A DNA stretch of 63,630 bases, counting the filler, from Octopus bimaculoides (taxonomy: Eukaryota): the NCBI RefSeq assembly GCF_001194135.2. It is 8 parts of 8 records of this genome, joined end to end, with 100 filler letters (N's around TTAATTAATTAA, not from the genome) between each part and the next. Parts side by side here need not be neighbours in the genome. Positions count along the whole stretch, not along the records: positions 46,586 to 57,897 come from NC_069002.1; 7 more parts are not named here. One strand, given 5' to 3'. The notes below the pieces were generated by a model. It did not search any database. It saw only the letters and a list, made by a program, of their open reading frames with translations, and was not told the origin of the DNA. A program made the position numbers and the translations under genes. Shown here in pieces: positions 1 to 63,630 of the stretch (position 1 is its first letter; the number at the start of each line of letters is the position of its first letter).

Positions 1-222
1 GTGTGTGTGTGTGTGCTTGTTGCTCACCACTGCTTGACAATCGGTGTTGGTGTGTTTACGTCCCCGTAACTTAGCGGTTCGACAAAAGAAACCCATAGAA
101 TAAATATCAGGTTTAAAAAGAAAATAAGTATTGAAGTCTATTAGTTCGAATAAAATTCCTCAAGGTGGTGCCCCAGCATGGCCGCAGTCTAATGACTGAA
201 ACAAGTAAAAGATAAAAGGTAG
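1..222 (+). mobile_element. SINE family A, 3' half
   Basis: Matches 39360-39560 (cttgacaa..gtgtttacgtccccgtaacttagcggttc..cagcatggccgcagtc..gactgaaacaagtaaaag). Confidence 0.8.
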
Positions 223-868
223 AGCCTGTCAAGACCAAGTCAATTGTTGAACAGTCCCCAGCTATTGATCTTGCTCTCTTTCACAGATCATCGAACATCT
301 GGAAGAATTCCATTTCCTAAGAATATTTTCAAATATCTGAAGAAATATTTCTTCTCTCTCAAATTATGAGAAGACACCCGTCTAGCGCCACTTACATCTA
401 ATAACATCTACTTTCTGATCGCTTTTATCTTGTACTGACCAAACAAAGCGTAAAATTTTAGAGCTGTCGCAGCTAAGCTAAATAACATGCGGTCATTGTT
501 CAGAACATTGTTTACCATATTCATATATACATTCTGAAATAAACCATTCGTTAGATTTTGATTTTCGTTGAAAATGGTAGATAATCACTTAAAATCTTCA
601 AATGTCCAAAACTTAATTGCTAAAATGTGAGGACGTCTCTTCTGCGAAAATTTCTCCCAATTTTCGTCACTCTTCTCATTTTCTAATTTTCATGAAAGAA
701 AATTTTCATTTACACCCTCTTCTGCAATTCTTCTTTAAAATGGGTAACCATTCTTTATAAAATATAACCATTCTTTAAATATTGTATCCATTTCTTCCAT
801 CAACACCCCATTAAGTGAATCGAGATAAATGTCGCGTTCTTGTTATTTTAGCTTTAAAGGCTTATTGG

Positions 869-1084
869 TTTCAAATTTTGGCACAAGGCCAGTAATTTAG
901 GAGGAGGGAGTAAGTCTATTGCATCGACCCCTCCCAGTGCTCAACTAGTACTTATATTATTGACCCCGAAAGCATGAAAGGCAAAGTCGACCTGGGCGGG
1001 ATTTGAACTCAGAACGTAAGGACAGACGAAATGCTGCTAAGCAATTTTCCCGGTGTGCTAACTATTCTGCTAGCTCACCGTCTT
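869..1084 (-). mobile_element. SINE family B
   Basis: Reverse complement of the ggcggcgagctggc..ttctgagttcaaat..gtcgactttgcctttcat..ggccttgtgcc element seen at 42322-42522. Confidence 0.75.
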
Positions 1085-1499
1085 GAGACTTAAAGCTATT
1101 GTAGGTAAAATTTCCAGATGTTAAGTGAATTTTGATATGTTAAATAAAAATAATTATCTTTTGCAGATACTCAACTATAGGTCTTTCCTAAATTTGAACT
1201 CCAGCTAATGCGTTTATAGAGCAAAATAATTCCTCTCGTCAACTATTTCACCCTGAACATTTCAGTAAGTAAACACAAGCTGAATAAAATGGATGATAGA
1301 AGCATCCACGTTCAGCCGAAATTAGTAATCTAAACACATATTCTCCACTTTCAAGCCCTGTCAAACAACATTTACATTCTTGATTCCTGTCATGTGATAT
1401 CTTCTTACAATCCACTTGACTATTTCTAATTCCTTTAATCTGTCTGGTCACTCAAAAATAGATAGCCTTTCAACCAAACAACAAACACAACACTTTGTA

Positions 1500-2040
1500 G
1501 CTTGTATTTCTATCGTTGTCCAGTCATAGCGGGAGACAGAGAAAGAGAGAAAAGTGGACGCCGTGGCGGCGGTGGCAGTAGTTGTTTTGTGAGGTGGCTA
1601 AGAGGGAAGAGGCATAATTGCTTAATCGATAGCAAAGGTTTTTTTTTCTTTTTTCCTTTCTCCACATCCGTAACACGCATGCAATAAATCAATTGATATC
1701 AATTGAGAATCAGCAAAGATTGTGTTAATACCCGTGTCCGAAATGGCGATAAGCGATAGATCATTTACTTATTTACGTCTATCGACTTGAACTAAGAAAA
1801 CGACTTTTCGCCATCTTTTTGATCGTATCGTTAGGTTCGATCTATCTAGCTTGCAAGTCAATTTGTTACTTAATGCAAAATACACGACCACTCAATCTTT
1901 CTACTCTTGCTTGCCAGTCATAAACAGCTTGTTTGGTCTAAAGTGTCTTTTCTGCCAATGGCTGCTACTAGAACACATCAATATGGTGGCGGCGGCAGCG
2001 CCAGTGGTTCTACCAGCGTTTCGCCTTTTCTTTGTACACT
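1500..2040. promoter_or_regulatory. CpG-enriched, promoter-like segment
   Basis: Local CpG and GGC-run enrichment with YY1-like words (aaatggcg ~1741; cgccatcttt ~1810). No gene is linked to it. Confidence 0.25.
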
Positions 2041-2065
2041 TATATCACTTTAATGGGGAAAAGGA

Positions 2066-2275
2066 TGCATGTATGTGTGTATCTATTTATGTATATGTAT
2101 GCACATGTGCATGCATGTATATGCATCTATGTATGTATGTATGTATGTATGTATGTATGCATGTATGTATGTGTGTGTGAGTGTGTGTGTATGTATGTGT
2201 GTATATATGTATTATGTGTGTATATATGTATGCATGTATATATGTATGTATGTGTGTGTATGTATGTATGTATAT
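2066..2275. repeat. (TATG)n/(TG)n microsatellite mosaic
   Basis: Direct reading. Confidence 0.95.
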
Positions 2276-2705
2276 CGTTTTAGGGATGTGGAATCTCTTT
2301 TTCAATCCAAAGTGCTTTTAAACAAATATTTACATGCTATCATTTATAGCTTTATTTGCTTTGAGATACACAGTTCTTAAAAAGAATGAGTTCAGGTTCT
2401 CGAAGTTTCTAAATTCATGTGACGTTAACAATACAAGGTACATGTATATTTCCATACATAAATATATATCTTAGGGCTCATGTGATTATGTGCAGGTAAA
2501 TATACAAATCCAACATAGCCTAGTTTTTACACTTTACTTTAGTATTTTTCACAATTTTCTAGTTTTTCACAATTTTACAATTTAATAATATGACATTTTA
2601 TGATAAGGCAAGTACTTTCATGTTTCCGCAATCTTTAGGCTTATATAGTAAGAGCATTAACCGACAATTATGCGTGCGTGTGTGTGTGTATGCATATACA
2701 TATAT

Positions 2706-2875
2706 TATTTTAATTGTTTCAGTCATTTGGACTGCGGCCACGCTGGAGCACCGCCTTTAGTCGAACAAATCGACCCCCAGGATTTATTCTTTGCTAGCTT
2801 AGCACTTATTCTATCGGTCTCTTTTTGCCGAACCGCTAGCTTACGGGAACGTAAACACACCAGTATCAGATTTCA
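2706..2875 (-). mobile_element. SINE family A, 3' part
   Basis: gtttcagtcatttggactgcggccacgctggagcaccgcc..cgtaaacacacc is the reverse complement of the family A tail. Confidence 0.8.
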
Positions 2876-3160
2876 ATATATATNNNNNNNNNNNNNNNNN
2901 NNNNNNNNNNNNNNNNNNNNNNNNNNNNNNNNNNNNNNNNNNNNNNNNNNNNNNNNNNNNNNNNNNNNNNNNNNNNNNNNNNNNNNNNNNNNNNNNNNNN
3001 NNNNNNNNNNNNNNNNNNNNNNNNNNNNNNNNNNNNNNNNNNNNNNNNNNNNNNNNNNNNNNNNNNNNNNNNNNNNNNNNNNNNNNNNNNNNNNNNNNNN
3101 NNNNNNNNNNNNNNNNNNNNNNNNNNNNNNNNNNNNNNNNNNNNNNNNNNNNNNNNNNNN

Positions 3161-3335
3161 GTTGGTGTGTTTACGTTCTAGTAACTTAGCGGTTCGGCAA
3201 AAGAAACCTACAGAATAAGTGCCGGACTTAAAAAGAAAATAAAAAATGGAATCCATTCATTCGACTAAAAGTTCTTCAAGATGATGCTGCTCCAGTATGG
3301 CTGCATTCTAATGGCTGAAACAAGTAAAAGATAAC
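3161..3335 (+). mobile_element. SINE family A, 3' part
   Basis: gttggtgtgtttacgt..gtaacttagcggttcggcaaaag..gaaacaagtaaaagata. Confidence 0.75.
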
Positions 3336-3685
3336 CATAAAAGATCTATATATATATAATCCGGAAAGGCTTTGGAATCAAAGGTTCAGGAAAATTGATG
3401 CCATTCCTGTATAAAACGCATGCGCAACTAGACGCAGGTATAGTCGAATGGTTATTCAGATATTCCATAAATGATGTTCGATGAAACGAGGACCAGTCGA
3501 AGTACCACAGTCGATATAAATGACAAACACCCTACAAAGCGACGAAACCAGTGTAAGAAATAAAATAAAATATGGTTATATGCTTCACGGTATCTGTCCG
3601 TGCTTGTTTCTCAGGTCGCGAGGAAGAAGATATGTATGTACCCTACTGATTCTTTATCAGTGAATAAGCATGTGCTATTAAGGAC

Positions 3686-4395
3686 ATGAAGGCCGCGAGC
3701 TGGCAGAGCATGAGGGGCAAAATGCTTAGCAGCATTCCGTATTTACGTTCTGAGTTCAAATTCTGTCGAAATCGAATTTGTCTTTCAACCTCTCGTGGTC
3801 GATAAAATAAGAACTAGTTGAGCACTTGGATCGATGTAAATAAGGACATGTAAGGCGGTGAGCTGGTTGAATCGTTATCACACCGGGCGAAATGCTTAGC
3901 GTTCTGAGTTCACGTTCTGAGTTCAAATTCCGCCGAGGTTGACTTTGCCTTTCATCATTTCGGGGTCGATGAATTAAGTACCAGTGAAACCCTGTGGTCG
4001 ATGTAATCGACTAGCCTCCTCTCCAAAAATTTCAGGCCTTGTGCCTTTAGTAGAAACGATTATTAAGGATATGTATGTGTGAATATCTTTGAATATGTAT
4101 GTACATAGTTATATGTCTCACTGAGTTTTGAAGATGTGTATGTGCTTTAGTGTTTTTTAGTTAGTGTATGATGTGTATTATAAGGACAATATAAAGGTAG
4201 CAGGCTGACAGAATCGTGCACATATCGGACCAAAGGCTTAGCAGCATTTCTACTGCCTTTACGTTCTGAGTTCAAATTCGGCCTCTCATCCTTTCGGGGT
4301 CGATAAAATAAATACCAATCGAACACTGGGGTCAACGAAATCGACTAGCACCTTCCCCAAGAATTTGAAGTCTTGTGCCTATAGTAAAAAAGAAT
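3686..4395 (+). mobile_element. Three neighbouring SINE family B copies (~3686-3840, ~3850-4065, ~4190-4395)
   Basis: Each carries gagctgg..gcttagc..gttctgagttcaaattc..ggtcgataaaataag/gtaccag. Confidence 0.75.
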
Positions 4396-4599
4396 ATTAG
4401 TATTCGTGAGCGTGTGTGTGCATGTGTGCTTGAATATAACGTAGGCGAATAGGTGTGTATATGTGCATAGGTGTGTATATGTGTATAGGTGTGTATATTT
4501 TTCACTGAGTACTATGTGACTGCACATTTGTGAATACATGCACATAAAATTTTGACAACGTCACATAAAGCATTATTGTGTATGCGTATATATTTAGTA

Positions 4600-4900
4600 C
4601 TAGCAGTATAGCCCGGCGCTGCTTGGGATTAAGCTAGGATTATTAAGTGATCAAGTGCTTTATTTCAAACCAAAATAAGTAACATGGACATCAGATTTAA
4701 GCGAAATCCGTTGAAATTGGTTTGGCTGAAAATGGTTTGCTGGCAATTTAATTGGGAAATCCCATAAGGAATCAGTTTATTGGTTATTTCCACTCATTGA
4801 CTGTTTTTTTAAAAGTTGCATTAGAGATCTGCATAGGAAAAGGTTGATCTGAAGGTTTGCATTGGGGATGTGAATTGGAGTAACTTAGGAAAATTTACCA
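4600..4900 (-). mobile_element. Helitron-like element, 3' end (5' part lost in gap)
   Basis: Minus strand ends ...CTAG|T (4600-4603), preceded by an imperfect GC hairpin (plus strand cccggcgctgcttggg). Same terminus style as 19598-19688. Confidence 0.6.
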
Positions 4901-5000
4901 NNNNNNNNNNNNNNNNNNNNNNNNNNNNNNNNNNNNNNNNNNNNTTAATTAATTAANNNNNNNNNNNNNNNNNNNNNNNNNNNNNNNNNNNNNNNNNNNN

Positions 5001-5311
5001 GAGAAACTTTCAAAATACAAAGACCTGGAAATAGAGGTAACTCGAATGTGGAATCTAAAAACAGAAACAATTCCTATCATAGTAGGTGCCTTAGGTATAA
5101 TAAAAAAAATATTCAGACAAATACATAACAAAAACACCAGGACTTACAAATATATATAACATACAGAAAATTGCACTACTGGGTACTGCACACATTCTAC
5201 GCAAAACACTTTCAATACAGTAAACATAAGAGCACCACAGCACATACCCAGGCACACAGAGCTGCGCTCGGTAGTGAAGTGAAAGCACGTTATAAAAATA
5301 AAACTACTGAA
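5001..5311 (+). mobile_element. R4/Dong-type RLE non-LTR retrotransposon, 3' end
   Basis: Translates EKLSKYKDLEIEVTRMWNLKTETIPIIVGALGII...IQKIALLGTAHILRKTLSIQ*, then a 3' UTR and a (TAA)/(TGA) tail to ~5446. Confidence 0.8.
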
Positions 5312-5367
5312 TAATAATAATAATATCAATAATGATAATAATCATAATAATAATGATAATGATAATA

Positions 5368-5410
<43 letters not shown>

Positions 5411-6289
5411 TGATGATGATGATGATGATGATGACGACGACGATGTAAAATCTTCCTCCCACTCAGACTTCTATTTACATATTCATATTCTTTACTTCTT
5501 ATAATTTGATGATACCATCTTTCTTTGCAAGTTTTTCAGATGCTTGTAAACAAAACTTGCATCCAAAGTCTACCAGCTAAGCATTAGAATGGCTTGTATT
5601 ACACTATGTTAATGTACATAACAAATGTGTAGTCAGGGCTAGACTCATAAAGCCATCTGTGACAGTCTCACTCTTACCTTTTCACACCCAAATGTTTAAC
5701 CTTCGTACTTACAGGCTCACTCTTCCTGATATTTTTCTGTAACCTTTGCTGACGCTAAATCACTTTAATCCCCCTGCCTCCTGCCATTCATACCATCAAC
5801 ACTAAAGAACAATGTCTCACTCAGATCTAACATTACTGTTTAGAATTGTTTCTGCAAGTCATTTTCTGTGTTGGGGGTGGTGGTTTTCTACATGAAGTAA
5901 AATTATCTAAATTATTGAGTTAATAAATGATGGCAATATTATTCTAAGCAGATAATGCAGCATTGACTATTGTGAAAAGAGAGATGTGACAAGTAGTGAA
6001 AAATAAAGAATGGAAGGGACATCAAAATAATTTTCCCATTTGCTGTAGCTTTTTTAGGAGTGTGACACACTATAGCATAATTTGAACAAATGGAAACATC
6101 CACATACAAATAACATCCCTTTATATACCTATATGCATCTACTTGTTTGTAACTTAAAAGAGAAACAGGTAAGAAAGGGAAAGAGTAAAAAAATAAAGTA
6201 GGTGGGAAATTTTTTAAAATCATTACAATTTCATATTTGAATTTGTTTGAAATGTTGTTTCCCCTTCATGTAAAGTAAAAAAGAAAAAC

Positions 6290-6490
6290 CATATATCATC
6301 ACTGCCATTTAATATCCATTTTCCATGCTGCCATGGGTTAGATAGTTCAACAGGAGCTGGTGAACTAGAGGACTGTGTCAAGCTCCAATGTCTGTATTGG
6401 CATGGTTTGTATGGTTGGATGCTTTTCCTAATGCCAACCACTTCACAGGTTAGACTTGCTGCTTTTAATGTGGCACTGGCATTGGTGAGA
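6290..6490 (-). mobile_element. RTE LINE 3' UTR fragment
   Basis: Reverse complement of the 3' UTR at 8590-8765 (gtggttggcattaggaa..gcatccaaccatacaaaccatgcc..cagcatggaaaa). Confidence 0.7.
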
Positions 6491-7194
6491 TACCAAGTAA
6501 GTTGTAAGACAAGACTCCTCAACTGAAATGGAGTGCAATATTGAGAGAGGTGGCCTTATGCCAGGTGATGAAAGGTTAAAGTATGATAGAGGGACAGGAA
6601 CGGGTGTTTTGCTGTAGGTGTGTGTGGGGTTGTGTACATGGTTACCCCTGTTGAAAAAGAGAGATGTTAAAGATGTGTCAGGGTATTCCTTCAAGTTACA
6701 GGAAGGTGTATATAAGAGAAATGAAACAAGGAGTTAGACAGGGTAGGTAAGTTCATGGGAGCGGTGGGTGGATAGAGAGGAATGTAGTAAGTGACGAACA
6801 CAATGGAGGCACAGTCAGTTGTGAAAATCAGTTGGAAGGTAATCTAGAAAAGGGTCAGAAGTAATAGGTGGTAGTGCAGATGATGTGAAGTGTGAGGTAT
6901 GTTGGGAGAGAGAGATGCACAGTGCCAAGGACAAAGTCAGAGGTGCATAAGGATGGAAGCAGTGTGAAGCAAAGAGAAGTAATGGAAGGGTACTGCTACT
7001 AGCAAAATGTGTGGGGGAGGGGGGTAAAGCAAAACGTGGGAGATGAGAGGGGCATTCAGTGGAAAATAAAGTGATGGGGGAAGATATTGAGAATGCATGG
7101 GAAATAGGAAGTAGTTCTGGGGAGGGTGAGCAGAAAGGGGGATATGTGTAATTCTGCTCTCATTTCCCACTCAACCTAGTGCTTTCAGAGAAAT

Positions 7195-7740
7195 CACTTC
7201 CCTACAAAAGCTATTGACTATTTTCAGTGAGCTGTCTGGGTATTTAAGACTCAATTTCCACTGTGCTCATACTGCATATGAAGATTACATTCTCAGATAG
7301 TCTGCTAGTGATTCCATGACATCTCATGTGTCCATAGCTTACATCAAGTAGTGTAAGGAGTTTATACCCACTCCTTTTCTGCATATCAAGTAAGGCTATT
7401 TCTTTGTAGGTACCAGGATCATGTCTTTTTACTTACTTACTAAAACATTTGTCTTTGCAAGGTTTACATTAAAGCCTCTCAATTCCAGGTTCAGTTTCCA
7501 CACTTGGAATTTCTTCTCCAATTCCTTTATGGATTCAGTTATGAGAGCTAGGTCATCAGAATACAGATGGACAGCCAATTTTAATTCCACTGTGATGACT
7601 TGTAGGACTATGATAAATAGGAGAGGACTGAGGACAAAACATTAATGAACTCCTACTTTCATGTTAAATTCATCACTGAAGTCATTGCCTACTCCCACTT
7701 TACTTGCCACATCCTTGTACATAGCTTGAACTGATTGGAC
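7195..7740 (-). mobile_element. RTE-clade LINE reverse transcriptase fragment (decayed)
   Basis: Minus translation AMYKDVASKVGVGNDFSDEFNMKVGVH*..LSPLLFIIVLQ..YSDDLALITES..VNLAKT..ICRKGVG, with stops and frameshifts. Confidence 0.85.
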
Positions 7741-7759
7741 ATTCAAATACTCCTAGTAC

Positions 7760-7797
<38 letters not shown>

Positions 7798-7849
7798 ATG
7801 AATATACATTCATATGTACACACACACACACACACACACAGAGGTGTAG

Positions 7850-8765
7850 TGGTATCACAGGAAGGTTAACGTAGAAAATAGTCTTTGCGTATGACATGAG
7901 TGGGTACAATAAGCACTAAAAATGCGCAGACAATACTCCCTCAAATGTTCAGGGGTATCATTAAAAGTAGTAGATAGCTTTTGTTACCTAGGAGATCAAG
8001 TAGCAGTGGAGGAGGAAGTTCTGAAAGTGAAGTAGAGAATAAGAATGGGCTGGGCAAAGTTCAGAGAGCTTCTAGTTGGCAACTTAGGACCTCTCTCCCA
8101 GAGGGAAAGGCAGATTGTATGATGCCTGTGTACGTACAGCTATGTTACATGGCAGTGAAACCATGGACTTTGACTATAGAGGACTTGCTTACAGAGGAAA
8201 GCTTAAAAGAAATGAAGCTAGCATGCTCCATTGGATGGACAATGTCAGCATACACACATAACAGCGTGTAAGTGATTTAAGAGGAAAACTGGGTATAAGA
8301 GGCATCAGATGTTGTGTGCAAGAGAGAAGACTGCACTGGCTCAATCATGTAATGCGTATGGATGAAGAAATGCTGAGCTCTAATTGTGGAAAGAACCTGT
8401 GGAAAGGGTAGACCCAGGAAGACGAGGGACAAAGTGGTGAGAAAGGATCTTTGGATGCTGGGCCTCACTGAGGAAATAACAAGGGACCGGGAGTTGTGGT
8501 GATTTGCTGTACTTGAGAAGACATGTCAAGCTAAGTAAGATTGCTGTCATCCATACATACAGGTTTATCCTTTGCAAGTACTGGTGCTGCATAAACACAC
8601 CCATGCTGATGGCACGTAAAAAGCACCCAGCACACTCTATAAAGTGGTTGGTGTTAGGAAGGGCATCCAGCCGTAGAGACCATGCCACAACAGACAACTG
8701 GAGTCTGGACAGCTCCATGTCAAACTGTCCAACCCATTCCAGCATGGAAAACAGATATTTAATGA

Positions 8766-8770
<5 letters not shown>
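7850..8770 (+). mobile_element. RTE-clade LINE, 5'-truncated, C-terminus plus 3' UTR
   Basis: VVDSFCYLGDQ..RIRMGWAKFREL..RLYDACVRTAMLHGSET..RGRPRKT..DKVVRKDL..LGLTEE, then a UTR ending tgatga/(TA)n. Confidence 0.85.
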
Positions 8771-8804
<34 letters not shown>

Positions 8805-9128
8805 TAGGAAAATAAAAAATAATAATAAGGCAGAATGCTAAACTGAAAGCATATTTTAATATAAATGTGTATAAGGAGGATTAAAAAGGATTTCTAACCG
8901 GCTTTCATTGCATGGCAAATTTTCAAGAAGAGGAAGAATGAAAATGTTTTTTACAAAAGAATAAAAAATAATATATAAAAAAATAAATATACCAATACAT
9001 TATATTGTCTTTGAGCTTTTAAATCTTCCTTACACACATCTATATTAAAATATGCTTTCAGTTTAGCATTCTGCCTTATTATTATTTTTTATTTTCCTAT
9101 TATTTCTCCACCATTTACTGACTTATAC

Positions 9129-9164
<36 letters not shown>

Positions 9165-9171
<7 letters not shown>

Positions 9172-9355
9172 CTTGCTGCATCCTTGTACATTGCTTGAAC
9201 TAACTGCACATTTATATACTATATATCACCATTTTATGTGACACTGGCATCTACAAAAGACAAGCCTGTATGTATGGATGATAGTAATTTTACTTAGCTT
9301 GATGTGTCTGCTCAAGTATAGCAAACCACCACAATTCCCGGTCCTTTGTGTCTTT
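9165..9355 (-). mobile_element. RTE LINE fragments
   Basis: Pieces similar to 7700-7735 and 8470-8620 in reverse orientation. Confidence 0.55.
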
Positions 9356-9555
9356 GTTTGTCCCCCACAAGCGCTTTACAGCCAGTGATGGTCTGTTTCC
9401 ATCTCCATAACTTAGCAGTTTGGCAAAAGAAACTGACAGAATAAGTATCAGGCATAAAGAAAATAAGTACTGGGGTCGATTCATTCAACTAAAAATTCTT
9501 CAAGGCACTGCCCAAGCATGGCTGCAGTCTAATGACTGAAATAGGATGAAAGATA
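9355..9555 (+). mobile_element. SINE family A, 3' part
   Basis: gtttgtccccc..aataagtactggggtcgattcattc..gcatggctgcagtctaatgactgaaa. Confidence 0.7.
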
Positions 9556-9567
9556 TATATATATATA

Positions 9568-9830
9568 TTGGGTCTTCAAGTATGAAATTTGTAGAAAAGA
9601 AAAAAGTTTGCTAATATTTTATAAATACAAGGAACAGTTTTATTCATCAAAGTATGCACCCATATTGTCAATACACTTTTTCCATTTCAGTGGTAGCTTG
9701 TCCAGTCTGGAACTGTAAAAGCCTGGCTATCTAGAGTCAATAAAATTTTGGAAGGCCTGTTTTATAGCATCGTTGGAATTAAGCTTCTGTCATTCATCAA
9801 GCATCAAGGTGCAAGAAAAACTCTTATGTT
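9568..9830 (-). mobile_element. mariner transposase C-terminus and probable 3' end
   Basis: Minus translation FNSNDAIKQAFQNFIDSR*PGFYSSRLDKLPLKWKKCIDNMGAYFDE* (stop at 9640-9642) resembles the mariner C-terminal helix motif. Confidence 0.7.
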
Positions 9831-9874
9831 TGTGGATGCTGAGGTGAATCACATAAATTCTCGAGTCCCCATTT

Positions 9875-10066
9875 GAGACTAAGAATCCTGCCTTTGTGAT
9901 GATATTTGGAGCCGTAGTGAGCGATGGAAGTGTCATGGGTCCACACTTCATTCAGTCTGGCTTGAAGACCAGCACAAAGGAGTATCTAGACATCCTGAAG
10001 AACTCTGTTACCTTGGATGGAGCAGACGTTCACACTTGACAATATGGTGCTTATCTAGGATTCTGC
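9875..10066 (+). mobile_element. Tc1/mariner-superfamily transposase fragment (DDE/D domain, maT-like)
   Basis: ETKNPAFVMIFGAVVSDGSVMGPHFIQSGLKTSTKEYLDILKNS/LLPWMEQTFTLDNMVLI*DSA, where the last motif is a decayed QDSA catalytic motif. Confidence 0.65.
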
Positions 10067-10412
10067 AGGAAGTAATGGAGTAACTCCCTAGCAGTTGTGA
10101 ACTCAGCCTGGCCCAGGCATAGAGATAAGAGAGTATTATTGTTTGCTGGAAGCATTGTGTATTGTTTGTGAAATGTAACGTGTCTGGAATGGCACAACAA
10201 TGCAGAATAGACTATAATAACTGTTATAAATAATTTAATTATTCATAGTCTAATATAATATTTCGGAATATAAAAATTCCTTCTTCAGATATTGCTAGGA
10301 AGTAATGGAGTAACTCCCTAGTGGTTGTAAACTTGGCCTGGCTCATGTGTAGCGACAAGAGGTCATAATCTAATATAATATTTCAGAATATAAAAATTCC
10401 TGCTTCAGATAT
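10067..10412 (-). repeat. Tandem repeat: one 230-nt unit plus one internally deleted 120-nt unit, hammerhead-bearing
   Basis: 10067-10131 repeats at 10297-10361 (offset 230); 10243-10292 repeats at 10363-10412 (offset 120). Confidence 0.85.
10252..10293 (-). ncRNA. Candidate minimal type I hammerhead ribozyme (AUAU palindromic helix III)
   Basis: Minus strand: aatat-CTGAAGA-a-GGAA-tttttata-TTCC-GAAATATT-atatt; stem I is 5 bp and stem II is 4 bp. Confidence 0.5.
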
Positions 10413-10434
10413 ATATATATATAGATGCATACAA

Positions 10435-10750
10435 ATCAGTCACTCTGTTGGTTATGATAACAAGTGTTGCAATTGATCTGATTAACGGAACAGCCTGCTC
10501 ATGATTTAACAAGCAAGTGGCTCAGCACTCCACAGACATGCATTACCCATAACATAATTCTCAGGAAGATTCAGTGTGACACAGAATGGGCTGGCTCTTT
10601 GAATTACAGGTACAACTCATTTTTGTCAACTGAGTGGACTAGAGCAATATGAAATGGAGCAATAAGATACAACATGCCGCCAGTAATCAAACTCATGATC
10701 ATCTGATTACAAGCTGAATACACTAAACTATAAGCCACATGCCTTTACAA
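10435..10750 (-). mobile_element. Old chimeric SINE: family D-type tRNA head with family C-type central/3' domain
   Basis: 10435-10612 matches 44045-44225 (family C); 10613-10750 matches 33320-33466 (family D head). Confidence 0.65.
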
Positions 10751-10751
10751 A

Positions 10752-10945
10752 TCATCATTTAACATCTGTTGTCCATACTGGTATGGGTTGGATGATTTGA
10801 CCGGGCCTAGCAAGCTGGAAGACTGCATCAGACTCCAGTCTGATTTGGCATGGTTTGTACGACTGGACGCCCTTCCTAACGCCAACCATTCTGAGAGTGT
10901 AGTAGGTGCTTTTACGTGTCACCTGCACGAAGGCCAGTATATATG
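10752..10945 (-). mobile_element. RTE LINE 3' UTR fragment
   Basis: Same 3' UTR as 6290-6490. Confidence 0.7.
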
Positions 10946-12789
10946 TATGTATTATATCCCACAACTGTCAATATGTAATTTTGTTTTCATTTCCATTAAA
11001 ACAATATAACATTTCATAAACATAACCTTTTTATAGTCAACTATAGTACAGGACATTTTATATGAGTATGTATGTGTCTGTGTGTGTTTGAGTGTTCGAT
11101 ATGTACAAGATAGTAAAAGACATTTTATACCACGACAATGTCACATTTTGTATGTGAGTATGTGCCTGTGAGTGTATGAGTGTGTAGCTCTCTGTGACTG
11201 TGTGTGTGTTTCTGCATTAGGTGCATTATTAAACATACACATTTACACATGCATATACATATGTGACGACTGACATGCATGAATGTATGTCTGTATGTGT
11301 CTTTTACTATATGCATGTGACTGTATGTGAAAGTGCGTGTGTGTGTATTGTCACATTTTGTATATAAATATGTGTCTGTAAGTGTGTGGGTATTTGCGCA
11401 TTCATTATGTACATTATTAAACATACACACATCTACACATATATATACATATGTGACAAGAACAGCTGGAGACGAAATTCTTGACAAAAAACAATTAGGT
11501 GGCACGTCCAAAGTATATAAAAATACACATCTACCAGTTCATAATTATCGCAGCAGTTGCAAGGTATTTACAATTTGCTTATATTTGATTAATTTACACT
11601 GAATACAAAAATACACATACACATAACTGCTTACAAAAATAGAGATTAATGTATATTTTTTCTACGTTTATAATTTTTTGTTTACAATATTGAGAAAAAA
11701 AATATGCCAACAAAGAAAAAATGTAATCTCTCTAGAAACACCTATCAAGCAAGGAGGATTGCAGAAAACCAAAGGTGGGAGTCTCAAGAGATAAGGGCCA
11801 TGAGACTTTATCAAGATCGGAGTCTCAAGAGAGAAGGGAGATGAGACTTTCCCAAGATCAGAGAAGGCATGCTACTGCACTTAATGGTGAATCATGAAAA
11901 CAATGTTTAACATGCCAGATTACACAGAGGTCCAATAGAATAGCTCTCAGAAACAGACCACGTACAAAATCGTTCTTCACAACTCTTGGAGCTGCTTTCA
12001 GATATGGCCCATCCCATTCTAATAAAAATTATAATTCTGTCCAGATTGGTGTGCTAAACTCAAATTGTTATTTCTGCAAAGCTTTAAAATTTACTCCACA
12101 AATGTTTTGTCATCAATACTGCACTTTTCCGTATCACCTGTTTCAACATAACTGTAATATANNNNNNNNNNNNNNNNNNNNNNNNNNNNNNNNNNNNNNN
12201 NNNNNNNNNNNNNNNNNNNNNNNNNNNNNNNNNNNNNNNNNNNNNNNNNNNNNNNNNNNNNNNNNNNNNNNNNNNNNNNNNNNNNNNNNNNNNNNNNNNN
12301 NNNNNNNNNNNNNNNNNNNNNNNNNNNNNNNNNNNNNNNNNNNNNNNNNNNNNNNNNNNNNNNNNNNNNNNNNNNNNNNNNNNNNNNNNNNNNNNNNNNN
12401 NNNNNNNATATATCCAGGAATGATGAACAATTCTCTTTTATGGTTTGTATATTTATTTGTAACACAATAGCTGTACATTAATACATATCTCAGTTATTTA
12501 TCTATAATGTCAAATAAACTAATAATACTTTCAATACTTTCTGGAAATATAATATGTTATATGGAACATGTTTAAGTATTCTGAAATAACGATGATATTA
12601 GAAATATCAGGGGTATGTCATCTCACCAATGTAGATGTAGTTATATAAATAGAGTGTTGGGAGACTGTTATTACTTCTTTATTGCATGTTGTGTTAATAT
12701 ACTTATAGTTGTACATTTTTCATTGAAAGACGTTTGACATCGAATTACTGTTCTCTATGATTACAGACATGTATAGTAGAGTGAGAGAA

Positions 12790-13536
<747 letters not shown>

Positions 13537-13541
13537 TGTAG

Positions 13542-14483
13542 TGGCGCGTGTGGCCGCCATCTTGGGAAGTGCCATTGCGCATGTGCAAGGGATTTGCCGT
13601 CAGCGGAAGTACCCGAGCACGCATGCGCAATGCAACACGTGGAGGATAAAGATATAGCGTTCTCTCTCTTATTTCATCCAGCAACCGTCTCACGAGACTC
13701 CCTGTCAATTCTATTTCCTTTCCAGTAGCAATTGATTTACTTGCTATTTCGCAGGACCAAACTCTTTAGTCGACGTTAGATTTAACTTCGCCAAAATTCA
13801 ACAATTGTAAATTTGCCTATCTTCCATTCCCTTCATCGAAGGCATCGTATACGCACCACCAGCTACTAATGGGATGGTTGAGCGATTTCATAGGCAACTT
13901 AAGGCTGCCTTACGCGCCTCGCTCAACCCGCAGTCTTGGGTTGAATTTCTTCAAGGTCGACGCTAATGGTCGTACAGAGATTGTGTCTGTCGACCGTCTG
14001 AAAGAGCGTACCTTGACAAACCTTCAACTTTCGTGGACGACGTGCCCGTTTTTCAAACACCGCACACACCACTGTCAACATCATTACCACCACACACACC
14101 ACTGTCAACATCATTACCACCACACACACCACTGTCAACATCATTACCACCACACACACCAANNNNNNNNNNTGTCAACATCATTACCACCACACACACC
14201 ACTGTCAACATCATTACCACCACACACACCAATGCATACACCAACATCAACACACACACCAGAAACCACTCCACCTTCGTCGTTGCGACAAAACTCAAGT
14301 GACGCTTATGTCACTAGATCTGTCCGGACAGTGCATTGGCGCGTGTGGCCGCCATCTTAGGAAGTGTCATTGCGCATGTGCAAGGGATTTGCCGTCAGCG
14401 GAAGTACCCGAGCACGCATGCGCAATGCAACACGTAGAGAATAAAGATATAACATTCTCTCTCTTATTCATCTAGCAACCGTC
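13542..14483 (+). repeat. LTR direct repeats 13542-13689 and 14337-14483
   Basis: Near-identical tggcgcgtgtggccgccatctt...gcaaccgtc copies. Confidence 0.9.
14064..14230 (+). repeat. 30-bp minisatellite (cacacacaccactgtcaacatcattaccac) in the integrase tail
   Basis: About 5 copies spanning a small gap; reads TPLSTSLPPH in the integrase frame. Confidence 0.9.
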
Positions 14484-14723
14484 GTGACAGGACGTTTTCC
14501 AAGTTCTCTGACAACATCAACCCCGACAAGTGGTCGAAGCTGCCTTTGGTATTATAGCGGCATGCCTTTCACCTGGGAACCAAACGGCTCTACACCAACC
14601 AGGAATAAATTATTGATCTGTTGTTACCGTTAACCCTCGTGTTTGTTGTATTTCTGAATTTAATAAATAATATAAGAGCTGGGGAGAGATGGCCATGCCA
14701 TCATTTCTCTCCTCATCACTACA

Positions 14724-15600
<877 letters not shown>

Positions 15601-16547
15601 TCTTTCCCCACAATATGTTTGTAATTTTCTTGCTTTATTTTAATATTTAATTCTTAATAAATATTTCTACTGCTTATTTCCATCAACAGTGATATTTGTT
15701 GATAGCTGAAGAGGCTGCAAACTCTATGGTAAATTTTTCTGAATTTAATTAGATTACCTTCAACATATTTCAGACAGTTAAGTGGAGAAGCGTTACTAAT
15801 ATGCTCAGTTTAGAGGAAATATTTCAAAGTAATTCTACCACATTTATAATGTGGTTTAATAAACAGAGTTATAACAGTTCAGTATAACACCTTCCCTTGG
15901 TATTTAAAAAGTGGCATATATTGATGACATATCTCAAGTTAAAAATTCTTTTATGTCAATGTCATCTGATATTCTGAAATAGTATAATGCATAAGGGATA
16001 CTTTAAAATGTAGAGATTCAACAATGGGCATTTTATTACATTTCTATATTGATAAACTGTAGATATAAATCTTTACCAGAACAACTGAACTTTACCTTTT
16101 AATTTATCAAAAATTACTTCATACAAACTTGTGTTAAGTCTACATATTTGTGAACTATAGCTACTCTTTCACACTGGGTAGCATTATGTTAATCTATAGA
16201 ATAGTAGGTATTAATAATCTTTTTTCGTGTCATGTTTTTCATTCGTTGTTGCTGTTTAGACTCCAATCAACCTCTGACTGAGCAAACCTATGATCAAAGG
16301 GAAGCTGTATCCAGGGGTGCTAGGAATTCCACGTCAGATAAAAAATAAAATAAAACAATATGCTGACAAACTTAGAGAAGACAAGTAAACAAAAGAAAAA
16401 TAATATCAAGAAATCCCTCTTATAAAACTATACTTCAGGGAGTGATGCTCAAATTTGTAAATTGTGCCTTTGCCTCTCTCCTTACAATTGTTGTATAAGA
16501 AATTGTATATATCTTGTGAATGGATTTTGGCAGAGAAACTGTTCAGG

Positions 16548-16815
16548 TACAGGTATGGCTGTGTGGTAAGGTTTGCTTTCCAATCACATGGTTTCAGGTT
16601 CAGTCAGACTGCATAGTACCTTGGGCAAATATCTTCTACTATAGCCATGGGCCAACCAAAGCCTTGTGAGTGGATACAGTAGATAGAAGCTGGAAGAAGC
16701 CTGTTGTGTATATGTTTATATATAGGTGTATATCTTTGTGTTTTCTCAACTAATCCTTTTAAATCAGTGCCTCAACATGGGCACAGTCCAAAGACTCAAA
16801 CAAGTAATATAAAAT
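16548..16815 (+). mobile_element. SINE family A, decayed
   Basis: ggtatggctgtgtggtaag..accttgggcaaatatcttctactatagcc..aaagccttgtgagtggat. Confidence 0.75.
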
Positions 16816-18039
16816 AAAAGACTTAGCTCTCTACCTTAAGACCTATCTTTAATATGAAATATGCTCCTAGAAAGTATCACAGATAACTGAAGACTACATG
16901 TTCAATTCACTAAGACGTTGATTGTATTTATAACAAAAGTATCTCTCAGGAACCAAGGGTCAGTCACTGTGGTTGTTAGAAAGATTTTAGAGTTGAAAAT
17001 ATTGAAATATTCAATATCAAAGAATATATCTTGTCAAGACAGTTACTTGGAAATAAATGGTCACTACTAAGCTAACAAGACCGGTACACATTAGGAGTTG
17101 GACATACTAAACATTTTATTAAACATAGCCTAATGTTGAATACAGGAATTACAGATGATAAAGAATGTTGTTCATACTTGTTTCCTTTACTTTTGAAATG
17201 TTGGAAGTGATGTTGATATCACTGGATTTAATGAGGTTGTCTTTATTGTACTGGAAAGCCCTTCCCCTGAGGCTAAGATTAAAAATGAGGCTATATGCTT
17301 GAAGCTGTCTCCAGTACTTGAAGAAGTGGGGTAAATAATGTGGTTTCTGTATTTTACAGTTCAAAATAAAAAATTTTCAAAACAAATTACATCCAGTTCA
17401 TTTTGGATTTTGCACGTGCATATAAAGGAATTTCAACATGACTACAGCTTTCCAATCATGACCACACCATCACTGAACAAGAAATAAATAACATACACCC
17501 CTGAGAAAGAGACAGCTCCACACCAAATTATTGTTTTCACCTTTTCCTGAAGATTGCTGGGTTTGGATATCCATTTCTGGTATGAATCCATTTGATAATT
17601 TGGCTGTCTTGTGACTATAATATAGTATTATATTAATAATATATCTTTAGTTACCATTCGATAAGATTTATCTATATTGGTACAGGAATACAGTAAAATT
17701 CCCATTGTTGAGTCTTTACATTTTAGATATCCTTTCTATCTTACACTGTTTCTTTTTTATTTCAGAATATCTGATGACATTGGCATACAAGAATTTTTGA
17801 CTTCAGATACATTATCAGTATATGTTGCCTTTTAAAAATTGGGAAAAAAAGATGTACAGACCAAATATAATACTGTTTATATGGTAAAATTACTGTGAAA
17901 TATTTGCTATGAGCAATTTCTTTTTAAACTTGGATTGCAAAGAAGTTGATGAAAATTTAGCAGTAGAAATATTTGTTAGGATTGGAATATAAAAGCAAGA
18001 AGAAAAAAATTTGTTTATGGGAATAAGATGAAAGAAATT

Positions 18040-18994
<955 letters not shown>

Positions 18995-18996
18995 TA

Positions 18997-19560
18997 CCCT
19001 AAATCCTCGAGTATAATCCGCATTTTTCCCCCCAAAATTTAAAGGTCAAAATCCCTAGTGCGTACTATATATGAGGTTAAAAATGAAAAATATTTTCTAA
19101 GCAATGTCCGAGTCACTATTTGCTATCCGGCAATGTTTATTCAGACGCATTTTGTGATGTCTGGCGCAAAGATACCTTAAGCTAAGCCTGAAAGCAATGA
19201 AGTCATGAAAGAATCATCCATAATTTGCAGTAAGCAACATTTATTAAAATAGAAGTGTTGTATATCGTCTGCACTGGATGGTACTCAGGATGACATTGTA
19301 TGGAAAGATGAAATAAATGAAAGTGAATCTTCTGATGTTGACTATGAATCTGACGATGACGGAGATTTACACTACCATGATGCTGACATGTTTACCGGGG
19401 AACAAATGGAACAGTTATTTGATGCTGAATTTGAAGGATTTGAATAAATGTTTTTGCTTTTGTAACTGATAGTGATAAATATGTGAAAGGCAATTTACTT
19501 AATATTTATTTTTCACTGACGTTATTACTGTTATTTCTTTATTTTCTGCAAAGTGCACAA
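18997..19560 (+). mobile_element. pogo/Tigger-like DNA transposon remnant
   Basis: Starts after TA (18995-96) with ccctaaatcctcgagtataatccgc, a pogo-type TIR. It carries an acidic C-terminus LDGTQDDIVWKDE..FDAEFEGF*. The right end is not identified. Confidence 0.7.
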
Positions 19561-19597
19561 AAAAGCTACACGTTTGCATTATGTTATATATATACAA

Positions 19598-19688
19598 CTA
19601 GCAGAAATACCCGGCGTTGCCCGGGTTAAAGAGAATAATGAAATCTAAAAACGCTGTCTAGATTACGCATCATCTTTATATATAGAGA
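19598..19688 (-). mobile_element. 91-bp complete non-autonomous Helitron
   Basis: Minus strand A|TCTCTATATAT...cccgggcaacgccggg-tatttctg-CTAG|T. Confidence 0.8.
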
Positions 19689-20516
19689 TGTATATACACA
19701 CACGCACCCAAACACACGTATATATATATGTATATCAATATAAATATATGAAAGTCAATGANNNNNNNNNNNNNNNNNNNNNNNNNNNNNNNNNNNNNNN
19801 NNNNNTTAATTAATTAANNNNNNNNNNNNNNNNNNNNNNNNNNNNNNNNNNNNNNNNNNNNTGTGTGTGTGTGTATAAGACGGTATATGTAGATGTTTAT
19901 ATTTATTTATTTATGGATAAATGTCTACGTATTAATTATACGTATATATATCAAATATACCTAAGTAAGCAGGGCAAGTATTTCTATAGTGAATACATAT
20001 AAAAACAAACACAAGCTTTAATGAGAGAAACCGATACGAAGCCATCTGGTGGTTTTTATGTTCAAAGGCATGAACAGATAACGAAAATCAAAACTACAAC
20101 AACAAATAAAAGCCACAAACCGCTTCAAGGAACAGAAACACAAGAAAGATATTAACTTTATCGTATTTTAGGTGAGCAAAAATAACAACAACAACAGCAA
20201 TGGTAATAACGATTTCATTTATTTGCCACCAGGGGGAAGTATGAGGTGAGACAACAGAAAAGACAGACATAAAGTGTGCGTATGTGTGTGTGTGTGGGGG
20301 GAGGGGTTATATTATAATGAGATGATAAAATGATTATAAGGAGAAAAAACGTAAGTGTACATGGTATAGAATCCTTTCTAATACAGGCACAGACCTGAAA
20401 TTTGGCGGGAGCGGCTAGACAATCACATCAATGCCAGGGGTCAACTGGTACTTATTTTGTCCGTCTAATAGCACATTCCAACAGTCTAATCTCTTGTGTG
20501 TATAATAATCAAAATT

Positions 20517-21392
<876 letters not shown>

Positions 21393-21639
21393 CGAGTCAT
21401 TAATGCACGGACACTGGATAAGTGTATGCTGGACGGTTTCATCGCCCTGACAGGTCCGTCTAACAGCACGTCCGTGTAGCACTGTCAAGTCAAGTATTTC
21501 TGAAAGCTATCCATTGGCCCTGAACTGAAAGTCCTCCGGAAAAGACCAGTTAGTTGATCCCTCTCGACGCCCAGAGTTTCCCCGAGCACGTCATCGCTCT
21601 TTTCCTTTAATAATTATAATAACAACATCAACCTAACAG

Positions 21640-22141
21640 TGGCTGAGAAGTTCAGGACTGAAAGCAGAGAATGAAGGTTTCATATTGGCGGCACAAGATC
21701 AAATCTTGCTTATCAAAAACTGTCAGGCTAACGTTCTGACAGTAAATGCAGATCCTGTGATACGTTTGACGTAACAATAGGCCATCTCGTTTCGGGATGT
21801 CCTGTGCTGACACCAATCGAATACAAAGATCGCCATGATAGCATTTACATTGGAAAATACGTATGTTGAGTCTAAAAACAGAAATAATTCCTATCATAGT
21901 AGGCGCATTAGGTATGATAAAAGAAAAACATTCAGCCAAATGCATGACAAAATCACCAAGACAAATAAGTGTATATAACATACAGAAAATAGCACTATTA
22001 GGCACCGCACACATCCTACATAAAACACTTTCAATACAGTAACAATAAGAGCATCACAACAAACCATAGAACATACCCAAGGCACACAGAGCTGCGCTCG
22101 GTAGTGCAGTGAAAATACGTTATAAAAATAAGAATACTGAA
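21640..22141 (+). mobile_element. R4/Dong-type LINE, internally deleted piece with 3' UTR
   Basis: WLRSSGLKAENEGFILAAQDQ..HLVSGCPVL..EYKDRHD, joined to the C-terminus and the same 3' UTR as 5220-5311. Confidence 0.8.
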
Positions 22142-22169
22142 TTGGCTAAACTCTTTAATGAGCACCCGT

Positions 22170-22775
22170 CACAACTTAGCCGTCGCACTTAGTGAAATCA
22201 TATCCAACCCTGTGAAAACCCCGAAGTGGTTTACAGAAGGGATTACAGATCTCTTATCAAACACATAAGAAACTACACATCCCCCCAAATACCTGCCCAT
22301 AACATGTCTCAGCACCATATGTAAACTATTAACATTTATACCAGCGAATAGAGCATATGAATTCTTGGACAATAAGAAGTTATTCCCAGTGGAACAAAAG
22401 GGATGTAAACGGAATTCATATGGATGTACAGACCAATTACTGATAGATAAAAGGGTCATTGAAAATTGCAAATCCAAACGCAGAAACCTTGGCACCGCTT
22501 GGATAGATTACAAGAAGGCTTGGGAATGATAATGAAGGGAGCTGAGTAGTATATTAAGCAACTCCCTGCTAACTCCAATCTCTGTGAACTACAAAAGATA
22601 ACCTTGATGGGTACAGCCCACATACTACGGAAAGCACTCTCCGTCTAAAATGGAATAAATGTGGTGATAATTTTAGCATACATAACAAAACAAGGTGCCC
22701 TTGCTACTCTTGGCCTCCGGAGGATGGCAGTAATAAGGTAGCTGAAGTAAAGCTATAATGAAAGGAAATCATAAA

Positions 22776-22780
<5 letters not shown>
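22170..22780 (+). mobile_element. R4/Dong-type LINE: RT N-terminal domains fused to the extreme C-terminus
   Basis: EQKGCKRNSYGCTDQLLIDK..WIDYKKA, then LQKITLMGTAHILRKALSV*, a UTR and a (TAC)n(TAA)n tail at 22778-22875. Confidence 0.8.
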
Positions 22781-22874
<94 letters not shown>

Positions 22875-23379
22875 TATTTCTTCTTAGTATAAGAAATTAA
22901 TTAAATCGAAGGGCAGTCTTCCACCCAACCCTAGATTGAAGCAATTCGAGGACGATCTATGGTCCATCGTGAAGAATATAAAATTTCACCGTTCACCCCT
23001 CAGGAACAAACATCTGCGTTCAACTCCATTTATTTACTTACTTATATNNNNNNNNNNNNNNNNNNNNNNNNNNNNNNNNNNNNNNNNNNNNTTAATTAAT
23101 TAANNNNNNNNNNNNNNNNNNNNNNNNNNNNNNNNNNNNNNNNNNNNTAAATTAACAGAATGAGATAAAAATCCAAGGCTGTGAAAGATTTCAAAACATT
23201 TATAAAGAGGTCTTACAGCAGTTTCCGGGATATTTTATGTATCCCTTCATCGGAGACGGTGCGAGAGAATGGGTCAGCAATAGTTATTCTAGAGATGATA
23301 TGAAATAGAGAGTGAAGTGGAGGAATGAAAACAGACGTGAGATATGCAGGAATATTGTATTTGCAGTTCCATTATTTAA

Positions 23380-23501
23380 GCAGAATTGTATACATATAAG
23401 TTTCCTGTACCTTGTGTGTAAGTTCCATGTATGAATGACCAATTTTAAATACTATTGGAACTTATACACAAGGTACAGGAAACATATGTATACTGTTCTG
23501 C
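23380..23501. repeat. Inverted repeat (46-48 bp arms, 28-nt loop)
   Basis: 23380-23427 pairs with 23456-23501 with a few mismatches and one 2-nt bulge. Confidence 0.85.
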
Positions 23502-24278
23502 CCCGCTCGCCACTTTCGACAGCAGCAAAATTAATATGTATTTTTCAAAATTCTGGCAGAATGCCTGAAGTTTTGACAGAATGGATTTAGTCGACGCCGT
23601 TATACTGATACCTTATTTTATCTACCCTTGAGGCATGAAAGGCAAAGTTTCAGTTGGTGGGATGTGAACTCAAATAAACAAGAACTACAAGTGTTTTATT
23701 TATTTTTTGCAGTGGGGTGGGTTCCGACGCTCTTACAAACTCTGCCAGAAAGTAGAAAAATGGCGATAAAGTCACAAAATAAATTATAAAAAATTCTATC
23801 AGAAATAGAAAAACGGAGAAATAAAACATTGAAGACATCAAGTACATTGTCGTAGCATACATATTTGTCGGTCATTTTATATTTTTTCATCTCAGGGGAG
23901 ACACAAATCTGATATGTATTTTTATTTTTATATAGAGGTGAGGTTTCGTATTACTGTGCCAACGCTGGTAGCCTTAAACAGTTAAGTAATTGATTAGGCC
24001 TGTGTTACTGGTTGTGTGGTATTTCCATTACAAGTGACATCGACCTTACAACAAGTTTCAAAATGAGTAGAATTTCTGAGCAACTCCCATTTTGCGCCCC
24101 TGCTAACTTACGTTGTTATTACGATGTAGGGTTTTTTTTATTCATTTTTTATATATATCATTCAGGGATTTTTTTTTCTAACTACTTGTAATGCCGTGTT
24201 GAATTTTACCTGTTCTGTATATGTGAGATGTCGTTGACAGCCGATTTATAGATAACTGAGTACGAATATAAAGATATA

Positions 24279-24612
24279 CCCTATTTGATGGCATATGAGA
24301 TGCACTTTTTGACCCTAAAAAATGTCGCAAAACAACCGCAAATCCTGTATGCTAAGTTGGGCCTCCCATAAGATAATTTGTCCTTAATGCTCAGTTCAAT
24401 AGGCTTCATGTTCAGCTGTACTGCTCACGTTTTACATACGGTAATGTTTTCTGTTTTAGCTAAGGTACTTCTGTAATGTTTTGTAATGCACTGTTACATT
24501 GTTTTAAATATTTCACGCTTTAATGCACTAGCAACATTTTTTCTTGAATATGCGCAGCTGAAATTAGGGTGCATCTAACCTAACAGTGTGTCTCTTATGT
24601 CATCAAATATAG
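24279..24612. mobile_element. pogo/Tigger-type MITE (~334 bp)
   Basis: TA|ccctatttgatggcatatgagatgcac ... gtgtctcttatgtcatcaaatatag|TA: imperfect ~25-bp TIRs with TA flanks. Confidence 0.65.
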
Positions 24613-25631
24613 TACATAGACCTAGCATTATCAGTTTCGAGAGAAAAAAATAAATAAATAGGATGAGGGTATTGTAGAACTAAATTATAGGGAGAACCTC
24701 TAAGTGGTTGCTTGACCGGTTAAAAAATATCAGCCAAATCTCCCACTAAGACACTCTAGCGTCTTAGAAATGGTAGCAAACGTGTATCTAAATTACTGAA
24801 GACGTGAATATATTATAAGCTTTAAAAGAAGCTGCTATTTATCGTGGATTTGATAGGAATGATGAAAAAACGAATCCGAAATTCACTTTGACTGGCGAAG
24901 TTTCTACATTTCTCAAATTCATTCGTGTTGTAAGTAATTAAATAATGATTTTAACATATTTAAGACTGTGGAAAAGAGACTTCCACAAGGATCGAACTCG
25001 GTAGCACGAGACTGCGAAACGAAATTTTGAATCACAGATCAATTTCTGAGTCATCTATACATTATATATATTGTAAGACTGCTTATTCAGCACTGACCTG
25101 AGACCAAATAACCCGCACTTCAATGCGTACATGCGTAAGAATCCATACACAGATGAGCTTTTACATGTCAACATGCATACGTGCTCATATATGCATACAT
25201 ACGTGCGCATATATGTACGTATGTATGTATGTATGTATGTATGTATGTATTTATCTATATATATATATATATATATATATANNNNNNNNNNNNNNNNNNN
25301 NNNNNNNNNNNNNNNNNNNNNNNNNNNNNNNNNNNNNNNNNNNNNNNNNNNNNNNNNNNNNNNNNNNNNNNNNNNNNNNNNNNNNNNNNNNNNNNNNNNN
25401 NNNNNNNNNNNNNNNNNNNNNNNNNNNNNNNNNNNNNNNNNNNNNNNNNNNNNNNNNNNNNNNNNNNNNNNNNNNNNNNNNNNNNNNNNNNNNNNNNNNN
25501 NNNNNNNNNNNNNNNNNNNNNNNNNNNNNNNNNNNNNNNNNNNNNNNNNNNNNNNNNNNNNNNNNNNNNNNNNNNNNNNNNNNNNNNNNNNNNNNNNNNN
25601 NNNNNNNNNNNNNNNNNNNNNNNNNNNNNNN

Positions 25632-25677
<46 letters not shown>

Positions 25678-26006
25678 ACACATACACACAGATAGATAGA
25701 TAGATGTGCATATACATATACATACGCATATACATACGTGTATGTGTGTGTGCGTGCGTGCGAGTGTGTGTGTTAAAAAGTCATATTGCGATGACTTTTC
25801 CCTTGAAACAATCTGTCACTATGTTACAAGTTCAGTTTCCAACGTACAAATCTGTCGGCTGCTTGTTTCTCTGGAGATTGTCAAAATGATGTGGACGCCT
25901 CTGCTGAGAACCCAGTAAGTTTCGAAAATCGATTAAGATTGTTCATCATTTTTTTCAGTGTGCGGAGAAATGGCTAAAATTTTCCGTTTATAATTATACC
26001 ATATGT

Positions 26007-26060
<54 letters not shown>

Positions 26061-26070
26061 NNNNNNNNNN

Positions 26071-26134
<64 letters not shown>

Positions 26135-26653
26135 TGTGTGTATGTATAGTACATACATATGTAAACGCACATAATTTTAATATTATCAAAATAAAACTCT
26201 TTTATGTTCTGAGTTCAAATAATACTAGGATCAGCTTTGCCTTTCATCCGTTTGGGCTCGATAAAATAAAGTACCAGACAAGTACTGGGGACGCTGCAAT
26301 CAAATTGCCGAAATTAAGAATAATATATATTATTATTAAAATTTATATCTAACAAGTTTCTGATTTCAGAATAAGGGCGATGCGCTTATTTTGGGCGGAG
26401 GGTTTGAGTCAACATCGTCCACTCCAGTACATCACATGTAATATATATTATTGACATTGAAAGAATAAAAGGTAAAAATTGACACCCGCAGCGTAAAGAG
26501 CCGGAACAAATGCTACGAAGCATTTTCCTGAAGTTCTAACGATTCTTCTCCCTCAGTAAAATATTATTGAATAATAATATCAATTAATATATTAACGTTT
26601 GCACAGATACTAAATTCTCTCATCACTGCACACCTCGTCATTCATTCGGATGT

Positions 26654-26715
<62 letters not shown>

Positions 26716-27003
26716 TGTGTATATATATATATACACATACCACACACATACACAAACACACACACATAGACGTATATATATGTATGAGAAAGAGAGAGAG
26801 GTGGGGTTGAGCCTGATTCGGTGGAGCGTCTCTTCTGCTTACAGAGTTAAAATTCCAGGTTGAAGTTGACTTTTATCCTTCTGAGATCGATGAACCAGTA
26901 ATGTGGTTGATATAATCAGCTATACCATTGAACCCACAGCCCCAGCATAGATAAAGTCCAATAACAACTGAAACCAATAAAATAAATGTATATAGGGACA
27001 TGT

Positions 27004-27059
<56 letters not shown>

Positions 27060-28832
27060 NNNNNNNNNNNNNNNNNNNNNNNNNNNNNNNNNNNNNNNNN
27101 NNNNNNNNNNNNNNNNNNNNNNNNNNNNNNNNNNNNNNNNNNNNNNNNNNNNNNNNNNNNNNNNNNNNNNNNNNNNNNNNNNNNNNNNNNNNNNNNNNNN
27201 NNNNNNNNNNNNNNNNNNNNNNNNNNNNNNNNNNNNNNNNNNNNNNNNNNNNNNNNNNNNNNNNNNNNNNNNNNNNNNNNNNNNNNNNNNNNNNNNNNNN
27301 NNNNNNNNNNNNNNNNNNNNNNNNNNNNNNNNNNNNNNNNNNNNNNNNNNNNNNNNNNNNNNNNNNNNNNNNNNNNNNNNNNNNNNNNNNNNNNNNNNNN
27401 NNNNNNNNNNNNNNNNNNNNNNNNNNNNNNNNNNNNNNNNNNNNNNNNNNNNNNNNNNNNNNNNNNNNNNNNNNNNNNNNNNNNNNNNNNNNNNNNNNNN
27501 NNNNNNNNNNNNNNNNNNNNNNNNNNNNNNNNNNNNNNNNNNNNNNNNNNNNNNNNNNNNNNNNNNNNNNNNNNNNNNNNNNNNNNNNNNNNNNNNNNNN
27601 NNNNNNNNNNNNNNNNNNNNNNNNNNNNNNNNNNNNNNNNNNNNNNNNNNNNNNNNNNNNNNNNNNNNNNNNNNNNNNNNNNNNNNNNNNNNNNNNNNNN
27701 NNNNNNNNNGCTTAGCAACATTGCTCTGCCTTCACACTCCACCAGCATCTATTCATGCCCCTTTTTTAAATTCCTTTTATTAATACGAAAATGATATAAC
27801 ATAATTTTCATAAATGCTTTCAAGTTTCTCATTCTGTTATATTCAATCCTTTTTTGTTTTTGCATATTTTCACACTATTTGTTCCCTGTTCTTTTGTTTC
27901 ATATATTTTCCATTGTTTTGTTTAGATTTTTATTGTATTTTCTTACTTTTCTATTTTATGCAAAACTATTTCAGTTTATTGATTTTGTCGCTCATTTTTT
28001 TCTCTTTATTTCTTATCGTATTTCTTTCTGCTTCTTGCCACAGTTGAACAAATTTGCAAAGACCACAGGATAAATCTCAATAATAAGATTTTTCATCTGT
28101 AAATTCCTGTTTTGTGTACCACTATCTTTCATATTTCTCCATACGCAAAAACCGCGCCCTCACATCCTCACAAACATATATCTATACAGAAAAACTTATA
28201 GGGAAACATTATGTGAGCATACACACACACACACACATACACACGCCCATGTATGTATGCATGTATGTATGTATTTACATATTTATTTATTTATGATTAT
28301 TATTGATAATCCTATTTTCTTCTATAAGGAATATCCCTCATAAAACACCGTTAAAAGAAATAAAAGAAATACATTTGTATTGCTATGAAACCAAGCGAAA
28401 CCAACGAGAGGGCAAACCCACCGAAATACATACAATTTTCTTGTTCATATAATAATTTCTCTTTCTCTCTTTCGCTCTTTCTCTCCCTCTCACACATAGA
28501 GTAAACCACATACATACATGATAATATAGGAATATGCATTTCCGCTGTTGCTCTTTTCAATGTACAATATACAAACAAGCAAAAATATGTATTATATATA
28601 TATATACCTAAAAGACAAATGAACAACCTCATGCGAATGTACGCATGTATATATGTGCGTGTTGTGTGTATGTATGTATGTATGTATAGGGTCATATACA
28701 TATGCATACATACATACATACATACATACATACATACATACATGCATATACACTGACACGCATGCACAGAATCATTAAGTATTTAAGATTATTACATTTC
28801 TTCACGCCCCGCTACATACATGCATTTATAAA

Positions 28833-28896
<64 letters not shown>

Positions 28897-28996
28897 NNNN
28901 NNNNNNNNNNNNNNNNNNNNNNNNNNNNNNNNNNNNNNNNTTAATTAATTAANNNNNNNNNNNNNNNNNNNNNNNNNNNNNNNNNNNNNNNNNNNN

Positions 28997-29028
<32 letters not shown>

Positions 29029-30427
29029 CCAAACAACAAGGGTAAAATTAAATAGCAACGCCTTAACTTTGTATTAATTATTCCCATTTCTTAACTCAGT
29101 ACAATCATCTTCGGAAATCAAAGTCAACCTATTGTTGATCAATACATGTATTTACTCATGTTAATATATTGAATCGATTCGGGTTGGCTTTGATTACCGA
29201 AGATGGTTGTGCTGGATTTAAGCGAGTTATGGAATGAGAATAACTAATAAAATATTAAACTGATGTTATCTATTTCCGTCTTTGTCGTGTTGTATATGCA
29301 TATAGTATAGTATGTAGTTTTACGTCCATCTAATGTTATTACATGTACTATGTGTATGGTAATGCAAGGTACCACAATTTTCATTACACAAAGCTGGTAG
29401 TCATTTATATAAAAAAATTAATTTTTGCATTTTCTTACACTTCTGCAACAAATACTGTGACGAAATTAAAGTTGATGAAGATGAAACCTAGATGGACGAC
29501 AACGTAATTATGACTGAAGATAACAAAATTGAAGCTGATAATGACGAATCTGAGGTTGACGTTGACAGGACTGAAGTTTGTTTTTAATCTAGGTACACAA
29601 GTAAAGGATTGTAAAGAAGGTAGGGTTAATCGATTACATCGACTCCAATACTTAACTGATACTTTATTTCATTGACTTCAAGAGAATGAATGATAAAATA
29701 TTGTACATGAAAATAATGTTAATGAGATATGATGATAACGAACAAATGGAGAAGGGCTTTTACATCCCTGTAGCCGGTTCATGATGCCAGTTTTATTAAT
29801 GGACGAAACATCTGATTTGCGAAAGGTTTCCTCTTTATTTCTATAAAAAACAATCGTTAATTTGCATTTTGTTCTTCAATTCCAAAACCAACTCCGAAGC
29901 ACTAAAAAGCAAATGGTACGTGAAAAATATCTGAACTCTTCGAACAAATATTGCCAAAATGTTCCTTTTTAACTCTCAAACTGATTCTACAAAATGAAAG
30001 CTAAGAGAACATTCTTTCTACGAGAACAGATTACTGTAAAATGGCGTCTGTTATTCAACCAGTCACGTACAGCTGAGGACATTAAAAAATTCAGAAAAAC
30101 GGTTACTGCCAACTAGAAATTCTTCTAAGCAGAAAAAATGTCTAACCAAGAGATTTATGTTTGTTTTTGTTGATTTTTTTTTTTTATTTTACAGATTTTC
30201 AATTTGATAATAACTAGCAATCATGAAGATTGTTGAAAGATTGCTGTCATGTTATACGTTATGTTGCTCACTAAGAAGTATCCGTGATAATTAATTCACG
30301 GATATTTCTGATAGTAAAATTTGATAATGAACTCACGGATACTATAACTTAGTTGATAAAATATTTTAGAAGATTATTAATTAATTGGAGATATGTATCA
30401 GACACGATCCCCAAAGCACTAGAGCCC

Positions 30428-30468
<41 letters not shown>

Positions 30469-30767
30469 AAAAAAGAAATGTTTTATCTGACATTGGTTTT
30501 TAGTTGTTCTAATAAAAATATCCGTAAGAGATACGATTTTACTTCAGTGAAATACAAGATAAGTTTTCAGTCTTCAGTTATTAAAATATTCTTTTCTCCC
30601 TGGATATCAGTATCAATGCCAAAAAAAAAAAAAAAGCTTAGCTTAACAGAGATATTGTTATACTATGGGAGGGTCGTGAAACTAATTAAAACATACGTAT
30701 TGAGTGTATTTCACTTAAGATTTATTATCTTTTAATTAGATAATTAGGTAATGAATAATGATTTTAA

Positions 30768-30942
30768 ATTTTCGCACAGAGAAGGAGGGAGAGGGAAGTC
30801 GATTACATCGAACCAATATTTGATTGGCACTTACTTTATCGATCCCAAAAGGATGGAAGGCAAAATCTACCTCGGCGGAATTTGAACTCAAAACGTACAG
30901 ACGGACGAAATGCTGCTAACGATTCTGCCAGCTCGTCGCCTT
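30768..30942 (-). mobile_element. SINE family B
   Basis: gatcccaaaaggatggaaggcaaa..ggcggaatttgaactcaaaacgt..ctgccagctcgtcgcctt. Confidence 0.75.
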
Positions 30943-31296
30943 AATGAGGTTATAAATAGTAAAATAAATTGACTTCAGGTAGCATAGAGGAGGTGTGTGA
31001 GGAGAATATATATATCGATAAGATCACACACCGTGAAGAAAGAATCAATAAATTAATTTACCTATTAACTAATTATCTAATTTGCTGCAAATAAAACCCA
31101 AGTGAAATAAAACCAGTGTGCGTATTTCAGTTGAAAATATGACCTTCCCCCAAAATACAACAGTATCTGTTGTTCAACGCAATTTCAGGATCTTTTCCCT
31201 TTGAACGGCAGATCGAGAAATTAATTTTTTGTAACTAAACACTTTCAAACTTTGGACACTGGTAGAATGTGTCATATAAAACATCTTTTACTTTTA

Positions 31297-31908
31297 GTGT
31301 TGTTGAGAAAAGTTAAATATTTTCAAAGTTATTTCGTGTTAAAGTAGTCGTATTTCGGTAATTTCAACCATTCATTTGTCACTGTTATTTATGACACCGT
31401 TCGTACGTTTGTACTGGTTTTAGCTTTAGGGTTAGGGTTTTAGGGTTAGGGTTTTAGAGTTAGGGTTAGGATTTTAGAGTTAGGGTTAGGGTTTTAGAGT
31501 TAAGGTTTTAGGGTTAGGGTTAGGGTTCGGATTTTAGGGTTAGGGTTACGGAAAAAAGTGAAAAATGAAGAAATTGGAGGGGAGGGGGGAAAAGTCTTTC
31601 CGAAAATAGTAGCTGAAAAGCAGGAAAAAAACAAACTAAAAGCAGTAGAAATGCACGAACGATTGCGGTGGTGCCATGAAGTAAACATGATTGAGATACA
31701 CTCGTTTATTCATACAAACGTAACTGAGATGAAATATGTCATAAATAGCAGTGACAAACGAAATATACACCGCCGGAAGTTGTTGTTGATAAACAACAGC
31801 AGTAATTTTATTCAGCTGAATGCACGTCATTGATTGGTTGAAATTACCGAAATACGACAACTTTAACACGAAATAACTTTGAAAATATTTAACTTTTCTC
31901 AACAACAC
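31297..31908. mobile_element. TIR/foldback element (74-bp arms) containing telomere-like repeats
   Basis: 31297-31370 is the reverse complement of 31835-31908 with 1 mismatch; TTAGGG/TTTTAGGG/TTAGAG units lie at ~31425-31548. Confidence 0.8.
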
Positions 31909-33124
31909 GTTGATTCGTCCTTTTGGTAGGTTTTAATTTTGCCCAGCTAGGTTTCCTAGCAATCCTCCTCACAGGGAAAAATTGGTAGGGGAACCGACGA
32001 GCAACCGTGCAACAAACTGCATCGGACGAAGTTACCAGTAGCTCGTGAACATCACACGCGCGCGCACACATTTTCACAGTTTAGCTCTATAAAAGGAAAA
32101 TAGATTTCCTAGTCACGAAAATAGTAGCAAAAGTTCTGAATTTTGCTCTGTGGTTTGCAAACTACATAGCGAGATATGAAAGTAAAGAATATAGAAGGGA
32201 GGTAAAAATTGGTGAGTAAATAAATAAGTATAAAAACCCCCCACAAGTGTCACATACTACTATTGCTGTTTCACGCTTCTTTTTCTTGTGTCCCTGTCCA
32301 AATTGAATTAGGGTAGATGTAAATATTTTTACAATATCTAAATATAGTAGCAGCGCGTCAAATGTTTGAAACCTTCGTTTCGTTTTCAAGGAGAATTAAA
32401 TGTTTAAAATTATAACAGCTTACACGTTTACAAGGAGTAAAAATAATCCTCATGAGATATAAAGCTTCTACCTCTAACCGGCCTCAATTCCAAACAACTG
32501 TAGTAGGATTTCTGTACACAAACCTGCAACATTAACGCTGTAGAAAACATTCCTAGTAGTAGCAGTAGTGTGATGATGGTTGTTTTTTAAGGGGTGGGAA
32601 CTGGTGGCGGTCGTGGTATTGAAGAGGAAGGAAGCATAAGATATAAAAGCGATATAGATAAGTAACAAAAAGTTCAAATGACATTAAATGCCGAAGTCTC
32701 TTTTGATGTTCAATTGCTTTTACGTCAGCAATTGCCGACAAGCTCGTAAAAATCGATATGTTACCTTTGTGAGTAGCGTTCCGTCATTTTTGTCGTGGCC
32801 GAGAATTAGTAATAAAGAAATAGTGATGTACAAAGTTGAAGAGACATGTTACATAGAAATAGTACGCTATAAGTGATCCACCTGGAATATTTCATTATTT
32901 TTACCCGCGCAGGAGTCACAGGTATATAAAGGGATATGTTTGTTTTTACAGAGATACTTTTGTGGAGAAATCTTTCTCAGATGTCAGACAAAAGCATACA
33001 TACATACATATGCATGCATGCATGTATGTATGTGTATGTATGTATGTATGTGTGTGTGTCTGTGTGTATACATGTATGTGTGTATATGTGCGTATATACA
33101 TGCGTATGTGTGTATATGGGTGTA

Positions 33125-33466
33125 TATGGGAGACTCCCTTCGGTCATGAATGGACCATGGGATTGCACCTAAAAGTTGCCCTCCAAGGCACAAGTCCAGA
33201 TAAGGTTGTTTATGGAAGACCAGCAATTGCCCATGCATACCAGCCTCCCCTCTCCACACCATTGATGTTATCCAAGGGAAAGGCAAAGGCCGATACAGCT
33301 TGGCACCAGTGATGTCACAACTCATTTCTACAGCTGAGTTAATTGGAGCAACGTGAAATAAAGTATCTTGCTCAAGAACAGAACATGCAGCCCAGTCCGG
33401 GAATCGAACTGACAACCTCACGATCGTAAGCTCAACGCTCTAACTACTGAGCCATGCGCCTTCACA
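33125..33466 (-). mobile_element. SINE family D, near full length
   Basis: Minus strand begins gtgaaggcgcatggctcagtagttagagc..gttcgattccc (tRNA A and B boxes). Its 3' part recurs at 54535-54648. Confidence 0.75.
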
Positions 33467-36400
33467 AGGGGTGTATATACATGCTCATGTAAACTATATA
33501 AATTCGAAGCGGCTCACTGTATCACTGCTCAGAGTTTCTCGCGACGGATAGGTGTTATATGCACAAAGAAAGTGTAGCTAAGAATAAAAGAGTGGTGTTA
33601 CCTCCGAGAATCAAACCACTCAGCGGCTGAAAACTGGACAGCCAAGAAAACCACTTCACCAGAGAAACCTACTAAATTTCTAGTAAATACTTTTAAAGGG
33701 TGACTTTATTAGGCTAATATATTTTAGAAGTATTTCAGCGAAGTCACCGGTCAGAAGAGACTTTTTTCCTTGCCAGGGACGCCTCAAAGACGTCTTATAA
33801 ATTATATGAATCTCATCCGGACAGCAGTTATCTGTGTAAATGTTATGTTGGTTCCCACAACTTCATCTTTACTGTTTGTGTTTCCCTGCCATTAAAAGGT
33901 TGGATACATAATTTCACTGAATAACATTTGATAACGAAAACCAAATAGTAATAAAAGTCGACCACCAGTTGAATCTTAATTACCGACTCTGTTTAAACAT
34001 TAAGTATACAATTTTCTAGACGAACCCATATTTGCATTGTGTCATTTTTACATCACCTAGATATATCTATGGGTTTTAAACTGAAGTCACATAATCTAAT
34101 TCGCCTCCTCAAATAGTGAAATAATGATATTAAAATGCTAGCCTGATGTGGTTAACGAAATTCCAGTTTAATTGCAATCTGTTCGTTGAGAGCTTAATAT
34201 GAGACGGGGATTTCAGTAAAAATTAATTACAGTCGACTACTGCCACTCAAGTTGGTCTTATGAAATCCACTCATGAGAACTCTGCAGCTTAGTTCAATAG
34301 TACCAATACTCTAACACTACACTAAAAAAAAAAAAAAAAAAAAAAACATTTTTTAAACGTGAAACTGCATTCTCTGTATTTATGCAAAATACATAACTCA
34401 AAACTGTTGTCATTTTTTTCACCAATTTCAAACCCAACAGTTAATTTACAACCTCTTATTGAATTATCACAGATTTTTACATTATGAAGACTTCATTAGA
34501 CCTGTTAAGTTTCTCCATCAGGGCCCAGATAGTATTTTACTCCTGAACAACTGGTAGGCTCGACCTGCATATCTAGACTTAGACACATACACGCACGCAC
34601 ACACACGCACGCACGCACACACACACACAAGCCAACCCCAAAGCCTCCTCTTGATTGCTTGAACTGTTAGAAGTAACAGCCAAATCTCTTCAGGTCATAC
34701 TTCATCATTAAAAAAAAGAAAAGGAAGAGAAAAGTAAACAAAAAGTTACATTGGATAAAATAATCTTAGATATACTGTGCCTGAAATAATGATGAAATGG
34801 TCACGATTGGAATATATTTAAGCAGAAGACTGCTTATTCGAACTCACCTGAACCTAAAAAATAAAACTATATCCAGGTGAGCCATCACTGACTAAGACTA
34901 TAAGCACCAAGCCACGGGTTGCAGAGGAATTACTGTCATTTACCAGCACTCTACAACCACTGACTCATCAAACAGTTTCTCATTAAATTAATTCTAATGC
35001 TACTACAACTGCTTCTACTTCGCTGAATATACTGACTTTATACCGTAACCGATTAAGCTCACTCAATGCATAAACTTGTCCTCCTCCTTTTACCCATTCT
35101 CATCTCCATATCCACCAAACTCTTTCCCCCACCCAATCTCATCTCCATACCCGCCAAACTCTTTCTCTCATTCTCTTACTCTTCTTTCTCAGATCATACT
35201 CCCTCTGAAACACCCCTTACTTGTCGGGTTTTCGTCTTTAATTATTAACCTTTAATTGCTCCAATTACATGGTAAAGGCACATCTTAAGCCAAACATTGC
35301 ATATAAATTGCACACCTCATCCAGTAATCCATCGTTTTATCATAGCAGCCAGGTAATTCTGAAATGACTTCACTGCACTGTTTCCATCTTATAAGGTTTC
35401 AAATAGTTTTAGTTTTTGTTGTTGTTTAGCCACGTCAGCCCTGATCAAGCAAACCTTTGATCAAAGGCGTTCGAGTTCTGACGACCTGCCTTTTTGTATA
35501 TACATCTATGGCTGCATTGTCTAATGTGTTCATCCGTTTTGAAGATAGTAAAGGTACAATTTTAAGAGTGATTTGACTGCTATTTCTGGCAAAGAAACGG
35601 GGTAAAGAGAGTGAGACCACTAGAAATTGTCTGGTTGGCTCTTTCTTTTTCATTTGCTGATGTTGTTGTTCAACTACATTGTTTTACTTGCAATCAGTTC
35701 GTCCTTACATTTTTGAGTTCAAATCCAGGCCGAACCGACGTTACCTTTCAGTTCTCAAGAATCTATAAATGTGTACCGTAAGTATATGTAAATAACAGTG
35801 TCGACTTACTCGACCATACCTTTCTCATACAAACAATAACCGTATGTCTAGTCAAAAGAAATCAATATTTTCCGTAAAATGACTGATCAACTGTGATAAA
35901 AATACACACACATACGCGCGCGCACACACACACACACAAAGTTTCTCTCTCTCTCTCTCTCTCTCTTTCACACACACACACACGTTCAGCTACTTATACA
36001 TTATTTCTCTTCTGTTGCTTTCAGCTACTACAGCTGTTGTTCTGTTGTTCTGTTAAGAAAAAACCGGACTAATTTCGTCAACCTGACCATTCCCTAGTCA
36101 ACAATGTTTATACTGATATCAGAAGATAAGTTGTCGCCCTATTAACTCATGATATACACACACACAGCCACTACCACCATAACGACGACGACAACGGCCA
36201 CTACCACCACCACTACTTCCACCACCATTAGTATTCCAGTACTACCAACATCCCCACCTCTTGTTAACATAACATTCCAGCTTACACCACTATCTCTTCC
36301 TCCTCTTATTGTTCTCTTCCTCTACCGTTTCAGTGCCAGCTTTAAACTGCGAAACTATTAATATTTCTTTTTTAGTTATTACTTCCATTTATTTTTTACT

Positions 36401-37297
36401 GTTTACAAAGAAAATACAGGTTAAAGGGTGGGGTGGGGCCGGGGGAAAGCAAANNNNNNNNNNNNNNNNNNNNNNNNNNNNNNNNNNNNNNNNNNNNNNN
36501 NNNNNNNNNNNNNNNNNNNNNNNNNNNNNNNNNNNNNNNNNNNNNNNNNNNNNNNNNNNNNNNNNNNNNNNNNNNNNNNNNNNNNNNNNNNNNNNNNNNN
36601 NNNNNNNNNNNNNNNNNNNNNNNNNNNNNNNNNNNNNNNNNNNNNNNNNNNNNNNNNNNNNNNNNNNNNNNNNNNNNNNNNNNNNNNNNNNNNNNNNNNN
36701 NNNNNNNNNNNNNNNNNNNNNNNNNNNNNNNNNNNNNNNNNNNNNNNNNNNNNNNNNNNNNNNNNNNNNNNNNNNNNNNNNNNNNNNNNNNNNNNNNNNN
36801 NNNNNNNNNNNNNNNNNNNNNNNNNNNNNNNNNNNNNNNNNNNNNNNNNNNNNNNNNNNNNNNNNNNNNNNNNNNNNNNNNNNNNNNNNNNNNNNNNNNN
36901 NNNNNNNNNNNNNNNNNNNNNNNNNNNNNNNNNNNNNNNNNNNNNNNNNNNNNNNNNNNNNNNNNNNNNNNNNNNNNNNNNNNNNNNNNNNNNNNNNNNN
37001 NNNNNNNNNNNNNNNNNNNNNNNNNNNNNNNNNNNNNNNNNNNNNNNNNNNNNNNNNNNNNNNNNNNNNNNNNNNNNNNNNNNNNNNNNNNNNNNNNNNN
37101 NNNNNNNNNNNNNNNNNNNNNNNNNNNNNNNNNNNNNNNNNNNNNNNNNNNNNNNNNNNNNNNNNNNNNNNNNNNNNNNNNNNNNNNNNNNNNNNNNNNN
37201 NNNNNNNNNNNNNNNNNNNNNNNNNNNNNNNNNNNNNNNNNNGTGTATGCATATATAACCATCTGTCTGTCTATATACTTATATCACACACACACAC

Positions 37298-37344
<47 letters not shown>

Positions 37345-37346
<2 letters not shown>

Positions 37347-37915
37347 ATGGAATAGAATACAAAGAGCTTGTGACAAAGCAGACAGGGTGAACACGTGGTA
37401 CAAAACCGACAAATATCAAGGAGTGATGTTTGTAGAGGCCACGGCCCATGGAGAACTAGCCCGTAGATTTAGGAAAGCTCTGAAGGAGACAAACTCAACA
37501 TTAAGATCGTTGAAAAACCATGGAACTCCATTAGATCACAACTGTGTAGGACGTACCCCTTTGAGAATACCATATGCACCAATGATAACTACATGGTATT
37601 CTTGATTAACCCTAGCATTAACTGTAGAACTAGAAATGTAGTCTACAGCATAAGGTGCTTGTAAAGACAAGAATATGGCATACATTGAAGAGACATCTAG
37701 CATATTGCGGAAAGACTAAATGAACAATTGAGACAATATTATGACAAAAAACAGTCCTCCATACTCTACCAACATGCCAAGGAACAACATGGAGGCAACC
37801 TGGGTCAACTTGACATCCGCATTTTATCCAAGCACCCAAAGGACCCAACACTCAGACAAATACAGGGGTACGTCCTCATAAATGAGACATCTCCAGTACT
37901 AAATAGGAAATATAT
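37345..37915 (+). mobile_element. Penelope-like element, linker and GIY-YIG endonuclease fragment
   Basis: YQGVMFVEAT..GELA..IKIVEK..CRTRNVVYSIRC/CKDKNMAYIEETS/IAERLNEQ..SILYQHAKEQH..DPTLRQI..PVLNRK. VY...YI(G>E)ET is the GIY-YIG motif; frameshifted. Confidence 0.75.
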
Positions 37916-38688
37916 GTAGTAGGTAATCATACCCCACACCCACAGTTTATATATATATATATATATATNNNNNNNNNNNNNNNNNNNNNNNNNNNNNNNN
38001 NNNNNNNNNNNNNNNNNNNNNNNNNNNNNNNNNNNNNNNNNNNNNNNNNNNNNNNNNNNNNNNNNNNNNNNNNNNNNNNNNNNNNNNNNNNNNNNNNNNN
38101 NNNNNNNNNNNNNNNNNNNNNNNNNNNNNNNNNNNNNNNNNNNNNNNNNNNNNNNNNNNNNNNNNNNNNNNNNNNNNNNNNNNNNNNNNNNNNNNNNNNN
38201 NNNNNNNNNNNNNNNNNNNNNNNNNNNNNNNNNNNNNNNNNNNNNNNNNNNNNNNNNNNNNNNNNNNNNNNNNNNNNNNNNNNNNNNNNNNNNNNNNNNN
38301 NNNNNNNNNNNNNNNNNNNNNNNNNNNNNNNNNNNNNNNNNNNATATATATATATATATACAGGTAGAATAGTTAGTGGGCCATTATGTAGATGTATGTG
38401 TGTGTGTGTGTGTATACCGTATATGTATATGCATATGTATGTAAGTAAATGGATATGAATGTAAATAGACACAGAGGTGGATAGATATATAGGTAATGTG
38501 AGCAGACAAGCGCACATACACACATACATACGCAAATGAAAACTGAAACACGTGACCATATACATACGCACTTCACTTCACACAAGGACACATATGGAGA
38601 CACACATCCATACATACAGACACTGTACATAGTCACATAAACCCATACCCAGACACACTCAAACATGCACACACAAGGAGACAGAGGT

Positions 38689-38730
<42 letters not shown>

Positions 38731-39167
38731 GCACGCACACACACACACATGCAAACACAGACACAGACACACATTAAAACACACAAACACATGAATATGC
38801 AGAATACATACATACAAACGTACACACATGCATACATATATACATACGCACACACGCACATACATGCATACACACACTTGCATACATACATACATACATA
38901 CATACATACATACATACATACATACACACCTACATACATACATGTGTACGTGCACACACACTAACCCACACACATGCGCACAAATAAACAAAAAGAACGC
39001 AGCTCGGATAAAGGACAGAGTCAACAATTATTGAAAAGGTTGCAAGACGTAACGAAAATTTTAGTAAAAATAAAAAAGTAAATGAATGGAAACGTTACCG
39101 GTGAGTATGTTAAATAATAAGGCATTAAAAGAGAATGACTCTCCCCAGACACAATAATATAAATATA

Positions 39168-39560
39168 GGCGCAGGAGTGGCTGTGTGGTAAGTAGCTTGC
39201 TTACCAACCACATAGTTCCGGGTTCAGTCCCACTGCGTGGCACCTTCAGCAAGTGTCTTCTACTATAGCCTCGGGCCGACCAAAGCCTTGTGAGTGGATT
39301 TGGTAGACGGAAACTGAAAGAAGCCCGTCTTATATATGTATATGTATATGTGTGTTTGTGCGTCTGCGTTTGTCCCCCCAACATCGCTTGACAACCGATG
39401 CTGGTGTGTTTACGTCCCCGTAACTTAGCGGTTCGGCAAAAGAGACCGATAGAATAAGTACTAGGCTTCCAAAGAATAAGTCCTGGGGTCGATTTGCTCG
39501 ACTAAAGGCGGTGCTCCAGCATGGCCGCAGTCAAATGACTGAAACAAGTAAAAGAGTAAA
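39168..39560 (+). mobile_element. SINE family A, full-length reference copy (tRNA head, CORE-like central motif, internal TA/TG microsatellite)
   Basis: ggcgcaggagtggctgtgtggtaag..gggttcagtccc..gcaccttcagcaagtgtcttc..; resembles described octopus tRNA-derived SINEs, but I cannot assign the exact family name. Confidence 0.85.
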
Positions 39561-39959
39561 AAAAAGAGAGTATATATAATACAATTATTAGCTAACATAT
39601 TTTGATTAATGTTTTTTAATCTCAAATTAAACAGATACATACATTCATCCATCCAACCATACATACATACATGCGCGCGTGCATTTTTTTAATTTTGTAA
39701 ATACATTCTTCTCTCCTTTTCCAGCTTATTCACGTGTTTAAAGGTATAGCAATTTCTTACAAAGCTTCTTAGCGGTGGTGGGCATTGGTTAAGTAAATTA
39801 ACCACTGAACTTAGCAGATATGTATTTTAAAGACAAAAAAACAGTCATTCCCCGCTCCACTAAATAACCCTCTACTAATTCTACCATTCACCGTCTCAAG
39901 GTGAGAATCCAGTGTTTCAATGTTGAAGAAATTGCCATGTTTACTGAGATTCTTTCTTA

Positions 39960-40140
39960 ATTTGGCACAAGTTGATTACATTGACACCATTACTTGACTG
40001 ATACTTTATTTTATCGATCTCCGAGATGAAAGGCAAAGTTGACCTCGACAGGATTTGAACACAGAAGGTAAAGAACCTGGAAACAAACCGCTAAGTATTT
40101 CGTTCGACGCTCTAACGATACTGCGAGCTCGCCGCCTTCA
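39960..40140 (-). mobile_element. SINE family B
   Basis: gatgaaaggcaaagttgacctcg..gagctcgccgccttca. Confidence 0.7.
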
Positions 40141-40379
40141 TGTTTAATAGTTTCCAGTTTGTTAAACGTCATAGTGGAGGAAAGAGAATTGTAAGGATGT
40201 AAAATTTATTTTCGCATCCCTCTCTTTATTAACTCTTCTTTAGATAAGAGGGGGAATGTTGCCAAAGATTTTCACTAATATTTTGGGTGTGCGTGGGGTG
40301 CTGGTATTTATTGATTTGAAAACCATTGAATTAATTCATGTATAATCATTTCTAAACTGTGGAAGGTGAAATCTCAGGT

Positions 40380-40550
40380 GAAGGGTTTAGTCGTTAAATC
40401 AATCCCAGTAGTACTTTATTCTAGCGAGTCCGGTGAGACGAAAAGCGAAGTTGACCTTGGTGGCATTTGAACTCGGATCATAAAAAATCGGAACAAATAC
40501 TACGAGGTATTTTGTCCAACGCTCAAGGGATCTCGTCAATCCACCGTCTT
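40380..40550 (-). mobile_element. SINE family B, decayed
   Basis: gcgaagttgaccttggtggcatttgaactcgg..tttgtccaacgctc. Confidence 0.55.
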
Positions 40551-40837
40551 TCCCAGTGTATAACATAAACAATGAATATCTCATTGAAATTTGTTCACCG
40601 TGACTTATAGGCGCAGGCGTGGCTGTGTCGTAAGAACTTTGTTTCCCAACCATATGATCCCAGGTTCAGTTCCACTGTGTGGCACCTTGGGCAAGTGTCT
40701 TCCACTATATCCTCGTGTCCGTCGTGTATATATATATATATATATATATATAAGTACACCAAAGTAAGCACATAAATGCGAAACAAGGTGGAAAAAATAG
40801 TACTCGAAAACCAGAGGTAGAGTAATATGCTTTATTA

Positions 40838-40929
40838 AAAAGCAGCAAAAATATCACAAAAACTGTTATTCAGAGTTTCACGTTCCCGACGAATGGGAAT
40901 AACAGTTTTTGTGATATTTTTGTTGCTTT

Positions 40930-40930
<1 letters not shown>
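40838..40930. repeat. Inverted repeat, 34-bp arms
   Basis: 40838-40871 pairs with 40897-40930 with 1 mismatch. Confidence 0.9.
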
Positions 40931-40967
<37 letters not shown>

Positions 40968-40980
40968 TACACACACACTT

Positions 40981-41090
40981 AATATTTAGCAGAAGCAACA
41001 GAGTGACTCAAGGTCAGAGTTTTGTGCGTTGGCACTTGTGCCAATGAAACTCACGGACCTTGAGTCACTCCGTTGTTCCTGCTAAATATT
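40981..41090. repeat. 110-nt long hairpin (MITE or pre-miRNA-like)
   Basis: 35-bp arms at 40981-41015 and 41056-41090 (3 mismatches), plus inner stems gagttt/aaactc and ttggca/tgccaa. Confidence 0.85.
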
Positions 41091-41143
41091 CATAAACATA
41101 TAACTATACTCATATTTTGAGTTCTATTCTCCTGTTTGCGCCA

Positions 41144-41175
<32 letters not shown>

Positions 41176-41763
41176 CACCGCTTGAAAACCGGTGTTAGTT
41201 TGTTTACGTCCCCGTAGCCTAGTGGTCCAGCGAAAGAAACCGATACAATAAGTACTAGGCTTAAAAAAGTACAGGAGTTGATTCGTTCGGCTAAAAGCTC
41301 TTGAAGGTGGTACCTCCAGCATGGCCCCACCCTAATGACTGAAAGAAATAAACGATAAAGTTGAAAAAATACAATCAGTACCGCATAAATATTTATTGTG
41401 CTAGTTTCTTGGAACAGATCTATATTGATATATTTAAACAGTACATCGACTCAAGCCCCAGTTACTCTTTTGGTTGCCATTCTTTTGCGACCAGAATCAA
41501 TCGTTGTTTGATTACATATTTAACACATCTATTGTGTCTTCACATTACAGTACAGCCATTTTTTTTTATCATTTCAAGTTGTAACGCTCTCTAAATGTTA
41601 TTATTCATTTATAAAGACACGCGGTGTCTTTTTACTTTCGTGGTTGGTGGGAAGATAAGCAGAAAATACTATATTTATTATATATAATATTTTGTGTTAA
41701 TAATTTATAATTAGCTAGAAGATTTGTCCGATAGACATTATATACTAGGTAGCTTAAACTTGT

Positions 41764-42134
41764 GTGGAGGCGCAATGGCCCAGTGGTTAGGGCAGCGGAC
41801 TCGCAGTCATAGGATCGCGGTTTCGATTCCCAGACCGGGTGTTGTGAGTGTTTATTGAGCGAAAACACCTAAAGCTCCGGCAGGGGATGGTGGCAAACCC
41901 TGCTGTACTCTTACACCACAACTTTCTCTCACTCTTACTTCCTGTTTCTGTTGTGCCTGTAATTCAAAGGGTCAGCCTTGTCACACTGTGTCACGCTGAA
42001 TATCCCCGAGAACTACGTTAAGGGTACACGTGTCTCTGAAGTGCTCAGTCACTTGCACGTTAATTTCACGAGCAGGCTGTTCCGTTGATCGGATCAACTG
42101 AAATCCTTGACGTCGTAAGCGACGGAGTGCCAAC
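41764..42134 (+). mobile_element. SINE family C, full length (tRNA head; Nin-like central domain is my inference)
   Basis: ggaggcgcaatggcccagtggttagggc..gtttcgattccc..aagggtacacgtgtc..gtgctcagtcacttgcacgttaatttcacgagcaggctgttccg. Confidence 0.85.
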
Positions 42135-42321
42135 AAGGCTTAAACTTGTAAGTACATTGATTTGAAATAATATGGAGGAAATAATTATTAAGAAAGACGT
42201 AGACAACCTTATACATTTTAGAGAATCTTCTGACATATCCCAAAGACATTGATAATACACAAAGATGCATTAAATTCGTTGGTTTCTTAAACATACCGAG
42301 TTGTCATTATATGTACTAGGG

Positions 42322-42522
42322 AAAGGCGGCGAGCTGGCAAAACCATTAGCACGCTGGACGGAATGCTTAGCATTCTGAGTTCATGTTCTGCCGGGATCGA
42401 CTTTGCCTTTCTTCCTTTCGAAGTCGATGAAATAAGTACTAGTTGAATACTGGGGTCGATGTCATCGACTGGCTCCCTCATCCCAAATTTCAGGCCTTGT
42501 GCCTATAGAAGAAAGGATTATA
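42322..42522 (+). mobile_element. SINE family B, reference copy
   Basis: aaggcggcgagctggc..aatgcttagc..ttctgagttc..cgactttgcctt..tggggtcgatgtcatcgact..ggccttgtgcct. Confidence 0.8.
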
Positions 42523-43549
42523 TGTACTAGGGAATTTATTGTGAATTGTACTGGTTTTATCTGCTATAATGTGGCCACGAAACGCGCGTAGTCAACACGT
42601 TACCTTATATTTTATCAATTTACTAAGTTGAATTAAATTTTTAGTCTAGGATTTTATAGATTTTTATGTATTTTATACTTTTCTATTAGATTTTATAGAT
42701 TTTTAAATTAGCATTTTGTAGAGTACATTTTTCTGGATGGTGATTGGTCTCCTTCATTGTGTGAATTGTATATCGGTGGTTCTTCTCTAAATTATATTTA
42801 TATACATATATTATTTATTATAAAATTCAATTTGGTATTACTAAATTGAATATTTCCGTATGTTTGGAATTTTACATTCCCTAATATTATAANNNNNNNN
42901 NNNNNNNNNNNNNNNNNNNNNNNNNNNNNNNNNNNNNNNNNNNNNNNNNNNNNNNNNNNNNNNNNNNNNNNNNNNNNNNNNNNNNNNNNNNNNNNNNNNN
43001 NNNNNNNNNNNNNNNNNNNNNNNNTATAATGTGAGATGAAAGTTTCACTTTTAATAGTTTTACTATGTATACATTATTTACATAGTGAAAGTATTAAATG
43101 GGAAACTATTATTTCACATTACAATAGAGATGTTATTGTTTCACTTTTGACTCGTTATACGGAAACAGTCTAAGAGATTACTCCGGGCACGCATTAGGCA
43201 AGAAGTTGAAAATTTTTATGTCCCATAACACTCTATGTGCATTAGTAAAATTTGAATGAAATCGTTTTTGTAGTTGTCGAGTTTTAGTGATGCACACATA
43301 CAGACGCGCGCGCGCACCCACATACACACACACATTCTCAGTTTTATATATGTGTGTGTGTGTGTGTGCACACGCGCACGTTTGTTTGTGCGTGCGCGTG
43401 TGTTCTTAAATGGCTTACAAACATCTTCCACGCTGCAATTATTTTTGTTTAGTACACGATCTCAGATCAAGTCACTTGCTATGCAAGTACATTTCCGTAA
43501 TATATATATATATATGCATGTCTGTATGCATGTATGTGTGTTTATATAT

Positions 43550-43772
43550 ATATATGTGTGTGTCTTTGTGTCTGTGTTTATCCCCCGTCACCGAATGATA
43601 ACCGCTGTAGGTGTGTTTACGTGCCCGTAACTTAACGATTCGGCAAAAGGAACCGATAGGACAAGTTCTAGGCTTTAAAAATATAATGGGGTCGATTTAT
43701 TCGGCTAAAAATTCCTCAAGGCGGTGCTCAAGCATGATTGTAGTTTAATGACTGACACAAGTGAAAGATAGC
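43550..43772 (+). mobile_element. SINE family A, 3' part
   Basis: Family A tail motifs. Confidence 0.7.
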
Positions 43773-44039
43773 TTTGCTCAACCAAGATTGGTCTGGGATT
43801 AATTGACAACAGCAACTGTATTGATCTCTCAGAGATGGGTTTAAGATGGATATGGAATCTTACTCTTTAAAGCACTTTGTCTAATTATTCTCAGATATTC
43901 TTATCCACTCATTTTATCTTCAAAGTAACTTTCCTAATACAAGCCAGCGAGAGAAAGTTTACACTCGATCTGTTAGAAATTGCAGTCAAACCACCCTTAT
44001 AAACAAGGACATTGTCATTCGATTATGTGATCTTAAATG

Positions 44040-44422
44040 GTTGGCACTCCGTCGGTTACGACGATGAGGGTTCCAGTTGATCCGATCAGCGGAACAGCCT
44101 GCTCGTGAAATTAACGTGCAAGTGGCTGAGCACTCCACAGACACGTGTACCCTTAACGTAGTTCTCGGGGAGATTCAGCGTGACACAGAATATGACAAGG
44201 CTGGCCCTTTGAAATACAGGTACAACAGAAACAGGAAGTAAGAGTGAGAGAAAGTTGTGGTGAAAGAGTACAGTAGGGTTCACCACCATCCCCCGCCGGA
44301 GTCTCGTGGAGCTTTAGGTGTTTTCACTCAATAAACACTCACAACGCCCGGTCTGGGAATCGAAACCGCGATCCTATGACCGCGAGTCCGCTGCCCTAAC
44401 CACTGGGCCATTGCGCCTCCAC
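44040..44422 (-). mobile_element. SINE family C, full length, inverted relative to 41764-42134
   Basis: Reverse complement alignment over the whole length with few substitutions and short indels. Confidence 0.85.
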
Positions 44423-45944
44423 TGTGATCTTAAATCACATTACGTCTAAAAATAAAAGAAAGAAAAGACTAAATGGTTGCTATGGAAAGCCTTTGCTCAT
44501 GGGTCAGCTTTGATCAAGCTGACCTGGTGCTAAATTATAATAAACTTTCTAACTTCGTTGAAAAACAAGATACTTTTTTTTTATTTTTGTCTTTGCTTTT
44601 CTTCTGTAATCTACTTCTCTGGCGCGGTCCTGTTACTTGCGACAAGTTATCTTTACTTGTTTTACCTATTCTCCTCATATCTATGTCACTTAAGTGCATT
44701 AGTATAATAAATTCACTCGAAACATTAACGTTAAAAATAAAAAATAAAAACTAGTTCATAGGTAGTTTTAAGTAAATGTTAGTTGTTACCTTGTTCGACC
44801 TTTTAATTCTTATTCAACATTTGACTGTATTTTTGCTGTATTTTTTGTATTTATTTTGTACAGTACCAATCAATTTGATTTAGGTTATTGCAAATAATAA
44901 TAAACAAATCTCACGCTATCTTTAAAACTGCCTGATTGTTGTAGAACCACACCGTTATTCTATTAACTAGAAGTACTGCATACAACAATTCGTGCAGTAA
45001 CAAATTGACTACAGTTTATTACAATATAGTGGGTTTGTTTGTCTCGTGTTTAACATAGCATTCGAACTGAATAGTCATTATCCATCACATATCTCTTTTT
45101 AACACCTAACCAACTAATTAGCAAAACAGTAGAATCCGAGACAGAGATGTTTGCGTCAGCAAAATGTAATACAAATAATTCGAAGAGGGAAGTGAATTTC
45201 TTTACCGCGAGAAAGAAAAGAAGTCTGTTTACTGATTGGGGAGAATGATTAAGAAGTTCACTTCGCAAATATAGTACCTCGGGTTCGATCCTATTGCGTG
45301 ATATCTTGGACAAGTGTCGTTTACAATAATTTCGGGTTGACTCAAGCTTTGTGAGTGAAATTGTGAAGACAGAGATTGTTTGGAAGTCCGTCGGATAAAT
45401 TTGCTTTAAATCCAAATGTCCAGGGTTGTTATGCACTGTGTCACGCTACTTTTGCCTGAGAATTCCTTTAAGAATACATGTGTCTATGGAATATTCAGCC
45501 ACTTACTGTCAAATTCAATAAGCAGATAGTTCAGTTGATAGAACAACTGAATACTCATTGTCGAAACCGAAAGAGATCCATTTACTTATAAAATTAAAAC
45601 TGTTTAAGTCGGTAACATCTTTTCTCTTTCTGATAAAAGTCCTGTGTCTGAAACAACAGTAGTTTACAGTTCCAATAACAAACCAATTTCAATAATTTTC
45701 CTTTTAGACCAATAAATACAATTTTTACCGGAGTAGACTTCTCTCAGTCTTCTTGAATTATATGTATTTACTCGCCTAACTTTCATCATGATTCTCCAAA
45801 CACTGTATAAGTTCAAAGATAAGTTTTTAAAATGAAGAAAACAATTTTTATGTTATGTACATTAGAGATGTTGAGTGCACGTGTGTGTGTGGGGGGGAGC
45901 ATATGCATATGCTAGACACATAACTGTACACTACTAGATCAAGG

Positions 45945-46110
45945 TGGATGTGTGCGGCTTAGTGGTTAGGGTGTTGGATTCATGATCGTAAGATTGTGGT
46001 TGCTCCAGTTCACTCAGCTGACAAAAATGAGTAATCCTGCGATGGACCGGCGTTCCGTCCAGGTGGAAAATATATACGCCATGGAAACCGGAAAATCGGC
46101 CCTATGAGTC
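45945..46110 (+). mobile_element. SINE with family D-type head and V-domain-like motif, internally deleted
   Basis: ggcttagtggttaggg..gttgctccagttcactcagctg..aatcctgcgatggaccggcgttccgtccagg; the latter resembles the V-SINE central domain. Confidence 0.5.
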
Positions 46111-46872
46111 AATAGGACTTAGAAACGATCTTTATCCCTTATTCAACTTGATCAAGATGGAGAACTCTGAGTAAGTTGCTTGGCGTACACGAAGTAGATA
46201 GAAGATCTCACTAAAAAAAAAACCCTATTCTATCGTCCAAAAAGACTGTGAGGGAAAAAGACGGGATGATTATTACAGGAATGCTTTTTATCAAAGGTCT
46301 ACTTGATCAAAGGTCGACTTGATCAAATTTAGATATACACATTCATATATAAAAAAAAACTCATATACACACACACATAAACACACACCAGCGAATTTTT
46401 AACGCATGCACATATATTTTAAAGGAAATATTTATATGCACTCATACACATTGTTTTCTCTGTCTGTCTGTCTGTCTCTGTCTCTNNNNNNNNNNNNNNN
46501 NNNNNNNNNNNNNNNNNNNNNNNNNNNNNTTAATTAATTAANNNNNNNNNNNNNNNNNNNNNNNNNNNNNNNNNNNNNNNNNNNNTATGTATATATGTAT
46601 ATATATATGTATGTATCTATATGTTTATATATTTATATGTATATCTATATGTATATAATCATACGTATATATAAGTATATATATACGTGTGTATGTATAT
46701 ATGTATATATGTACACACATACATATGCTTAATAGAGAGTAGATGTGACATGAAATGCGGTATGTAGGATTAGATGGGAAACTACGCAAGTAGTGTTTAA
46801 ATGTATGTATGTATGTATGTATGCATGTATGTATGTATGTATATATGTTTTATAAGACTCTGTGTGTGTGTT

Positions 46873-46921
<49 letters not shown>

Positions 46922-47698
46922 CTAATGCATATATATACATACATACATATATTTACATACATACATATATNNNNNNNNNNNNNNNNNNNNNNNNNNNNNN
47001 NNNNNNNNNNNNNNNNNNNNNNNNNNNNNNNNNNNNNNNNNNNNNNNNNNNNNNNNNNNNNNNNNNNNNNNNNNNNNNNNNNNNNNNNNNNNNNNNNNNN
47101 NNNNNNNNATATATATATATACGTATATAAACATGTGTGTTTATGTATGTACGTATATATATATATATGCATACACACAGATACACACACACACAGTCAC
47201 ACACTCATATGTGTGAGTATATATCTTCGAATGCATACGCGTCTATATTGATATATATATGCATACATTACATATATACACACTCACACAATCGTAGGTG
47301 ATAGAATATGATTGGACGTGGAAGGAAAGCAACCAGAGAATGGTTGTTGAAGAAAGTTAATGCAAAGAATAGGTGAGAAGAAATGGCAAAGAATGGCATT
47401 GATTGGGGGCGGCTGGCACCTTGCCTTGGCAACGTGTTTACCATATTTCCCGCCGGAATCATCTAAGAGGAACAAACAGAGTAGATTGAACTATAGGAAA
47501 GAGATGTATAAGTAAATGAATGAATAAATATGTGTAAAATATAAAAATACGGAGATAAATATTGCAGAGTTTTGTATACAAATAATAAGGAAAATAGGGA
47601 ATGAAAAAAAAGTGGGAAGCATGGAATGTAAAGAGATGAAAGGAAGGAAGGAAGGAAGGAAGGAAGGAAGGAAGGAAGGAAGAAAGAAAGAAAAAAGG

Positions 47699-47764
<66 letters not shown>

Positions 47765-47929
47765 GAAAAATAGAGGAAGAAAGAAAAAAGGGAGAAAGAA
47801 GAATAGAAGGGAAAGAAGAAAGAAGGAGTTAGTAAAATGAGGTAAGTAAGAGAATGGGATTGACTTTTATTTTGATTCTGAAATCTTTTAGAATTGTCTG
47901 CAATTGTAAAAGAAAACGGAATAATTGAA

Positions 47930-48490
47930 TGCTTTTTTCCAAGAATAATGGCACGAACAAGTTGAAAGAATTTTGTTTCGTTGATGTGACATGTTCTGCA
48001 GAAACAATAGAAGGAAATCTTTACCATAGGAAGGATATATGTAACCAAAATCTGAAGCACCGAGGAATTTTGGCGAGATATTTGGAACTATGGAGGTTCA
48101 AAACATCACAAAAGCAAATTGGTTAAGAGTAAGTGAAAATCGATCAAGACGAAAGAATATGAATTTTGGTCTCAAATTTTGACCCAAGACCAACAAGGTC
48201 GGGGGAGGAGCAGGTAAGTTGATTACATTGACCCTAGTACTCAACTGGTACTTATTTTATTAACCCGAAACGATGACGGGCAAAGTCAGTCTTATGGGAA
48301 CTTTCCATGGAAATTTATCATTCTACCGAAGCAAGGAAGGTAGGATATAATCATAGTGAAGAAGAAAAACAAACAGTATAAGAAAGATCATAGACATTGC
48401 AAGCCTATATGATGACAGAGTAGATATTAAGGCACGTGAGAAATCTGAGAAATGAAGAGATTGTGCAACATAGGGTTAAAATTCTTCCTG
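47930..48490 (+). mobile_element. Heavily decayed R4-type LINE pieces with a SINE B insertion (~48160-48290, minus strand)
   Basis: EFWRDIW-like and IIDIA..DRV..KILPVVIGAI-like translations. Confidence 0.4.
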
Positions 48491-48944
48491 TGGTTATTGG
48501 TGCAATTAGCACAATGCCCAAACTGATACATAAGAGGCTGAAGGAAACGAGAAATATATTTTTTAAAATATATTAAAATACCATACCGGTTTCAACGATT
48601 ATTCCTTTTTTTCTATTATAAATGTATCTACCCTCTTTATGGTGATACAGTGCGATTTGAAAGATATGTAGCTGATATTTCTTACAGTTCCAGATTCCAG
48701 CGCTGGCGCTTGACTCACAGGTAATTTTCACGATAATAAGAATAATACATACGACAATAACAACAACAATTACATCACACTTAATCTCAGGATGTCTTCA
48801 GTAGGGTCCACTCGGTTATACACATATTCAGACCAGATCTGGGGACAATTTTTTTTTTTTTGCACACACAAACAATTTAGCTGATACACTTCAAAATTAG
48901 GTTATGGGCACTGTCTTTCCATCTCTGAATTTAAAAAAATAGAC

Positions 48945-49345
48945 ACAGGCGTGGCTGTGTGGTAAGAAGCTTGTTTCCAACCACATGGTTCTGGGTTCAG
49001 TCCCACTGCATGGCACCTTGGGCAAATGTCTTCTACTAATAGCCTCGGGCCGACTAAAGCCTTGTGATTGGATTTAGTAGAAGGAAACTGAAAGAAACCC
49101 ATCGTATAGTTATATATACATGTGGGGGCGTACAGTTATATATACATGTGTTTTTGTGTCTGTGCTTGTCCCCCACCACCGGTGTTAGAGTGTCTACGTA
49201 CCCGTAACTTAACGGTTCGGCAGAAAAGGTAAATAGAACCACCAGCACCAGGCGTACGAAAATAAGTGCTGGGGGTCGATTCATTCGACTAAAAAACTCT
49301 TCAAGGTTGCGCCCCAGCATGGCCGCGGTGTAACGACTAAAACAA
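48945..49345 (+). mobile_element. SINE family A, full length
   Basis: Collinear with 39168-39560. Confidence 0.85.
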
Positions 49346-49418
49346 AAAAGCACATAAAAAAAAATAAAACATACACTCACAAACAAACGACAATTCTTTT
49401 TTTTTTTTTAATATTACC

Positions 49419-49498
49419 GGCTGACAAGATTCGAACTGATGATACAGAGGGCGGGGTAGTCGTTTTAGTCACCGTTCTACCGTTTCGGCTAAATCACC
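49419..49498 (-). pseudogene. tRNA-like remnant followed by an A-tail
   Basis: Minus strand has an A-box-like tagccgaaacgg and a B-box gttcgaatc, then taatatt and an A-rich run. No clean cloverleaf. Confidence 0.35.
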
Positions 49499-49639
49499 GC
49501 CGTGTAGATAAATTAAAGACCCTGGCAGCTATTTCAAATTAATAATCAGCCAAGCGAAATATTCCAAATTCCAACCCATATTCTTTAACCAAACATTTTA
49601 CAGAGTTTTATAGTGTTTACCGTCAAAATCACTCAACCG

Positions 49640-50195
49640 TGAATGAATATTACATCTTTGTCTTTTCTTTTCTTTCTTTTTCCTTTTTCTCTTTCTTTCA
49701 TTTTTTTTTCCTTTTACTTTTCTCGTTCATCGCATTCCTTCTCTTCCTCTTTCACCTCTCTTTTCCTCTCATTATTGTTCCTCTTCTTGCTCAATTCATT
49801 CTTCTACCTCTTCTTCTTTTTCTTCTTCCTTGCCTTCTTTTTTTCTTCCCTTTCTACCGTTCACTCCTTCTCTACTTCTCCTCCACCTCCTCCTCCTCGT
49901 CATCATCATCATCATCATCATCCTACTACTACCACTACCACTACTACCACCACCACTACTACCACCACCACTACTACCACCACCACTACTACCACCACCA
50001 CTACTACCACCACCACTACTACCACCACNNNNNNNNNNNNNNNNNNNNNNNNNNNNNNNNNNNNNNNNNNNNNNNNNNNNTACCACTACTACCACCACCA
50101 CTACTACCACCACCACTACTACCACCACCACTACTACCACCACCACTACTACCACCACCACCACTACTTCTACTACTACTACTACTACTACTACA

Positions 50196-50282
<87 letters not shown>

Positions 50283-50684
50283 GCTTCTTCTTTTCTGTAT
50301 TTTTACTCGTTCTACGTTTACTCATACGATTGTCTTATTGATCCTCTTCTTCTCCTTCTTCATCTTCTGCTTCTTTTTTTCTTTCTTCTTCATCTTCTTC
50401 TTCTTCTTCTTCTCCTTCTCCTCCTCCTTCTTCCCCCCCTACTTTTCCTTCTTCGCCTTCTTTGTTCCTTCTTCCAGTTTCTTCATTCCCCGACATCTTC
50501 TGCAGATACACTTCCCATAATCGCTATCGCCTTTGTGGTTGTTGTTGTTGTGGCTATTGTTCAAGTCTGTCGCTCACGCTGACATCTTTACCGTTTGTTC
50601 TCCTGCTCGTCTCCTCATTTCTCCTTTTTCTCTTTGTCATATTTCCGATTCTGTCTCCCTTCACTCTTCTTCTTCTTCTTCTTC

Positions 50685-50744
<60 letters not shown>

Positions 50745-51257
50745 GTCTTCTTCCTCATCTTCTTCTTCTTATTATTATTATTATTATTCCTCTTCTTCTT
50801 CTTCTTCTTCTTCACCTTCTTCTCCTTCCTCTTCTTCTTCTTATTATGATTCTTCTTCACCTTCTCCTTTTTCACCTTCTCCTTCTTCACCTTCTCCTTC
50901 TTCTTCTTCTTCACCTTCTCATTCTTCTACTTCTTCCTCTTCTTCTCTTTCTCCATCTTCACCTTCTTCTTCTTCTTCTTCTTCTTCTTCTTCTTCTTCT
51001 TCTTCTTCTCTTTCTTCTTCTTCTTCTTCTTCTTCTTCTTCTTCTTCTTCTTCTTCTTCTCCTCGCATCCTCCTCTTCCTCCTCCTCTTCGTACTCAATT
51101 TAGGGTATATATATATTTCTCTCCCACTCTTCCCTCGACCTCCTTATAGTTAAATTTCGAAACGTTTCTCCTTTCCGTATACCCAGTTTTACACCCCGCC
51201 CATGTGGGCACAAACACACACTCAAATAGACACATGCAAACATATGTATATATGTGC

Positions 51258-51302
<45 letters not shown>

Positions 51303-51310
51303 TGTGTATT

Positions 51311-51344
<34 letters not shown>

Positions 51345-51472
51345 AATGTATGTATACATGCACATGCATATATATGTGCATAAAACACCCATACGTTAAC
51401 GCATACATATACACGAAAACTTGGTCATAGTATACACACAGGCAAGCTGCATACACGCATGCTGCACGCATG

Positions 51473-51503
<31 letters not shown>

Positions 51504-52059
51504 ATATAAAGACATACCCATCTGCTAATTTATTGGATTCAATGGGTGAATTACTGCATGAACCGTGGAATCCCGGAAACGTCTTTTAAGGGAGTAAATA
51601 TTCTCAAAATATCCTCTATACACACGCACACGCACACACACACACACACATATTTCCACTTTATATATATATATGTATATATGTATATAGATGTATATAT
51701 ATATATATATTTATATACACACATATGCAGACATCTGTATTCACGTACATACAAACATATGTTTACCTACACACACAGATAGATACCTGCATATACATGA
51801 ACATATATGCATACATAGTTATATATGCATGTATATCTATACACATTCTTATACACATACACACGTGTGCACAGACATACTCTCTCTCTCTCACTCACAC
51901 ACACACACTCCCCCTAGATACACACACACCTACATACACACTCCCCTAGATACACACACACCTACATACACACACATCTACATACACACACACCTACACA
52001 CACATACACTCAGATAAAACATTCATATCTCATTTGCAATTAACATCTTTTATCAACTC

Positions 52060-52104
<45 letters not shown>

Positions 52105-52142
52105 CATTATTATTATTATTATTATTATTATCATTATTATTA

Positions 52143-52177
<35 letters not shown>

Positions 52178-52359
52178 TTATTATTATTTTATTATTATTA
52201 TTATTATTATTATTGTTATTATTATTATTATTATTATCATTATTATTATTATTATTATTATCATTATTATTATCATTATTATTATTTTTATTATTAGTAT
52301 TATTATTATTTTATTATTATTTTATTATTATTATTATTATTGTTATTATTATTTTATTA

Positions 52360-52423
<64 letters not shown>

Positions 52424-52512
52424 CATTATTATTATTATTATCATTATTATTATTATTATTATTATTTTATTATTATTTTATTATTATTATTATTATTATT
52501 ATTTTATTATTA

Positions 52513-52549
<37 letters not shown>

Positions 52550-52587
52550 TTATTATTATTTTATTTTTATTATTATTATTATTGTTA

Positions 52588-52623
<36 letters not shown>

Positions 52624-52725
52624 TTATTTTATTTTTTTATTATTATTATTATTGTTATTATTTATTATTATTATTATTATTATTATTTTATTATTATTTT
52701 ATTATTATTAATATTATTATTGTTA

Positions 52726-52769
<44 letters not shown>

Positions 52770-52862
52770 CATCATTATCGTCGTTATCGTCAACGATATC
52801 ATCATCAGTACCATTATTACCATCGTCATCGTCACCATCGTCATCATCATCATCATCACCAC

Positions 52863-52910
<48 letters not shown>

Positions 52911-53110
52911 TATCATCACCATTATCATCGTCACTATTGATATCGTGTCTTATTAATATCAATATGATTTCATTCATGTTACAGAACTATTGATCTCACT
53001 ATTGTTATTACGTCTATTATTGTTGTTGTTGCTGTTGTTCTTATAGTTATTATTCATGGTGGCTGCTACTGCTGCTGCTGTTGCTGCTGCTGCTGTTGTT
53101 TCTGCTGATG
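49640..53110. repeat. Trinucleotide/dinucleotide simple-repeat field (TTC, CAC/TAC, TTA, CAT, TG, CA)
   Basis: Direct reading; the (TTA)n tract spans ~52050-52770. Confidence 0.95.
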
Positions 53111-53260
53111 AGGATGATGCAGCCTGGATTAATTGACATCCCCAAACAAAATGTCCTAATTAGCTAAAACAGACATAAAAATTTATTGAAAACTGACAAC
53201 AGCAGCAATGGAGTGATCGAAAAATATATTTATTTATTTATCGTGAGAAATTGATTTTTG

Positions 53261-53465
53261 ACGGCGAGCTGGCGTAAACGTTAGCACGCCGGATAAAATG
53301 CTTAACGGTATTTCATCCATTTTTTACATTCTGAGTTCAAATTCCCCCGAGGTCGACTTCGCCTTTCATCCTTTCGCGGTCGAGAAAATAAGTACCAGTT
53401 ACGCACTGGTGGGGTCGATGTAATCGATTTAACTCCTCCATCAAACTTACGAGCCTTTTGCTAAA
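53261..53465 (+). mobile_element. SINE family B
   Basis: ggcgagctggcg..ttctgagttcaaatt..aggtcgacttcgcctttcatcc..ggggtcgatgtaatcga. Confidence 0.8.
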
Positions 53466-53484
53466 ATTTGAAATCATTATTACT

Positions 53485-53707
53485 CTTTTACTCTTTTACT
53501 TGTTTCAGTCATTTGACTGCGGCTATGCTGGAGCACCGCCTTTTGTCGAGAAAATCGACCCCAGGACTTATACTTTGGATGCCTAGTACTTATTCTATCG
53601 GTCTCTTTTTCCGAACCGCTAAGTTACGGGGACGAAAACACACCACCATCGGTTGTCAAGCGATGTTGGTAAGCAAGCTACTTATCACACAGCCACTCCT
53701 GCGCCTA
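53485..53707 (-). mobile_element. SINE family A with a large internal deletion (head joined to tail)
   Basis: The head ggcgcaggagtggctgtgtgataagtagcttgctta (53669-53707) is fused directly to the 3' part. Confidence 0.75.
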
Positions 53708-53922
53708 TTATTATTATTAATATTATCATTATTATTAATATTATCATTATAATTTATTTTATTATGTAATTTTTATTATATATATATTGTTTCCTGATAT
53801 GGTTTATTATATTATGTTTTTCTTCATTTTTCACCACATTTTGTTATATTTTGTCATAGTTTGTTATGTTATGTATCTATGCTTGTTTATCACGAAGTGA
53901 ACTGTTTCCAAAAAATAGAGTA

Positions 53923-54338
53923 ATAAAATTGTAGTATATTGTCAACTTAATGTGACAATCCCAATAAGGGGATACACTACTGCCGTTTAGCCCTAGGAAG
54001 CTGGACCGCTTCCTGTCGGCCTTGACACAATTACTGTGTCCTTAAGTTTGCGAGGGGGAGACAAGCTCCTCCACCCAGCCTAGCCAGCATTCAGGGACAT
54101 GTTTCTGAATATTTGCTCGTCATCAGCCTGAAGTAGCTTGCCATCTGGTTAAAGAAGCCTGTTTAGCCCTCGCAAACTTATATAATCATAGTGAAGTTTA
54201 TTCACTGATCAGCAAAATTAGAAATATAATATTTCTAAATCTCTCAGAGAGATTTAAGCAGTAGTGGAGCGATAAAGTTGTAGTATATTGTCAACTTAAT
54301 GTGACAATCCCCAATAAGGGGATACACTACTGCCGTTT
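53923..54338 (-). mobile_element. Retrozyme-like element: 349-350-nt unit plus 66-nt terminal redundancy
   Basis: 53923-53988 repeats at 54272-54338; internal hammerhead; numerous perfect stems; no ORF and no evident TSD. Confidence 0.75.
54090..54132 (-). ncRNA. Minimal type I hammerhead ribozyme
   Basis: Minus strand TTCAGG-CTGATGA-cgagcaaatattca-GAAACATGTC-CCTGAA: full catalytic core, 6-bp stem I, palindromic ACATGT helix III and a GUC cleavage triplet (cut between 54096 and 54095). Confidence 0.8.
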
Positions 54339-54534
54339 CAGTGATAAACGAATCATCACGCACTTCGTAAATTCATGGTCCACAGCACAGAAGCACAGAT
54401 ACTGTCACGTATTTCCTCGATTATCTCTACCTTTTCTTGTAGAGAATGCACTCATCTATGTCATTTGTTAGGATCAGCCATGTTCGTATTTTGTCTGTTC
54501 ACTATTCCATATTGAATGGTAAAGATTAAAGGGT

Positions 54535-54648
54535 AAAGACCCCCTTCTGTCATGAATGACCATGGGATTGCACCCAGGAAGTTACCCTCCGAAGAACAAG
54601 TCTGGGCAAGGTTGTATATGGAAGACCAGCAGTTGCCCATGCATACCA
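54535..54648 (-). mobile_element. SINE family D, 3' fragment
   Basis: Matches 33125-33243. Confidence 0.75.
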
Positions 54649-54649
54649 C

Positions 54650-55065
54650 CATGATAGATTATCCATTATGAATTGCTTGAACGGAACCAAACGGTCAACG
54701 CGGAACGCTATGTTCAACAGATGGAACGACTCAACATGGCTATTCAAGCGAAAAGACCTAATTAGCACGACAACACCCACCCTCATATCGCCAATATGAC
54801 CAAGGAAGCCATTCAAACGCATGGCTGGGAAGTGCTGCCACACCCGCCGTACTCTCCTGATTTGGCACCAACGGATTTCCACCTCTTTCGATCTCTTTCA
54901 AATGTTATGCGCGGAGTTTCGTTCAATACTGATGCAGAATTGAGAGCTTGGTTGGATCAATTTTTCGAGTTGAAACCGGGTGATTTCTACCAACGAGGTA
55001 TTGAAAATCTTGTCAAACATTGGGAAGAAGTTGTAAACTACAAGGGTGAATACATTATTGATTAA
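54650..55065 (+). mobile_element. mariner (DD34D) transposase, 3' half, disabled
   Basis: IIHYELLERNQTVNAERYVQQMERL..N*HDN..WEVLPHPPYSPDLAPTDFHLF..EYIID*. There are 34 residues between the HDN aspartate and the final D, plus one in-frame stop and a short deletion. Confidence 0.9.
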
Positions 55066-55324
55066 TTAGTTGTTATTTTTTATTANNNNNNNNNNNNNNN
55101 NNNNNNNNNNNNNNNNNNNNNNNNNNNNNNNNNNNNNNNNNNNNNNNNNNNNNNNNNNNNNNNNNNNNNNNNNNNNNNNNNNNNNNNNNNNNNNNNNNNN
55201 NNNNNNNNNNNNNNNNNNNNNNNNNNNNNNNNNNNNNNNNNNNNNNNNNNNNNNNNNNNNNNNNNNNNNNNNNNNNNNNNNNNNNNNNNNNNNNNNNNNN
55301 NNNNNNNNNNNNATATATATATAT

Positions 55325-55595
55325 TGATGATGATGAGGAGGAGGAGGATGATGATGATGAGGAGGAGGAGGAGGAGGATGACAACGATGATGTTGACGAT
55401 GACGATGGTGTTGACGATGATGTTGATGATGATAATGACGATGATGATGATGATGATGATGATGATAACGATGATGATGATCATCATCATCATTATCGTC
55501 GTCGTCGTTGTCATCATCATCATCACAATGTTGATGATCATGAAGTCGACCATGTCCAGAACGACGACGACGACGACGACGACGACGATGATGAC

Positions 55596-55635
<40 letters not shown>

Positions 55636-55688
55636 GTGATGACGATGATGATGATGATGGTGATGACGATGATGTTGATGATGACGAA

Positions 55689-55723
<35 letters not shown>

Positions 55724-56156
55724 CGGTCGTGATGATAGTAAGGATGATGGCATTGATGATGATGATAATGACGATGTTGATGATGACGATGATGATGACG
55801 ATGACGACGATGATGATGACGATGACGACGATGGCGGCGGTAAAGATGATGGTGATAATATTAATGACGGCGATGATAGGAGCGATCTGTTTCTTATTGC
55901 CATTGTCACTGTTGTTTTAGCTGTTGTTGTTGTTGTTCTTGTTGTTGTTGTTCTTGTTGTTGTTGTTCTTGTTGTTGTTGTTCTTGTTGTTGTTGTTGTT
56001 GTTACGGACTCGGGGCCCATTATTGTAGATAGTGGCTGACGTTACGGTTGATGTTGTCACTGTGATTGTTATTCGTGTTGTTGTTGTTGCTGTTGTTGTT
56101 ATGTTACTATCGCATTTCCTGTTTATTGCTGTCCTTGTTTTTGTTACAGCTTTTCG

Positions 56157-56201
<45 letters not shown>

Positions 56202-56337
56202 TTATGTTATTTTTCTCACTATCTCTATTCCAACATTCTTCTTCTTCTTCTTCTTCTTCTTCTTCAACTTCTTCTTCTTCTTCTTACCTCCTCTCCTCTT
56301 CCGTACACCACTCAATTATTTTTTACCTTACATCTTT

Positions 56338-56373
<36 letters not shown>

Positions 56374-57476
56374 NNNNNNNNNNNNNNNNNNNNNNNNNNN
56401 NNNNNNNNNNNNNNNNNNNNNNNNNNNNNNNNNNNNNNNNNNNNNNNNNNNNNNNNNNNNNNNNNNNNNNNNNNNNNNNNNNNNNNNNNNNNNNNNNNNN
56501 NNNNNNNNNNNNNNNNNNNNNNNNNNNNNNNNNNNNNNNNNNNNNNNNNNNNNNNNNNNNNNNNNNNNNNNNNNNNNNNNNNNNNNNNNNNNNNNNNNNN
56601 NNNNNNNNNNNNNNNNNNNNNNNNNNNNNNNNNNNNNNNNNNNNNNNNNNNNNNNNNNNNNNNNNNNNNNNNNNNNNNNNNNNNNNNNNNNNNNNNNNNN
56701 NNNNNNNNNNNNNNNNNNNNNNNNNNNNNNNNNNNNNNNNNNNNNNNNNNNNNNNNNNNNNNNNNNNNNNNNNNNNNNNNNNNNNNNNNNNNNNNNNNNN
56801 NNNNNNNNNNNNNNNNNNNNNNNNNNNNNNNNNNNNNNNNNNNNNNNNNNNNNNNNNNNNNNNNNNNNNNNNNNNNNNNNNNNNNNNNNNNNNNNNNNNN
56901 NNNNNNNNNNNNNNNNNNNNNNNNNNNNNNNNNNNNNNNNNNNNNNNNNNNNNNNNNNNNNNNNNNNNNNNNNNNNNNNNNNNNNNNNNNNNNNNNNNNN
57001 NNNNNNNNNNNNNNNNNNNNNNNNNNNNNNNNNNNNNNNNNNNNNNNNNNNNNNNNNNNNNNNNNNNNNNNNNNNNNNNNNNNNNNNNNNNNNNNNNNNN
57101 NNNNNNNNNNNNNNNNNNNNNNNNNNNNNNNNNNNNNNNNNNNNNNNNNNNNNNNNNNNNNNNNNNNNNNNNNNNNNNNNNNNNNNNNNNNNNNNNNNNN
57201 NNNNNNNNNNNNNNNNNNNNNNNNNNNNNNNNNNNNNNNNNNNNNNNNNNNNNNNNNNNNNNNNNNNNNNNNNNNNNNNNNNNNNNNNNNNNNNNNNNNC
57301 ACATCTTCGGCTTCCCGCCCCAACAAACACATTTGGCCACTCTTACGACTATAAAAATCACACAACAACAACAACAACAACAACAAAAGAAAGAACAACA
57401 ACACCGCCTCCATTCACCCATTAGCATTAACAAAAACAACGATCAGAAAGGTAACAATAATTTATTCCCTCACACC

Positions 57477-57513
<37 letters not shown>

Positions 57514-57594
57514 TTTGAGGTAGTAGTTAGGAAGTAACAATAACTACGCTTTTTGATAATGTCATAATAATGATGTCGATGTAATAACAACAAC

Positions 57595-57644
<50 letters not shown>

Positions 57645-57661
57645 TAATAATAATAATAATG

Positions 57662-57701
<40 letters not shown>

Positions 57702-57897
57702 TAATAATAATAATGATGATGATGATGATAGTAATAATAATAATAATAATATAAATAATAGCCACAACAGCAACAACAAATGCAATCACCAACAACCATC
57801 CTCCGGCACCAACGTCTTCATAAAGGAATGCAATAATAATAAAGTTAAGTAATATATTTTAATACAAGCAGAAGAAGAAGAAGAAGAAGAAGAAGAA
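55325..57897. repeat. Simple-repeat field ((GAT)n, (TTG)n, (TTC)n, (CA)n, (TAG)n, (AAT)n) around a large gap
   Basis: Direct reading. Confidence 0.95.
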
Positions 57898-58339
57898 NNN
57901 NNNNNNNNNNNNNNNNNNNNNNNNNNNNNNNNNNNNNNNNNTTAATTAATTAANNNNNNNNNNNNNNNNNNNNNNNNNNNNNNNNNNNNNNNNNNNNATA
58001 AAAGAAATTTTATTTAACAAACTGTGACGCTAAAGACCGAGGTTACCGTGGTCTTTTCGTAGGTTTTTCTTTCCACGGATAACCTCCCCATTTATTGGGA
58101 ATTTTTTGTATTATTTCGTATTTTTTTGTAAATACCCCAAACGTTTTGCGATGTTTTTTTTCATCATTGTCCCCACTTTTGTTTTTTTTCTGCTTTGTTT
58201 TCGGCCCCCTCGAAAAGAAAAACTCTACATTTGTATTTTGTCCCCTCTGTGTTGAGCCCTGTGTGGCTAATAAAGAAACCTATCTATCTATCTATCTATC
58301 TATCTACCTATCTATCTATCTATCTATCCGTGCATATGT

Positions 58340-58555
58340 ATGTGTATGTCAATTTTTGTGTGTCTTGTCCAACACTGCCGCTTGACAACCACTATTGGTA
58401 TGTTTAGTTAACCGTACGCTAGCGGTCCGGCAAAAAGTTCTGGTAGAATAAATACCAGCTTTGAGAAAACAGTTGCTGGCATAGATTCGTTCGACTAAAA
58501 TTCTGAAAGAGGCTCACCACTATGGCTGCAGTCTAATAACTGAAAGAAATAAAAC
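58340..58555 (+). mobile_element. SINE family A, 3' part, decayed
   Basis: cgcttgacaacc..gcggtccggcaaaa..tcgttcgactaaaa..tatggctgcagtctaataactgaaa. Confidence 0.65.
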
Positions 58556-58609
58556 ACGCACACATACACACGCACATACACACATATATATTTATATAAA
58601 AACGATAAG

Positions 58610-59288
58610 AGCAAGCATTATGAACCAATTACATCAAATACAGAATAGACAACATAGCAGAAAGTGATAAGTGCTGAGATTGTGGACAAAATGGTGAAGC
58701 CGTATGGTATATTACCAGTCAATGTACGTTACTAGCTCAGAAAGAATATAAGAGACGTCATGACAATATAGCAAATATTGTCCATTGGACACTTTGCAAT
58801 AAGTATGGACTTGACTGAGCAAAAAAGTGGTACAAACATAAACCCGAAGGCGTAATGCAAAGATTCTATGGGATTTTATGATTCATTGCGACCATGAGAT
58901 AGAGAATAGGAAACCAGACATAGTGCTAACTGAGAAAGAAAGCGAACGATGCTGGATCCAAAATATAGCATACCTAGCTGACAACAAGATATGCGATAAG
59001 GAAGAAAGACAAGTCGATAGATATAACAGGCTAGAGTGGGTGGTTGCTGAAAAAGGTGGTAGTAGTACCAATAATTGTTGGAGCCATGGAAAGAGTGAGT
59101 AAAAATTTTGAGAAGTACATGAAGAAATAAGGGCTGCAATAAGGGTGGAGCACTTGCAGAAAACAGCACTGCTTGGAACCGCGAATACTCCGGTTGGTGC
59201 TCGAAAAATAAGGGGTGCTACCTTAGCCCACTAGTAGTGAACAGCTGTCACCATAGTATATTTCCAGCGTTAGTAGCTGTGCAAAGAA
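58610..59288 (+). mobile_element. R4/Dong-type RLE LINE (distinct subfamily), 5'-truncated
   Basis: EQAL*TNYIKYRID..KC*DCG..CTLLAQKEYKRRHDNIA..KILWDFMIHCDHEIENRKPDIV..LQKTALLGTA; (TAA)n tail at ~59289-59335. Confidence 0.85.
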
Positions 59289-59335
<47 letters not shown>

Positions 59336-59449
59336 TACTAGCAATAATAATACGCATAGTGGTGTAGGTAAAGTAAGGGGTGCATAAGTGGATGCAAAAA
59401 CCAGATCTAAAGGTTGAACGTAAAGCGCTGTTTATCTTGATATGAGATC

Positions 59450-59600
59450 ACCTTATCGCGCATATATGGTTGTGATGCATGTGCCTGGTGTACCCTTATC
59501 AGACGGGTAGTCATGATGGGTATATTGGGCTTCGTATATTTTACCCCAGTGTCACTTTGCTGGCATGCACTGCTCTCTCACTCAATAATAATAATAATTC
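59450..59600 (+). mobile_element. Probable SINE/LINE 3' tail ending in (AAT)n
   Basis: Non-coding tail ..gcatgcactgctctctcactcaataataataataat; family not assignable within this window. Confidence 0.3.
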
Positions 59601-60687
59601 TTTCTTTATTGGTCACCAGGGCCGAATACAAAACATAGAGGACGATACACGAACGAGGGACAGTGAAGTTAAACGTGTTTTCTCCCTCGATTAACAATTT
59701 TAACGATTTCTAGGAATAACATTACATACTGCATCAACTAAAGCAACATCCCCACCCCCAACCACACCCAGAACAGCAGATTTCTCGACTTCCCCAGCGG
59801 TGATGCGGCTACCCAAGAAAAACCTGTAGAAGTGTAAGCAGCACTGAGATCGAGAACTATAAAATCCTTCCCTTCAAATGATACTTTATGTTGCCATTAA
59901 AGAAAGAACGACAGGAACAGTTAACCACGACAATATTTTCAACTCAGAATATAAAGGCCCTTAAAGCCTTAATGCTCGATAACCTGTCTGACATTCTATT
60001 CTAATAACACATTTCCATTCATTGCCTAAAATAATAACTTTTTCTTTTCTTTAGTAATCCTAATAATGGAGATTGTTCAGGTTGCTCCAATGAACCATGG
60101 TCAAAGTTCACACCCCAAAACCAGAAATACTTTTTAATTGACAAGAAATCAAAGATGGAGAACAAGGAGACGTCTATGTACAATGTATGCAGCTTTTGGT
60201 CAGATCTTTTCCCTCAGTTAAAAGAACGTCCTTGTCCAGGTAACTTTCCTATGTTTCCTTCAATAAGTTTATCTGTTGACCGTTACCATATATCCGCGGG
60301 CCTATACACATACATGCATCTATCTATAAGTAATGTTCGTAGCCACTTCAAAATGGCTATCCGTTCGATCGAGTGGTAGAAATAGCTCGAAACCAGAACT
60401 CGTCTGTTGGTCCTGTCTCTAGAAGGTGGTAGGGGTTCGCTCTGCTGCTCGCAATTTATCGGATGCAGCTGTTCAACATTAACCAGCTAGAGAAGATGTT
60501 CTCTTGGGGTTAAAAAAATCGCAGGAGAGTCCGGTCGAACGGACAGTCATTTTAAAATGACTACGAATATTACTTGTCAGTACAACTACTACGTTGATCA
60601 CTTAAGATTTTAAACTAGCATTTTAGCTTGTTGTATACACACACACACATACATATGTAGATATTCATCCATCCACCCATACATGCC

Positions 60688-60719
<32 letters not shown>

Positions 60720-61129
60720 TATATATNNNNNNNNNNNNNNNNNNNNNNNNNNNNNNNNNNNNNNNNTATATATGTATGTGTGTGTATAGTTGAATAAGTT
60801 GAAGTCAACAAGAAGGAGTGCAGAAGAACATTTATCTGTAATCAGTACAACGTAGTTCTCTAAATTCGCAGGTATTCGATTATGTAACCGTTTCCCTGCA
60901 TTACGAGAGCTTGTGTTTCATCAGGTGATACATAAATATTGTTTCTGTGGTCCGTTAACCACAACACACTTTGTGATAAAGAGTGGTTACTAATCTCTCG
61001 CATTCCACGACAGACAAAATGATGCGCTCGAATTTGAGTTTACGCAAAGAAAAAACTGTTTTTATCAGGTGAATACAGGTAACAGTTAAACAGTACCACA
61101 TGACTCTAAAGACCCAAATTTGACCCATA

Positions 61130-61500
61130 TATATACATGCAGAATATTTTCAATTATTTCACGGGGATATGCTAAAAGCACAGGCTGTTTGATTTATAGT
61201 CAACTGCCTGTTATCCGTCATGATATGGTGAACATGGTCAATGTTTTCCCTGGTGGTGGCAGGTACAGAACAACCAGACCTTGGGTCATCTTCAAGTCTC
61301 TCCTTTCTTATCCTACGTTCAGGTGCACACCTTTGCACTGTCCATAAAACTGGAGTGCCATCTTCTCCTGTAGCTACAATGTTAGCATAAATGTCGTTGG
61401 GAGATAAACCCTGTTTTTGCAGGTATTTTATAACGTTAAGATCCCAATTTTTGTTCATTTTCAAGAGATGTCGCAACTAGTTACTTTTCAAGTGGTTTTG
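61130..61500 (-). mobile_element. mariner transposase N-terminal HTH fragment
   Basis: VIKYLQKQGLSPNDI..LEDDPRSG..ATTRENIDHVHHIMTDNRQLTINQ resembles mariner paired-like HTH domains. Confidence 0.75.
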
Positions 61501-61702
61501 GACAGTCAGATATCAGTTTACGCGGAAAGAAACAATGTACATATTAATATGTACATTGAAATTAATTCATGTAAGATTTCACAGCTCTTCCATTTCACAG
61601 CTCTTCTATGAACTTTTATGCCCGACTTGAGAACATATTCTTCGTCATAAGACGATTTCACGTCTTCTAGCATATTAGGAATCCACCTTGGTGGCTAATC
61701 CT

Positions 61703-61743
<41 letters not shown>

Positions 61744-61884
61744 CAAAGAATATATATACATGTATACACACATATATGTACATACTTACATCTACATGTG
61801 TATATACATGCATATCAGGGTACAGGACGTTAGAACAATAAACTACAGACAACGGAACGAACACATAGGAAAACGGAAAGCCAC

Positions 61885-61948
61885 TTGGAATATCCCTTCA
61901 TCAGCTGTCTCTATTCTATCTAGACGTTTCGAAGACAAGACAGAACGT
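61885..61948 (-). ncRNA. Hammerhead-like motif set in non-canonical order, next to a gap
   Basis: Minus strand acgtt-ctgtct-tgt-cttc-GAAACGT-ctagatagaatag-agacag-CTGATGA-agggatattcc. Confidence 0.4.
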
Positions 61949-62048
61949 NNNNNNNNNNNNNNNNNNNNNNNNNNNNNNNNNNNNNNNNNNNNTTAATTAA
62001 TTAANNNNNNNNNNNNNNNNNNNNNNNNNNNNNNNNNNNNNNNNNNNN

Positions 62049-62155
62049 ACAGTAAACATAAGAGCACCACAGAAAACCACAGCACATACCCAAGGCGCAC
62101 AGAGCTGCGCTTGGTAGTGAAGTGAAAGCACGTTATAAAAATAAAACTACTGAAC
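62049..62155 (+). mobile_element. R4/Dong-type LINE 3' UTR (same family as 5220-5311)
   Basis: cagtaaacataagagcacc..gagctgcgcttggtagtgaagtgaaagcacg..ctactga, then a (TAA)n tail. Confidence 0.8.
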
Positions 62156-62217
<62 letters not shown>

Positions 62218-62248
62218 CAATAACAACAAAAACAACAACAACAACAAC

Positions 62249-62284
<36 letters not shown>

Positions 62285-62297
62285 AATAATAATAATA

Positions 62298-63477
62298 ATG
62301 CTGCACCCATCCTGAAATGGACGTAAGCGGAGATTAACCAACACGATTGCACTACCCGAAAGATAATGATACTGTATGGTGCGAATGCACACAGGTTCTA
62401 TATGAAGAGAGGTAAAGGTTGACGTGGGCTGATTAGCGTACGGGAGTGCATCAACAGTGAAAGAAGAAACATGGCAGGATATTTGGTAAACAACAAACAA
62501 GGTCTGCTACAGTATGCTGCTAATGCTGAAAGATTTAATAAAAATGAACTTGAGAGTGCTCATGAATTCCGATCAAGAACAGCCAATGAGAGAGAAGAAA
62601 CCCTACTCCGTATGGGATTACATAGTCAGTTTCACCGTGAAACCAACAAATTAAAAGACCGGGAAGCATCATGGAGGTGGCTTAACAAGAGTGACCTACA
62701 AAAGAATATTGAAAGCCTAATCATCGCTGCCCAGGATCAGGCATTGAATAACAACTCAGTGAAAAAGAATATATACCACACAAGTGCAACGGACATCTGC
62801 AGAATGTGTGGGAAGAGGGTCGAAAGTGTGACTCACATTGTTAGTGCTTGTGAAAGTCTTGCGCAGAAAGAGTACAAGCATAGACACGACAAAGTAGCCC
62901 AAAACCTCCACTGGCTACTATGTCGTAAGTATGGATATAAGGTTACGGGTGCTTGGTACTAACATACACTGGAAAAGGTAATGAGCGAAAAGGGGAAGGC
63001 AAAAATACTCTGGGACTTTGATTTCCAGACAGACAAGGTGTTAGAGTACTGAAGGCCGGATATAGTAACCTTTAGGAGGGACAAACAAGAGTGCCTAATA
63101 ATCAAAGTAGCAGTGTCAGGAGATCAACATGTCATCATGAAAGAACGAGAAAAGGTTGATAAATATGGAGACATGAGAATTGAGATCCCTAAGATGTGGC
63201 AGCTACGAGAGTCGAACATAAAGGTTATCCCTATTGGCATCGGAGCATTGGGTTCAATATCACCCAATCTGAAAAAAAAAAGCATCTGAAAACTTTAGAA
63301 ATACCCTGCCATCTAGATGTATTGCAAAAGTCAGCATTACTTGGAACTGCATGCATATTGCGTAAAGTACTGTCTGTCTGAGGCCCTTGTTGTGACTTGA
63401 CAAACAGCACAAAGCACCGGTAGACACAATGTCTTCAATCAACAACCTCGCGATATTGTGCGACGTCTATAAGAGTA
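62298..63477 (+). mobile_element. R4/Dong-type RLE LINE, 5'-truncated: RT thumb, CCHC knuckle and restriction-like endonuclease
   Basis: AAPILKWT..RGLISV..IIAAQDQAL..CRMCGKRVESVTHIVSACESLAQKEYKHRHDKVA..ILWDF..RPDIV..LQKSALLGTACILRKVLSV*; few stops; (TAA)n on both sides. Confidence 0.9.
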
Positions 63478-63483
63478 ATAATC

Positions 63484-63528
<45 letters not shown>

Positions 63529-63531
63529 GTA

Positions 63532-63583
<52 letters not shown>

Positions 63584-63630
63584 GACAGAGCTGAACGCGA
63601 GAAACAGGATCAAAGCGATCAATGCTCTAG

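What the first reader, a model, noticed from the sequence alone, without database searches (positions are those of the whole stretch)
53923..54338. Candidate octopus retrozyme: 349-nt hammerhead unit with terminal redundancy
Seen: a 66-67 bp direct repeat (53923-53988 and 54272-54338, offset 349-350) brackets a non-coding unit. On the minus strand the unit holds TTCAGG-CTGATGA-cgagcaaatattca-GAAACATGTC-CCTGAA, with the complete hammerhead core, a perfect 6-bp stem I that extends through bulges (ccag..ggc..agc / gct..gct..ctgg), a palindromic ACATGT helix III and a GUC site at 54096. Established: minimal type I hammerheads with a palindromic helix III cleave as dimers and mark Penelope-like repeats and metazoan non-LTR retrozymes, which are tandem few-hundred-nt units expressed as circular RNAs. 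Inference: a ~1.2-unit copy is what reverse transcription running past the origin of a ~349-nt circle would leave, so this may be a cephalopod viroid-like circRNA family. Caveats: stem II has a C.A mismatch at its base (repairable by reversing one CpG-type G>A change), and this copy has only one ribozyme, so it cannot excise a monomer alone.
Basis: partly seen in the sequence, partly recalled or inferred. Interest (0 to 1): 0.92.

Follow-up and report, generated by a model that had tools for sequence, protein, structure and literature searches.

The report
Decayed hammerhead retrozyme-like repeat copy
This is one old, mutated genomic copy of a small non-coding mobile element that carries a classic animal-type hammerhead ribozyme, a kind of element already known in many animals including molluscs, so it is real but not a new kind of thing.

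Summary
A 71/72-nt direct repeat (53918-53988 and 54267-54338, offset 349/350) brackets a non-coding ~349-nt unit, and the minus strand carries a complete hammerhead core with a GUC site at 54096. The motif is not just a minimal core. It matches the canonical metazoan type I hammerhead outside the core too: 6-bp stem I, UAC/U bulge, 4-position helix II, CAAAUA loop 2 and a loop-less palindromic helix III. These match the Rfam Hammerhead_1 consensus and the printed Schistosoma-derived N79 sequence. This copy is defective: the conserved G10.1-C11.1 pair is a C.A mismatch. Rfam gives only a sub-threshold hit (HH9, 21 bits against a cut-off of 52), and the active fold loses to a competing fold. 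The unit (42% GC, no ORF, fold z = -8, better on the ribozyme strand) fits published metazoan non-LTR retrozymes, which are non-autonomous Penelope-like-element derivatives. The "more-than-one-unit copy from a circular template" idea is already published. Copy number, tandem arrays, circular RNA and the host species could not be tested, because no animal genome collection was available. Verdict: a probable dead copy of a known kind of element, of moderate to low interest.

The parts
53989..54338 (-). One full ~350-nt unit (equivalently 53923-54271): non-coding, 42% GC, highly self-paired RNA on the minus strand
   Evidence: MFE -134.3/-133.3 kcal/mol against a shuffle mean of about -86 (z about -8). 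The circular fold is -128 to -131. The plus strand is about 15 kcal/mol weaker; no ORF above 56 aa. GC 0.42, CpG observed/expected 0.45.
53918..53988 (-). Terminal redundancy, copy 1 (3' end of the insert on the ribozyme strand); the extra ~0.19 unit
   Evidence: 60-nt core identical to copy 2 except for one C indel; three transitions at the left edge.
54267..54338 (-). Terminal redundancy, copy 2 (5' end of the insert on the ribozyme strand)
   Evidence: It holds hairpins CCCC-UUAUU-GGGG and UUGUCAC-AUUAAG-UUGACAA, closed by GGCAGUAGUG/CACUACUGCU.
54081..54141 (-). Type I hammerhead motif including the outer stem I extension and UAC/U internal loop
   Evidence: Rfam Hammerhead_HH9, 21.0 bits, E=0.0015, full-length alignment (gathering score 52); same layout as the Rfam Hammerhead_1 consensus and verified members.
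54120..54126 (-). Catalytic box CUGAUGA (C3-A9)
54106..54119 (-). Helix II and loop 2: CGAG-CAAAUA-UUCA. The pairs are C.A (10.1/11.1, defective), G-C, A-U and G.U. The loop is identical to the family consensus.
   Evidence: G10.1 and C11.1 in all four reference sequences. (helix II pair probabilities 0.15-0.24).
54097..54105 (-). GAA (G12-A14) plus the palindromic helix III ACAUGU, which has no loop and can form only between two ribozyme copies
   Evidence: Read directly from the sequence. The Rfam consensus likewise has a loop-less palindrome, ACGcgCGU. The dimer mechanism is described.
54096..54096 (-). C17 of GUC; the predicted cleavage is 3' of this base, between 54096 and 54095
54043..54180 (-). 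Long imperfect hairpin arm with the hammerhead at its tip (GUUUGCGAGGG...CCCUCGCAAAC at the base)
   Evidence: I1: 36-nt arms, 78% complementary.; five G.U pairs in this arm on the minus strand would be C.A mismatches on the plus strand.

Best explanation
The region 53918-54338 is a single genomic insertion of about 1.19 units of a ~349-nt non-coding retroelement. It is of the metazoan non-LTR retrozyme type, meaning a non-autonomous element dependent on Penelope-like elements (PLEs). Its RNA sense is the minus strand. Inferred life cycle of the parent family, following the published model: tandem or longer-than-unit copies are transcribed. The canonical type I hammerhead has a helix III that is only a 6-nt palindrome, so two ribozymes pair to form the active dimer. 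Cleavage after GUC releases a ~349-nt monomer with 5'-OH and 2',3'-cyclic phosphate ends. A host tRNA ligase circularises it into a highly base-paired circle. A PLE reverse transcriptase copies the circle past its starting point and integrates a more-than-unit copy, which leaves the 66-71-nt terminal redundancy. This particular copy is old and probably inert. It has one ribozyme, a C.A mismatch at the conserved G10.1-C11.1 pair, CpG depletion, and about 5% divergence between its two redundant ends. Shown here: the repeat, the ribozyme homology, the RNA-like fold and its strand bias, and the defect. Inferred only: family membership, mobilisation by a PLE, the circular RNA, and past activity.
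For: Repeat and unit. Canonical hammerhead: the motif matches the class pattern including the UAC bulge and CAAAUA loop (1 match, 0 of 100 shuffles). The same pattern retrieved 15 natural loci, most with a perfect G...C-closed helix II, and three of them pass Rfam Hammerhead_1. Alignment to those and to the printed N79/Sm1 sequence shows all invariant columns shared except 10.1 and 11.1. Rfam reports an HH9 hit at E=0.0015 over the full motif. Retrozyme-like traits: 349 nt (mussel retrozymes are 350-390 bp), 42% GC (published <45-50%), no ORF, highly self-paired. Strand bias: the minus strand folds about 15 kcal/mol better, with 8 G.U pairs and no A.C 1x1 mismatch, against 2 A.C on the plus strand. 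No RT or endonuclease is nearby. The canonical 6-bp/4-bp ribozyme is typical of retrozymes rather than of PLE terminal repeats, whose min-HHRs have helix II of 7-8 bp and helix I of 4-5 bp. The more-than-unit copy from a circular template is the published model. Monomer derivatives are common in retrozyme families. Decay: CG vs TA between the repeat copies and CpG observed/expected 0.45.
Against: Only one copy was seen, and no relative was found anywhere. The available collections do not contain this host's genome, so the multi-copy nature is assumed, not shown. The locus has 1.19 units and one ribozyme, not the tandem array that defines retrozymes. The ribozyme fails Rfam gathering scores. 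Its active fold (-6.6 kcal/mol) is less stable than a competing fold (-12.8) that sequesters CUGA. No target-site duplication could be identified. On the minus strand an A-rich stretch follows the insert (53780-53905), which could instead point to LINE-type mobilisation.
Confidence: 0.62

Rival explanations
1. The locus is really a longer tandem array (satellite-like retrozyme array of n+0.19 units) that a short-read assembler collapsed to its minimal path. It would then hold several ribozymes and could release monomers.
For: The piece has four N runs typical of short-read scaffolds. Retrozymes normally occur as dimers up to large multimers. A collapsed array would appear as one unit plus the overlap between the entry and exit points.
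Against: The two redundant segments differ by an indel and three substitutions, so they are distinct genomic segments. No N run lies within 750 bp of the unit. There is no positive evidence for extra units.
Confidence: 0.15
2. It is a remnant of an autonomous Penelope-like element: a solo or truncated pseudo-LTR region whose RT/endonuclease part has been deleted, not a separate non-autonomous family.
For: PLE insertions are partial tandems with pseudo-LTRs that carry hammerheads. Retrozymes and PLE pseudo-LTRs are phylogenetically related.
Against: No RT or GIY-YIG remnant is present in 11 kb. Metazoan PLE hammerheads are min-HHRs with helix II of 7-8 bp and helix I of 4-5 bp, whereas this one is the canonical 6/4 type with loop-loop nucleotides. 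A complete head-to-tail junction within 349 nt shows that the repeating unit itself is only ~349 nt.
Confidence: 0.1
3. It is a SINE-like or other short retroposon mobilised by a LINE, like the original description of Schistosoma Sm-alpha. It carries a relic hammerhead, and the 66-71-nt repeat is an internal duplication unrelated to a circular intermediate.
For: On the minus strand the insert is followed by an A-rich stretch (53780-53905). The neighbourhood is full of other retroposon debris.
Against: ARAGORN finds no tRNA-like head. The A-rich stretch is not a poly(A) tail and merges into a microsatellite. The duplication joins the unit's end to its start in perfect register, as expected of a head-to-tail junction.
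Confidence: 0.08
4. It is a chance hammerhead-like motif inside an unrelated palindrome-rich DNA repeat.
For: The loose descriptor is expected 50-100 times by chance in a 2.7-Gb genome. Helix II is defective, and Rfam gathering scores are not reached.
Against: Ten further nucleotides outside the descriptor (UAC bulge, opposing U, CAAAUA loop) and the exact 4+6+4 helix II geometry match the family consensus. That lowers the genome-wide chance expectation by several orders of magnitude. The motif also sits on the better-folding strand, at the tip of an arm stabilised by G.U pairs.
Confidence: 0.02

Closest known systems
Metazoan non-LTR retrozymes (Cervera & de la Pena 2020, PMC7229834; e.g. Mytilus 350-390-bp repeats, coral 220-240 bp, axolotl 330/350 bp)
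   Same: Non-coding unit of a few hundred nt with low GC. Canonical type I hammerhead with 6-bp helix I, 4-position helix II and a short palindromic helix III that requires a dimer. Highly self-paired predicted RNA. Head-to-tail junction. No LTR, PBS or PPT.
   Different: This locus has only 1.19 units and one ribozyme, not an array. Family size and circular RNA are unknown. Helix II has a C.A mismatch at its base; the nearest precedent is the U.U mismatch at the base of helix II in the weakly active axolotl HHR_Amex2.
Schistosoma mansoni Sm-alpha/Sm1 hammerhead (engineered derivative N79, printed in PMC12550524) and the Rfam RF00163 Hammerhead_1 consensus
   Same: UAC bulge, 6-bp stem I, CUGAUGA, 4-nt helix II strands, CAAAUA loop 2, GAAAC, GUC, and a single U opposite the bulge.
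   Different: Helix II is CGAG/UUCA instead of GUCC/GGAC. Helix III is a 6-nt rather than 8-nt palindrome. No Hammerhead_1 match was reported for it (gathering score 34).
Rfam RF02275 Hammerhead_HH9 (conserved amniote type I hammerhead)
   Same: Best Rfam match. The full-length alignment includes the outer stem and internal loop.
   Different: It scores 21 bits against a gathering score of 52. HH9 has a closed 3-bp helix III with a loop and is a single-copy intronic motif, not a repeat.
Penelope-like elements and their pseudo-LTR min-HHRs (Cervera & de la Pena 2014, PMC4209133; Craig et al. 2021, PMC8557442)
   Same: Partial-tandem (more-than-unit) insertion architecture. Dimer-dependent type I hammerheads. 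PLEs are the proposed source of the reverse transcriptase.
   Different: No RT/GIY-YIG ORF is present. The ribozyme is the canonical type, not the min-HHR type. The unit is only ~349 nt.

Membership tests
Hammerhead ribozyme, type I (Rfam clan CL00010) | Conserved catalytic core: C3-U4-G5-A6-N7-G8-A9, G12-A13-A14, A15.1-U16.1, and H17 not G | tested here: met
   CUGAUGA 54126-54120, GAA 54105-54103, A15.1 at 54102, U16.1 at 54097, C17 at 54096.
Hammerhead ribozyme, type I (Rfam clan CL00010) | Helix I open-ended and adjacent to the core on both sides (type I topology), about 6 bp | tested here: met
   UUCAGG/CCUGAA forms six Watson-Crick pairs and continues through a UAC/U internal loop into further pairs.
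Hammerhead ribozyme, type I (Rfam clan CL00010) | Helix II closed by the highly conserved G10.1-C11.1 pair | tested here: not met
   The candidate has C10.1 and A11.1. All four reference sequences in alignment A1 and most of the 15 natural loci have G...C. The literature calls this pair highly conserved.
Hammerhead ribozyme, type I (Rfam clan CL00010) | Loop 1 / loop 2 nucleotides for the tertiary contact in canonical metazoan members | tested here: met
   The UAC bulge, the opposing U and the CAAAUA loop are identical to the Rfam Hammerhead_1 consensus and N79/Sm1. That these nucleotides make the contact is established knowledge and was not tested here.
Hammerhead ribozyme, type I (Rfam clan CL00010) | Score at or above Rfam's curated gathering score | tested here: not met
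   No hit over 11 kb or over 461 nt. On 71 nt, HH9 scores 21.0 bits against 52, and Hammerhead_1 (gathering score 34) is not reported. Positive controls scored 35-47 bits.
Hammerhead ribozyme, type I (Rfam clan CL00010) | Self-cleavage at the predicted site | not testable with these tools
   In silico only: the active fold is -6.6 against an MFE of -12.8 kcal/mol, and helix II pair probabilities are 0.15-0.24.
Metazoan non-LTR retrozyme | Non-coding unit of about 150-450 nt with low GC (<45-50%) | tested here: met
   349/350 nt, GC 0.42, no ORF above 56 aa.
Metazoan non-LTR retrozyme | Head-to-tail tandem repeats (dimer or more), each unit with a hammerhead | tested here: not met
   There is one head-to-tail junction but only 1.19 units and a single ribozyme. 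Array collapse in a short-read assembly cannot be excluded. Monomer derivatives are reported as common.
Metazoan non-LTR retrozyme | Predicted RNA stable and highly self-paired | tested here: met
   z = -8.0 to -8.5, 63% of bases paired in the circular fold, and the ribozyme strand folds better.
Metazoan non-LTR retrozyme | Multi-copy family dispersed in the genome | not testable with these tools
   No animal-genome DNA collection is available. Searches were negative, and the control shows the host's non-genic sequence is absent from the protein collection.
Metazoan non-LTR retrozyme | Expression as linear and circular RNA of unit length | not testable with these tools
   No transcriptome data are accessible.
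Autonomous Penelope-like element | ORF with a telomerase-like RT and a GIY-YIG endonuclease between the pseudo-LTRs | tested here: not met
   No such ORF or Pfam hit in 46586-57897. The N runs (1343 nt in total) are too short to hide one.
Plant-type LTR retrozyme | Type III hammerhead inside each ~350-bp LTR, with PBS, PPT and a 4-bp target-site duplication | tested here: not met
   The ribozyme is type I and lies outside the 66-71-nt repeats. The bases flanking the insert (GAGTA / CAGTG) are not a duplication.

The most novel reading that the evidence does not exclude
The copy is a fossil of a still-active retrozyme family in this (reportedly cephalopod) genome that produces abundant ~349-nt hammerhead-processed circular RNAs. 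This would be the first such family described for cephalopods. Its family consensus might also carry a non-canonical 10.1-11.1 pair (C-G) that still supports dimeric cleavage.
Probability: 0.3. Interest if true: 0.45.

Novelty: new member of a known kind. Interest (0 to 1): 0.3.

Why it matters
If confirmed genome-wide, it would extend ribozyme-processed circular-RNA retroelements (retrozymes) to another molluscan lineage and give a defined ~349-nt unit to look for in RNA data. It would not change the current picture. Canonical type I hammerheads in short repeats, their dimer-dependent cleavage, their circular RNAs and their link to Penelope-like elements are all already described in animals, including a mollusc. 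The practical value here is a worked example of a decayed copy. It escapes Rfam thresholds but is recognisable from the tertiary-contact nucleotides.

Tried and rejected
1. Rfam on the whole piece and on 461 nt gave no hammerhead. Only a 71-nt search revealed the sub-threshold HH9 match. The many miRNA 'hits' lie on microsatellites and were dismissed.
2. Relatives through spurious ORFs: a six-frame concatenated query found nothing. A control with an ORF from the neighbouring SINE-like repeat also found nothing, so the negative says nothing about copy number.
3. Exact look-ups of two window ORFs were not on record.
4. DNA pattern scans with the family-specific hammerhead and the repeat hairpin in metagenome and viral contigs gave 0 matches.
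5. Sampling about 90 kb around mariner relatives (L016-L020) found no unit and no SINE match, so those contigs come from other organisms.
6. Insertion into the neighbouring mariner was rejected. Mariner homology starts sharply at 54657 and does not resume left of the unit.
7. tRNA-derived SINE head: none found.
8. LTR-type reading was rejected: no TG...CA termini, no target-site duplication, and the ribozyme lies outside the repeats.
9. A first chance simulation timed out and was redone.
10. Homodimer cofolding (-37.0 vs 2 x -12.8 kcal/mol) was not used as evidence, because any hairpin-rich sequence gives such a duplex.

Full report
Observation. A direct repeat lies at 53923-53988 and 54272-54338 (97% over 67 columns, E=5e-27). 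A pairwise alignment shows a 60-nt core identical apart from one C indel. Similarity extends left to 53918/54267 with three transition differences, two of which turn a CG in copy 2 into TA in copy 1. The right boundary is sharp, after GTTT at 53988/54338. The offset is 349/350 nt. No other copy of any part of the unit occurs in the piece 46586-57897.

On the minus strand the motif reads UAC (54135-54133), UUCAGG (54132-54127), CUGAUGA (54126-54120), CGAG-CAAAUA-UUCA (54119-54106), GAA (54105-54103), ACAUGU (54102-54097), C17 (54096) and CCUGAA (54095-54090).

Is it more than chance? A descriptor with the core, A15.1-U16.1, a 15.2-16.2 pair, H17 and at least 6 Watson-Crick pairs in stem I, with helix II left free, occurs 1-2 times per 100 Mb of Markov-1 sequence. 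That is about 2-4e-4 per piece, but 50-100 per 2.7-Gb genome, so on its own it would not be proof. The decisive point is what lies outside that descriptor.

The Bio-protocol paper PMC12550524 prints the Schistosoma Sm1-derived N79 ribozyme..GCAGG UAC AUCCAG CUGAUGA GUCC CAAAUA GGAC GAAAC..GUC CUGGAU U CC.. The candidate reads ..GCAAGC UAC UUCAGG CUGAUGA CGAG CAAAUA UUCA GAAAC AU GUC CCUGAA U GCUGG... The two share the UAC bulge, a 6-bp stem I, a 4-position helix II, an identical CAAAUA loop and the single U opposite the bulge.

The pattern TAC-N6-CTGATGA-N4-CAAATA-N4-GAAAC matches once in the window and in none of 100 shuffles. In JGI metagenome contigs it retrieved 15 loci, most with a perfect helix II closed by G...C. 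Three of them pass Rfam Hammerhead_1 at 35-47 bits. The Rfam consensus printed there, aUccag-CUGAcGA-GUCC-CAAAUA-GGAC-GAAACGcgCGUC-cuggAu, has the same geometry, including a loop-less palindromic helix III. The motif is therefore a genuine relative of the canonical metazoan type I hammerhead: helix I 6 bp, helix II 4 bp, and helix III of 1-2 bp with a 2-4-nt palindromic loop. It is not the 'min-HHR' of Penelope-like elements, which has helix II of 7-8 bp and helix I of 4-5 bp.

State of this copy. The ribozyme is defective. In alignment A1 the candidate shares every invariant column with three Rfam-verified natural members and N79, except G10.1 (C here) and C11.1 (A here). That pair is described as highly conserved. 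Rfam reports no hammerhead over 11 kb or over 461 nt. Only on 71 nt does Hammerhead_HH9 appear, at 21.0 bits and E=0.0015 against a gathering score of 52, with the mismatch flagged.

The active fold costs -6.6 kcal/mol against an MFE of -12.8 for a competitor that pairs CUGA of the core with UCAG. Helix II pairs have probabilities of 0.15-0.24. But it would give C-G, not the canonical G-C, and even then the active fold (-10.1) loses to the MFE (-14.5). A partial precedent is the axolotl HHR_Amex2, which has a U.U mismatch at the base of helix II and cleaves weakly as a monomer and better as a dimer.

The unit. The 349-nt unit has no ORF above 56 aa and 42% GC. On the minus strand it folds at -134.3 kcal/mol against -86.4 for shuffles (z=-8.5). 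The circular folds give -128 to -131 with 63% of bases paired. The hammerhead sits at the tip of a 138-nt imperfect hairpin arm (54043-54180).

The plus strand folds about 15 kcal/mol worse. The minus-strand fold has 8 G.U pairs and no A.C 1x1 mismatch, and five of those G.U pairs are in the ribozyme arm. The plus-strand fold has two A.C mismatches. The numbers are small, but the bias points to an RNA-level structure on the ribozyme strand rather than a plain DNA palindrome. No other Rfam family matches either strand, and there is no tRNA-like head.

Context. To the left lie a (TAT)n tract and a SINE-like repeat (53260-53712) with partial copies elsewhere in the piece. To the right, after about 320 nt of unassigned sequence, lies the 3' 430 bp of a mariner (54657-55085), cut by an N run. 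The mariner homology does not resume left of the unit, so the unit is not an insertion into it. No reverse transcriptase or GIY-YIG remnant is present in the piece. I found no target-site duplication. Short inverted matches in the flanks remain unexplained.

Interpretation. Size, base composition, lack of coding capacity, the self-paired RNA, the canonical type I ribozyme with a dimer-dependent helix III and the head-to-tail junction all match the metazoan non-LTR retrozymes. Those are described by Cervera and de la Pena (PMC7229834), who report 350-390-bp units in a mussel. [quoted passage not shown]

I therefore read the locus as an old, probably inert, roughly 1.19-unit copy of such an element. 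The steps from transcription to circle to reintegration are inferred from the literature and are not shown here.

Limits. No animal-genome DNA collection was available. All attempts to find relatives failed. A control shows that the host's non-genic sequence is simply absent from the protein collection. About 90 kb sampled around mariner relatives came from other organisms. Copy number, tandem arrays, a family consensus, circular RNA and the 'octopus' origin all remain untested. Because the piece looks like a short-read scaffold (four N runs), 1.19 units is a lower bound for this locus.

Verdict. This copy is degenerate, however, and the kind of element and its mechanism are already known, including in molluscs. 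It is a new member of a known kind, with interest about 0.3.

Noticed in passing
window 53260-53712; also 48207-48287, 48935-48981, 49175-49350: A dispersed SINE-like repeat, with partial inverted copies at 68-83% identity, lies just left of the unit. ARAGORN calls no tRNA in it, and a spurious ORF from it has no relatives in the protein collection.
   Followed up: partly
window 54657-55085 (+): The 3' ~430 bp of a mariner/Tc1-type transposon (Transposase_1/DDE_3 C-terminus, with stops upstream) is cut off by the N run at 55086. Relatives at 77-90% DNA identity occur in ENA eukaryotic contigs and a TARA Oceans scaffold (L016-L020).
   Followed up: yes
window 53885-53899 and 54341-54368: Short inverted matches flank the unit: GTTTATCAC/GTGATAAAC and ACGAAGTG/CACTTCGT, in swapped order. 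They may be the remains of a palindromic target or of another element. Unexplained.
   Followed up: no
window 46586-57897 (e.g. 46665-47204, 51208-51504, 55418-55606): Rfam E-value hits to many miRNA families (mir-297, MIR842, mir-466 and others) all fall on TG/TA/TGA microsatellites and are far below the gathering scores. They are false positives.
   Followed up: yes
L003:517-567(-), L005:512-556(-), L014:1296-1341(+): Canonical type I hammerheads passing the Rfam Hammerhead_1 gathering score sit on short JGI metagenome contigs. No tandem repeat surrounds them within the contigs.
   Followed up: partly
L004:1391-1425(-), L006:1375-1409(+): Two metagenome contigs share a hammerhead-like motif whose helix II is also degenerate (CAGU-CAAAUA-UUCU). 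It superficially resembles the candidate's CGAG-CAAAUA-UUCA, with 86% identity over 28 nt, which is probably coincidence.
   Followed up: no
L016 (-) strand, about 12104: An unrelated animal contig holds a hammerhead-like motif, CTGATGA-GAGT-TTAAA-ACTC-GAAAC-CATG-ATC, with a 6-bp stem I partner (AGGCAG). It resembles the Penelope-type min-HHR.
   Followed up: no
window 48424-48573 (+): The stop-free peptide ...KILPVVIGAISTMPKLIHKRLKE... resembles, from memory, the C-terminal tail of invertebrate non-LTR retrotransposon ORF2 proteins. Pfam gave no hit.
   Followed up: partly
window 46971-47108, 50029-50080, 55086-55312, 56374-57299: Four N runs indicate a gapped short-read scaffold, so tandem repeats in this piece may be collapsed.
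   Followed up: no
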